Shown here: one piece after another, positions 1-43,426 of the stretch
How the letters are laid out: each line of letters starts with the position of its first letter
Numbering within the stretch: the stretch's first letter is position 1
IMG/VR virus record: IMGVR_UViG_3300044957_000820
Span: 1 to 43,426 of that record
Source: a virus
Lineage: Duplodnaviria > Caudoviricetes
Length of the DNA: 43,426 nucleotides
Strand: one strand, 5' to 3'
Notes under the pieces: generated by a model
Told to the model about the DNA's origin: nothing
The model's input: the letters and a program-made list of their open reading frames with translations, nothing else
The model's database searches: none
Position numbers and translations under genes: made by a program

Positions 1-65
1 GAACGCGTGAAGCGCACGTGGCAGTGCGTCGTGTTCGGCGAGTCGATGCGGATGTCGAGTTCCAT
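1..65 (-). CDS. 5' part of a small early gene, truncated by window edge (MELDIRIDSPNTTHCHVRFTR...)
   Basis: ATG at 65 on minus strand, 11 nt downstream of HDV-like ribozyme A; open to the window edge; same CACACAC-ATG context as the gene starting at 42912. Confidence 0.55.
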   Translation of the reverse strand, partial: MELDIRIDSPNTTHCHVRFTR

Positions 66-76
66 GTGTGTGAGTG

Positions 77-142
77 GAGACCTTGGCCGTCGCGACGTGC
101 GACGTTTCCAGCAGCACCACGCGGAGGTGGTCTCGTGCTGCC
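77..142 (-). ncRNA. HDV-like self-cleaving ribozyme (copy A)
   Basis: Minus strand reads GGCAGC-AC-GAGACC-ACC-UCCGCGU-GGU-GCUGCU-GG-AAA-CGUCGC-ACGUC-GCGACG-GCCAA-GGUCUC. This maps to P1 (6 bp, G1.U wobble), P2, P3, L3 with UCC, P1.1 GG, P4 and J4/2 with the catalytic C, as in the HDV antigenomic ribozyme. Confidence 0.85.
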
Positions 143-167
143 ATGCGTGCCCCTGGCACGCGATCAG

Positions 168-578
168 TCAGACGCACTCCTCGTAGTTGGAGGCCGCTTC
201 GGTGTTGCCGACGGACAGGCTCGCGAGGAGTCTCGACCCGAGCGGCGAGCTTTCGCGCGGAAGCAGCAGGTTGACGTTGCCGCTGTAGCCGATGAGGTTC
301 TTCGCGTAGCGGCCACCGCCGGTCTCCTTCTCTTCCACGTTGACCTCCACGGAGAGGTCGTCGGCCTGAGCTTCGGCGATCGGGCCCGGCAGCGTCACCG
401 TGTACTGGTCCTCGAAGTCGAAGCACTTGAGTTCCTGGCCGCAGTCGGCGCAGTTGCGCGAGACGTGAACGGTCACGGTGATCTCGACGGTGTCTTCTTC
501 GATGCTGTCGATGCTCGCGTCGGTGTCGGTGATCTCGGTTTCGAGGGAGACGAACTTGTTGCAGTCAGGGCAGCGCAT
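168..578 (-). CDS. acidic hypothetical protein with CxxC...CxxC zinc-binding motifs
   Basis: 136-aa ORF with CPDC and CADC motifs; typical codon usage; flanked by the two HDV-like ribozymes. Confidence 0.75.
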   Translation of the reverse strand: MRCPDCNKFVSLETEITDTDASIDSIEEDTVEITVTVHVSRNCADCGQELKCFDFEDQYTVTLPGPIAEAQADDLSVEVNVEEKETGGGRYAKNLIGYSGNVNLLLPRESSPLGSRLLASLSVGNTEAASNYEECV

Positions 579-593
579 GGTCGTGTGTGGGGT

Positions 594-662
594 GAGATCG
601 TTGGTCGCAGCGACGTGCTGCGCTTCCAGGCGACACCACGTGGAGGTGATCTCGTGTCGCCC
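594..662 (-). ncRNA. HDV-like self-cleaving ribozyme (copy B)
   Basis: Minus strand reads GGGCGAC-AC-GAGAUC-ACC-UCCACGU-GGU-GUCGCCU-GG-AAG-CGCAGC-ACGUC-GCUGCG-ACCAAC-GAUCUC. Canonical 7-bp P1 with G1.U; compensatory changes versus copy A in P1, P2 and P4. Confidence 0.9.
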
Positions 663-872
663 ATGGCGACCCAGGTCGGTGCTTCCGTCCTGAGCGAGCG
701 CGTCGTTGCCTCCGCACTCAGTCGCCCCGCTTCACTGCGATAACCGGCCACCTTGTGGGTGGTCAGCCGGGGCCTCGGCGCGCGTTCTCTCGCGCGCACA
801 GCACGCGCGAGGGTCTCTCGCGCGGCGTCGCTCTCGTTGTCAGCGGTCGTTCGCTTCACAGCGATCGACCAT
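663..872 (-). ncRNA. structured 5' leader / putative small RNA upstream of ribozyme B
   Basis: ~210 nt with several hairpins, a duplicated AUCGC(U/A)GUGAAGCG stem-loop, and a CG-GA-G-GCAA-C-GA-CG tandem-GA/GNRA hairpin; no convincing ORF. Confidence 0.45.
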
Positions 873-879
873 GGATGCA

Positions 880-907
880 ATCATCTCACAATCGGCTGCA
901 GATGCAA
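880..907 (-). promoter_or_regulatory. putative sigma70-type leftward early promoter
   Basis: TTGCAT (907-902), 16-nt spacer, GATGAT (885-880) in a locally AT-richer patch between the divergent operons. Confidence 0.4.
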
Positions 908-1047
908 GCATTTGTGACCTCCGCAACTGCTGGAAGATCCAGCACTTGCGGCGACGCCCGCGCTGGGGGCCTACTGGAAGGGCCCTCGGGGCCGTCTGGG
1001 GACGTTCAGACGGGGCGGCTTCGGGGGCACCGGAAGCAGGCGAGAAA

Positions 1048-1437
1048 GTGATTCTGAGACCCGATCTCATCTCGGTGGTCGAGGGCGCGAAGCCCGCGCT
1101 GCGTGCACGCGTGTACAGCGCGGACGGCTCGCTGCTGGTCGTCGATGACGTCGACTCGATCGAGGCTGCGCTCTACGACCTCGACAGCATCGCGGTCGAT
1201 GCGCCAGTGCTCTCGGCGATGTTCAGTCCGCCGTACGGCGGCGTCGTCACTGCGCTCACCGTCGATGGCACGTGGGATCTCGACAGCACTGGCTTCAACG
1301 TCAAGGCCACGGTCATCACCGACAGCCTTGGCATCGGCGGCCACATGTGCCGCTACGAGATGCGCATCTTCGAGAGCAGCGGCGAGGTGCACACGATCGC
1401 GTGGAACATCGAAGTGAGGTCTGCGCTCGGTGCCTAA
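1048..1437 (+). CDS. hypothetical beta-rich protein, possibly virion-associated (BppU-N-like Ig fold)
   Basis: Coding-like part of ORF 706..1437 begins at GTG 1048; beta-strand pattern ending YEMRIFESSGEVHTIAWNIEV; overlaps the next gene. Confidence 0.55.
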   Translation: MILRPDLISVVEGAKPALRARVYSADGSLLVVDDVDSIEAALYDLDSIAVDAPVLSAMFSPPYGGVVTALTVDGTWDLDSTGFNVKATVITDSLGIGGHMCRYEMRIFESSGEVHTIAWNIEVRSALGA

Positions 1438-1780
1438 CCTGAAGCCCAACACCTCGGGACTGCGGCCGTTCAAGCGTGGCGAGCGTCGTCACGGAGGCGG
1501 TGGTCGCGCGCGCATCTTCGACAAGGCGATGCGCCAAGCGATGAGCGAAGAGGATCGCATCGCGATCGTGCGCAACATCATCGAGATCGCGAAGGGCGAG
1601 AAGGGCAAGGTCGGCGATCAGGTCGCAGCTGCGCGCTTCATCATCGAGCGCATCGACGGCAAGACGCCGTTCGAGCACGACCACAAGATCGTCACGCCCG
1701 GCGTCATCCTCAACGTCGACGTGGGTCGCGAGGTGCGCGATCTTCCGCCGCTGCCGATCGGCGTGAAGGAGATCACGTGA
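1430..1780 (+). CDS. terminase small subunit (putative)
   Basis: N-terminal GLRPFKRGE motif, 116 aa, immediately upstream of and overlapping terL (GTGA). Confidence 0.7.
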   Translation: MPNLKPNTSGLRPFKRGERRHGGGGRARIFDKAMRQAMSEEDRIAIVRNIIEIAKGEKGKVGDQVAAARFIIERIDGKTPFEHDHKIVTPGVILNVDVGREVRDLPPLPIGVKEIT

Positions 1781-3198
1781 CGCATCGCATCCGCGGTGGG
1801 CCGGCGAAGCTCTTCACGAGCACGCAAGCGCGCGCTGCGAAGGGCGGCGTGCACAAGGTGCTGCTCGATGGCCCCGCGGGCACGGGCAAGAGCTTCGGCA
1901 TCCTCGCGTACCTCACGTGGCTGTCGAGCGTGTACGACGGACTGCGCGTGCTCGTCGTGCGCCAGACGCGCGCCTCGCTGACCGAGAGCGCGTGCGCCAC
2001 CCTGGCCCGCGTGCTCGGCGACGGACATCCGGCACTGCAGGGCGCTGGCGCGAACAACCGCGACAGCTACGACATCGAGAAGGCGCACTGGTCGCTCGGG
2101 TCACTCGAGCATCCCGACCGGCTCTACTCGACCGACTGGGACGTGGTGTACGTGCAGGAAGCGCGTGAGATCGCGCACGAGTCGTGGCTCAAGTTCAGCC
2201 GCGCGCTGCGCTCGAACCGCATGCCGTTCCAGCTGCTGCTCGCGGACACGAACCCCGACGCCGAGGATCACTGGCTCAACGTCTCGTGCTCCGACCTGGG
2301 CGGCGACATCGAGCGCATCCGCTGCTACCACACGGACAACCCGATGCTGTGGGACGCCGAGCGCGAGGAGTGGACGACGTTCGGCGCCGGCTTCGTGCAG
2401 AACCTCGCGGCGCTGCCGGGCTATCTGCGCAAGCAGCTGTACGAGGGCATCTGGTGCTCGGCTGAGGGTTCGGTGCTTCCGCAGTACCAGCGCGAGCGTC
2501 ACTGCGTCGACGCGATCCCGCACGGCGCGAAGATCGCGTACCACTTCGGTGCGCTCGACTGGGGCTGGACTGACGCGCAGGTCATGCAGATGTGGGCGGT
2601 CACCGAGGCGATGCGCATGTACCGCGTCGCTGAGATCTACCGCACCAACGAGAACAGCGACTGGTGGGGCGATCGCGTTGTCGAGATGCGCCAGGAGTTC
2701 AAGCCGGTGCGCTTCGTCGCTGACCCCTCGAGGCCCGAGTCGATCGATCTGCTCAACGCGCGCCTCGGCTCACGCGGCACGTCACAGATCGTGATCCCGG
2801 CCGACAACAAGCGCGCGACGACAGGCGTCGGCGACCTGGGTGGCATCGACGTGATGCGCTCGATGTTCGAGCGCAATCAGATCTTCTTCGTGCGCAACGC
2901 GAACCGGCACATCGACGAGCAGCTCCGCTCGAAGCGCATGCCGTGGTGCACGGAGATGGAGCTGCCCGGCGTCGTGCACGAGCGCGACCGTGTCACCGGC
3001 CGCATCCTCGACCGCGTGAAGCAGGGCATCCCCGACCACGGCTTCGACACCACGCGCTACGCGGCGAAGTTCGTGCACACGTACAAGCTCGCGCCGAAGC
3101 AGCAGAACGTGCAGACGTACAAGGCCGGATCTTGGGGCGATCGACTGCGTCACGCTGATGTGCATGAGCGCCTGATGGAGGTCGAACTCGATGTTTGA
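1777..3198 (+). CDS. terL: terminase large subunit
   Basis: Walker A GPAGTGKS, Walker B-like VVYVQEA, DTNP coupling motif, nuclease motifs ALDWGW and DHGFDTTRY. Confidence 0.93.
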   Translation: MTHRIRGGPAKLFTSTQARAAKGGVHKVLLDGPAGTGKSFGILAYLTWLSSVYDGLRVLVVRQTRASLTESACATLARVLGDGHPALQGAGANNRDSYDIEKAHWSLGSLEHPDRLYSTDWDVVYVQEAREIAHESWLKFSRALRSNRMPFQLLLADTNPDAEDHWLNVSCSDLGGDIERIRCYHTDNPMLWDAEREEWTTFGAGFVQNLAALPGYLRKQLYEGIWCSAEGSVLPQYQRERHCVDAIPHGAKIAYHFGALDWGWTDAQVMQMWAVTEAMRMYRVAEIYRTNENSDWWGDRVVEMRQEFKPVRFVADPSRPESIDLLNARLGSRGTSQIVIPADNKRATTGVGDLGGIDVMRSMFERNQIFFVRNANRHIDEQLRSKRMPWCTEMELPGVVHERDRVTGRILDRVKQGIPDHGFDTTRYAAKFVHTYKLAPKQQNVQTYKAGSWGDRLRHADVHERLMEVELDV

Positions 3199-5038
3199 CA
3201 TCAGCCCGAACAACCTCGCGCGCGAGCGTGATCAGGCGCGCGAGACGATCAAGGCGCACCTCGACTCGCTCGATGATTCGGTCGATCGCTACGTCGGCCG
3301 TCACTACGGGCGATCGCGCGTCACGAAGAAGTACCAGCCAGAGAACCACGAGTACGAGTTCGTCTCGCTCATGGTGCCGCGGCTCGTGTTCGCGAATCCG
3401 AAGGTGAAGGTCACCACGCGCAGGCTCGGCAAACCCGCGATCGTGGCCCGCTCGATGCACCACGGCATGAACCGCTGGGTCGAGGACGAGGGCTACAAGT
3501 CGACGTTGCGCACGATCTGCGTCGACTTCCTGCTGCGCTGGGGCGTGTCGATCACGCTGCCCAAGCAGCGCAAGGGCCGCGGCAAGATCCCCAAGCCTGA
3601 CGGCAGCACGAGCGAGTTCCCGTGGGTGCCGACAACGAAGCGCCTCTCGACGCGTGACGTGTACTGGGACACGCTCGCAACCGACCGCTCCGACCTCGCG
3701 TTCATCGGGCACCGCATCACGCGCTACAAGGACGACGTGCTGCGCGAGGCGCGCGAGAACCCACAGATGGGTTGGAACGTGAGCGCGATCGAGTCCGTCC
3801 CCGTCAATCGCAAGGACGATGAGCCGCGGAACGAGCGGCGTGACCGCGGCGAGATCACGTACGACGTGATCTGGGTGCGGCACCACAGGCTCGAGGGCAA
3901 GCCAGGGCCGGAAGAGGGCTTCAACGGCGTCGTCTGCACGATCGCGACAGGCAGCGGCGGCGACAACGTTGAGCTGCGCGAGCCGTTCCCGTGCTACTGC
4001 CCGCCGTGGGGTCCGTACACGTTCTACGGCGCGCACGTCGTGCCGGACGAGACGATCCCGCTGAGCCCCGTCGTTCCCGTGCTTGGTCAGGTCGAGGAGC
4101 TGAACGCGGCGGCGCGTGCGTACCGCGAAAGCGTGAAGCGGCGTAAGAAGATCGGCGTCACGAACTCGATCGAGGAGAAGATCGGGCTCAAGTTCCAGAA
4201 GGCTCGCGACGGCGACGTGATTGACATCGCCGGCTTCATGAAGGACATGATCGCCGAGATCGAACTCGGCGGCCCGAGCGCGGATCAGGCGTACGCGATC
4301 GAGATGTTCAAGCGCACGCTGGCGAACATCAGCGGCATCGACGATGCGCAGCGCGGCGCAGTGACCGGGCGCGGCACTGCGACCGAGAACGCGATCGCGA
4401 GCCAGAACGCCGGCGTGCGCACAAACGGCATCAACGACGCGTGGACCGACGCGGTCGCGTCGAACCTGAAGACGGTCGCGTGGTATCTGTTCCACGACAA
4501 CCGCGTGGCGATGCCTGTTGGCCCCGAGGCCGCGATGGAACTCGGCATTCCGCCTGAGATCGGCGAAGACGGCGCGATCTACATGCCCGACCCGTGGCTG
4601 CACGGCGGCATGCACGAGGAGCTGAGCGGCTTCGCGTTCGAGGACCTCGAGCTGTGCATCGAGCCGTACTCGATGGAGCGCACGAGTGAGGGGCGCCAGC
4701 AGCAGCAGCTGGACTTCCTGCTGCGCTTCGCTCTCGAGGTCGCGCCGGCGATCCCGATGAATCCGCACGTGCGCTGGCAGGAGTGGATGCAGGCTGCGAG
4801 CGATCTCGCGAACCAGCCGCTGTTCGCGCGCATCGTCGACATGAACGTCGCGTCTCAGATGTCGCAGATGGGCATGGCGCTTCAAGTGCAAGAGGCCCAG
4901 GCGAAGTCCGAGGGCCCGAAGCAGGAGGCGTACCAGGGCAGCGCGAAGCCATCGATCGTGATCCCGCCGGGCGCTGCGCGCGGCGGCAGAAGCACGCCTG
5001 CGAGCGGTGCGAAGGAGAAGTCGAAGAGTGCTGTATGA
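3191..5038 (+). CDS. portal protein
   Basis: 615 aa directly after terL; portal-like segment ISGIDDAQRG...TATEN; Q-rich C-terminal region. Confidence 0.85.
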   Translation: MFDISPNNLARERDQARETIKAHLDSLDDSVDRYVGRHYGRSRVTKKYQPENHEYEFVSLMVPRLVFANPKVKVTTRRLGKPAIVARSMHHGMNRWVEDEGYKSTLRTICVDFLLRWGVSITLPKQRKGRGKIPKPDGSTSEFPWVPTTKRLSTRDVYWDTLATDRSDLAFIGHRITRYKDDVLREARENPQMGWNVSAIESVPVNRKDDEPRNERRDRGEITYDVIWVRHHRLEGKPGPEEGFNGVVCTIATGSGGDNVELREPFPCYCPPWGPYTFYGAHVVPDETIPLSPVVPVLGQVEELNAAARAYRESVKRRKKIGVTNSIEEKIGLKFQKARDGDVIDIAGFMKDMIAEIELGGPSADQAYAIEMFKRTLANISGIDDAQRGAVTGRGTATENAIASQNAGVRTNGINDAWTDAVASNLKTVAWYLFHDNRVAMPVGPEAAMELGIPPEIGEDGAIYMPDPWLHGGMHEELSGFAFEDLELCIEPYSMERTSEGRQQQQLDFLLRFALEVAPAIPMNPHVRWQEWMQAASDLANQPLFARIVDMNVASQMSQMGMALQVQEAQAKSEGPKQEAYQGSAKPSIVIPPGAARGGRSTPASGAKEKSKSAV

Positions 5039-5366
5039 GTTCGAGCGCGTCGGCGGCGGCGAGTACGCCACGTTCGACTTCCCCATCGGTCGCGCGCCCA
5101 AGATCGGCGCGACGATCCGTCGCAACGGTCGGCGGTACGTGCGGATTCCGTCGAGCCCGCAGGTGCCCAGCACGAACTACCACACGAAGTACAGCTTCAT
5201 GTCCCGCTCGCTGCCGAAGGACCCCGGCAACAAGCGCGGTATGTACCCCAGGGTCGACAAGCAAGGGCGCCCGCTGTTCGCGAGCAAGCGCGAAGTGAGC
5301 GAGGTTGTAGCCCGTAGCGAGGGAGGACTGATCTATGACGCAGGAACAGAGCACATCGACAGCTGA
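5028..5366 (+). CDS. small hypothetical protein (FmdB-like position and 'LYEF' start)
   Basis: GTG at 5028 with AAGGAG upstream; lies between portal and scaffold. Confidence 0.6.
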   Translation: MLYEFERVGGGEYATFDFPIGRAPKIGATIRRNGRRYVRIPSSPQVPSTNYHTKYSFMSRSLPKDPGNKRGMYPRVDKQGRPLFASKREVSEVVARSEGGLIYDAGTEHIDS

Positions 5367-6234
5367 GTCGAAGCCGCTCGAGCGCACCGCGGCGCAAGTC
5401 ACCATGGGTGGCTTGCCGCTCGACGAGACCGCGACGCGCGCCGCGTTCGACAGGCTCTTCAACGCAGCGCCAGACACGCGCGCGCAGCAGGCCAACCTGC
5501 TGGAGAGCACCATGAAGACCACGCCGGCGGACCAACAGCCGCCGGCGCAGCCCGGGAAGTCTCTGAAGGGAACAGCCGACTACGACAAGGCGGTCAAGGC
5601 CCTGGAACTCGACGGGATTCCGAAGGCGCTGCTGGAGTCTTGGCCGGAGGAGAAGATCGTCGAGATCGGTCTCCACCGCTCCAAGGTTCACGCAGACGTG
5701 GACAGCAAGCTGAACGGCGCCAAGCCGAAGACCGAAGAGAAGGCACAGTCGCAGGAGCAGACCGACGCGAAGGCGCTCGGGCTGACGGACGCGGCCAAGG
5801 CCCTCTACGAGGAAGTCGGCGAGGACACCGGCAAGCTGCTGACCGGCTACCTGGAGCAGGCGATCAGGGCGGAAGGAGCCAAGCTCATCGAGCAGTTCCA
5901 GTCCGCACTGATGAGCCTGCACATGGAGCGGTTGCAGGAGAAGCTCGGCGTCGAGTCGAGCACGTGGGGCAAGGTCGTCGAGCAGATGGGCGTGCTGTCG
6001 GAGACCGGTCGCTACAGCGACCTGGATTCCCTGGCACGCGATGCCATGAAGCTCGTCGGCCACGCCCCTCAACCGTCGCGTGATTCGCGCGCGACGGCTT
6101 CGCCAGAGGTGCCTTCGGCGCGTGCGCGCCCGCAGCCTCTCACGTTGGAAGAGCGCGAGAAGGCGGCCTTTTTCGAGCTGCTGAACTCGCGCGACGTGGA
6201 CACGGCGAAGCGGACGTTCCAGCGGACCTCCTGA
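5335..6234 (+). CDS. capsid scaffolding protein (putative)
   Basis: Helical, charged 299-aa protein immediately upstream of the capsid gene. Confidence 0.7.
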   Translation: MTQEQSTSTAESKPLERTAAQVTMGGLPLDETATRAAFDRLFNAAPDTRAQQANLLESTMKTTPADQQPPAQPGKSLKGTADYDKAVKALELDGIPKALLESWPEEKIVEIGLHRSKVHADVDSKLNGAKPKTEEKAQSQEQTDAKALGLTDAAKALYEEVGEDTGKLLTGYLEQAIRAEGAKLIEQFQSALMSLHMERLQEKLGVESSTWGKVVEQMGVLSETGRYSDLDSLARDAMKLVGHAPQPSRDSRATASPEVPSARARPQPLTLEEREKAAFFELLNSRDVDTAKRTFQRTS

Positions 6235-6248
6235 ACTGAGGAATCCAA

Positions 6249-7415
6249 ATGCCCAGCCTGAATCTCTTCACCGACTTCGTCCTGACGACTGGCGAGGCCA
6301 TCGCGACCGGCGCCGACCAGATCGTCTACGACGTGACGAAGAACACCTACTTCCTGCGTCGCATGATCGAAGGCAAGTCCAAGGAGGTCATTCTCCAGGG
6401 CGGCGACAAGATCAAGGACCAGATCATGCTGTCGCTCACCTCGACGCGGCAGCACTACAACCCGAACGAGCCCGTCGACTACATCAACCCGCAGAACCTC
6501 ACCGAGTGGGAGATTCCGTGGCGGTTCACCATCGACCACATGTCGTGGACCGACCAGGAGACCCAGCTCAACGAGGGCGGGATGACGCGCGAAGCGATGT
6601 TCGCGACGTACAAGCGCCTCAAGAGCATCAAGCAGGGCCGCCTGTGGCTCTCGATGATCAACGGCCAGGAGGAAGACCTCTGGGCCGCGCCGGTCAAGGC
6701 CGACATGGAGGACACCGGCTCGCTGACGCCGAAGCCGTACAGCATCCCCGCGTTCGTGAACGAGTTCGCGAACGGCCTGTACGTCTCCAGCAACACCGGC
6801 CAGTGGACGACGAAGATGGGCATCAACCCGTCGACGTACTCGGCCTGGAAGCCGCAGCGCGTTCTGTACGGCTCCGACTACGCCTCGGCCACGGACAACA
6901 CGTGGCAGGTCTGGGGTTCGCTGGACGAGATGGCGCACCTGCTCCAGTTCGACCAGCTTCCGATCCACCCCGAGTACAGCGAGAAGCGCAGCGGCAACGC
7001 CCTCTACGCGTGCTCGAAGTACGCGCGGAAGGAAGTCATGCGCGCCCTCCGTGTCGGCCAGGACCTGTTCCTCGGCAACCGCCAGGACGGCGCCTACCCG
7101 AACCCGATGTACGACGGCATCGAGTTCGTCTACGTCAGCGAGCTGAACGACAAGGCGCTGTACCCGACCGACCTCACTCCGAGCACCAGCGAGGCGCTCG
7201 TGATCGAGACGGCGGCTTCTCTCGATGGTCCGCGCTTCTACGCGCTGAACCTCGACTACCTCGTCCCGTTCTGGCACACGGAGCGGTACTTCAAGTTCCT
7301 CCAGCCCGATCGTCCGCTCAACCAGCCGACGACCACCGTGCTGCCCGTCGACATGTGGCACAACATCGGGTGCCGCTCGCTTCGCCACCAGGGAATCCTC
7401 GCGCCCGGCGCGTGA
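6249..7415 (+). CDS. major capsid protein
   Basis: 388 aa, GAGGA RBS, strongly biased codon use, GGDKIKDQI and terminal RHQGIL motifs typical of HK97-fold capsids; synteny. Confidence 0.85.
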   Translation: MPSLNLFTDFVLTTGEAIATGADQIVYDVTKNTYFLRRMIEGKSKEVILQGGDKIKDQIMLSLTSTRQHYNPNEPVDYINPQNLTEWEIPWRFTIDHMSWTDQETQLNEGGMTREAMFATYKRLKSIKQGRLWLSMINGQEEDLWAAPVKADMEDTGSLTPKPYSIPAFVNEFANGLYVSSNTGQWTTKMGINPSTYSAWKPQRVLYGSDYASATDNTWQVWGSLDEMAHLLQFDQLPIHPEYSEKRSGNALYACSKYARKEVMRALRVGQDLFLGNRQDGAYPNPMYDGIEFVYVSELNDKALYPTDLTPSTSEALVIETAASLDGPRFYALNLDYLVPFWHTERYFKFLQPDRPLNQPTTTVLPVDMWHNIGCRSLRHQGILAPGA

Positions 7416-7452
7416 TCCAAGACCACTCCATCAACAACAAGGAAGAAGACAC

Positions 7453-7992
7453 ATGTTCGGTGCTCAGATTGCAAACGAACTCGGCATCCACATCCGTGAG
7501 ACGTGCCGAGCGAAGAACGCCTCCGGTGGCGCCATCGTCAAGGGTGACGCCATGGTCGCCGACTGGGACAACGACAGCGGCGACGCGACCGCGACGACTC
7601 GACTGGATGGCCCGAACGGCATCACGTCGAACGTCACGAACGTGTCGAACGACACCTTGGCGAAAGCCACGATCGTTCTCGTCGCGCTGCAGGACCTCGC
7701 CGATGACGCGGTCGGGCAGTTCATGGTGATGGGCGTCTGCGACGCGTTCGTGTGCCACATGAACGCGGGCGCGGGCTTCCCGTTCACCGTCACGAAGGGG
7801 ACGCGCCTGCGCGTGCAGAGCGTGTCGTGCGACAAGACCTTCGACATCAACACGGGCTCTGGCACGGGTGGCAACACCTACGCGATCGTCGTCGAGCCCC
7901 CCGCCACGGCGATCCAGGCCACGGGCGTCGCCAACCGCGTCGCCTGCAAGGTCTTCCTCTGCGGCATGTTCGGCCTCGGCCAGCAGTCGTGA
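7453..7992 (+). CDS. capsid decoration/cement protein (putative)
   Basis: Small A/G/T/V-rich protein after the capsid gene, with an IVKGDAMV...GQFMVMG pattern. Confidence 0.6.
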   Translation: MFGAQIANELGIHIRETCRAKNASGGAIVKGDAMVADWDNDSGDATATTRLDGPNGITSNVTNVSNDTLAKATIVLVALQDLADDAVGQFMVMGVCDAFVCHMNAGAGFPFTVTKGTRLRVQSVSCDKTFDINTGSGTGGNTYAIVVEPPATAIQATGVANRVACKVFLCGMFGLGQQS

Positions 7993-8000
7993 CGTGGTCG

Positions 8001-8031
8001 GCGTGCCAGGGGCCGCGCGCTCCTGGCACGC
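8001..8031 (+). terminator. stem-loop after the head genes (terminator or stabiliser)
   Basis: Perfect 10-bp stem GCGTGCCAGG/CCTGGCACGC; only a weak U tail. Confidence 0.5.
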
Positions 8032-8051
8032 CTCATTCGTGAGGTTCGAAC

Positions 8052-8783
8052 ATGGCGATCCAAGTAGCGCGAGCGGTCGAGTACGCAGAGTTCGCTCTGA
8101 TGGGCAAGGCATCGCCTGCCATCGGTGCTCTGCGCGTCGTGAACATCGCTGGGCGCGCCATGTTCGGCCTCGCGGACTGGAACTGGAAGCGACGCGAACC
8201 TGTCAGTCTCGCGCTCGTCGCGGCTCAGGAGTACGTGAGCCTGCCAACGGACTTCGGCGAGGTGGTCGCGCTCTCCGTGAACAACTCGATCATCCAGACG
8301 TTCGAGTGGGTCTCACCGCAGCGGCTGATTGACCTGCGCACGAACGTCCTCGCTGACCTGACTGGCAAGTACTTCGGGTGCATCTCGTGGCCGAGGGTCA
8401 ACGACGTGTCTGTCGCTCCGAATCCGGCGCGTATCGAGATCGCACCCACGCCCAGCAGCAACATCACCGAGGCGATGCTGCTTGTGTACGACGCCGGCTG
8501 GGTCGACGTGAACTCGGACGACGACTACATCCAGATCCCGTCGTTCATGGAGCCGCTCTTCTACGAGGTGATCGACGCGATCGCCCTGGGCATGCACTTC
8601 GCGCGCGAGGGCACGATGGGCGAGCGCCTCACGCGCGTGAAAGCGAACGACCTGTACCGGTCGGCTCGCCGGCAAGACCTCAACCAGCAGCTGACGCTGG
8701 GCCTGATGGAGGGCGGCCAGATCAATGAGCAGGGCCGCTGGCTGACGATCGGCAAGCCGGCGGTGATTGGAGATCCGTCGTGA
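8052..8783 (+). CDS. head-tail adaptor / tail tubular protein A-like
   Basis: Adaptor-type motifs WNWKR, YVSLPTDF and IEIAPTP; position after the head genes. Confidence 0.75.
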   Translation: MAIQVARAVEYAEFALMGKASPAIGALRVVNIAGRAMFGLADWNWKRREPVSLALVAAQEYVSLPTDFGEVVALSVNNSIIQTFEWVSPQRLIDLRTNVLADLTGKYFGCISWPRVNDVSVAPNPARIEIAPTPSSNITEAMLLVYDAGWVDVNSDDDYIQIPSFMEPLFYEVIDAIALGMHFAREGTMGERLTRVKANDLYRSARRQDLNQQLTLGLMEGGQINEQGRWLTIGKPAVIGDPS

Positions 8784-11700
8784 GCGAGCTGAGCTTTCCG
8801 TTTCGCGGCATCGATCGCGGCGACGCCTTCGCGGCGCAGATGCCGCTGACCACGCGCATCGGAAAGAACGTGCGCGGCCGTGACTCGCAAACCGGCCGCC
8901 GTCGCGGCTCGATCCGCCCAGGCACGCCCACGTACATCGGCGCGCGCATCGACTCTGGCGCAAACAAGCGGGTTCGCCGACTGATCCAGGCCGCGTACGA
9001 CGCCAAGCGCGTCACGTACTCCTACAAGGATGTTGGCGAGAACCAGTGGTCGAAGGACGTGAACCGCGTCGTTTCGAATCTCGCCGTCGACGACCAGGGC
9101 AACGTGGTCGCCATCACGGGCACGGCGACGATCACGAAGTACAACTCGGCCGGCGAGGAGATCTGGTCGCACTCGCCGAAGAGCGCCGCGCGCGATCAGA
9201 CGTGCCGAGCGATCTGCTGGGACGGTGTTGGCGGGTTCATCCTCGCCGTCTCCAGCGGCCAAGATCAGAGCGAGGGACACATCTGGCGCATCCTCGAGGA
9301 CGAGGACTCGAAGCCGTACACGGCCTGGGATCTCGAGCTTGAGGGCTTCGTCGAAGACGTGCAGGTGCTCAACGGTGAGCTGTACGCTGCGTGCAACCTG
9401 CCGAAGAACAACATCGGCAAGCTCGTCGTGTACACCGGGATCTTCGGCGAAGTCGAGGACGAGGTCCCCGAGATCGAGCGCGAGGAGTTCATCGAGTACC
9501 CCGTGAACGCGATGAGCGTGCGCGAGAAGGACGGCGCGATCTTCCTGGCTCACGGCCCGGCCGAGGCGCCGTACAACCGCGGGGAAGTGCCGCAGAACAC
9601 GGCGCTGATCGCGAGCATCGTCGACTGGACGATCAAGGACTTGGATCGCTACGAGCGCCGCATCTGGAAGTGGCACGACGCGAGCCAGTACGAAGGCGAG
9701 CCGAACTCGGATGTCGTCGTGATCCCCGACGTGTCCGGCAACGGCCGCGACATGTTCGCCGATCTCGTGAACTTCTCCGCGCCGGTGTTCAAGGCGACGG
9801 CGATGGGCGGCCTGGGCGCGTTCCGTTTCAGCGGCGCGACGACCGGCTACGAGGGCAAGGTGCTCTCCGCGCCGAACCCGTCGACCACGCTCGCGATGAA
9901 GGACATGGGTCTTTCGTGTACGCCGAGCGCGGACAGCACGTCGAACAAGTGGGCGCGCTTCATCGTTCTGCGCGTTCCGCCGGTGGCTCGTGCACAGGGA
10001 TGCTGGAACCAGAAGACCGAGGAGACGAGCGCGTTCAACCTGGAGCGGAACTTCGGCAAGACGCTCGCGCTCAACGTCGACTCCGAGACGCACTCGAGCG
10101 CCACCCTCTGGCCCGCCTCGTCCGGGAACGCATGGTTCCAGGAAGACGTACCCAACGACGTGAACACGTCCGGTGGGTCGCAGCAGATCAATGCGTTCAA
10201 CACCTCGTTCGGCGGGAACGACTACAACCCGCGCCGCGTCACGTGGACGAACAAGTACTCGTCAGTTGGCGGAACTCAGGGCCTGACGAACGGGACGCAC
10301 ACGATCGGGACCAACGACTCGAACGTGCTCATCCTGACGATCGTGCACATGGCCGGAACGTCGTGTGTGACCGAGACCACAACCGCCGTCGCATCTGCCA
10401 ACGGAACGCAGGGAGAAGCGACTCAGGTTGCGACGATGATCCGCATCAACGGGCAGGCGTGGGATCGCTATCAGTCGCGCCACGCCTCGTTCGGCACGCA
10501 GCCCTCGATGTTCGGGTCGGTCGCGAGCCTTGTGTCGTCGCTGACGGGCGCGGGCGAGTTCGATCTGCTTGAAGACATCGTCCTGCAGTCCGACAGCGCC
10601 GCAGACAACGGGATCATCTCGTGCCCCAAGGGGCCGCGCCTGCTGAACGCGAGACTGCGCTTCATCGACGGCCTGCTCTCGTCCGACACCGAGGTCGAGA
10701 AGATCGAGGGCTACCTCGCGCACAAGTGGCGCGTTGCCGGCTTGCTGCCCTCGGGGATCTCGCAGGCAAACGCTGCGTCTGGCGGCGGCAACAACAACCT
10801 ACGGCCCGGAACTCCGTGGGCGACGTACTCGCCGCCGATCGTTCCGCACCCGTACCAGTTGCTCTTCGGCCCTCCGAAGAAGACAGGCGCAGCGTTCGAT
10901 ACGCGTTCTCAGGCGAACAAGAGGCGCTCGAACGACTCCATGCTCGTGAAGCGCGACGGATCGAGTCTCGAGGTCGTGTGGGTGATTGCGAGCGTTCCGT
11001 CGGTCACGTTCCCCACGATCGGAATCAGTGGCGAGACGTACGGCGGCATCGGGTACGGCGTGGCGACGAGTGACGATCGCGTGTTCAGCGTGGGCCCGGT
11101 GTACGACGCCGGCGGAACCGTGGCCGAACAGGCGTGCACGATCGGAATCACGGACAACGGGAAGACGTACACGATCTCCTGGACGAAGACCTCCGGCGAC
11201 CTCGGCCTCGACAACGTGATTTCGCCGTCGTATGACCGGCTGAAGTGCTCCGTCGACGAGAACGGCAACTTCTATCTGCCATGGAATGACAACGGCGTGT
11301 CGAGCACTGTCGGGTACAGCGGCTTCGTGCTCAACCCGGACGGCGACGTGCTGCTGGAGATTGAGGCCAGCGCGGTCGACGCGACGATGCCGCAGGGGCT
11401 CGCGCTCAAGCCGGCGTTCGAGGTGGTCGACAGCGAGGGCGATCTTACGGATGACATCGCCGAGCACGTGTACCTCGGCACCAACCAGAAGCGCGACGGG
11501 ACCGAGGACAACACCGTCGCCACGCTCTACCGCGTGACGACGCTGAGCACTGTGCGCATCGACACGCCGCCGCGCGTGAACAAGCTCGTGGGCGTCGCGG
11601 CCGGCAAGATTCGAACGCTGACATCGCCTGCGACGGTCGGAACGCCCACATTTGCCGGCGTGACTGACCCGGTCCTCTCTGCGAGCGCGCGCTACATCGC

Positions 11701-12916
11701 GGCCGCAGTGCTGTACGAGAAGGTGTACTTCGCGGACGGTGAGTCATACGCGGTCTACGACCCGCGGGCGAACGAGGTCACTGCGCTGAAGGCCGACAAG
11801 TCTGGGCAGGTGCCCAAGCGCATGTCGCTGCTCGCAACGTGGCGCGGCCGTCTCGTCGGAGCGCGCAGCGAAGGCAAGCCGCATCACTGGTGGATGTCGG
11901 CGGTCGGCGAGCCAGGGAACTGGGACTTCTACCCCTCCGTCATCACGGCGACGCAGGCGATCGAGGGCAGCACGAGCCGCGCTGGCCTCGCGCCCGACAT
12001 CGTCAACTGCCTGATCCCGTACAACGACGACCTGTTGATCTTCGGGTGCGACAAGGAGATCTGGAGGCTCACCGGCGACCCGGCCGTTGGGGCGCAGTTC
12101 GATCTCGTCACGCGCTCGACGGGCATCGCGTTCGGCGCGCCGTGGTGCATCGCGCCCGACGGCACGATCTTCTTCTTCGGCTCGCGTGGCGGCGTGTTCG
12201 CGATGCCGCCCGGCGGACAACCGACGCTGATCTCGGACTCTGGGCCGAGCGGCAAGCGCACATCGGTCCAGCGCGACCTCGAGTCGATCGACCTCGCCAC
12301 CTATCACGTTGAGATGGCTTGGCTGACGGAGAGCCAGTCGCTCGTGGTTGCCGTGGTGCCGCACGCCGCGGACTCAGTCGCAGCGTCCTGGTGGGCCTGG
12401 GACTCGACCACGGGCGCGTGGTGGGAAGACACATGGACCGGCGCAGATCTTCAGCCGACGGCCATCGCTGTCCTCGACGGCGACGAGCCCGACGACCGTC
12501 GCGTTCTGCTCGGCCGAGCCGATGGCTACGTCTCGGTGGTTGACGAAAGCGCCGCCTACGACGGCGACGCGGCCACGGCTGTCGCGGCGATCGACACCCA
12601 GGTGCTGCTCGGGCCGATCTCGAACGAAGACCAGGAAGTCGCCGTCGAGTGGCTGGCCGCCACCCTGGCACGCGACCGCGCGTCCCTGCGCTTTCAGCTG
12701 TTCTCCAGCGACAACCCGGATGCGATGGGCGACCCCGTCTACACGGGCCTCTTCGAGCACGGGTACACGGGCAAGATCTTCGCTCGGGCCCGCGGCGCGT
12801 ACGTGTGGATCAAGCTCCTGCGCGTCGAACCCGTCGGGTCAACGCTTCCGTCCCCGCTTGGGTGGTCTCTGGAGCGCATGGAGGCTAGCCTCGCGCCCAT
12901 GGGAGCGAAGCGATGA
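8780..12916 (+). CDS. tail nozzle / tubular protein B-like beta-propeller protein with large internal insertion
   Basis: N-terminal FPFRGID...KNVRG and C-terminal propeller blades (WRGRLV, WWMSAVGEPGNWD, LLIFG, IFFFGSRGGVF); 1378 aa. Confidence 0.7.
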   Translation: MSELSFPFRGIDRGDAFAAQMPLTTRIGKNVRGRDSQTGRRRGSIRPGTPTYIGARIDSGANKRVRRLIQAAYDAKRVTYSYKDVGENQWSKDVNRVVSNLAVDDQGNVVAITGTATITKYNSAGEEIWSHSPKSAARDQTCRAICWDGVGGFILAVSSGQDQSEGHIWRILEDEDSKPYTAWDLELEGFVEDVQVLNGELYAACNLPKNNIGKLVVYTGIFGEVEDEVPEIEREEFIEYPVNAMSVREKDGAIFLAHGPAEAPYNRGEVPQNTALIASIVDWTIKDLDRYERRIWKWHDASQYEGEPNSDVVVIPDVSGNGRDMFADLVNFSAPVFKATAMGGLGAFRFSGATTGYEGKVLSAPNPSTTLAMKDMGLSCTPSADSTSNKWARFIVLRVPPVARAQGCWNQKTEETSAFNLERNFGKTLALNVDSETHSSATLWPASSGNAWFQEDVPNDVNTSGGSQQINAFNTSFGGNDYNPRRVTWTNKYSSVGGTQGLTNGTHTIGTNDSNVLILTIVHMAGTSCVTETTTAVASANGTQGEATQVATMIRINGQAWDRYQSRHASFGTQPSMFGSVASLVSSLTGAGEFDLLEDIVLQSDSAADNGIISCPKGPRLLNARLRFIDGLLSSDTEVEKIEGYLAHKWRVAGLLPSGISQANAASGGGNNNLRPGTPWATYSPPIVPHPYQLLFGPPKKTGAAFDTRSQANKRRSNDSMLVKRDGSSLEVVWVIASVPSVTFPTIGISGETYGGIGYGVATSDDRVFSVGPVYDAGGTVAEQACTIGITDNGKTYTISWTKTSGDLGLDNVISPSYDRLKCSVDENGNFYLPWNDNGVSSTVGYSGFVLNPDGDVLLEIEASAVDATMPQGLALKPAFEVVDSEGDLTDDIAEHVYLGTNQKRDGTEDNTVATLYRVTTLSTVRIDTPPRVNKLVGVAAGKIRTLTSPATVGTPTFAGVTDPVLSASARYIAAAVLYEKVYFADGESYAVYDPRANEVTALKADKSGQVPKRMSLLATWRGRLVGARSEGKPHHWWMSAVGEPGNWDFYPSVITATQAIEGSTSRAGLAPDIVNCLIPYNDDLLIFGCDKEIWRLTGDPAVGAQFDLVTRSTGIAFGAPWCIAPDGTIFFFGSRGGVFAMPPGGQPTLISDSGPSGKRTSVQRDLESIDLATYHVEMAWLTESQSLVVAVVPHAADSVAASWWAWDSTTGAWWEDTWTGADLQPTAIAVLDGDEPDDRRVLLGRADGYVSVVDESAAYDGDAATAVAAIDTQVLLGPISNEDQEVAVEWLAATLARDRASLRFQLFSSDNPDAMGDPVYTGLFEHGYTGKIFARARGAYVWIKLLRVEPVGSTLPSPLGWSLERMEASLAPMGAKR

Positions 12917-13317
12917 GCAGGCGCAGTGGCTACGTCGGCCGGGGCGTCGGGAGCCAGGGCTCGCGAGCGCAGTCACTGGGCGGCAGCGATCCGCGCGCGC
13001 GTCGGGCGGGCCAGGGGATGTCCACGGACGAGGCTGCTGGGCGCGGCCTCTCTGTCGAGGATGGTCGCCTCGTGATCGATGTCGCGAAGGCTCAGAAGCT
13101 GCTGATCCGCTTCGAGAACGGATCGGCGCTGACGCTCGACCGCGGCACGGTGCACCTGAAGAGCGGCGCCGGCCTGACACAGGACGGTGGTGTGCTTGCG
13201 CTCGATGCGCTCGACTCGGTGCGCGATGTCAGCTCGGGCGCCAGCACGACAACCCTGGCTGCGAAGATGAACGAGCTTCTGGCCGCGCTTCGACTGAAGG
13301 GATTCATGGTGTCATGA
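12913..13317 (+). CDS. short fibre-like virion protein
   Basis: GRGLSVEDGRL and GAGLTQDGGVL fibre repeats; C-terminal LAAKMNELLAALRLKGF head-fibre-type trimerisation motif. Confidence 0.6.
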   Translation: MSRRSGYVGRGVGSQGSRAQSLGGSDPRARRAGQGMSTDEAAGRGLSVEDGRLVIDVAKAQKLLIRFENGSALTLDRGTVHLKSGAGLTQDGGVLALDALDSVRDVSSGASTTTLAAKMNELLAALRLKGFMVS

Positions 13318-13751
13318 AGTCCGCTGTCGAACTCGGGACGGCCATGGAGGTGATCGAGATCCTGTGCACCGACGTAGTCGGCGCGCGCATGTTCCTCGGT
13401 GACGGCGCGTTCGACGAGCTGATGTCGAGCCCTCGGGCGATGGCGGACATGCTCGGAAGGGCCGACAACATCGTCCTGAGGCGCGGCGTTCTGATCGTTG
13501 GTCACTACTGCGGCGGCGGAATGCTGATGATGCACGCGTTCGCCGCGCCGAGCGCCCGCGGCGCGACGGTGAGGCGCATCGTGAGGGAGTACTTCAGACT
13601 GGCTTTCAGGTCAGAGAAGGATGCGATGATGATCGTCGGCAAGATCCATCCCGACAACAGGCCCGCACGCCACATGGCTGTCGCGTGCGGCATGAAGCCA
13701 CGCAGGTCCGACGACGACCACTGCTGGTACGAGGTGCGGCGCCGTGGGTAA
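13314..13751 (+). CDS. GNAT-fold protein (T7 gp13/DUF2824-like position)
   Basis: ATGA overlap at 13314; motifs HAFAAPSARG and IHPDNRPARHMAVACGM; located before the ejection proteins. Confidence 0.7.
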   Translation: MKSAVELGTAMEVIEILCTDVVGARMFLGDGAFDELMSSPRAMADMLGRADNIVLRRGVLIVGHYCGGGMLMMHAFAAPSARGATVRRIVREYFRLAFRSEKDAMMIVGKIHPDNRPARHMAVACGMKPRRSDDDHCWYEVRRRG

Positions 13752-13965
13752 CCTCTACGGAAACATGCCTGCTGGCTCGCTCGGCCTTCCCAACGGAATC
13801 CTTGGCGGGCTGAGTTCGCCGCAGAACGCCAACAAGGGGCCCAACAGCTCCGCGATGGGGAAGCTCATCAAGGCCATGATGAAGAAGAAGCAGCAGAACC
13901 AGCCCACTCTGCCGAAGATCGACTACAGCGGGTACACGCTCACTCGACTGAGCGACTGGAGCTGA
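13744..13965 (+). CDS. hypothetical protein
   Basis: 73-aa ORF with GAGG RBS filling the gap in the operon. Confidence 0.55.
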   Translation: MGNLYGNMPAGSLGLPNGILGGLSSPQNANKGPNSSAMGKLIKAMMKKKQQNQPTLPKIDYSGYTLTRLSDWS

Positions 13966-13968
13966 GAC

Positions 13969-14805
13969 ATGGGCGGCATCGGCGACATGCTCTTCGGGAC
14001 CGAGGACAAGGCGTACAAGCAGAACCTGAAGAACTACAAGCTGGTTCAGCAGGTCTGGGGCGATCTGAAGCCCGAGCAAGCGAAGGTCATGCAGGCGTAC
14101 CTCGCCCAGCAGGCTGGGGTCGCGCCGCTGATCCAGCAGGCGTACGCGAAGGCCGGCAAGGGACTGAAGCAGGGCGCCGCGAACCAGTCGAAGGCGATCC
14201 TGCAGAACCAGAAGCAGCAGCTTGCCGCGGTCGAATCTGCCGCGCTCTCGCGTGGCATGAGCGGCACGAGCGTCCCGCTGAACCTGAAGCGCGGCGTTCG
14301 CGCGGACGCCTCCACGGCGCTCGCTAGTGTGCAGAGCGCGTTCTCGCAGCTGGAGTCGGAACTCGCACTGAGCAAGGGCAACGCCCTCGCCGGTGCGAAG
14401 GGCAACATGGCGAACGCTTACCTGAACCAGATCCAGCAGAACCTCGCGCTCGCGCAGGGCCAGACCGGCGGCATGACCTCGTTCCAGTTCCAGGGTTCGC
14501 CGGGACTGCTGCAGACGGCGGTTTCAGGCGCGGCCCAGGGCCTGTCACAGGTCGGCGGCATGGCGCTCGGCGCTGCGATGTTCAGCGACGCGCGCATGAA
14601 GGTGAACGTGCGGCGCGTCGGCACGAGCCCGTCGGGGATCCCGATCAGCGAGTTCGAGTACATAAGCCAGCCCGGAAAGCGGTTCCGTGGCGTCATCGCG
14701 CAGGATCTGATCGCCATCCGACCGGACGCTGTGGTCGAGGCCAGCAGCGGGATGCTGGCCGTTCGCTACGGCGAGATCGACGTTTCGTTCGAGGAGGCCG
14801 TCTGA
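13969..14805 (+). CDS. internal virion (ejection) protein with C-terminal S74-type intramolecular chaperone domain
   Basis: A/Q/G-rich helical body; FSDARMKVNV...GVIAQDL...V.Y motif. Confidence 0.75.
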   Translation: MGGIGDMLFGTEDKAYKQNLKNYKLVQQVWGDLKPEQAKVMQAYLAQQAGVAPLIQQAYAKAGKGLKQGAANQSKAILQNQKQQLAAVESAALSRGMSGTSVPLNLKRGVRADASTALASVQSAFSQLESELALSKGNALAGAKGNMANAYLNQIQQNLALAQGQTGGMTSFQFQGSPGLLQTAVSGAAQGLSQVGGMALGAAMFSDARMKVNVRRVGTSPSGIPISEFEYISQPGKRFRGVIAQDLIAIRPDAVVEASSGMLAVRYGEIDVSFEEAV

Positions 14806-14806
14806 C

Positions 14807-16492
14807 ATGCCGATCATCGTCAACCACCCGACCTACGGCATCGGCAGCCCGGTCGCGAACGCGATCGCCGGGTCGATGGTTGCTGGTTACGTGGACGCGA
14901 AGCGCCAAGCCGAGGAGGCCGAGGAGAAGCAGGCGCGCCTCGACTACATCAAGTCCCAGACGGCGGCGAGCCAGAGCCGCATGGAGACCGAGAAGCAGAA
15001 CCGCGAGCTTGCGGCGAGCGCAGAGGCGCGCGCCGACAAGGCAGAGGCGCGCGCCGACAGAGAGTCCGAGGGCCGCATCAAGCTCACTGAGGAGCAGACG
15101 CGTGGTGCGGCTCTCGCCAACGACAAGGCCAAGCGCGCGCTGGAGAACAGGGTCGATCCAGCTCTTGCCGCGGCAGAAGTGGACATCTTCCGCGAAGAGA
15201 TCCTTGGCGTGTTCGGCGGCAACGTGCCGGAGGCGATGAAGGCCAAGATCGACGGGTACGTCAGGGCGTTCGGGGCTATCGACCCGAGCGCGATCGGCCT
15301 GGACGGGAAGACTCGCTCGAGGGAAGACTTCCGCGACATCGTCACGCGCAGCCTCGCGAGAAGCCCAGAGGTGCTTCAGGCGCAGAAGAGCGCCGTCGGC
15401 GACATGATCGAGGAGTTCGCTGCGAGCGAGTCTGCTGCCCTGGTCCCCGCCGAGACCAAGGGGCTCGTCTCGCTGGGCGAGCAGCTGATGCAGCCCGGCG
15501 TCACTGTTTCGAGCGAAACGATCGCCTCCGTGCACAAGGCGATCTCGGACGCGCGCGCCAGGGCGGAGAAGAAGTACGAGTTCCGTCGGATGAAGGCGCG
15601 CTCGATTCAGTCCCTCGAGCACATGGCGATGACGCCGGGCCTTGGGACTGCCCAGATCCGCGGGATCGAGTCGCTGCTTGCCAGAACGCACTCGGCGGTG
15701 AGCGACGACGAGATCAGCAGCGTGATGGAGAAGGCGACCTCGATCGTGAGCGGCTCCGACCCCGCCGAGGTTCTGGCACGCAATGAGAAGGCGCAGATGT
15801 TCGATGCGCTCATCAAAGTCATGCCCAAGGACATTGATGTCGCCTCTGCGGTTGACTTCGCCCGTCAGGTGAAGGAGATCGTGTACGGGACCAGCAGCGG
15901 CGCGAGTGTTCAGGAGGCCGCGCAGACCCAGGCCGCCCCGCCCGGCGCCGCTTCGCGTGGCGGCTCGCTTGCTGCCCAGATGGGTCGCGATCCCAGCCAG
16001 CTGGTCACCGTGCGAAACACGGCGAGCACCGAAGCTGAGCTTGGCGGTGAGCCGGTCCAGGAGCCGCCCATCGACAAGAGGCCAAGCGCCGAGCCAGATC
16101 AGTACGCGATGTACCAAGCGGCGACGTACGTCGATGACCGCACCGGCGAGGAGATCTCGAAGGCCCAGCAAGAGTACGAGTCGAAGTTCGGGCCGATCAA
16201 CGAGGCCAAGAAGAAGCTCGTCGCGTCCGAGATCGAGCGGCGCGACGCGAAGCGCGCGAAGAAGGAGAGGGAGGCTGCTGACGAGGCTGCTGCGGACGCC
16301 GCCGAGAAGAAGGAGGCCGAGGAAGCGGAAGCTCGACGCGGCGACTTTGCGACCGTCGCCGCGCTCGCGCTGTGGGTTCGCTCGGGCAAGAAGACCCGCA
16401 AGCAACTCGATGACGCCGTCGCTGAGTTCAAGAAGAAGTACGGCGAACTCACCAACGAAGAGCAGAACCGGCTGACCAGGAACAGCAGGTAG
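14807..16492 (+). CDS. internal virion (ejection) protein, coiled-coil
   Basis: 561 aa, A/E/K-rich helical; synteny with podoviral core proteins. Confidence 0.65.
   Translation: MPIIVNHPTYGIGSPVANAIAGSMVAGYVDAKRQAEEAEEKQARLDYIKSQTAASQSRMETEKQNRELAASAEARADKAEARADRESEGRIKLTEEQTRGAALANDKAKRALENRVDPALAAAEVDIFREEILGVFGGNVPEAMKAKIDGYVRAFGAIDPSAIGLDGKTRSREDFRDIVTRSLARSPEVLQAQKSAVGDMIEEFAASESAALVPAETKGLVSLGEQLMQPGVTVSSETIASVHKAISDARARAEKKYEFRRMKARSIQSLEHMAMTPGLGTAQIRGIESLLARTHSAVSDDEISSVMEKATSIVSGSDPAEVLARNEKAQMFDALIKVMPKDIDVASAVDFARQVKEIVYGTSSGASVQEAAQTQAAPPGAASRGGSLAAQMGRDPSQLVTVRNTASTEAELGGEPVQEPPIDKRPSAEPDQYAMYQAATYVDDRTGEEISKAQQEYESKFGPINEAKKKLVASEIERRDAKRAKKEREAADEAAADAAEKKEAEEAEARRGDFATVAALALWVRSGKKTRKQLDDAVAEFKKKYGELTNEEQNRLTRNSR
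15020..15059 (+). repeat. in-frame tandem duplication with 21-nt period (AEARADK/R)
   Basis: GCAGAGGCGCGCGCCGACA at 15020 and 15041. Confidence 0.8.
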
Positions 16493-16494
16493 CC

Positions 16495-19400
16495 ATGCCT
16501 CAAGATCCCGGCACACAGCAGATGACCCTGGCCGAGGCGCTCGAGCGCCAGATGGCTGGGGAACCGATCGAGATCTTGAACGACCCTGACTTCGGCGCGC
16601 TCACGGAGAAGACGTTCGGCGATGCGATCTCGGAGATCGATGCGACCAAGCTGCCGGTCGCGGGCATGTTCTTCGACGCGAAGAACCTGCTCGATCTCTA
16701 CAACGCCGCGAGCGCGGCCGAAACGCGCGATCTGACGCCCGAGGAGTTCCGCGCGCTGTGGCGCTGGAGTCGCGAGCAGAACCGACCGACCTCGCTCGGC
16801 TACGACGTGGCGAGCGTGCTCACGGAGATGCCCGCGTTCGCGATCGAGACGCTGCTTGGCGGCGCTGTCGCTGGACGCGTCGCAGCCAAGACCGGAATGA
16901 AGGCCGCCTCCGTCGGCGTGAAGCGTGCTGTGCGCGCGGCCGTCGACAGCATGACCGAGGCGGGCGTTGCGCGCATGGTCGGCCGCGGGGCGATCAACCT
17001 TGGCGAGAAGGCCGCCGCCGCACTCGGAACGTCCGCCGTCACGACCGCGCTCATGCCCGGCCGCATCGCCGCCAGCGCAGCTGAGCGCACGCTCGCGGAG
17101 CACGTCGGCATCGATGGCGAGCGCGCGCAGCTCGTGCTTTCCGGCTCGATTCCGTCGTTCCTGGATGCTCTGCCCGAGGGCGCGCTCGACACGTGGATCG
17201 AGAACTTCAGCGAGCGCAGCGGCGGCATGATCCCACTGCCGAACGCGATCAGGGCACTCCAGGCGCGCGTGATCGGCGAGGCCACGCGTCGTGTGCCAGG
17301 GATGACGGCTGGCAAGATCCTCAGCGAGATCGCCAGAGGCGCGGGCTGGGACGGCGTGCTCGCCGAGATGGGCGAAGAGCGCGTGGGCGACATCTTGCGC
17401 GCTGCCCTGCTCGACGACCCATGGGAGAACGTGATCCCAAGCGGGAGGCAGTTGCTCACCGAGGCCATCGCGTTCAGCGTCCCCGGCGCCGTGAGCACCG
17501 GGATCCAGAAAGTCGCCGGCGCCGCCGGCGCGCCTGTCGAGGTCGGCGAGAACGCGAAGCTCCAGCAGTCTGAGCGTGGCGACGAGATCACCGTCGACGA
17601 CGAGACCGCGCGCCTTGGTCGTGAGTTCGCTGCCGCTGGCGGTGCTGACCCGGCCGGGCCCGTGCGTTTCCACGCAATGCCAGACTGGATGCAGGATCTT
17701 GCGCGCGATGTGGGCGCGAACGTCGTCGGGGTCGACACCGGCGCGCCCCTCGAGCGCGCTTCCGGCGAGTACCGCAACGGCACCATCTTCATCGATGTCA
17801 ACCAACCCGCCGAGCGCCAGCTCGACGAGGTGTTCCTGCACGAGGTCGGCCATCACCTGCGCGCGGCGTCCGGCGCCGATTGGCGCGAGTTGGCGCAGCG
17901 CCTGCGAACGATCGACCCGGAAGGGCTTGATCGCCTGCGCGAGGAGCGCCGCGGTCGGCAGTTCGGTGGACGCGCTGACGCGAGCCTGAGCGAGCGGGAG
18001 CGCGATCTTCTCGGCGAGGAGACCGTCTCGACGTACATGGAGGACGTGGCGGGCATGCTGCGCTTGGCGCTGGAGCGACGCTCCACGCTCGCGCGCATCG
18101 CCGAGCGCCAGCCCTCCCTGGCCCGCTCCATCGGGCGCGGCGTTGTGCGCATGCTGAACAGCGTGGGCTACCGCCTCCAGATGCCGGAGGCGCTGCAGAT
18201 GGCCCAAGACCTGCACGCCACGCTCGCACGCACGGAGACCGAGAAACGGCTGTCGCCTGGGGCGGCGATTCGCGTGGCACAGGAGATCGCGGCGGCCATC
18301 AGCGGCCTGCGCAGCGCCGTGCTCGCCAACCGCGAGGCCCAGTTCTACGCGGACCTGGAAGCGGCCCCGGCACAGGAGCAGGCGCAGGTCGAGCAGCAGG
18401 GTGCGGCTGCGACCCAGGCCGGGATCGAGGCGCAGATGGAGGCCGCTCAGCCGGCCCAGGCCGAGGTCCCGTCCGAGACTGTGCGCGAGCGCGAAGCTCG
18501 GGGCAGGGACACGACCCTGGCCGCCCTGGCCGCCCAGGAGGCCGCCCTGGAGGCCCAGGCCGAGCCCTCCCAGGAAGTCCAGCCGAGCGCCCGCGTGCAG
18601 GAGGCGCGAGCGCGCGAGGGCACGCGGGCAGCCATGGACGCCGTCGAGGCGGCGGCCCAGGAGCGCCCCGAGGCGCCGGTCGGCCGGGAGGTCGAGCAGC
18701 GAGCCAGGGAGGGCTCCGCTGCCGGCATGGCTGCGCAGGAGGCCGCTCGGCTCGACAGGGAGCCCTGGGCTGCGCGCTACCGAAACCTGGGCGTGAAAGA
18801 CCTCCGGCGCCTTCGCACGCGAGCGGTGACCGCTGAGGCGGCCAAGGCCGAGGCGGTCCTGGGTCGCCAGCGGGGCCGCGAGCTGACCCTCCTGCGAGCG
18901 CAGGTCCGCGGCGGCGTCGGGTCGACCGGCGAGCGGTACGGGGTGGACTCCCGTGCCGGGGCGCGCCTGGAGAAGTTCATGCGTGGCCTGACCGCGACCG
19001 AGCGCGCGCGCCTGGAGATGCAGGACGTGCCGCAGGTCGACGAGATTGACCGCGTGCTCGAGGTGCTCGGCAGCACGAGGCGTCCGCCGACCCTGAACGC
19101 ATCGAGGCGAGAGCGTGAAGCTCGGGAGCGCCAGCGCGAGGTGCAGCAGATGCTCCGTGAGGAGCCGCGCCGCTACGCGCTGCCGCGCAACCGGGCGAAG
19201 GTCGTCGACCTGCCCGATGGGACGTTCGGTGTGGAGATCGACGGGAAGGTCGTGCGCACGCACAACGCCCGCAACTTCGCAGAAGTCGATGCGCGCACGG
19301 TGCGGCAGGTGTACGCCGTCGACCCGGAGCTTCAGCAGCAGATCGATGCGGCGCCCACGTCGTTCCAGAGCATCACGCCCGCCAACGCGCGCAAGCTCGT

Positions 19401-22400
19401 GCGCCTTCCGCCGCTCACGCAGGCCGAGAAGGAGATGCTCGCTGCGGCCAACGCCCCGCCCGAGGTCGAGCGGTACATCCGCGATGTGCGCGCGCAGTTC
19501 CCCGCCAGCGAAGGCTGGATGCCGATGGAGGTCGCAAAGATCGTCCCCGGCGATACGCCCGCCAGCATGGTGCAGTGGAGGGGGATCTCGCCGACCTACC
19601 ACAACAACAAGGGCATCTCTAGGAAGGGCGCGATCCAGCGCCTTCGCCGCGGAATCGTTGCCGAGGTCCGGTCGATCATCGATCAGGCGCGCGGCGGCGA
19701 TGTGAACTCGCTCGTGATCCTGCGGAACGCGAAGTGGTACAGCAACATGACCGAGGCGCTGTACCGCGAGTGGGGCGGGTTCGCGCCCACGTTCGCGGAC
19801 CTGCTCGGCGCGCTGTCGCCGAACACGCCGGTCCAGACGAACTACGACTTCGCGCTCGAAGCGATCCGCAACTTCTCCGCCGGCAAGTACAGCAACGAGC
19901 TTCGCTCGCTCGCGCAGCATCTCGCCAGCGGCAAGGACGCTGGCAGCTACGACGGCCCGCTGATCTTGCGCGGCGGCAAGCAGTACGGGATCAACTCCAG
20001 AAACGCCATGCTTGCGATGCTCGACGTGTGGATGTCGAACGTCAGCAGGCACGGCTCTGCGCCCAAGGCGCGCAACTTCGGCGGGAACCTGATCGGGCGC
20101 TTCGACAGCCCGACAGTTGACGTGTGGGCCGCGCGCACGGCCCAGCGACTGATGGGGCACAAGCGCATTCCACCGATGGCCGACGGCGGCGTCGGCGGCA
20201 GCTTCCTCGTTGGCGGCGACGTGGGCTCCAGCTACGGCTTCATGGGCGAGGCGCTCGTGATGGCCGGCAACGACCTCGGCATGAACGCGCCCGATCTTCA
20301 GGCGGTGCTGTGGTTCAGCGAGAAGCGCCTGTGGACCGAGAAGGGCTGGACGAACGAGGCGGGCCAGGGTGGCTCTTTCGAAGAGGTCTCGAGAGAGACC
20401 GACGCGATGCGTTCGTTCGCCGGTATCTCCGTGCAGCGCGACGCCCCGCCGAGCCCGACGCTGAAGATGCTCACCGAGGGCGAGCTGATCGCGAACCTCA
20501 CGAACGACCCGGACGTGCTCGCTTGGCGTGCGCCCGACACGCGCGGCGAGTTCTGGGATCCGACGAAGGCGCCTGTCGAGATCACGCAGGAGCACTCGTT
20601 CGACCACGAGGTCGTGCATACGCGTGGCTGGAACAGTGAGTCCTGGATCAACGGGCTGAAGGACATCGCGTCGCGCGAAGGGCAGACCTCGTTCCTGACC
20701 GCGACGGTCATCCCCACCGCCGATGCGCTGCCGACGGATGCGCCGGGCCTTGAGGTCTACCTGCGCGACCCGGTCCCCGAGGGGCACCCGCTCCTGGAGC
20801 GCCTGCGCGAGATCGTCACGCAGGGCGGCATGACAGGGTGGACGATGATCCGCGCCCAGCGCCTCGACATGCTGGATCCGCCCCTGCCGAACCAGTACAT
20901 CGGCATCCGGTCGCTCTACGTCCACGAGTACGTGGGCGCAGAGGGCTCGGACAGGGCCGCCGAGCACGAGAAGGCGCTTCCGGGTATCCTTCAGGCTGAA
21001 TCCAGCATTCAAGCGATCGACGAAGTCGCCTCGGCCGCTACGCGGGCCTACAGGACGAACGTCTACTTCAAGGGCAGGGACTATGAAGACCGAAGCAGGG
21101 TGGATGCCCAAGCTCCTCGCGGAGTTCAGGAAGAATCCGAACAGCAAGCTCGCGAAGGGGACGCTGGCAGCGGTGCAGGAGCAGAAGCGGATGGAGGACG
21201 TGACCTCGACGTTCGCGATCTCGCAGAAGACGACGCCATCTTCGCCGCAGCCGAGCGCGGAGACGAAGAAACCGTCCGCAGGCTAGCTCTGCCGCGCACG
21301 CGGACGCCGCAGTTCCGCGCGTGGTTCGGCGACTCGAAGGTGGTCGACGCGGATGGCAATCCGCTGGTCGTGTACCGTGGCGGCAAGGAGCACACGAACG
21401 TTTGGAACACGAAGGAGAACAGATCGCTCCTTCCCAACGAGCACCTCGGTGTCCACTTCTCGCTAGACCCAGCAACCGCATCTCTGTTCGCTGGCGATGA
21501 CGGCTCTGTCGGGGCGTACTTCCTGTCGATCAGCAACCCGCTGCGACTGCCTGACACCGGAACTGACTGGGGCTCGCATTCGGTCCTGAACGCCCTGAAG
21601 AGCCTCGGCGAGAAGGCCACGCCTGAGCAGCGCCGATTCATGGAGGCGCTCGATGGCAACATGTACGAGGCCGAGGAGAACAACCTCGGCGACGACAGGA
21701 AAGTTCTGGCCGACACGCTTTCCGAACTTGGCTACGACGGCGTCGTTTACCTGAACCGGAAGGAAGGCGTGCGCCCCGGCGAGTCTGCGATTAGGGCGAG
21801 CGACTGGGCCAAGATGTTCGACTTCGCAGGTCGCGCGGCAGAAGGCGTGACTGACGAGATGTTCCTCGAGCTGCAGCCGTGGATGCGTGACGCGTACATC
21901 GCCCTGGAGCCGAATCAGATCAAAAGCGCCACCGGAAACAGGGGGACATTCCGACGCGATGCAGCAGATGTCCGCCTCGCCCTACCGCGTATCGACTCGC
22001 GTCGCCTGGAGCGCGCCAGGGGCACGATCGGCGACGCGATTGCCGAAGGGCGCGGGCTCGAAGGCGGGCGCGCTGAAGGCGACTACGCGAACCGCGCGAC
22101 GGGCGAGAAGACGCGCGGCTTCGCTGCCGGCATCGCAGACCTGCGCGAGCAGGGGCTGGACCCCGTCACGATCGACGAACAGGTCGAGCGCGCGGAGAAG
22201 ATGCTCTCGGACAACCCCGAGGGCGTACGTGCCGAGATCATCAACAAGCTCTCGAACGGTACTGCGCTTCTTCCGCACGAGCAGCTGATCGCGGAGCGGG
22301 TGCGCAACGAAGTCGCGCTCGGCGCGCTGCGGAACCGCAGCGACGAGTCGATGAAGCGCGCCATCAAGATCGGGTGGGCGTACCAGGAGATGCGCGCGCA

Positions 22401-24510
22401 GACCGCGCGCGCCCTGGGCGTCGTCCGGGACGCGTTCCTGCGACTGCGTGACCCGCAGGCGATCATCGGTGACGCGCTCGCTGAGCCGTCGCGCAAGAAC
22501 CGCAGGCGCATCCAGAAGATCCGCAAGGAACTCGCCTCGAAGCCCACCGAGCAGCGGCGCTTCGCGCTCCAGCGCGAACTCGACCAGCTCCTCGAGGAGG
22601 AGTCGCGCATCGCGACGCGCGCCCTGGCACGCCTCGACCGCTCGGGCCTGACGACGCCGACGCCCGAGCAGTTCTCGGACCCGGTGATTCACTCGCGCAT
22701 CGCACGCATCATCGCGAGCGCGAAGGCTGACGGCTGGGACTACCTGCTGGAGTACCGCCTTGCGGCGATGCTCGGCGGGCCGCTCACGCACGTCGCCAAC
22801 TTCGCCGGCAACCAGACGCACCAGTTCTACGAGCAGGTCGCGAAGCGCGTCGCCGAGGCGATGACGAACCTCGTCGTGCGCGACCCGAACGCGGCCACGT
22901 TCGGTGAGGTCGCGACGTGGTTCCGGGCTTGGGTCGGCGGTCTCGCGCAGGCGGGCCACAACGCGATGCTTGCGTTCCGCACCGAGGCTCCGGTGTTCGA
23001 GCGCGATCTGCTGCGTCGAGGCATCGACGTGAAGGAGGCCGGGTCGAAAGTCGACCTTGAGGGCGGAGATGCGCCTCGCATCCCCGGTGCCGTCGGCCGT
23101 GTGCTGCGCGCTCCGTCGCTGACGATGCTCAAGGCGATGGACGAGTTCTTCATCACGCTCGCCGCGACGACGGAAGCGACCGCGCTCGCGTACCGGCAGG
23201 CGAAGGGCAACCCCGAGGAGATGCGTCGCATCCTCGCGGACCCGATGAACAACGTGCACCTCGACGGCCTTAAGATGGCGAAGAAGGTCACGTTCCAGGA
23301 CGGCTCGCAGTCGCCGACTGCGAACATGCTCCTGGCCGCAAGGCGCTCGGTCGATGAGCAGTTCCACGCGCCGATCGGCTCGATCCTGCTGCCGTTCGTG
23401 CGTACGCCGCTCCAGATCTTCAAGGCCGGGCTCGGCATCCCGTTCCACCCGATGACCACGGCGTGGAGACTCGTGCGCGGCGAGTACAGGGGCCAGAACC
23501 ACCTACTCGTGCGCGACGCCGGAGCATCGATGATGTCGATGGGCATCGCTCTCGCGCTGATCAATGCGATGCGGCCTGACGGCGACGACGAGCCGCTGAT
23601 CACCGGCTCGGGCTCGATCAAGCCCGGCGAGCGCGACCTTCAGATGCGTACGCGTCCGCCGATGTCCGTGCGTGTCGGTGACACGTGGTATAGCTACACG
23701 CGTGTCGAGCCGTTCTCGGTCGCCTTCGCGACGACCATCGATCTTGCCCAGGCGGCGAGTGACGCGGCCGCGGCTGGGAACCAGGAGGCGTTCGAGCGCA
23801 CGTTCCTGCGCCTCGTTGGAAGCATCGGCGACCAGATCAACGACAAGACGTTCCTGCGCACGGTCGGAGACGTGTACAAGCTCGCCACGCAGCCGGACGC
23901 TTCCAGCGGCGCACGTTTCGTGCGTGACACGCTCGTCACGTCGTTCATTCCGAACGTGATCCGCCAGCCCGCGCGGGCGATGGATGAGACGATGCGTGTC
24001 AACGCCGCACGTCGCCACGAAGGCGAGGGGGTCTGGGCGGCCACCTGGGCCGACATGGGCTACCAAGCGTTCCCGACGCCGGGCAACGCGCCGCCGATGA
24101 AGTACGACCTGTGGGGTCGCGAGATTCCCCGCGGTGGCGGGTGGTTCCCCGCGCGACTGCTCTCGCCGATGCAGGAGACCGGCAGGGTCAGCAACGTCAG
24201 CCGGATCGACAGGATGCTCGCGACGTGGAACGACATGGTCGAGGCAGGCGAGGTCGTCGGCGACAAGTTCGAACCCGCGCCGCCGCGCTACAACGGCTCG
24301 CGCCGCAAGCAGGAGTACATCTTCAGCGACGAGGAGTACTCGCGCCTGCTGCGCGAGGCGGGCCAGGAAAGCGCGCGTGCGCTCGAGGCGAAGAATCTGA
24401 ACATCGAGTCGCCCACGCAGGACGACATCGATACCGTGAAGCGCGTGATCGAGTCCGCGCGGGCTCGCGCCGTGAACCGCATCCTGAACGACAGAAGGAG
24501 CGCCCGATGA
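16495..24510 (+). CDS. large polyvalent ejection protein (zincin metallopeptidase, HhH-like helical domain, ART-PolyVal-like, LPD38-like C-terminus)
   Basis: 2671 aa; FLHEVGHH; KWY...ALSPN...KARNF...TVDVWAAR...LQAVLW; TPQFRAWFGDSKVVDADGNPLVVYRG...GYDGVV...PNQIKSATGNRGTF; LPFVRTP...YSYTRVEPF. Confidence 0.85.
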   Translation: MPQDPGTQQMTLAEALERQMAGEPIEILNDPDFGALTEKTFGDAISEIDATKLPVAGMFFDAKNLLDLYNAASAAETRDLTPEEFRALWRWSREQNRPTSLGYDVASVLTEMPAFAIETLLGGAVAGRVAAKTGMKAASVGVKRAVRAAVDSMTEAGVARMVGRGAINLGEKAAAALGTSAVTTALMPGRIAASAAERTLAEHVGIDGERAQLVLSGSIPSFLDALPEGALDTWIENFSERSGGMIPLPNAIRALQARVIGEATRRVPGMTAGKILSEIARGAGWDGVLAEMGEERVGDILRAALLDDPWENVIPSGRQLLTEAIAFSVPGAVSTGIQKVAGAAGAPVEVGENAKLQQSERGDEITVDDETARLGREFAAAGGADPAGPVRFHAMPDWMQDLARDVGANVVGVDTGAPLERASGEYRNGTIFIDVNQPAERQLDEVFLHEVGHHLRAASGADWRELAQRLRTIDPEGLDRLREERRGRQFGGRADASLSERERDLLGEETVSTYMEDVAGMLRLALERRSTLARIAERQPSLARSIGRGVVRMLNSVGYRLQMPEALQMAQDLHATLARTETEKRLSPGAAIRVAQEIAAAISGLRSAVLANREAQFYADLEAAPAQEQAQVEQQGAAATQAGIEAQMEAAQPAQAEVPSETVREREARGRDTTLAALAAQEAALEAQAEPSQEVQPSARVQEARAREGTRAAMDAVEAAAQERPEAPVGREVEQRAREGSAAGMAAQEAARLDREPWAARYRNLGVKDLRRLRTRAVTAEAAKAEAVLGRQRGRELTLLRAQVRGGVGSTGERYGVDSRAGARLEKFMRGLTATERARLEMQDVPQVDEIDRVLEVLGSTRRPPTLNASRREREARERQREVQQMLREEPRRYALPRNRAKVVDLPDGTFGVEIDGKVVRTHNARNFAEVDARTVRQVYAVDPELQQQIDAAPTSFQSITPANARKLVRLPPLTQAEKEMLAAANAPPEVERYIRDVRAQFPASEGWMPMEVAKIVPGDTPASMVQWRGISPTYHNNKGISRKGAIQRLRRGIVAEVRSIIDQARGGDVNSLVILRNAKWYSNMTEALYREWGGFAPTFADLLGALSPNTPVQTNYDFALEAIRNFSAGKYSNELRSLAQHLASGKDAGSYDGPLILRGGKQYGINSRNAMLAMLDVWMSNVSRHGSAPKARNFGGNLIGRFDSPTVDVWAARTAQRLMGHKRIPPMADGGVGGSFLVGGDVGSSYGFMGEALVMAGNDLGMNAPDLQAVLWFSEKRLWTEKGWTNEAGQGGSFEEVSRETDAMRSFAGISVQRDAPPSPTLKMLTEGELIANLTNDPDVLAWRAPDTRGEFWDPTKAPVEITQEHSFDHEVVHTRGWNSESWINGLKDIASREGQTSFLTATVIPTADALPTDAPGLEVYLRDPVPEGHPLLERLREIVTQGGMTGWTMIRAQRLDMLDPPLPNQYIGIRSLYVHEYVGAEGSDRAAEHEKALPGILQAESSIQAIDEVASAATRAYRTNVYFKGRDYEDRSRVDAQAPRGVQEESEQQAREGDAGSGAGAEADGGRDLDVRDLAEDDAIFAAAERGDEETVRRLALPRTRTPQFRAWFGDSKVVDADGNPLVVYRGGKEHTNVWNTKENRSLLPNEHLGVHFSLDPATASLFAGDDGSVGAYFLSISNPLRLPDTGTDWGSHSVLNALKSLGEKATPEQRRFMEALDGNMYEAEENNLGDDRKVLADTLSELGYDGVVYLNRKEGVRPGESAIRASDWAKMFDFAGRAAEGVTDEMFLELQPWMRDAYIALEPNQIKSATGNRGTFRRDAADVRLALPRIDSRRLERARGTIGDAIAEGRGLEGGRAEGDYANRATGEKTRGFAAGIADLREQGLDPVTIDEQVERAEKMLSDNPEGVRAEIINKLSNGTALLPHEQLIAERVRNEVALGALRNRSDESMKRAIKIGWAYQEMRAQTARALGVVRDAFLRLRDPQAIIGDALAEPSRKNRRRIQKIRKELASKPTEQRRFALQRELDQLLEEESRIATRALARLDRSGLTTPTPEQFSDPVIHSRIARIIASAKADGWDYLLEYRLAAMLGGPLTHVANFAGNQTHQFYEQVAKRVAEAMTNLVVRDPNAATFGEVATWFRAWVGGLAQAGHNAMLAFRTEAPVFERDLLRRGIDVKEAGSKVDLEGGDAPRIPGAVGRVLRAPSLTMLKAMDEFFITLAATTEATALAYRQAKGNPEEMRRILADPMNNVHLDGLKMAKKVTFQDGSQSPTANMLLAARRSVDEQFHAPIGSILLPFVRTPLQIFKAGLGIPFHPMTTAWRLVRGEYRGQNHLLVRDAGASMMSMGIALALINAMRPDGDDEPLITGSGSIKPGERDLQMRTRPPMSVRVGDTWYSYTRVEPFSVAFATTIDLAQAASDAAAAGNQEAFERTFLRLVGSIGDQINDKTFLRTVGDVYKLATQPDASSGARFVRDTLVTSFIPNVIRQPARAMDETMRVNAARRHEGEGVWAATWADMGYQAFPTPGNAPPMKYDLWGREIPRGGGWFPARLLSPMQETGRVSNVSRIDRMLATWNDMVEAGEVVGDKFEPAPPRYNGSRRKQEYIFSDEEYSRLLREAGQESARALEAKNLNIESPTQDDIDTVKRVIESARARAVNRILNDRRSAR

Positions 24511-24917
24511 AGTACCTGATCTTGGCCTTGATGCTCACGTCCTGCGGTTCGACCGCGGGTGTATTCGGACTGGCGTCAACCGGCGACCTGGAGGAACGCG
24601 CCGAGGATCTCCAGGCGTACGCAGACCGCGCCGCCCTGGCCCGCCAGGAGCAGACCCACGCAGGTGTGCTCGCAGCCGTGGAGCCCATCGAGCCGCTGCT
24701 GCCCGGCCTGGGCAGGTACGTCGAGGCACGGCTCAAGGAGAGCCCGTACACGCCGCCGCCGCCCGTGCCGCCGAAGCCGGAAGAGCCCCTGCTTCCGTGG
24801 TGGATGGAAGAGGCCGCGACCGCCCTCGTAGGCGCGGGGCTGGCCTACGTCGGCGTCAACCGTGTCCGTGACAGCAGGCGTCGTCAGCGCGGCGAGTCCG
24901 TCGAGGCCAAGGCGTGA
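24507..24917 (+). CDS. lipoprotein with C-terminal transmembrane segment (unimolecular spanin-like)
   Basis: AAGGAG RBS; MKYLILALMLTS-C lipobox; Pro-rich linker; hydrophobic ATALVGAGLAYVGV followed by a basic tail. Confidence 0.65.
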   Translation: MKYLILALMLTSCGSTAGVFGLASTGDLEERAEDLQAYADRAALARQEQTHAGVLAAVEPIEPLLPGLGRYVEARLKESPYTPPPPVPPKPEEPLLPWWMEEAATALVGAGLAYVGVNRVRDSRRRQRGESVEAKA

Positions 24918-25273
24918 CGAATCCTCAGGAAAAGGAGGCCCAGGGTCTCCTGAAACATCGGATTGTCGACCGGGAGACATTGGTTCCGGTGAGCATCCTT
25001 CTGGGTGTGTGCAGTGCGGCCGTGGCTGGCGCGATGATGGTCGGCCCAATCATCTTTCAGGCCAAGGTCGACGAAAGCCTGCTACCCATGCAGAAGAGCA
25101 TGCTCGAGCTGAACCACCGGATCGACATCATGGACTCGGGGATCAACGCGCGGCTGCGCGCTCTGGAGGAGCGCGTCAGTGATCGCTGGACCCGCACCGA
25201 CATGCGCACGTGGGTGCGCGAGTTTCAGGCGATGAACGAAAGCAAGGTCAGGGTGCCTGAGATCGAACGCTGA
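24914..25273 (+). CDS. single-TM coiled-coil membrane protein (holin/lysis accessory candidate)
   Basis: Hydrophobic LVPVSILLGVCSAAVAGAMMVGPII followed by a heptad-rich segment. Confidence 0.55.
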   Translation: MTNPQEKEAQGLLKHRIVDRETLVPVSILLGVCSAAVAGAMMVGPIIFQAKVDESLLPMQKSMLELNHRIDIMDSGINARLRALEERVSDRWTRTDMRTWVREFQAMNESKVRVPEIER

Positions 25274-25647
25274 TGGCGCGCGCTGCCTCAAAGGCTCCGG
25301 CCACAGCCGTTCTCGCCGGCGACCCCGAGGGTAACCTCGTCGAGATCACCCAGACGGCCACGCCTGGGAACCAGCTCTACGAGGTGCAGGCCGTTGGGGC
25401 TGTCCGCGACCGCGTCCGCATCTACGCGACGAACAACTCCAGCGCGGCTGTCGATCTGACGATCGAGTGGATGGGCACGACCAACGCCGACAAGATCGTC
25501 GTTAGCGTACCCCCGAAGAACGGGCTCGAACTCGTGGCTGAGGGCTGGGTGCGTAACGCCAGCACTGGCTCGAAGGCCACGATCGCGGCGTTCGCCGCAT
25601 CGGCGAGTGTGATCAACGTGCACGTGGTTGCGGAGAGCGAGCGATGA
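25273..25647 (+). CDS. small beta-rich hypothetical protein
   Basis: 124 aa, translationally coupled on both sides. Confidence 0.65.
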   Translation: MARAASKAPATAVLAGDPEGNLVEITQTATPGNQLYEVQAVGAVRDRVRIYATNNSSAAVDLTIEWMGTTNADKIVVSVPPKNGLELVAEGWVRNASTGSKATIAAFAASASVINVHVVAESER

Positions 25648-26996
25648 CGAAGGTCGTGATCATCTGCGCGGACGACCTGGGCCGCGAGCAGTTCCAGAGC
25701 TACGGCATCGGCGGGATCACTGGCCCCCTGGGCGTCGCGTACCCGGACCTGAGCGAGATCGAGGCGCTGAAGACGAACGGGGTCCGCCTTACGAACTTCT
25801 ACGTGCACGCCTTCTGCTCGCCAACGCGCGCCTCCGAGATCACCGGGCTGTGGCCGGGGAACAGCGGTGTCGGCAACATCATCGAGAACAACAACACGGC
25901 CCCGCTTGTCGAGTCCAATCTGTGCCTCCCCGAGCTTCTGGGCCGCCTGAATCCAGGCATCCGGCGCGCGACGATCGGCAAACTGCACCTCTCGAACCAG
26001 CAGAACGGCGACACCGATGCCTATCGGCGCATGGGGTTCGAGTTCTGGAACGGGTCGCTTCGCAATCTGCCGATCGTGACCAACAGCTACACGACCTACA
26101 GCTACTACGTGAACGGCGAGCTGCGCCGTGCGTACGACTACTGGGCGACACGGAAAACGACTGACGACGCGATTCGCTACCTGCGGAAGTACGCCAACGA
26201 TGACGTGTACTTGCGCGTCTGCTACAACGCGCCGCACGAGCCGTTCCAGCGCCCTCCGGCCGGCACGTACGACAGCGTCACGTGGGTCTGTCCTGACGAG
26301 TACCCCGTGAACCAGACTGTGACCGCGACGATCAGGCCGTACTTCAAGGCCATGTGCGAGAACCTGAGCTATGAGATCGGGCGGCTGCTTGCTGAGATCG
26401 ACTTCGGCGACACACTTGTCTTCTTCTTCGCCGACAACGGAACAGCGACGATCCCCGTTGCCGGCGAGTACAACGGTGTTTCGGGTGCCTATTGGGACGG
26501 GCGAACCAAGCGCACCGTCTATGATGGCGGCATTCGCATCCCAGCATTCGCGCGCGGCTACGGAATCAACAACACGAATCGTGACATCACTCAGCTCGTG
26601 TCTGTGGTCGACCTTTTCCCGACGATCCTCGACCTGTTCGGCCTAAGTCTCCCCGAGACAGCCAGAATCGATGGGCAGAGCTTCACTCATCTGCTCGAGG
26701 ACGCGCCCGGCACCGACCGCCAGTACCTCCTGAGCGAGATCTTTGGCCCAGAGAATGGGCCGAACGCCGGAACGACCGACGGGCGCAGGGCCGTGCGCAG
26801 CGCCACGCACAAGCTGATCTGGATCGACGAAGCCATCGCGGATGGTCCGTCGGAGTTCTACAACCTGAACAGCGACCCCATGGAGTTGACGAACCTGCTC
26901 CCTGGGCCGCTTTCTCCGACGGACCTCGCCGAGTACAACGCGATGATCAACTGGCTGTCTACGCAGTGGTGGGCGAGTCAAGCAGGGCAGACCTGA
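25644..26996 (+). CDS. Cys-type (formylglycine-dependent) sulfatase
   Basis: ADDLG, CSPTRASEITG (CxPxR), GKLHL, YNAPHEP, FADNG, K..YDGGIRIP, VDLFPT, DGQSF, EFYNLNSDPMELTNL. Confidence 0.93.
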   Translation: MTKVVIICADDLGREQFQSYGIGGITGPLGVAYPDLSEIEALKTNGVRLTNFYVHAFCSPTRASEITGLWPGNSGVGNIIENNNTAPLVESNLCLPELLGRLNPGIRRATIGKLHLSNQQNGDTDAYRRMGFEFWNGSLRNLPIVTNSYTTYSYYVNGELRRAYDYWATRKTTDDAIRYLRKYANDDVYLRVCYNAPHEPFQRPPAGTYDSVTWVCPDEYPVNQTVTATIRPYFKAMCENLSYEIGRLLAEIDFGDTLVFFFADNGTATIPVAGEYNGVSGAYWDGRTKRTVYDGGIRIPAFARGYGINNTNRDITQLVSVVDLFPTILDLFGLSLPETARIDGQSFTHLLEDAPGTDRQYLLSEIFGPENGPNAGTTDGRRAVRSATHKLIWIDEAIADGPSEFYNLNSDPMELTNLLPGPLSPTDLAEYNAMINWLSTQWWASQAGQT

Positions 26997-28782
26997 GTTC
27001 GCCCATGTACTGGTAGTCGCTCTGGTCGTTGCCCATCTGGCGGCCGAGCATCAAGAGCGCCGACTTCGGCGGCAGCACGGCCGACGTGATCGCCCCTCTG
27101 GCACGCAGCCGCTCCACGTGGCCGATGAGCCACAGCACGTTCACCGCCTCGCCTGGGCCGCTCCACCCGATTGCGCGCGTGAAGTCCGCGCCCATGTCGA
27201 TCCACCAGCCCGGCCCGCGCAGCGCGGGGTTGTGGGCCTCTGCGTGCATCGGGAAGCGCCCACTGAACATCAGCTCGTATGCCTTTCGCAGATCTCCACA
27301 GATCTGCTCCGAGAGCAACGCGTGCTCATGTCGGTCGAGGTACGTCGATGCCGAGATAGCGCCGTGAAGCGCGATCGGAACCTCGATCGTCTGCGCGGCG
27401 CTGTGCGCATGGTTGATGCCGTGATCGTTCCACGGGACGCCGTTGGCGTAGTACGGGAACGTGCCGCGCATCGCGATGCCGTCTTCGTTGCTGGCTTTCG
27501 CGTACAGATGCGCCATGGCTTCAACGGTGGCGAGCAGCCTGCGCGCGTTGCTCATTGGGTGCGTGCATTGGATCGAGAGCACGTTCGAAAGGAACGTCAG
27601 CACCCACCCGAACTCACGTCCCGCGTCCGTGCCTTTGCCGCTCGTGCACCCATCGATCAGCATCTTGAGCGAGAACGGCTGGTAGCCGTACTCCTTCGGG
27701 CGACCCCTTAGCGTCCACGCGAGCATGACGTGATTCGCAAGTGACTCGAGCCTGCCGCGCGCGACCCAGTCACGCGTGAAGATCCACGCACAGAGATCGT
27801 CGATGTACGCCCGCACGAGGTGCTGGCCGTCGATTGTGCGGTACATGCTGTTGTTCGCGCCAACCCACGGCAGGTCGCTGCCACCGTTCGCCAGCGAGTA
27901 GCCGAATGACTGCACGCCGTTGATCTCGAAGACTCGCGGTTCGACCGGCAGCCCGAATGGGTTGTGCCAGTACACCTGCATGCGCTCCTGGATCAGGTCT
28001 CCGCGCAGCCTGTGCCACAGGAACGTGTCTTCGTTCAGTCCCCAGCCACCCAGCGTGTGCAGCGCGAAGCCCCCAACGTCGCCGGGCTCCATGTCCCAGC
28101 CACCGTTGGCAACCGGGTTCAGCACGCCGCCGTTCTCCGCGCGCATCACGAGATCGTGGTACTTGGGGGATGTCTTGCCCTTCCAGATCGTGGCACGGTG
28201 CGCAAAGACATTGGCGGTATGTGTGGGCTGTGTGACGAGCCCCTCCTTGAAAGTCGGGCGAGTCTGTGTGCGCGTGAGTCCAAACCGCCGCGTGAAGCCA
28301 GCGCGCGGCTCAAGCATCACGTCGCCCCCGATCCTGAGCACGTTGGCGTGGACGGACTCGTACGTGCGGAACAGTGGCATGCTGATCTGCCACGCGAGGT
28401 CGTTCACCACCACGCGCGCTTCACCGAAGAACTGCGCCACCAGCGTCGATCCGCTCATGACATATCGGCTGTTGGTGATCTGCAACGCGCACACGACGTG
28501 GCTCGTGTACCGCTCGACGTACAGGTGCGCGCAGATCGTTGTGCCTGGATGCGAGAAGAAGTAGCGATCGACGATTCGCCACGGTCCACGCTCGAGGCGC
28601 ACGATAGGGCCGCGGCTCATCTCGGCGCCGTTGATGATCAGCGCGAGATCGGGCAACTCCTCCTTCTGGGGGCCATCCGCTACATCGCTGGAGTCGTACC
28701 AGAGCAGCGGGCCAGTGGCGGTGCGTGTGTGGGGTGTCAGGTTGCTGGGGTCGAGACCGTGGCCTGAGATCAGCTGGGGCAT
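26959..28782 (-). CDS. 607-aa hypothetical protein, possible (alpha/alpha)-barrel carbohydrate-active enzyme
   Basis: ATG at 28782 with AGGAGG RBS; W/H/Y-rich; beta N-terminus then helical C-terminus with IDGQHLVR and GREFGWVL motifs. Confidence 0.6.
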   Translation of the reverse strand: MPQLISGHGLDPSNLTPHTRTATGPLLWYDSSDVADGPQKEELPDLALIINGAEMSRGPIVRLERGPWRIVDRYFFSHPGTTICAHLYVERYTSHVVCALQITNSRYVMSGSTLVAQFFGEARVVVNDLAWQISMPLFRTYESVHANVLRIGGDVMLEPRAGFTRRFGLTRTQTRPTFKEGLVTQPTHTANVFAHRATIWKGKTSPKYHDLVMRAENGGVLNPVANGGWDMEPGDVGGFALHTLGGWGLNEDTFLWHRLRGDLIQERMQVYWHNPFGLPVEPRVFEINGVQSFGYSLANGGSDLPWVGANNSMYRTIDGQHLVRAYIDDLCAWIFTRDWVARGRLESLANHVMLAWTLRGRPKEYGYQPFSLKMLIDGCTSGKGTDAGREFGWVLTFLSNVLSIQCTHPMSNARRLLATVEAMAHLYAKASNEDGIAMRGTFPYYANGVPWNDHGINHAHSAAQTIEVPIALHGAISASTYLDRHEHALLSEQICGDLRKAYELMFSGRFPMHAEAHNPALRGPGWWIDMGADFTRAIGWSGPGEAVNVLWLIGHVERLRARGAITSAVLPPKSALLMLGRQMGNDQSDYQYMGELRSALLDSPTTA

Positions 28783-28806
28783 GTGGAGTCCTCCTGTGCT
28801 GGAAGC

Positions 28807-28812
28807 TAGCAT
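28807..28812 (+). promoter_or_regulatory. putative -10 element for a leaderless transcript
   Basis: TAGCAT separated by 6 nt from the HTH ATG at 28819; no SD sequence. Confidence 0.45.
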
Positions 28813-28818
28813 CGCGCC

Positions 28819-29037
28819 ATGCAGCCCTCGAAGCTCCGAATCCAGCGCCTACGGCGCGGTTGGCCCGCCGCGTACGTCGCTTTCCAGCTCGGCGTGACGG
28901 ACCAGTGCATCTACGACTGGGAGACCGGCCGGCGCGGGATCCCGGACAAGCGCCTAGCCGCTTTGCAAGATCTGTTCGGGCAACGGGTTACGAGGCCAGC
29001 GCGCAAGCGCGCTGGAAAACCCAGCTCGCGCCAGTAG
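28819..29037 (+). CDS. XRE/Cro-like helix-turn-helix regulator
   Basis: LRIQRLRRGW..AYVAFQLGVTDQCIYDWETGRRGIP. Confidence 0.88.
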   Translation: MQPSKLRIQRLRRGWPAAYVAFQLGVTDQCIYDWETGRRGIPDKRLAALQDLFGQRVTRPARKRAGKPSSRQ

Positions 29038-29049
29038 GGTCCGCTCCTC

Positions 29050-29997
29050 ATGGAGCTACTCACCCACTCGCGGCTCTCCTGCGCCCGCTCGTGCCTGCGC
29101 AGGCACCTCCTGAGGTACGAGCTAGGACTGCGCCCGGAGGAGGACGCCGAGCCCCTGCAGCTCGGCACGCTCTATCACCGGATGCACGAGCTGAACTCGG
29201 CCGACGCCTGCGCCGCGCTCGCGACGCAGTGCCCCGATCCGTTCCGCGGAATGCTGGCCCACGCGCTGTGGGCGCACCATCCGCTCTGCACGCACAAGCC
29301 TCAGTTCGAAGTGCTCGCGCACGAGGTGCAGTTCGAGTTCCCCCTGCGCAACCCGGACACCGCCGGCACCTCGCGAACGTTCATGGTCGCGGGCAAGATC
29401 GACAAGATCATCCGCCTGTCCGACGGCCGCATCGCGGTGCTGGAGCACAAGACGACGGCTTCAGACATCGGGCCGGGCAGCGACTACTGGCTGCGCGTGC
29501 GGATGGACCAGCAGGTCACGCTGTATCTGCACGGCGCACGCGCTGCCGGGTTCGATGCGACGACGATCGTGTACGACGTTGCGAAGAAGCCGAGCCAGCG
29601 CCCCTACAAGGCGACGCCGCACGAGAGCCGCAAGTACACGAAGGACGGAAGGCTGTACGCGAACCAGCGGGAGTTCGATGAACAGCCGGCCGAGTACTAC
29701 GACCGCATCGCAGCGGAGCTGGCCGATCACCAGAGCGAGTACTACGCAGCGCACGAGATCGCGCGCATGCAGACCGACCTCGATCTCTGCGACCGCGAGA
29801 TCTGGCAGCAGGCGCAGACGATCATGTCCGCGCGGGCCAAGAGCGCGTGGTATCGCAACCCCGATGCGTGCACGGGTCGTGCGCGCTGCGAGTACCTGGA
29901 CGTGTGCTCGCTTGACCTCGAACACGGTGTCGTTCCCAGCGGGTTCCGCAAGGTCGACAACGTGCACCCTGAACTTCACTTCGCCAGCGAGGGGTAA
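29050..29997 (+). CDS. PD-(D/E)XK exonuclease (RecB/Cas4-like)
   Basis: LTHSRL..ARSC, GTLYH, GKIDKI, LEHKT, QVTLY and a C-terminal Cys cluster. Confidence 0.88.
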   Translation: MELLTHSRLSCARSCLRRHLLRYELGLRPEEDAEPLQLGTLYHRMHELNSADACAALATQCPDPFRGMLAHALWAHHPLCTHKPQFEVLAHEVQFEFPLRNPDTAGTSRTFMVAGKIDKIIRLSDGRIAVLEHKTTASDIGPGSDYWLRVRMDQQVTLYLHGARAAGFDATTIVYDVAKKPSQRPYKATPHESRKYTKDGRLYANQREFDEQPAEYYDRIAAELADHQSEYYAAHEIARMQTDLDLCDREIWQQAQTIMSARAKSAWYRNPDACTGRARCEYLDVCSLDLEHGVVPSGFRKVDNVHPELHFASEG

Positions 29998-30012
29998 GCC
30001 TCGCACCTTCTC

Positions 30013-30834
30013 ATGACATCGAAACCCCCCGCCCCGCGCGCCCCGGCGCCGAGGGCAACGGCATCGCCGTCGACACCGACGACGCCGCCGGCAGATCTCA
30101 CCATCTCCAAGGGCATCGAGCAGGCCGCACACCGCGTGGTGGTCTACGGCCCAGGCGGCATCGGCAAAACGACGCTCGTCGCGAGCAAGCCGGGCCGCAC
30201 GCTCTTCGTCGACCTGGAGGGCGGCTCGCGAAACATGGACGTGGAGCGCATCCACGTGCAGGACTTCGCTTCCGTCCGCCGCATCCTGACGGATGCTGCG
30301 ATCACGCAACCCTACGACACGGTCGTCGTCGACACGGTCACGGCGCTCGAGGAGGTTGCGAAGGCCCACATGCTTCGCACCGTTCCGCACGAGAAGGGCC
30401 ACATGGTCAACTCGATCGAGGGCTACGGGTTCGGCAAGGGCTACCAGCATCTGTTCGATCTCGTGATGCTCGTCGTCGCCGACCTGGACCGCCTCTGCCG
30501 CTCCGGCAAGGACGTTGTGCTGATCGCTCACGACTGCGTCGACAACGTCCCCAACCCCAGCGGCGAAGACTTCATTCGGTACGAGCCGCACATCTACACG
30601 TCCAAGTCGGGCAAGGCATCGATCCGCAACCGGATCGTGCAGTGGGCCGATCACGTGCTGTACCTGGGCTACGACGTGAACTCGAAGAACGGCAAGGCGG
30701 TTGGCGGCGGGACGCGCACCATCTGGGCGCACGAACGCCCCGATCACCTCGCGAAGACCCGCACCATCACCGAACCGAACATTCCCTGGAACGACCCGAC
30801 CGACACGACCATCTGGAGCCTGATCGCACAATGA
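30013..30834 (+). CDS. Sak4-like AAA_24 ATPase (single-strand annealing)
   Basis: VYGPGGIGKTT, DLEGGS, VVDTVT, GYGFGKGY, LIAH. Confidence 0.88.
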   Translation: MTSKPPAPRAPAPRATASPSTPTTPPADLTISKGIEQAAHRVVVYGPGGIGKTTLVASKPGRTLFVDLEGGSRNMDVERIHVQDFASVRRILTDAAITQPYDTVVVDTVTALEEVAKAHMLRTVPHEKGHMVNSIEGYGFGKGYQHLFDLVMLVVADLDRLCRSGKDVVLIAHDCVDNVPNPSGEDFIRYEPHIYTSKSGKASIRNRIVQWADHVLYLGYDVNSKNGKAVGGGTRTIWAHERPDHLAKTRTITEPNIPWNDPTDTTIWSLIAQ

Positions 30835-31448
30835 GCACACCCTTCGATCCCACCGTCTACACCGCCATGGACCGCCCCGGCATCTTCAAGGCGAAGGTGC
30901 TGGAGGCCTTCATCCAAGACTCGGCGGACAAGTCCGAGCCGAGCAAGAGCGTCGCGGTCGTCTTCAAGTTCGAGATCCTCGCTGCGCTCGAAGCCAACGA
31001 GTGGAAGGACTGGAGCGGCTTCGGCCCGTACGCCGTCACGGGGTACTACTACGTGCTCGGCAAGGACGGCAAGCCCAACCAGAAGACGATCGAGCAGCTC
31101 GTGAAGAGCCTCGGCTGGGACGGCAACCTGCAGTCGTTCGTCGAGGAGAACTCGAAGGCGATCGGCCGCACCGTGCAGATCACCGTCGAGGAGAACAACT
31201 ACAACGGCAAGACGACTTACCGCGCTGGCTGGATGAACCACGAAGACTTCGCGCCCGGCCCGAAGGGCGTCGACGCCGATCGTCTGAAGTCCATCCAGTC
31301 GGAGTCCGGGTCGCTGCTGCGCGCGGCTGCCGCCGCGGCCGCGAAGCCGGCAAACGCGCCGGCGCCGCCGAAGCCGAAGGAGGCCCCGAAGCCCGCGGCC
31401 ACGAAGAGCAAGGGAAAGGCGGCCAAGGGTGATGACACTCCCTTCTGA
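30831..31448 (+). CDS. single-stranded DNA-binding protein (DUF669-like)
   Basis: ATGA overlap; OB-like strands, A/P/K linker and acidic DDTPF tip; follows Sak4. Confidence 0.75.
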   Translation: MSTPFDPTVYTAMDRPGIFKAKVLEAFIQDSADKSEPSKSVAVVFKFEILAALEANEWKDWSGFGPYAVTGYYYVLGKDGKPNQKTIEQLVKSLGWDGNLQSFVEENSKAIGRTVQITVEENNYNGKTTYRAGWMNHEDFAPGPKGVDADRLKSIQSESGSLLRAAAAAAAKPANAPAPPKPKEAPKPAATKSKGKAAKGDDTPF

Positions 31449-32532
31449 TCTCGCGCTCACCGCGGACCAGCAGCTCGCCATCGATGCGATCGAGGCGAGC
31501 GACGCGAACGAGTTCGCCCTGGGCGGCCTTGCCGGGACCGGCAAGACCACGCTGGTGGGCGTGCTGCGCGATCGCGGCCTGATCGGCACAACGCTCGCGC
31601 CGACCGGCAAGGCGGCGCATGTGTTGCGGACCAAGGGCGCGAACGCCGGCACGATCCACAGCGCGATCTACAACCTCGTCGAGACACGCATCAACGAGCG
31701 CACCGGGCTCTCTGAGCCGGTGTTCGAGTTCGACACCGAAGCGTTCCTCGGCAGGAACGTGTGGACCGTTGTCGATGAGGCATCGATGGTCAACGAGGAG
31801 ATGGCGACGGACCTGCGTGCCACGGGGGCTCGTCTCCTGTGGGTCGGGGACCACGGCCAGCTCCCGCCCATCGGTGTGGATCCGGGCATCATGCGCAACC
31901 CAGACGCGAAGCTGGAGACCGTGTGTCGGCAGGCTGAGTCCTCGCCGATCATCCGGCTCGCGCACTGGGTGCGCACGGGGCACCCCTTCCGTGACTGGAA
32001 GAGCGCACCCGAGGCCGAGGTTGTGCGCAGCATGACGGTTCGCAACGTGGCCTCGACGGCGCTGCGGGCCAAGGCGCAGATTCTCGTGGGCTTCAACAAC
32101 TCGCGGATCCTGCTGAACCGTGAGTGTCGCAAGCAGATGGGGTTCACCGGCGACATCGTCGTTGGCGAGCGCCTGATCTGCCTGCGGAACGACTACCGCA
32201 GGCGGATGTTCAACGGCCAGCAGTTCGAGGTTGTTGAGCTTGACGAGTCGGCGCTTCCGGGTTGCCGGTACGCGCGCCTGCGCTCGGTTGATGATGGCAG
32301 CGAACGCGACGCGGACGTGTTCGTTCCCTGCCTGGGGCGTGGCCCGAAGGACGACGAGCCCGAGGGCGCGTCGCTGATGGACTACGCGTACGCGATCACC
32401 GTCCACAAGAGCCAGGGCTCGGAGTGGCCGACGGTCGTTCTCGTTGACGCGACCTGCAAGCACTGGGACGATTCCCGGTGGAGGTACACGGCGATCACGC
32501 GCGCGAAGAACCGTGTGATCGTGTTCCTCTGA
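31429..32532 (+). CDS. SF1B RecD/Dda-like helicase
   Basis: GLAGTGKTT, APTGKAA, TIHS, VDEASMV, GDHGQLPP, YAITVHKSQGSEW, YTAITRA. Confidence 0.92.
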   Translation: MMTLPSDLALTADQQLAIDAIEASDANEFALGGLAGTGKTTLVGVLRDRGLIGTTLAPTGKAAHVLRTKGANAGTIHSAIYNLVETRINERTGLSEPVFEFDTEAFLGRNVWTVVDEASMVNEEMATDLRATGARLLWVGDHGQLPPIGVDPGIMRNPDAKLETVCRQAESSPIIRLAHWVRTGHPFRDWKSAPEAEVVRSMTVRNVASTALRAKAQILVGFNNSRILLNRECRKQMGFTGDIVVGERLICLRNDYRRRMFNGQQFEVVELDESALPGCRYARLRSVDDGSERDADVFVPCLGRGPKDDEPEGASLMDYAYAITVHKSQGSEWPTVVLVDATCKHWDDSRWRYTAITRAKNRVIVFL

Positions 32533-32539
32533 CTCCTGA

Positions 32540-32577
32540 AGGGCCCCTCGCGTGTTGTGTGTGCGCGCGGGGGGCCC
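32540..32577 (+). other. intergenic GC-rich hairpin between the two helicase genes
   Basis: GGGCCCC...GGGGCCC stem ending about 9 nt before the ATG at 32587. Confidence 0.45.
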
Positions 32578-32586
32578 GCTTCCCAC

Positions 32587-34113
32587 ATGAACCTTCGCGA
32601 CTATCAGGTCCAGGCCATCGCCGACGTGCGTGCGCAGTGGCGCAACCGTCCGATCCTCGTGCTGCCGACCGGCGCAGGGAAGACCGTCGTGGCCTGCGAG
32701 ATCATCCGCCTTGGGCTCGAGCGCGGGAACCGCACGCTCTTCGTCGTGCATCGCCGCGAACTCGTGCAGCAGGCGGTGGCCCGCCTCGCAGCGCACGGCA
32801 TCGAGGCCGGCATCGTCATGGCGGGCCACGAGAGCGACCTCTCCCTGCCGACTCAGGTGGCCTCGATCCAGACCCTTGCGCGACGCGGCGTGCCCGAGGC
32901 GAACATCCTGTTCGTCGACGAGTGCCACCACGCGAGCGCGGACACCTGGAAGTCTGCGATCGAGCAGCACAAGGGCGCCGTGATCGGCCTGACGGCGACT
33001 CCGTTCCGCCTCGACAAGCGCCCGCTGGGCCCGATCTTCGGTGCGATCGTGCGCGGCCCGAGCACCCAGGAGCTGGTCGAGCGCGGCGTGCTCATCGAGC
33101 CGACGGTGTTCGCGCCGCCGGCACCCGACCTGACGGGCGTGCACACGGTTGCTGGCGAGTTCCACCGCGGCGAGCTTCAGGCGCGCATGACGAGTTCCAA
33201 GCTCTTCGGCGACATCGTCGAGCACTGGCACCGGCACGCCGCCGGCCGGCGTACGGTCGCGTTCGCCGTCGGCGTTGAGCACTCGCGCGGGATCGTGGAG
33301 GCGTTCTGCGCGAGCGGCGTGAACGCAGAGCACCTGGACGGATCGAGCCCGCCGGAGATCCGCGCAGGCGTCCTGGCTCGCCTCGCGAGCGGCGAGACGC
33401 AGGTGGTCTCGAACTGCGACCTGTTCGGCGAGGGCTTCGACCTGCCCGCGCTGGAGTGCGCCATCCTGGCCCGCCCAACGGCGTCGCTCGCACTGCACCT
33501 CCAGCAGATCGGGCGCGTGATGCGCAGCTCCGACGGCAAGGACGACGCCGTTGTGCTCGACCACGCCGGGAACACGCACCGGCACGGTCTCGTCACGGAC
33601 GAGTTCGAGTACAGCCTGGACCAGAACGTCCGCAAGTCGATCGCGACGAACCCGCGCATCTGCAAGCAGTGCTACGCGATCATGCTCACCGCGGTGTGCT
33701 CCGAGTGCGGATCCAGCGGCCAGCCGCTGCGCGAGGGCCAGCCGATCGGCCGCGGCGAGGTTGCGGTCGAACAAGGCGAGCTAAAGGAGTTCAAGCGCGC
33801 GCCGTTCCCCGACAAGCGCAGGGAGTACGAGCGCCTTGTGCGCCTCGCCAGCGACAAGGGCTGGCGCCTTGGTTGGGCGCGCGCTAAGTACAAGCAGACC
33901 TTCGGCGTGTGGCCGAGGCTGATGAAGGATGTGGAGGCGCTGTTCGTGTGCGAGCGGCACGAGTGGCAGATCACCAACTGGGGCACGCGTTGCGCCCGAT
34001 GCTTCAGGGGGGCCGTTGTGAAAACCTTCGGGAGATACGAGCCGCCCGAAGGTCGGGAAGCACGGCGGCCCCCTCTTTCCTTGCGCGACCGGAACGAGGA
34101 GGCAGGTCCATGA
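32587..34113 (+). CDS. SF2 DEAD/DEAH-box helicase with C-terminal zinc finger
   Basis: LRDYQ, PTGAGKT, DECHH, TATP, EGFDLP, QQIGRVMR, DHAGN, CKQC/CSEC. Confidence 0.92.
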   Translation: MNLRDYQVQAIADVRAQWRNRPILVLPTGAGKTVVACEIIRLGLERGNRTLFVVHRRELVQQAVARLAAHGIEAGIVMAGHESDLSLPTQVASIQTLARRGVPEANILFVDECHHASADTWKSAIEQHKGAVIGLTATPFRLDKRPLGPIFGAIVRGPSTQELVERGVLIEPTVFAPPAPDLTGVHTVAGEFHRGELQARMTSSKLFGDIVEHWHRHAAGRRTVAFAVGVEHSRGIVEAFCASGVNAEHLDGSSPPEIRAGVLARLASGETQVVSNCDLFGEGFDLPALECAILARPTASLALHLQQIGRVMRSSDGKDDAVVLDHAGNTHRHGLVTDEFEYSLDQNVRKSIATNPRICKQCYAIMLTAVCSECGSSGQPLREGQPIGRGEVAVEQGELKEFKRAPFPDKRREYERLVRLASDKGWRLGWARAKYKQTFGVWPRLMKDVEALFVCERHEWQITNWGTRCARCFRGAVVKTFGRYEPPEGREARRPPLSLRDRNEEAGP

Positions 34114-34355
34114 ACGAGAGCGCGCTAGACGATCTGCTGGATTCGTGCGAGGCCGACGCGCGGCGACGAGTCCCATATGGGCCGGACGCCACGGAGATCG
34201 CTGACGCCCGCGCTGAACTCGCGTCTATCCGCAGGCGCGTGGCCGACCTGGAGCGCATCGCGGTCGCCGCTGCTCGTGTGGCCCTGGCGCAGCCGAGAAG
34301 CGCAGGGGCGCTGATCGCGATCGATGAGCTTCGCAAGGTGTTGAGGACGCCATGA
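34110..34355 (+). CDS. hypothetical protein
   Basis: ATGA overlap, GAGGAGG RBS. Confidence 0.6.
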   Translation: MNESALDDLLDSCEADARRRVPYGPDATEIADARAELASIRRRVADLERIAVAAARVALAQPRSAGALIAIDELRKVLRTP

Positions 34356-34588
34356 GCGACGAGGTCGATCGATGGCTTCTGACGTTCCGCACGGCGGACG
34401 GCTGCACACGCAGCGAGTTCCGCGCTGGGCCACTGACGACAGAGATCGTTGTCCCGCTCCGACGCTGCATTCCGCTGACGATGCCGACGCTTGAATCGAT
34501 GCTTTCGCCGGTCAAGCTGCGCAAGTATCAGCTTCGGAGCGTCGACTGGGACGTGATGACGGCGACCTACGAGGAGGTGCCCTCGTGA
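34352..34588 (+). CDS. hypothetical protein
   Basis: Coupled ORF with GAGG RBS. Confidence 0.55.
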   Translation: MSDEVDRWLLTFRTADGCTRSEFRAGPLTTEIVVPLRRCIPLTMPTLESMLSPVKLRKYQLRSVDWDVMTATYEEVPS

Positions 34589-34908
34589 GCGAGAAGGACA
34601 TCCAGGTCGAGATCCTGCGCGCGCTCGCAGGCGACCGCAGGCTGCGCCTCTGGCGCGCGAACAGCGGCAAGGCCGTGAGCTTTGACGGCAAGCGCGTCGT
34701 GAGCTTCGGCGTGCCAGGGCAGGCGGATCTCACCGGCGTGCTCCAGGACGGCCGCCGCTTGGAGGTCGAGGTGAAGGACGAGCACGGCAGGCAGTCTCAA
34801 CAGCAACTCGCCTACATGCGGATGATCCGCGAGTACAAGGGCGTGTACATCCTCGCCCGCAGTCCACAGGAGGTCCTCGATGAACTCAATCGGCTCACTG
34901 GCAACTGA
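34585..34908 (+). CDS. VRR-NUC domain nuclease
   Basis: SEKDIQ..., GVPGQADL, EVEVK...GRQSQQQ. Confidence 0.88.
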   Translation: MSEKDIQVEILRALAGDRRLRLWRANSGKAVSFDGKRVVSFGVPGQADLTGVLQDGRRLEVEVKDEHGRQSQQQLAYMRMIREYKGVYILARSPQEVLDELNRLTGN

Positions 34909-35215
34909 CGCGGTCGTCGGCGCTCTCGAGATGCGCGGCATCGCACTGAACAAGGAGATCCAGGACAGGATCGCGGCGGCCATCGACGCGAACGTGCGGT
35001 CGTCCGGTCTGGAGCTTCTGTCATTCGTCATGGACAGCGCGAACGTCACGCTGTATGGGCGCCCGCTCTCCGAGTGGAAGAAGATCAACGAGCAGTTGAC
35101 CTCCTACTTCGGCGACTTCGACAGCAACCGGGTCTTCGCCGCCCTGGAGATGCGTAACGCGGAGATACGGCGACTGAAGGACAGGCTCCGCAAGATCGAG
35201 GAGGCACTGAAGTGA
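34880..35215 (+). CDS. hypothetical protein with C-terminal coiled coil
   Basis: AGGAGG RBS, 111 aa. Confidence 0.6.
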   Translation: MNSIGSLATDAVVGALEMRGIALNKEIQDRIAAAIDANVRSSGLELLSFVMDSANVTLYGRPLSEWKKINEQLTSYFGDFDSNRVFAALEMRNAEIRRLKDRLRKIEEALK

Positions 35216-35493
35216 AGGAAGACAACTGGGTGCACCGCAGCGAAGGCATGCGCTGCCGCACGTGCATGTACTACGTCACGAAAGGCGGCGACCTCGGGCG
35301 CTGTCGCAGGCACGCGCCGGCGGTCTCGCAGGGCTGGCCCGCCGTGTTCGTCTCGGACTGGTGCGGCGATCACAAGCTCGACGCGCAGCGCCTTGCGCCG
35401 AAGCAGGAGATCGTCGAGATGAGGTGCACCTGCATCAGTGCAGAGACACGCAGCCTGACGTGCGGGGTCCACGGCATACCGGGGATGCCGTGA
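35212..35493 (+). CDS. Cys-rich small protein (probable metal binding)
   Basis: CRTCMYY...GRCRRHAP...WP.V...DWCGDH. Confidence 0.7.
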   Translation: MKEDNWVHRSEGMRCRTCMYYVTKGGDLGRCRRHAPAVSQGWPAVFVSDWCGDHKLDAQRLAPKQEIVEMRCTCISAETRSLTCGVHGIPGMP

Positions 35494-35494
35494 G

Positions 35495-35914
35495 ATGCCG
35501 ACGTACGATCACGACGCGCCGCGAGAAGCGCGCAGCGAAGCGCGCGTTCAGCATTCCCGCGTACATCGACCGCCAGCGGCACGAAGAGTACGTCCGCCTC
35601 CCAAGGCACGTGAAGTGGAAGCGCGGCCTGCTGCCGAAGAGGCGGTGGTTGCTCAACCCGCAGAGCACCCCATCCTGGAGCGTCGTGACATTCGCGTACT
35701 CCTCGAGGACGAGCACCACGCCGACGGCCGGCTGACCTACCACTGGGTCGATGTCATGCCGCTGGTCTGCTGGCCCTGCGTCGGCTGCAAGGTGCAGGTC
35801 GTTCGCCGCGGGGGCCGTTTCTGGGACAGCCGTACCGCGGTGCGCGAGGGCAACCTTGTGACCATCGCCGAGCACCGCTGTCCTGCCCTGGACCGCAAGA
35901 CCAAGCGGCGCTAG
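35495..35914 (+). CDS. hypothetical protein, possible zinc ribbon
   Basis: CVGC...EHRCP; exact start uncertain. Confidence 0.5.
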   Translation: MPTYDHDAPREARSEARVQHSRVHRPPAARRVRPPPKAREVEARPAAEEAVVAQPAEHPILERRDIRVLLEDEHHADGRLTYHWVDVMPLVCWPCVGCKVQVVRRGGRFWDSRTAVREGNLVTIAEHRCPALDRKTKRR

Positions 35915-35926
35915 AACCGACTCGCC

Positions 35927-36520
35927 ATGATCGACTGGATCCGACGGCTGCTGAACGGCGACTGGTCGCGGTTCAACCATGCGCACACGAGCGTGGCGAC
36001 CGGCGGCCCGCTCGACGCTGCAGCGATCGGCTCGGGACTTATCGCGCCCGCGCGCCTCGGAAGTGGAACAGCCGACGCCACGACGTTCCTGCGGGGCGAC
36101 CAAACCTACGCTGTGCCTCCGGGCGGTGGCTCGCTGAGTGCCACGACCGTCGAGGTCAACCTCGGCGCGACGGCAACGTGGCGCGGGCGCTTCACGATCA
36201 CGGACGCGGCGATCGGCGCAACGTCGAAGGTCATGGTCTGGCAGGCGTGCGGCCCCTACACGGGGAAGGGCACGCGCGCGGACGAGGCCGAGCTGTCACG
36301 CGTCCAGGTCGTCTGCGTGGAGCCGGCGGCTGGCTCGTGCGTCGTGACCTGGGAGACGCCGCCCATCGTCGTCATGCGGCCCCAGATCCCCAACGGTCGG
36401 CGAGATGCGCCGTCCACAGCGGCGGGCTTCGATCCCCGCTATCCGTTCGTCGAGATCACCCCGACCCGTCTGGGCAAGGTCCGGGGCAACCACAAGTTCA
36501 GCTACGTCATCGCAGCGTAG
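35927..36520 (+). CDS. tail-fibre-like / virion accessory protein
   Basis: ARLGSGTADATTFLRGDQTYA motif common in phage fibre proteins. Confidence 0.65.
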   Translation: MIDWIRRLLNGDWSRFNHAHTSVATGGPLDAAAIGSGLIAPARLGSGTADATTFLRGDQTYAVPPGGGSLSATTVEVNLGATATWRGRFTITDAAIGATSKVMVWQACGPYTGKGTRADEAELSRVQVVCVEPAAGSCVVTWETPPIVVMRPQIPNGRRDAPSTAAGFDPRYPFVEITPTRLGKVRGNHKFSYVIAA

Positions 36521-36529
36521 GAGGATCAC

Positions 36530-37219
36530 ATGGCAGTCATCGAGGGTGGTGTCAGCGGCGCCCTGGTTGGCGTCGGAGCAGAGACCGGAATCGGCATGCA
36601 CGTCACGGCGCGCCCCGTCGCTCACAGCGCGCTCGGTCACTACCGCGTGTCCGCGGTGACGGGCACGCTTCCGGCGACGCTGGCGGCGTCGTCGCAGCTG
36701 TTCTACCTGCGATGGACGGACGCGACGCGCTTCTGTGTGGTCACGTACCTCAAGGCGTCGTTCCAGACGCTGACTCCGTTCACGGCGGCGACGCTGACCG
36801 ACTTCGGCTTCGACTTGCACAAGGCGACGGCGGTGAGCGCGGGCGGTGGCGGAACCGACCTGGGCGCGAGCGTCAAGACCAGGATGCGAACCGGCGGCAT
36901 GGGCGCTTCGCTGCTCGACGCCTCGGGCCTGATGCGCATCGCCACGACGGCGGCGCTCACTGCCATCACCACGCTGGACGCGCTACCCATCGCGCAGAGC
37001 ATCGGTGACGCGAACCTCACGAACCCGGCGGGCGGCACGGAAGAGCCGCGGGTCAACGACCCGACGCTGCTGTTCAAGCCCGACATCGGCAGCGGCGAGT
37101 ACCCGCTCGTTCTCGCGCAGAACGAGGGCCTCGTCGTTCGCAACCGCACCATCTGGCCCGCCGCTGGCACGGGCATCCTTCAGGTCGAGATGGCCTGGAC
37201 GGAAGTCACGGCGTACTGA
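36530..37219 (+). CDS. beta-rich virion accessory-like protein
   Basis: AGGAGG RBS; T/A/G-rich; terminal PLVLAQNEGLVV...MAWTEV. Confidence 0.65.
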   Translation: MAVIEGGVSGALVGVGAETGIGMHVTARPVAHSALGHYRVSAVTGTLPATLAASSQLFYLRWTDATRFCVVTYLKASFQTLTPFTAATLTDFGFDLHKATAVSAGGGGTDLGASVKTRMRTGGMGASLLDASGLMRIATTAALTAITTLDALPIAQSIGDANLTNPAGGTEEPRVNDPTLLFKPDIGSGEYPLVLAQNEGLVVRNRTIWPAAGTGILQVEMAWTEVTAY

Positions 37220-37220
37220 C

Positions 37221-37460
37221 ATGAGCGAGCGCAGAGAGAAGTCGCGTCGCCGGGCAGCTGCGAAGGTCCGTGAGCGCATCGATGCACTCAGCCGCGCCGG
37301 CGCGTCCGACATCGAGATCGCCGAGGCGCAAGCCGCGCACGAGATCCTCTCGACGAACAAGCGCGCGAAGCATCGACGGGCGCTGTACGCGCTCAGCGTT
37401 GTGCGCGAAGAAGCATTCATCCGTGACGTGCTCCGTCGTCGCAGAAACGCCAAGATCTAG
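37221..37460 (+). CDS. basic hypothetical protein
   Basis: ATG immediately after the previous stop; 79 aa. Confidence 0.55.
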   Translation: MSERREKSRRRAAAKVRERIDALSRAGASDIEIAEAQAAHEILSTNKRAKHRRALYALSVVREEAFIRDVLRRRRNAKI

Positions 37461-37468
37461 GAGACTCC

Positions 37469-38155
37469 ATGCTTTCACTGTTCCTCGCCCTCGCTTCGGG
37501 ATGGACCACGCCGGTGCACGTCACCACGCCGTGGACCACGCCCAACTCCGTGAACCTCTCGCTCCCCGAGCACGAGGTCGCTGACTCCGTCACGCACTGG
37601 TCCGAGTGCTCCGTCCCTGCCGTTCCGCCCGGCGCCACGCTGACGCGCACGACGGTGACCGGCACGGACTGGCGCATGTCGTACGAGATGCAGAACCTCG
37701 CGCCGTCGCCGGTCCAGGTGAACGTCGTCGGCAACTACATCTGCACCGTCGGCCACGCTCCGCGCCTGTGGCTCCAGAACTACCACGTGAACGGCGTCCT
37801 GCCGTCCGGCTCGCTGATGGACATCTCGACCGCGTGGAACGCGCGGGCCTTCACCGTCAGCGCGGGCGGAAGCGGCGTCAACCTCGGGATCGCCGGCGGC
37901 GCGTCGGTCGCCGGCATCGTGGAGCAGCACTACGACTACACCTGGGTCACCGGGGGCGGCATCGTCGACGTTCAGCCCGTGACGAACTGGATGCGCCAGC
38001 GCAACGGCGTGCATCGTCTGTACCTCAGCGCGCAGGGCGACTACGCGTGGGCCTGGACAACGCCGTACGGGTGGCAAGGCTCGCACTCGCCGATCGCCTA
38101 CACCGTCACGCCTGAGTGCCGCGTCACCTTCAGCATCGAGTACTACGTACCCTGA
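37469..38155 (+). CDS. secreted beta-rich protein resembling choice-of-anchor E domain
   Basis: AGGAG RBS; hydrophobic N-terminus; P..ATLTR; terminal VTFSIEYYVP. Confidence 0.55.
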   Translation: MLSLFLALASGWTTPVHVTTPWTTPNSVNLSLPEHEVADSVTHWSECSVPAVPPGATLTRTTVTGTDWRMSYEMQNLAPSPVQVNVVGNYICTVGHAPRLWLQNYHVNGVLPSGSLMDISTAWNARAFTVSAGGSGVNLGIAGGASVAGIVEQHYDYTWVTGGGIVDVQPVTNWMRQRNGVHRLYLSAQGDYAWAWTTPYGWQGSHSPIAYTVTPECRVTFSIEYYVP

Positions 38156-38583
38156 TGTGCGTCTACTGCGACACGCGGATCGATCGGCCGCTGCCAAGCG
38201 GCCCCCCTCTCGACGACGTGTCGCAGTACATCTCCGGGCGCTACGTGATCGATCTGGGCGCGCGTGCAGTGCACGCCCTCGTAGCGCGCGGAGCCTCTCT
38301 CGTGTTCGCGGTCTCGGCCGAGGAGCTGACCCAGCAGCTCCCGGCCGAGGCCATCTACGTCAGAGACCGAGATCGCAACGCGCTGCTGCGCGTCGCGGCC
38401 GGGCACGACTGCATCGACACGGTGCACGTCGGTGAAGGACACGCCGATGCGATCCCGGCGGCGCAGGAGATCTTCCCGCGCGCACGGATCGTGGGCTTGT
38501 GCAGGGAGCGAAACACGAGACGCCTCCTGCGCGAGCTTCATCTGAACTTCGAAGCCGAGCACGGCAGCTACATCGTGCTCTGA
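38155..38583 (+). CDS. hypothetical protein
   Basis: TGATG overlap; begins MCVYC. Confidence 0.55.
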   Translation: MCVYCDTRIDRPLPSGPPLDDVSQYISGRYVIDLGARAVHALVARGASLVFAVSAEELTQQLPAEAIYVRDRDRNALLRVAAGHDCIDTVHVGEGHADAIPAAQEIFPRARIVGLCRERNTRRLLRELHLNFEAEHGSYIVL

Positions 38584-38593
38584 GAGGGAAAGC

Positions 38594-40957
38594 ATGACGC
38601 TTCTGTCTGAAGGTCTGTCCGCGCTCAGGCGCGGTTGGCACATCATCGCTCTCGACGGGAAGAAGCCTCGAGCGCAGGGCTGGCAGCGATCGCCTCCACC
38701 GAGCGAGGCCGTGGTCGAGGCGTGGGCGCGCCAGGGGAACCTCGGCGTGTGCACGGGGCACGGCTTCATCGTGGTCGACATCGACCCAGGCGCTGACACG
38801 AGCGCACTCGATCTGCCCGAGACCGTCGAGGCTCGCACGGGCCGCGGTGGCCGCCACCTGTACTACCGCTGCGACGAGCGCATGGCGAACAGCGTCGGCC
38901 GCATAGCCGAGCACGTGGACGTGCGCGGCACGGGCGGGCAGGTCGTTCTGCCGGGCAGCGTGCACCCCGACACCGGCGAGGTGTACGCGTGGCTCGTGCA
39001 TCCTGACGAGCGCGAGATGGCCGACGCGCCCGCGTGGCTCGCGGAGGTCGCGCGCCCGAAGGAGCCGAGGGCGGTCGCCTCGATCTCAGGCGGCAACCTC
39101 GACCGCTGGGCAGCCGTCGCGATCGAGGCCGAGTTGAGATCCGTTCGCAACGCGCGCGAGGGCACGCGGAACAACACGCTGAACCGAGCTGCGTTCAACC
39201 TCGGGCAGATCGTCGAGTCCGCGCGCCTGGATCCGCAGGAGCTTCTCGACGAGCTGCTCCAGGCGGCCGACGCGTGCGGCCTGGGCGCGGCTGAGTCGCG
39301 CGCCACGGCGATCAGCGGCGTGCGCGCCGGCATGCAGTCGCCGCGCTCGAACGCGACGCGGCCACGCGCGCCTGACCGCGTGGTGCCGGAAGAAGGCGAC
39401 ATCCCCGAGGTGCTCGTCCCTGGCACGCACGTCACCGACCAGGGCGAGTTCATCGAGGTGAGCGACGAGGAGTTCGCCTCGGCTGCGATCAGCGCGATCG
39501 AGTACACGGGCCACGAGAACTTCTTCCGCCGCGGCGGCGTCGTGCTGGAGATGGACCTCACGAGCGGCGTCGTGTACTTGCCGGACGAGTACGACGTGCG
39601 ACTCTTGATCTCGCGCTACGTGCGCTTCGCGCGCTGGCGTGCAGTGAAGGCAGGCGGCGGAGCCATCGTGCACGAGAAGCAGCGCGTGCCTGGAAGCACG
39701 GAGTACTCGCGTCTGATTCGCAGGCACATGCGCACGCACCCGAACGTGCGCGATCTCGAGGTCTTCGCGCCGCACCCGATGTACGTCGCGAACGACGGCA
39801 ACGAGGTCATGCGCGCGCGGCCTGGGTACGACTGGCAGACGCGCGTGTACTGCACCGACTACACCGAGCAGGACGGCGAGACGTGCGACGTTGACGAGTT
39901 CCTGTGCGACTTCCCGTTCGCGACCGAGAGCGACCGCGACCAGTTCGTCGGCCTCATGCTCACGCCGATCGTGCGCCAGCTGATCGATGGCCCAGTGCCG
40001 ATGCACCTGATCACGAGCACGATCGAGCGCACAGGCAAGACGAAGCTCGCGGAGGAGGTGCTCGGTGGTCTGCTCCTGGGTCGCCCGACGCCGGCCGCGC
40101 AGCTCGGCGGCAACGAGGAGGAGATCGAGAAGCGCATCCTCGCGCACCTGCTCGCTGGACCGCCGATCCTGCATCTCGACAACCTCGCCGAGCACCTCGA
40201 CTCCGGCGCGCTCGCGTCGCTGCTCACGTCGAACGAGTGGAAGGGCCGCATGCTCGGGCGCTCCGAGGTCGTCTCGATCCCGAACCGGACGGTGATCGTC
40301 GGCACCGGGAACAACGTCCGGGCCTCGGCCGAGCTGGCGAAGCGCATCGTGCCGATCCGCCTGGAGCCCCGGTACGTGCGCCCGGACCTGCGGCGCGACT
40401 TCCGGCACCCGGACCTGCGCCGGCACGTGGCGCGCTCGCGCGCGGCCGTGCTGCGCACGCTGTGCGGCTGGGTCGACTCCTGGCTCAGGGCCGAGCGGCC
40501 CACGTCAGAGCGCGTCCTGGGCGGCTACGAGGCGTGGTGCCGGGTCGTCGGCGGGATCATGGAGTGCGCCGGCCGCACGGCGTGGCTCGCATCTCGGGAG
40601 TCCTGGGTCTCGAAAGCGAACATCGAAGGCGTCGACCTCCAGCGGGTGGTGCAGCTCTGGTGGGACCAGCACGGCACGTCGCGTACGCGTCCCAGGGAGC
40701 TTCTGGGCCTCTGCGAGGGCGGGGAGGTCTGGTTGGACCTCTGGGAGCGCGCGCGCACGCCAGAGGGGCGCACGGTGGCCCTGGGACGGCGCCTGTCCCG
40801 GTACTTCGGCCGGGAGTTCAACGTGCTCGACGACCTGGGGCGCACGGTGCGGGTGAAGCTCAACGACGCGATGCCCCAGGGCTCGCGGGTCATGTGGCTG
40901 GAGCCGGTCGCGCCCGGTGGGGGAGAAACCCCCACCGACGAAGAGCACCACCACTGA
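38594..40957 (+). CDS. bifunctional DNA primase-polymerase fused to a helicase-like ATPase
   Basis: NLGVCTG..VVDID, TGRGGRHLYY, DVRGTGGQVVLPGSVHP, EGTRNNTL (PriCT), RTGKTKL Walker A, HLDN, TGNN. Confidence 0.92.
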   Translation: MTLLSEGLSALRRGWHIIALDGKKPRAQGWQRSPPPSEAVVEAWARQGNLGVCTGHGFIVVDIDPGADTSALDLPETVEARTGRGGRHLYYRCDERMANSVGRIAEHVDVRGTGGQVVLPGSVHPDTGEVYAWLVHPDEREMADAPAWLAEVARPKEPRAVASISGGNLDRWAAVAIEAELRSVRNAREGTRNNTLNRAAFNLGQIVESARLDPQELLDELLQAADACGLGAAESRATAISGVRAGMQSPRSNATRPRAPDRVVPEEGDIPEVLVPGTHVTDQGEFIEVSDEEFASAAISAIEYTGHENFFRRGGVVLEMDLTSGVVYLPDEYDVRLLISRYVRFARWRAVKAGGGAIVHEKQRVPGSTEYSRLIRRHMRTHPNVRDLEVFAPHPMYVANDGNEVMRARPGYDWQTRVYCTDYTEQDGETCDVDEFLCDFPFATESDRDQFVGLMLTPIVRQLIDGPVPMHLITSTIERTGKTKLAEEVLGGLLLGRPTPAAQLGGNEEEIEKRILAHLLAGPPILHLDNLAEHLDSGALASLLTSNEWKGRMLGRSEVVSIPNRTVIVGTGNNVRASAELAKRIVPIRLEPRYVRPDLRRDFRHPDLRRHVARSRAAVLRTLCGWVDSWLRAERPTSERVLGGYEAWCRVVGGIMECAGRTAWLASRESWVSKANIEGVDLQRVVQLWWDQHGTSRTRPRELLGLCEGGEVWLDLWERARTPEGRTVALGRRLSRYFGREFNVLDDLGRTVRVKLNDAMPQGSRVMWLEPVAPGGGETPTDEEHHH

Positions 40958-41102
40958 AGAATCGCGTGTTTCCCTCGGCTTTTTCAGCGTTCAGTGGGGG
41001 AGTGGGGGTTTTTTTTTCTCCTTACGTGAAGAAAAAAAAAGAAGAGCCCTCACGTCACATATAAGGGGCCTGGATTTACCCCCACCACCCCCACTCCCCC
41101 AC
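40915..41102. repeat. putative replication origin: GTGGGGG iteron-like inverted repeats around a T9/A9 core
   Basis: Perfect 15-bp inverted repeat 40994-41008 / 41088-41102; seven GTGGGGG/CCCCCAC copies; the most AT-rich patch seen in the window. Confidence 0.65.
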
Positions 41103-41104
41103 CG

Positions 41105-41166
41105 GACACGAAGCCGCCCGCCCCCTGGCCCGCGGCGAGCGCGGGGTCGGGAGCGGGCGGCGTGTC
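41105..41166. terminator. long GC hairpin where rightward and leftward transcription converge
   Basis: GACACG..GCCGCCCGC...GCGGGCGGCGTGTC. Confidence 0.45.
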
Positions 41167-41368
41167 AGCGCCGTCGAGGGCGCGGGCCGGGAGAGAGCTT
41201 GGGCGGGGCCTCCTGGGTCGCCTGGATGCGCGCTCGCGAGAGCGCGCGGGTCACGAGAGCCTGGACGGTCACCCCCTGGCGCGCGGCCTCGATGCGCAGG
41301 CCGTTCGCCAGGGGACGCGGGAGCCGGACGGTCACCGCTACGAGATCGTGCTCGCGGAGAAGGGCCAC
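41165..41368 (-). CDS. ribbon-helix-helix DNA-binding protein
   Basis: AVTVRLPRPLANGLRIEAARQGVTVQALVTRAL; GGAGG RBS. Confidence 0.8.
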   Translation of the reverse strand: MALLREHDLVAVTVRLPRPLANGLRIEAARQGVTVQALVTRALSRARIQATQEAPPKLSPGPRPRRR

Positions 41369-41676
41369 GCGATCACCTCCTCCCAGGCTCGCAGGTCGCC
41401 TCGAAAGGCGCTTGCGTCCACGTCGGCACGGACACTGCCGAACCAGATGCTGTCGGCGTCGAGACGCCAGAGGCTCGGCCAGTCCTCAGGGTTCTGGGCG
41501 TGGTAGGCGCGCAGCAGCTTCAGGAAGCGCGGGGAGACTGTCACGGAGAGCGTGTTCTCCATCGCGTGCACCGTGTTGAGTGCAGTGCAGAACGCGAGCG
41601 TTGCCGCTTCGAGCCTGCGCATGTAGAGCCACAGCAGAACTGCAGCCAGTGCGAAACCAATCGGGATTGCGATCAT
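41338..41676 (-). CDS. hypothetical membrane protein
   Basis: N-terminal hydrophobic helix; coupled to neighbours. Confidence 0.55.
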   Translation of the reverse strand: MIAIPIGFALAAVLLWLYMRRLEAATLAFCTALNTVHAMENTLSVTVSPRFLKLLRAYHAQNPEDWPSLWRLDADSIWFGSVRADVDASAFRGDLRAWEEVIAWPFSASTIS

Positions 41677-41882
41677 CGCTTCAGGTTCTCCAGGTGCGCT
41701 CGCAGTGCGGGCGCGAGTGTGAGGTCGAGCTTCGCAGCTTCAGCTGCGATCGCGTTCAGAAGGTCGAGACGCACGCGCTCGATGAGCACGTGCGTCTTCG
41801 GGATGGCGACGAGTGGCTCGCCGCTCAGCGCGCGCTTGACGTTGTCGAGCACGCGCTCGATGCGCTCGAGGCGGTCATCCAT
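41673..41882 (-). CDS. hypothetical early protein
   Basis: 69 aa, overlapping starts and stops. Confidence 0.6.
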   Translation of the reverse strand: MDDRLERIERVLDNVKRALSGEPLVAIPKTHVLIERVRLDLLNAIAAEAAKLDLTLAPALRAHLENLKR

Positions 41883-42093
41883 TGTCTGGGTGACCCCCGT
41901 GTGTGTTCAGCAACTGCACGATCGAGCCGCGCTTCGGCTCGATCACGAGGAGCGAGACATCGAACGAGCGATCGCTCGGGTCCTTGCGCTTCCAGCCGTG
42001 CGCGTGTGCGAGCGCCGCGCGCTTCGAGGTGAAGTACACGAACCCCAGGCTCGAGTCTGCTTTGCTTCTCAGGTTGACCTTGTAGATCTTCAT
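41875..42093 (-). CDS. hypothetical early protein
   Basis: ATG at 42093 (MKIYKVNL) overlapping the upstream stop. Confidence 0.6.
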   Translation of the reverse strand: MKIYKVNLRSKADSSLGFVYFTSKRAALAHAHGWKRKDPSDRSFDVSLLVIEPKRGSIVQLLNTHGGHPDNG

Positions 42094-42431
42094 GTGAACA
42101 GTCCGCTCTTCAGGGCGTCCTCGTGACACTCATCGCAGAACTCGACCGTCGCGTTCTGCATGTCGACGCGCTGCGAGAGGACGGTCGCAGAGCGCACGCA
42201 CATGCCCTGGCACGCAGGGCACTCCGGGTCTTCGCACTTGCATCGCGACTCCACCTCTCGCTTCAGGCTGGAGAAGAGCGCGGGGTTGCGTGCGATCACG
42301 TTGGTCTCGACGGCGACAGCGTCGCCGACCATCTGCCAGCTCTCGGGCTGGACAGCTTCGATGAGGCGCTCGCGTTCGAGCGGCGTTTCTGGGATGAGCA
42401 GCGTGATGCTGCCTTCGAGTTGGAACTTCAT
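42090..42431 (-). CDS. hypothetical early protein with Cys-rich C-terminus
   Basis: ATG at 42431; CKCEDPECPAC...C...FCDEC. Confidence 0.65.
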   Translation of the reverse strand: MKFQLEGSITLLIPETPLERERLIEAVQPESWQMVGDAVAVETNVIARNPALFSSLKREVESRCKCEDPECPACQGMCVRSATVLSQRVDMQNATVEFCDECHEDALKSGLFT

Positions 42432-42685
42432 GGCTTCCAGTTCAGCCGTGCGAGTTCGCGCGGCGCAGGCGTTCCGGCGGGGTGATGGATGAAGAAGCCG
42501 CAGTCGTCGAGGGAGCTGCCGGGCGCGACCTCGTAGACGATGCAGGCGGTCTTGGAGGAGATCGTCGTGCCGAGCTTCTTCAGCTTGGCACGCGCTTCCT
42601 CGAACGTGTCGGCTCGCGACCACGTGCGGTCGCTGGTGATGAGCATGACTTCGCGGTCGGGCTGGAGGATGAACTCGATCTTCAC
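42428..42685 (-). CDS. hypothetical early protein
   Basis: GTG at 42685 with GGAGG RBS. Confidence 0.6.
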   Translation of the reverse strand: MKIEFILQPDREVMLITSDRTWSRADTFEEARAKLKKLGTTISSKTACIVYEVAPGSSLDDCGFFIHHPAGTPAPRELARLNWKP

Positions 42686-42912
42686 GCGAGTGCCTCCACC
42701 TGCTTGCGGTTGAGGACGGCGACCTGCGTGTTCCGCTTGTATCGGAACTGAAGCGACTGCCACGAGCGGTCGTTCAGCAGGTCGGTGATGTTCGCGTAGG
42801 TCGTGCCGGACGGCGAGTTGAGGACGAAGTCCTTCTTCGCTTTGAAGTCGGCGAGGAGTGCCTTCTTCGAGGTGTAGTCACGGCCGTAGGCCGGGGTGAA
42901 GACGAGATGCAT
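42682..42912 (-). CDS. small phage early protein (PAYGRDY motif)
   Basis: MHLVFTPAYGRDYTSKKALLADFKAKKDF; AAGGA upstream. Confidence 0.7.
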   Translation of the reverse strand: MHLVFTPAYGRDYTSKKALLADFKAKKDFVLNSPSGTTYANITDLLNDRSWQSLQFRYKRNTQVAVLNRKQVEALA

Positions 42913-42925
42913 GTGTGTGTCCTTT

Positions 42926-42992
42926 TCTTCAGGGCGCACTGGCGCGCCGACGCCGACGCTGGAGTGCGCCGGCGTTTCGCCGCTCGCGCGGC
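42926..42992 (-). ncRNA. hammerhead-ribozyme-like element with atypical permutation
   Basis: GCCGC-GCGA-GCGGC, GAAA, 10-bp stem III, GUC site, stem I GGCGC/GCGCC, CUGAAGA. Confidence 0.55.
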
Positions 42993-43004
42993 GAACCCAC
43001 ACAG

Positions 43005-43205
43005 TCAGAGACGCTCGATGGCGTTGTTCGCGATGTAGTGCGTGACGGGCTCGTCGACCTCGATCACGCGAACGTCGCGCACTGCAGTCCACCGCATGGC
43101 GAGGTCGACTACGTAGCGGTCGGCCTCTTCTCTCGTGGCAAAGCGCAGTGAGTTGCCGACCCAGTTGTCTGAGCCGAAGACCTGGACCTCGGGCTTGAAG
43201 CTCAC
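43005..43205 (-). CDS. small phage early protein
   Basis: GTG at 43205 with GGAGG; SFKPEV...WVGNSLRFATREEA. Confidence 0.7.
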   Translation of the reverse strand: MSFKPEVQVFGSDNWVGNSLRFATREEADRYVVDLAMRWTAVRDVRVIEVDEPVTHYIANNAIERL

Positions 43206-43426
43206 AGCGCCCTCCGTGCCCGCACGGGCTCGACGGCGATGAGCGAGGTGACCTTGCCGCGCACGGTCGTGTACGTGGCTTCCTTCAGTGCCTCGATCGC
43301 GGTCTTCGCCGCGAGCTTCGTGGCTTCGGTGTCGAACGTCTCGGCCTCGCGCACGAGCGCCTCGATCGAGACGTTGTTGAGCTTCGAGAGCGCGCAGGCG
43401 AGCAGCTTCCACGGGTCGGCCTTCGC
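43202..43426 (-). CDS. 3' part of a hypothetical early gene (truncated by window edge)
   Basis: Open frame AKADPWKLLACALSKLNNVSIEALVREAE... with typical codon usage. Confidence 0.6.
   Translation of the reverse strand, partial: AKADPWKLLACALSKLNNVSIEALVREAETFDTEATKLAAKTAIEALKEATYTTVRGKVTSLIAVEPVRARRAL

Follow-up and report, generated by a model that had tools for sequence, protein, structure and literature searches.

Why would a phage place self-cleaving RNA motifs between the genes of a single operon? The reason for ribozyme clusters in phage operons has been a question since at least 2011 (PMC3088659), and a review calls their purpose undefined (PMC6765202). The window (i.e., the whole 43,426-nt stretch analyzed here) is the whole single-contig record of an uncultured phage, of ~66% GC, for which the only close relatives found were near-identical contigs (best terminase identity 42%; 31% among cultured phages). 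On its plus strand, terminase and virion genes are followed by an exonuclease, a Sak4-like protein, helicases and a primase-polymerase, while the minus strand carries a run of small ORFs without assigned function which begins near position 580, exits at position 1 and re-enters at 43426. A first-pass annotation had located two HDV-like ribozymes on the minus strand (662-594 and 142-77; hereafter Rz1 and Rz2), and had proposed that self-cleavage processes the early mRNA of the phage.

All of the helices claimed for the two segments were found where they had been placed: P1 (GGGCGAC/GUCGCCU in Rz1 vs GGCAGC/GCUGCU in Rz2; 7 bp and 6 bp, each opening with G.U), P2 (GAGAUC/GAUCUC vs GAGACC/GGUCUC; 6 bp each) and P4 (CGCAGC/GCUGCG vs CGUCGC/GCGACG; 6 bp each). 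Rz1 further has a 2-nt J1/2, a 3-bp P3, a 7-nt L3, the P1.1 GG at 627-626 and a 6-nt J4/2 with C604 as the catalytic C, and its predicted cut lies 5' of G662; in Rz2, J4/2 is 5 nt, the catalytic C is C86 and the predicted cut lies 5' of G142. Moreover, contig L008 joins the two ends of the window (one end aligns for 5,578 nt at 99.8% identity, the other for 633 nt at 100%), and a third ribozyme, Rz3, falls in the 1,389 nt of L008 that are absent from the window's own contig (Table 1). In all three, the nested double pseudoknot (P1/P2/P3/P1.1) is complete and the opening G is paired as G.U at the base of P1; the catalytic C of J4/2 with the A that follows it, and L3, align to the consensus of RF00094 and RF02682.

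Table 1. Predicted features of the ribozyme-bearing region (positions are those of the window unless prefixed by L008)
Feature	Position	Strand	Remarks
Structured non-coding leader, ~210 nt	663..873	-	Hairpin series; predicted 5' product of the Rz1 cut; 5' end guessed
Three-way junction (P0 of Rz1)	665..726	-	Closing helix 726-721/670-665; stops 2 nt before the Rz1 cut
Rz1, full-length (P4-containing) HDV-like ribozyme	594..662	-	Helix inspection and descriptor; partial Rfam RF01787 match
C/A-rich spacer before gene 1, 15 nt	579..593	-	C+A 0.93; anti-SD duplex +2.4 kcal/mol; no SD
Gene 1, 136 aa	168..578	-	Two CxxC pairs; homologs in 19 other viral loci start at the same Met
P0 hairpin of Rz2, 7 bp	145..161	-	Between gene 1 stop and Rz2 cut; stops 2 nt short of the cut
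Rz2, full-length HDV-like ribozyme	77..142	-	Helix inspection and descriptor; Rfam RF02682, 27.2 bits, below gathering score
C/A-rich spacer before gene 2, 11 nt	66..76	-	C+A 0.86; anti-SD duplex -3.2 kcal/mol; no SD
Gene 2 start	1..65	-	Truncated by contig end; 140 aa in L008
Stretch absent from the window	L008 5579-6967		Remainder of gene 2, genes 3-4, three-way junction, 75-nt cloverleaf (6659-6733), Rz3 (6734-6803), 14-nt C/A spacer, gene 5 start
Rz3, HDV-like ribozyme	L008 6734-6803	Same as unit	7-bp P1; own P2 and P4 sequences; core as Rz1/Rz2; predicted cut 5' of G6734
Hammerhead-like element	42913..43003	-	Core 42978-42926; Rfam RF02276, 23.1 bits vs gathering score 37
Downstream part of ribozyme-bearing unit	41338..43426	-	Small ORFs without assigned function, mostly overlapping, SD-led

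A descriptor requiring P1, P2, P3, P1.1, P4 and C-N-R-A with the catalytic C matched exactly twice across the two strands of the 43.4-kb window (Rz1 and Rz2) and not once in 200 dinucleotide shuffles of it; together with the helix check, this supports the HDV-like identity claimed at the outset. Among the three paralogs, the P1, P2 and P4 sequences diverge with every pair preserved, while the catalytic C, the opening G and the L3/P1.1 core are constant. In an eight-sequence alignment, 12 of 17 pairs were changed on both sides, a value matched by none of 500 shuffles; this test is partly circular because the alignment rows were chosen by the descriptor, and the three cassettes are not independent evidence because they are probably of common ancestry. 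Rz1 and Rz2 are intergenic, as the flanking genes have a GC3 of 0.90-0.94 and the overlapping shadow frames tested (GC3 0.43-0.73) are without that pattern. A chance pattern, or a by-product of SD sequences on the opposite strand, could be suspected since the ribozyme core includes an anti-SD-like stretch, matching 16S rRNA, whose plus-strand reading is GGAGGUG, and since most pattern matches in the collection scans did not meet the descriptor; however, the empty shuffles, the retention of four independent helices in three copies and the gene-like codon pattern on the minus strand make such an origin hardly credible.

Comparison with HDV models, a check suggested in the first-pass annotation, did return matches for Rz2 (RF02682: 27.2 bits vs a gathering score of 44; E 0.4 on the window and 0.028 on 3 kb) and Rz1 (RF01787: partial, 17.3 bits vs 37; E 4.6), and Rz3 matched RF00094 (35.8 bits vs 50; E 0.008), but none of the three reached the Rfam gathering cut-off. 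These sub-threshold scores reflect the library models, in which one pseudoknot helix is left out; a score above the cut-off is not what defines such a ribozyme biochemically. With the Rfam HDV-like families (RF00094, RF02682 and RF01787), Rz1-Rz3 share P1, P1.1, P2, P3, P4, the G at the cut, the L3 core and the catalytic C followed by A in J4/2; they differ in scoring below the cut-offs, in the 2-nt J1/2, in the 6-bp P1 of Rz2 and in occurring as three copies in one phage transcription unit. By every sequence feature tested, Rz1-Rz3 thus qualify as putative HDV-like ribozymes, and we predict with good confidence that at least Rz2 and Rz3 are catalytically active.

The three are not theta ribozymes, because P4 is present (6 bp in each, vs the minimal fold) and tRNA is absent: as the first-pass annotation had stated, no tRNA adjoins them, and none was found in the window or in L008. 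Like the theta ribozymes of gut phages, they are HDV-like, phage-encoded, intergenic and on the sense strand; unlike them, they are not minimal: theta ribozymes lack P4 and in many cases cut at a tRNA 3' end, within 5 nt of it in the tRNA-associated subgroup (PMC10879173). The theta survey counts 526 non-tRNA matches, 493 of them non-coding, and assigns no role to these; of the matches in non-coding regions, most lie over 200 nt from an ORF, whereas each ribozyme here directly precedes a protein gene, as had been noted earlier, at 11-15 nt from its AUG (PMC10879173).

We infer that the minus-strand genes on both contig ends form one transcription unit. This unit is probably expressed early, a label that derives from gene content only (small genes without assigned function and divergence from the packaging operon). 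Within ~2.6 kb (L008 4917-7470), four cut sites are predicted, three HDV-like and one hammerhead-like, all on the same strand in gaps between genes; cleavage at these would yield pieces of ~210, ~520, ~1,300 and ~710 nt (or longer), and then the rest. On the ribozyme strand, the search for a sigma-70 consensus promoter was negative. Window positions 855-910 form a divergent promoter region, in which a sigma-70-like site at ~855-884 faces the plus strand and overlaps, by eye, a weak minus-strand extended -10 as well as a 7-nt direct repeat whose copies are 27 nt apart.

The same order of elements recurs at the three HDV-like sites: a helix able to close 1-2 nt 5' of the cut (a three-way junction for Rz1, a 7-bp hairpin for Rz2 and a four-way cloverleaf for Rz3), the ribozyme, a C/A spacer of 11-15 nt, and the AUG. 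An SD is present in 42 of 62 window ORFs and absent before the three HDV-led genes. Gene 5, which follows Rz3 after a 14-nt C/A spacer, has an anti-SD duplex of -0.1 kcal/mol, and at the eight other starts of the unit that are not preceded by a ribozyme the duplex is -3.8 to -15.2 kcal/mol. In pre-start C+A content, the three HDV-led genes rank within the top four of 65 distinct ORFs (a set that includes some shadow ORFs). In E. coli, CA tails strongly enhance initiation and act as ribosome standby elements (PMC5934652). One plain explanation of the SD-less leaders is that they may follow from the ribozymes themselves, because a nearby SD could misfold the anti-SD-like core. Two other ideas were not borne out: i) that cleavage opens the start site, as folding predicts no gain in accessibility from precursor to product (0.69/0.58, 0.66/0.65 and 0.80/0.82), which counts against the processing reading favored below; and ii) that an AUG spanning the cut serves as start codon, as AU precedes G1 in nine of the 21 unrelated matches listed and the resulting frames lack a gene-like codon pattern. 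The pairing probability of Rz2 P1 was 0.84 when free and 0.17 with a modelled ribosome footprint, but is not robust (0.34 free with a longer flank). On the same predicted cleavage product as Rz2, gene 3 has a very strong SD (L008 5918-5927), to which 10 nt of the Rz2 core (5450-5459) are complementary; this may be chance, given the anti-SD-like core.

On balance, and with some reservation, we favor the reading that self-cleavage during transcription splits the polycistronic phage RNA into end-protected, independently translated mRNAs. The unit would be transcribed from a promoter near 900-875; Mg2+-dependent cleavage would occur 5' of G662, G142 and L008 G6734; downstream pieces would then carry a 5'-OH and a compact knot at their start, upstream pieces a hairpin with a cyclic phosphate at their end; and the single-stranded CA spacer would attract ribosomes instead of an SD. 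RNA ends of either kind, 5'-OH with a knot or hairpin with cyclic phosphate, are poor nuclease substrates.

The generality of such sites was surveyed in 452 loci, where at least 154 descriptor matches reduced to 24 non-redundant ones (three from this phage), a biased sample partly dominated by one gut-phage family. Among the non-redundant matches listed, four adjoin tRNA 3' ends, nine lie in tRNA clusters and eight have no tRNA nearby, the remainder being the three of this phage; two further non-tRNA HDV loci were added by hand, giving ten. Controls with substitutions of the catalytic C (154 vs 30, 4 and 4) were not used: the C was already part of the scan patterns, which biases the comparison. 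A hairpin ending 0-5 nt before the cut and within the 5th percentile of locus controls was found at seven of the ten unrelated non-tRNA HDV loci listed (five of eight without the hand-added two). By this short-hairpin test, only Rz3 passes among the three of this phage: Rz1 has no short hairpin, and the Rz2 P0 hairpin (-11.4 kcal/mol) lies at the 17th percentile, which is not significant alone. A helix likewise closes immediately 5' of the ribozyme in the twister P0 hairpin (PMC11662667). An SD is present in five of the seven unrelated non-tRNA loci listed that have an ORF within 60 nt; the SD-less leader is a trait of this phage, not of the ribozyme family.

As for the recurrence of the arrangement in related contigs, the third copy in L008 bears it out, while homologous genes elsewhere do so poorly: a recognized ribozyme lies directly upstream of the gene 1 homolog in one of 19 other loci, and no HDV match was found near gene 5 homologs in 85 loci (gene 1 itself has no PHROG or Pfam match). 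The single case, L014, has a twister-P5 (57.6 bits, above the Rfam cut-off) directly before the gene 1 homolog, with a type I hammerhead 1.2 kb upstream. Same-strand series were also seen in L001 (three type II hammerheads and a minimal HDV-like motif at 2455-4270 (+), between small ORFs and with no tRNA), G004 (two twisters and an HDV) and G001 (an HDV and a twister). Thus four unrelated phages carry mixed hammerhead/twister/HDV series, the last three of which were found via the HDV core. The loose twister pattern yielded many false matches, so that only full-motif matches were counted; the twister-P1-like motifs of G001 and G004 are based on inspection and were not reported by Rfam at gathering score. 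No second ribozyme was recognized in G002 or G003 (for G003, other classes were scanned for in 40 of its 100 kb). As judged from these sequences, the ribozymes appear to behave as interchangeable cassettes tied to a type of gene region rather than to one gene, and the use of comparable sites by unrelated classes suggests that cleavage is the activity they have in common.

That patchy occurrence before homologous genes would also suit folded insulators or stabilizers with no need for cleavage, or mobile cassettes tolerated in intergenic gaps, and the 76% identity of Rz1 and Rz3 (across 75 nt, spacer included) fits duplication. We consider both improbable, because, in all three copies, the helices drift while the invariant core named above (catalytic C, opening G, L3/P1.1) does not, and because unrelated ribozyme classes share such sites.

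A different purpose is suggested by the RNA upstream of the cuts. The gap before Rz3 (L008 6594-6733) holds a predicted three-way junction (z -3.78) and then the 75-nt cloverleaf, a four-way junction (z -5.67; none of 200 shuffles equally stable) that ends one unpaired base before the Rz3 cut. It carries a 7-nt loop resembling a T-loop and a 5-nt loop containing GG, the likeness of both loops to tRNA being our own judgement. The cloverleaf was rejected as a tRNA: its acceptor and T-like stems total 14 bp (usually 12-13), a proper anticodon loop is missing, ARAGORN (default settings) and Rfam (E<=10) were negative, and blastn gave no useful match. The leader before Rz1 is likewise structured (z -4.45 at 870-730 and -3.34 at 730-663), and it matched no Rfam family at E<=10 and no phage sequence by blastn. 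The ribozymes could therefore chiefly define the 3' ends of structured non-coding RNAs (the 210-nt leader and the 75-nt cloverleaf), as theta ribozymes do for tRNAs: the cloverleaf is stable, tRNA-sized and almost abuts the Rz3 cut, the leader is structured throughout, and P4-containing HDV-like ribozymes with the same core adjoin tRNA 3' ends in the four non-redundant matches mentioned above. On the other hand, the cloverleaf escaped ARAGORN and Rfam, is without tRNA-like dimensions and has no homologs that were found; no second cut would release its 5' end; and only a plain hairpin lies upstream of Rz2. We regard this purpose as rather unlikely.

Segment 670-665 of the leader has two possible partners, namely the upstream strand (closing P0) or the 5' strand of Rz1 P1 (661-656), with which it is predicted to form an inhibitory hairpin across the cut. 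The anti-P1 fold and the P1-containing folds lie within ~1 kcal/mol (-141.9 vs -141.1 and -140.8; the pseudoknot is outside the model). In pseudoknot-free folding, the inhibitory hairpin prevails with the full-length leader (0.58-0.96) until the P1 3' strand is synthesized, while P0 prevails over it when the leader is trimmed at -109. These models offer a lead that Rz1 may be slowed or switchable through the alternative hairpin. Complementarity of the P0 3' strand to the ribozyme core gave p ~0.03 for Rz1, as one of 26 tests; as a general antisense rule it was rejected (Rz2, 0.18; Rz3, 0.20). In the genomic HDV ribozyme, flanking control by P(-1)/Alt1 is known (PMC6097654): there, too, upstream sequence either misfolds the ribozyme or is sequestered, but the Rz1 competitor pairs with P1 across the cut and not with P2 (PMC6097654).

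This near-balance of folds bears on the opposite effect of cleavage, i.e., that it lowers expression in the manner of glmS, the new ends triggering decay and timing gene shut-off with Rz1 as the regulated step. Cleavage of glmS does lead to mRNA degradation, and 3' UTR ribozymes alter expression (PMC6765202). Yet protection is the better fit for new 3' ends that would close in a hairpin and new 5' ends that would start in a compact knot, and no sign of a ligand or regulator was seen for a decay model, which leaves this effect unlikely.

The fourth predicted site of the unit, ~700 nt downstream of Rz3, has an intact hammerhead core (GAAA from 42978, the GUC triplet, and CUGAAGA at 42932-42926; predicted cut after C42949), a 10-bp stem III and a stem I of up to 7 bp. 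A canonical type II hammerhead was rejected: the open stem II has 0 bp, and the 10.1-11.1 position after A9 is a C opposite an A. The lowest-energy fold of the region (-51.6) buries the GAA in a hairpin, and an open-core fold (-51.4) is equally stable. In the latter, an upstream 5-bp tetraloop hairpin (42992-42979) stands as stem II, and a 10-bp fourth helix is inserted between A9 and G10.1; it begins directly after the upstream stop codon and is predicted to pair with the CA spacer that precedes the following gene (ATG 42912). The complementarity gave p 0.018 by shuffle and 0.0007 vs the locus, and the modelled helix possibly masks the CA leader of that gene. The element may equally be a decayed type II hammerhead. 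A viroid hammerhead tolerates a one-base insertion at the A9/G10.1 position (PMC3705267). No second convincing hammerhead of such topology was found in the 2.0 Mb of loci scanned, a literature search found no description of a fourth helix between A9 and G10.1, and blastn gave no useful match to the region.

A more elaborate scheme can be assembled from these parts: a cassette for cleavage-licensed, SD-independent translation at three sites, with Rz1 as an on/off switch, a third cut that ends a tRNA-mimic cloverleaf, and an active hammerhead of new topology, with three hairpin stems and a fourth helix masking the CA leader until cleavage. Taken together, this scheme is doubtful; if true, it would give ribozyme-driven translation initiation a counterpart in bacteria and add a new permutation to the hammerheads. 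Ribozymes just upstream of start codons without the usual initiation signal are known from the ribozyme-assisted translation of retrotransposons and of RNA viruses from fungi and plants, which is eukaryotic and cap-independent (PMC6765202, PMC13725137), whereas the bacterial SD-independent analogue here is putative.

Ribozyme processing of mRNA, put forward in the first-pass annotation, had in fact been proposed for phages before, and shown in vitro for hammerheads (PMC3088659; reviewed in PMC6765202). The clustered phage hammerheads described in 2011 cut 2-kb native polycistronic transcripts in vitro, and the 5' end of a halovirus early mRNA maps no more than 3 nt from a hammerhead cut located 13 nt ahead of a start codon (PMC3088659). 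As here, the clustered prophage hammerheads and bacterial clusters comprise several ribozymes flanking single genes or short blocks of varying identity, processing of long transcripts has been proposed for them, and the ribozyme class appears interchangeable; the present unit differs in that it repeats a full-length HDV fold, followed by genes that lack an SD (PMC3088659, PMC6765202). A literature search of openly accessible main texts yielded no case in which full-length HDV ribozymes recur together with SD-less leaders; subscription papers or supplements may mention one, and the tables of non-tRNA and minimal ribozymes in the theta paper may contain similar gene-linked cases (PMC10879173). 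Thus the arrangement itself is known, and the less usual aspects are the threefold full-length HDV ribozyme, the SD-less leaders, the predicted bistable Rz1, the cloverleaf at the third cut and the possible four-helix hammerhead.

Within 2.6 kb, the unit provides three natural paralogs plus a fourth site. Because its ribozyme-led genes are SD-less and their coupled neighbors SD-led, one reporter series could separate the stability, insulation, translation and decay models. Judged from sequence, the role of full-length HDV-like ribozymes in phages would widen from trimming tRNAs to punctuating mRNA, and they could provide compact natural parts for expression insulators.

Several further observations were made. 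In the window, the non-coding gap between the primase and the end of the minus-strand unit (40989-41161) contains A and T runs enclosed by a 21-nt inverted repeat (90%), together with a 22-nt GC hairpin, and is a candidate replication origin and terminator; a sulfatase-family gene (PF00884, E 6e-32) at 25644-26996 (+) lies between the virion and replication modules. Among the surveyed loci, P4-retaining HDV-like ribozymes at L095 2486, L105 2484, L122 286 and L123 367 are predicted to cut at tRNA 3' ends, a theta-like position without the minimal fold. One Ignavibacteria genome bin also has the HDV core pattern on three of its contigs (L259, L264 and L335; L259 matches the full descriptor), and at L073 2485-2681 (+) a tandem pair of HDV-like ribozymes 127 nt apart lies within a tRNA cluster.

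Follow-up and report, generated by a model that had tools for sequence, protein, structure and literature searches.

The question raised by this locus is whether a hammerhead ribozyme can have its chain opened between A9 and the first pair of stem II and still be a ribozyme. Eckert et al. 2023 (PMC10085705) defined six orders of three blocks, in which CUGAnGA and its adjacent paired bases are assumed to be inseparable; according to that article, no alignment with more than 1-2 nt inserted there is known. The window (the whole stretch of DNA analysed, 43,426 nucleotides) represents most of a phage genome, with terminase, virion proteins, helicases and primase. On its minus strand, direct reading of positions 42992-42926 gives in succession a hairpin, GAAA, stem III, GUC, stem I and CUGAAGA. 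The initial annotation had listed the hairpins, GAAA, GUC and CUGAAGA on this strand; all are present where it placed them, the core is intact and the cleavage site predicted here (42949/42948) agrees with the one it gave. It had also described the chain as broken next to stem II, and stem II indeed exists only as a closed hairpin (pair probability about 1.0), with the break between A9 and G10.1. The flanking UGUGUG/CACACA pairing that it noticed runs on in register past one G.A mismatch into GUUC/GGAC, which makes a helix of 10 pairs (P4) abutting the hairpin (P2). The element is located between the upstream stop codon and the CA-run and ATG of the next small gene, with 26 nt from the in-frame stop of the upstream gene to G12 and 13 nt from A9 to the downstream start codon. 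No PHROG or Pfam match was obtained for the upstream 66-aa gene nor for the downstream 76-aa gene.

Table 1. Parts of the element, its neighbouring genes and the HDV-like ribozymes of the same operon (positions in the window unless a record is named).
Feature	Position	Strand	Description and basis
Upstream gene	43005..43205	-	66 aa, function unassigned; UGA stop at 43007-43005, 1 nt short of P4
P4, 5' strand	42993..43003	-	Final UUC (42995-42993) can alternatively pair with G12-A13-A14; from sequence and folding
Stem II (P2), closed hairpin	42979..42992	-	5 bp, GCGA (GNRA) loop, first pair G10.1-C11.1; pair probability ~1.0
G12 A13 A14 A15.1 (GAAA)	42975..42978	-	From sequence and Rfam alignment
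Stem III hairpin	42975-42966/42959-42950	-	10 bp including one G.U; begins A15.1-U16.1, C15.2-G16.2; pair probability 0.97
U16.1 and C17	42950 and 42949	-	From sequence
Predicted scissile bond after C17 (GUC)	42949/42948	-	Expected from the hammerhead consensus
Stem I hairpin	42948-42944/42937-42933	-	16 nt, 5 bp and a possible sixth G.U; C at 1.7; pair probability 0.81
C3 U4 G5 A6 A7 G8 A9 (CUGAAGA)	42926..42932	-	From sequence
AAA linker, A9 to P4	42923..42925	-	From sequence; also opens the Shine-Dalgarno-like AAAGGA (42925-42920); same tail in the family members L153 and L068
P4, 3' strand	42912..42922	-	GGA, CA-run and A of the downstream AUG
Downstream gene	42682..42912	-	76 aa, function unassigned; 3 relatives, 41-73% identity
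HDV-like ribozyme 1	594..662	-	All helices; precedes CA-run and ATG 578; Rfam drz-agam-1 17.3 bits, below gathering
HDV-like ribozyme 2	77..142	-	All helices; precedes CA-run and ATG 65; HDV-F-prausnitzii 27.2 bits, E 0.014, below gathering
HDV-like ribozyme 3	L004 6829-6898 (in the end-to-start gap)		Precedes CA-run/ATG; Rfam HDV_ribozyme 35.8 bits, E 0.001, below gathering

By every sequence test the element would be classed as hammerhead-like. It contains the full core, including the A15.1-U16.1 pair and H17, the stems I and III, and an R10.1-Y11.1 pair next to G12 (G42992-C42979) that comes from the 5' hairpin. With type II (RF02276) it shares the G-S-C order and the closed stems I and III; it departs from this type by its stem II, which is not open, and by a score below the 37-bit gathering score. 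It departs from the whole class by the link between A9 and 10.1, which is direct or of 1-2 nt in the rule as given in PMC10085705, and where AAA and P4 intervene here. The locus had been announced as a permutation other than types I, II and III: the block order is that of type II, and the part of this claim that holds is the break within the block made of CUGAnGA and stem II. The accompanying statement that natural hammerheads are open only at stems I, II or III is too narrow, non-circular permutations being already described in PMC10085705. The novelty is thus the interruption of the block and not the block order. Searches of open-licence papers brought up none that describes a helix at A9/G10.1, and the main text of Forgia 2023 (PMC10162972) gave no match for extra helices. 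Descriptor and covariance searches for hammerheads presuppose the unity of CUGAnGA and stem II (the element obtains 23 of 37 bits in Rfam), so that searches built on an inseparable block would miss forms like this one. A linker of three bases has about the length required across the end of an A-form helix.

The sequence of the element is not an assembly error. It is identical in an IMG/VR record, and contigs from three of the four lake runs examined span it entirely, one of them with an extra CA repeat. Among 400 dinucleotide shuffles of the whole window, a single core with stems III and I of at least 5 bp was detected, and none had the hairpin or the fourth helix. The folding z of the RNA 43004-42912 is -3.44 (1 of 200 shuffles equally stable); in a wider frame of 121 nt it is -1.73 and 13 of 200 shuffles are as stable. 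The Rfam scan of the window returned no match at gathering score, and Hammerhead_II (RF02276) matches the element below threshold (23.1 bits against 37, E 0.17). With a model of the phage type II family described below, built on a 36-member alignment, the element is the top match of the window (20.3 bits, E 0.0008), stem II being gapped. It is hardly credible that GC-rich hairpins and a ribosome-binding site fell into this arrangement by chance: the score below the Rfam gathering value and a GC content of 64-66% would be compatible with it, and the absence of such an arrangement from the 400 shuffles, the first rank under the family model and the slot shared with three HDV-like ribozymes all speak against it. 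When the GC-rich 26-nt leader was shuffled 20,000 times, a 5-bp hairpin ending at C11.1 was frequent (4,298 shuffles, 21%) and a 10-pair helix with the tail was rare (0.7%). In post hoc tests, both features occurred together in 4 of the 20,000 shuffles, and the hairpin with a helix of at least 6 pairs in 749. Only the 5' half of P4 is informative in this respect, because its CACACA half is the usual pre-ATG motif of the phage hammerhead family.

This family is a large group of phage type II hammerheads (loci L042-L166), found from stop codon to CA-run/ATG with the layout stop codon, ribozyme core, CA-run and ATG. Cleaved messages may share this CA-run ahead of the ATG as a translation signal. 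A pattern including the CA-run tail yielded 66 distinct cores, 63 of which form a usual stem II of 3-5 pairs, either directly after A9 or with one base in between; such an extra base between A9 and G10.1 occurs in some family members. The remaining three cores comprise the present element, one type III and one mismatched member. We aligned 36 members of our own choice, mostly with short stem I hairpins: the alignment comes out 98.4% paired, with 186 two-sided changes, and none of 500 shuffles is as high. The first pair of stem II is G-C in all 36, as in the hairpin of the element. The element also shares with the family the succession of stop, core, AAAGGA/CA-run and ATG, C11.1 and the C15.2-G16.2 pair. 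It differs by a longer leader from stop to G12, this distance being 2-21 nt in the 59 canonical members (of 63) where an in-frame stop allowed it to be measured, and by a shorter distance from A9 to the start (19-44 nt in 60 of the 63), which follows from the missing 3' strand of stem II. With 0-2 inserted bases, the strand after A9 offers no stem II pair, and with 3-4 inserted bases one pair. Moreover, C1.7 and G replace the U1.7 and A of the family, and there is no A before a 4-bp stem II. All 33 members whose stem I hairpin has 17 nt carry U1.7 together with this A, and U1.7 occurs in 42 of 63 overall. A contact between U1.7 and the last A of loop II is known as a tertiary interaction (PMC11875169); the U1.7 and A of the family presumably form it.

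Some loci close to this family have irregular stems. L133, in which 13 nt are inserted ahead of CUGAAGA and the 3' strand of stem II is missing, and L162, which has a mismatch in stem II, are apparently damaged family members. L133 was rejected as a second example of the present form, having the short leader of the family and a hairpin probability of 0.006. L159 (minus strand, near 113) was rejected as it is a type III; there, the CA-run before the ATG is the 3' strand of stem III and would also cover a start region. In the type II core of L031, A9 is followed by no stem II pair, and loop I has a long match to the 3' tail past an AAA linker. Finally, one phage locus of 8162 nt (L486) carries eight hammerheads, six of type I and two of type II.

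The comparison with the family suggests a second reading, in which the element is a dead or nearly dead type II ribozyme: a family member would have lost the 6-9 nt holding the 3' stem II strand, and an 8-bp UUC...GAA hairpin with the UGUGUG/CACACA helix would now be mRNA structure only, serving for example in translational coupling. We regard this as possible, though doubtful. The tail after A9 is that of L153 and L068 minus the stem II strand, the family model aligns the element with stem II gapped at the score given above, the U1.7/A signature is lost, and damaged members exist (L133, L162). Template switching could yield a perfect 8-bp inverted repeat, which we count in favour of such an origin. 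A simple deletion, however, leaves unexplained a leader longer than all 59 measured, as well as the hairpin together with the in-register helix (4 of 20,000 shuffles). The unpaired CUGAAGA and GUC are also intact despite so much change in the flanks; with both flanks rebuilt around an unpaired core that is conserved, selection for catalysis is easier to invoke than decay, even if damaged relatives such as L133 and L162 are found.

A third reading keeps the element within type II as a form with insertions, in which P4 (by G42922-C42993) or a lone G42922-C42979 pair stacks on the core and the 5' hairpin is a bystander. Rfam does pair C42979 with G42922 past a 3-nt insertion, and the end pair of P4 is also G-C. 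Type II ribozymes with a one-pair stem II are described as active in PMC3088659, where they depend on a pseudoknot between loop I and the 3' tail, and, in the account of PMC13725137, cleavage persists in viral hammerheads whose helix II is short or absent, at rates of about 0.01 and 0.001 per minute. This reading is nevertheless improbable: C42979 is locked in the hairpin with a probability of 1.0, P4 as stem II requires a 14-nt insertion between 11.1 and G12, and loop I has no partner in the 3' tail for the pseudoknot on which the one-pair ribozymes of PMC3088659 rely.

Competing folds had been proposed for this RNA. The pairing of UUC with GAA is confirmed with a probability of 0.92; the other one, GGCGCACU/AGUGCGCC, stays below 0.01. 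The computed energies of the core-free fold (-51.4 kcal/mol) and of the blocked fold (-51.6 kcal/mol) are equivalent, these nearest-neighbour energies leaving out the tertiary folding of the hammerhead core. The two folds differ only in the partner of UUC, which is GGA in P4 when the core is free and G12-A13-A14 when it is blocked. The blocked fold is the minimum-energy structure, a further point for a dead remnant; a low active fraction is, however, also normal in canonical members. The active-compatible fraction of the ensemble is 0.040 for the element, against a median of 0.029 for 62 canonical members (37 of them are lower), and since this fraction resembles that of the canonical family, the UUC/GAA alternative does not show that the element is inactive.

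In the short RNA, pairing takes up both the CA-run and the A of the AUG, whose probabilities of being unpaired are 0.01 and 0.12, respectively. When a ribosome footprint is blocked in the folding, either on the stop of the upstream gene or on the start of the downstream gene, P4 opens, the AUG is freed and the active fraction drops to 0.003-0.0006. By the same folding, a terminating ribosome would open P4 and free the AUG without any cleavage, as a dead remnant would only need to do. In naked RNA, the probability of P4 falls to 0.001-0.002 once 250-500 nt of flanking coding sequence are co-folded. The 5' cleavage piece folded alone adopts the UUC/GAA hairpin, with six P4 pairs left. Concerning tertiary contacts, stem II carries a GNRA loop, position 1.7 is a C, and covariation is absent for a singleton. 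The sequence of the 3' tail contains no pseudoknot partner for loop I, and the only candidate contact seen is a 4-bp match of loop I to an ACUG overlapping the end of P4. The loss of P4 with long flanks and the lack of an identified tertiary contact indicate that the cleavage rate is likely low.

On balance, we incline to the view that the element is a working but slow four-way-junction hammerhead ribozyme. The closed 5-bp hairpin would serve as stem II, and the AAA linker with P4 would stand in for the A9-G10.1 bond. The folding predictions place P4 over the downstream start, and a ribosome standing either on the stop of the upstream gene or on the start of the 76-aa gene would open P4 and shift the RNA to the blocked fold. 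A naked, untranslated transcript would close P4 and then cut after C42949. After cutting, the products would be joined by P4 only; the 5' piece would revert to the UUC/GAA hairpin and the six remaining pairs would melt. The 76-aa gene would then end on a separate mRNA that begins with a 5'-OH and a hairpin and has its start exposed. This is the transcript-splitting job expected of the three HDV-like ribozymes of the operon, with cutting coupled to translation in addition. The most far-reaching form of the proposal is that of a natural hammerhead opened at A9-G10.1, with the ribosome-binding region of the next gene in the extra helix, in which translation gates cleavage, cleavage starts translation and the published rule of inseparability is broken; to this combination we give tentative credence only.

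The operon provides the context of this proposal. An identical IMG/VR record joins the end of the window to its start over a gap of 1,389 nt, which makes a circular or terminally redundant phage genome of about 44.8 kb likely and brings the minus-strand small genes of both ends into one run. This run is presumably transcribed as such, and a promoter scan found no sigma-70-like site on the operon strand. The four starts of the operon having a CA-run and ATG are each preceded by a ribozyme-like element, namely three HDV-like elements and the hammerhead, and the remark of the initial annotation that the hammerhead occupies the same kind of position as HDV-like elements is borne out. All three HDV-like elements display P1, P2, P3, P1.1 and P4. 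The remaining five of the nine CA-runs found have no ATG directly after them. An inhibitory leader common to the HDV-like elements was considered and received no clear support from folding. A stretch of about 145 nt (L004 6684-6828), flanked by a stop codon and by the third HDV-like ribozyme, is strongly folded into several hairpins, with no Rfam match. Lake water metagenomes contain near-identical DNA (among the 16 listed runs, 10 have at least half of the words), and no RNA dataset is among these listed runs. Contigs of runs X8 and X11 have one extra CA repeat at 42911/42912 before the ATG, which lengthens the spacer by 2 nt. Elsewhere in the window, 25644-26996 (plus strand) encodes a sulfatase (Pfam PF00884, E 6e-32), followed by a 617-aa opposite-strand ORF without family match. 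The region 40950-41160 is AT-rich, with facing T- and A-runs, at the meeting point of the rightward and leftward gene sets; it is likely a two-way terminator region.

A second example of this form was sought with several patterns. Among 634 loci, reduced to 129 distinct cores having both stems of at least 5 bp, the hairpin and the fourth helix together are found only in the present element, and four of the 129 cores have no stem II of 2 pairs after A9. The viral pattern with AAA after A9 (whole collection, 29 stretches) recovered the element itself and one pseudoknotted type II. No second example was obtained with the viral pattern with a CA-run tail (at least 125 loci, 45 of 64 parts), with the viral pattern with A after A9 and a CA-run (whole collection, 45 stretches), with its metagenome version (at least 119 loci, 45 of 64 parts, flanks of 80), with the GTDB pattern with an AAAGG tail (104 loci) or with the HDV-plus-CA-run pattern (6 loci). 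The viral pattern with a 5-bp GNRA stem II and U7 (at least 121 loci in 54 of 64 parts, 65 distinct cores) gave the 5-bp hairpin in none. Among the best 80 of 152 loci of the upstream gene family, hammerheads occur in five, and this form only in the element itself. Since C11.1, C15.2 and either a tail or a loop are fixed in these exact patterns, other versions of the topology could escape them. Searches with the downstream protein and the terminase for close phage relatives returned identical records only; the nearest non-identical relatives of the neighbouring genes reach at best 73% identity (on 43% of the length), 68% and 55%. The lake contigs contain no substitution in the element, only the extra CA repeat. 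The covariance search for homologues of the same topology, envisaged in the initial annotation, thus found no second example. With a singleton (1 of 129) that has no variation, there is no covariation for P2 or P4, and this is the main weakness of the case.

If the element cleaves, it would provide a new opening point for hammerheads, a new arm for the control elements of engineers and a testable case for the role of ribozymes between phage genes, a question called open in PMC6765202 and PMC6155905. If it does not cleave, it would be a remodelled remnant of an ordinary family.

Among known hammerheads, the element is nearest to the phage and prophage type II ribozymes (RF02276) of Perreault et al. 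2011 (PMC3088659). In the description given there, these have the same order of GAAA, stem III, UH, stem I and CUGAnGA, they are intergenic and clustered with other ribozymes among small phage genes, and clustered phage hammerheads cut polycistronic RNA. The element differs from them by having no stem II strand after A9 and no pseudoknot between loop I and the 3' tail, and by its fourth helix. The non-circular permutations SGC, CSG and GCS, as presented in PMC10085705, are likewise natural rewirings with an unchanged core, and GCS-1, which cleaved incompletely, is also a singleton without covariation. In contrast to the element, they keep their blocks whole and are pseudoknotted, whereas the element splits Block C at A9/10.1 within a nested fold of G-S-C order. 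The (+) hammerhead of CChMVd tolerates an additional A at the A9-G10.1 bond (De la Pena and Flores 2001, cited in PMC3705267); the bond concerned is the same, with one base there and three bases plus an open 10-pair helix in the element. Additional helices have been reported in hammerheads (PMC13725137, citing Weinberg et al. 2015). In the element, the additional helix would lie at the A9-G10.1 break. The variant of Weinberg et al. 2015 reportedly combines a stem II of one pair with an additional hairpin in stem III. The engineered hammerhead switches of Wieland and Hartig 2008 are said to hide the Shine-Dalgarno sequence until cleavage. Cleavage of the element would likewise free a ribosome-binding site; their switches are engineered on stem I, whereas the element is natural and its switch is predicted on the fourth helix.
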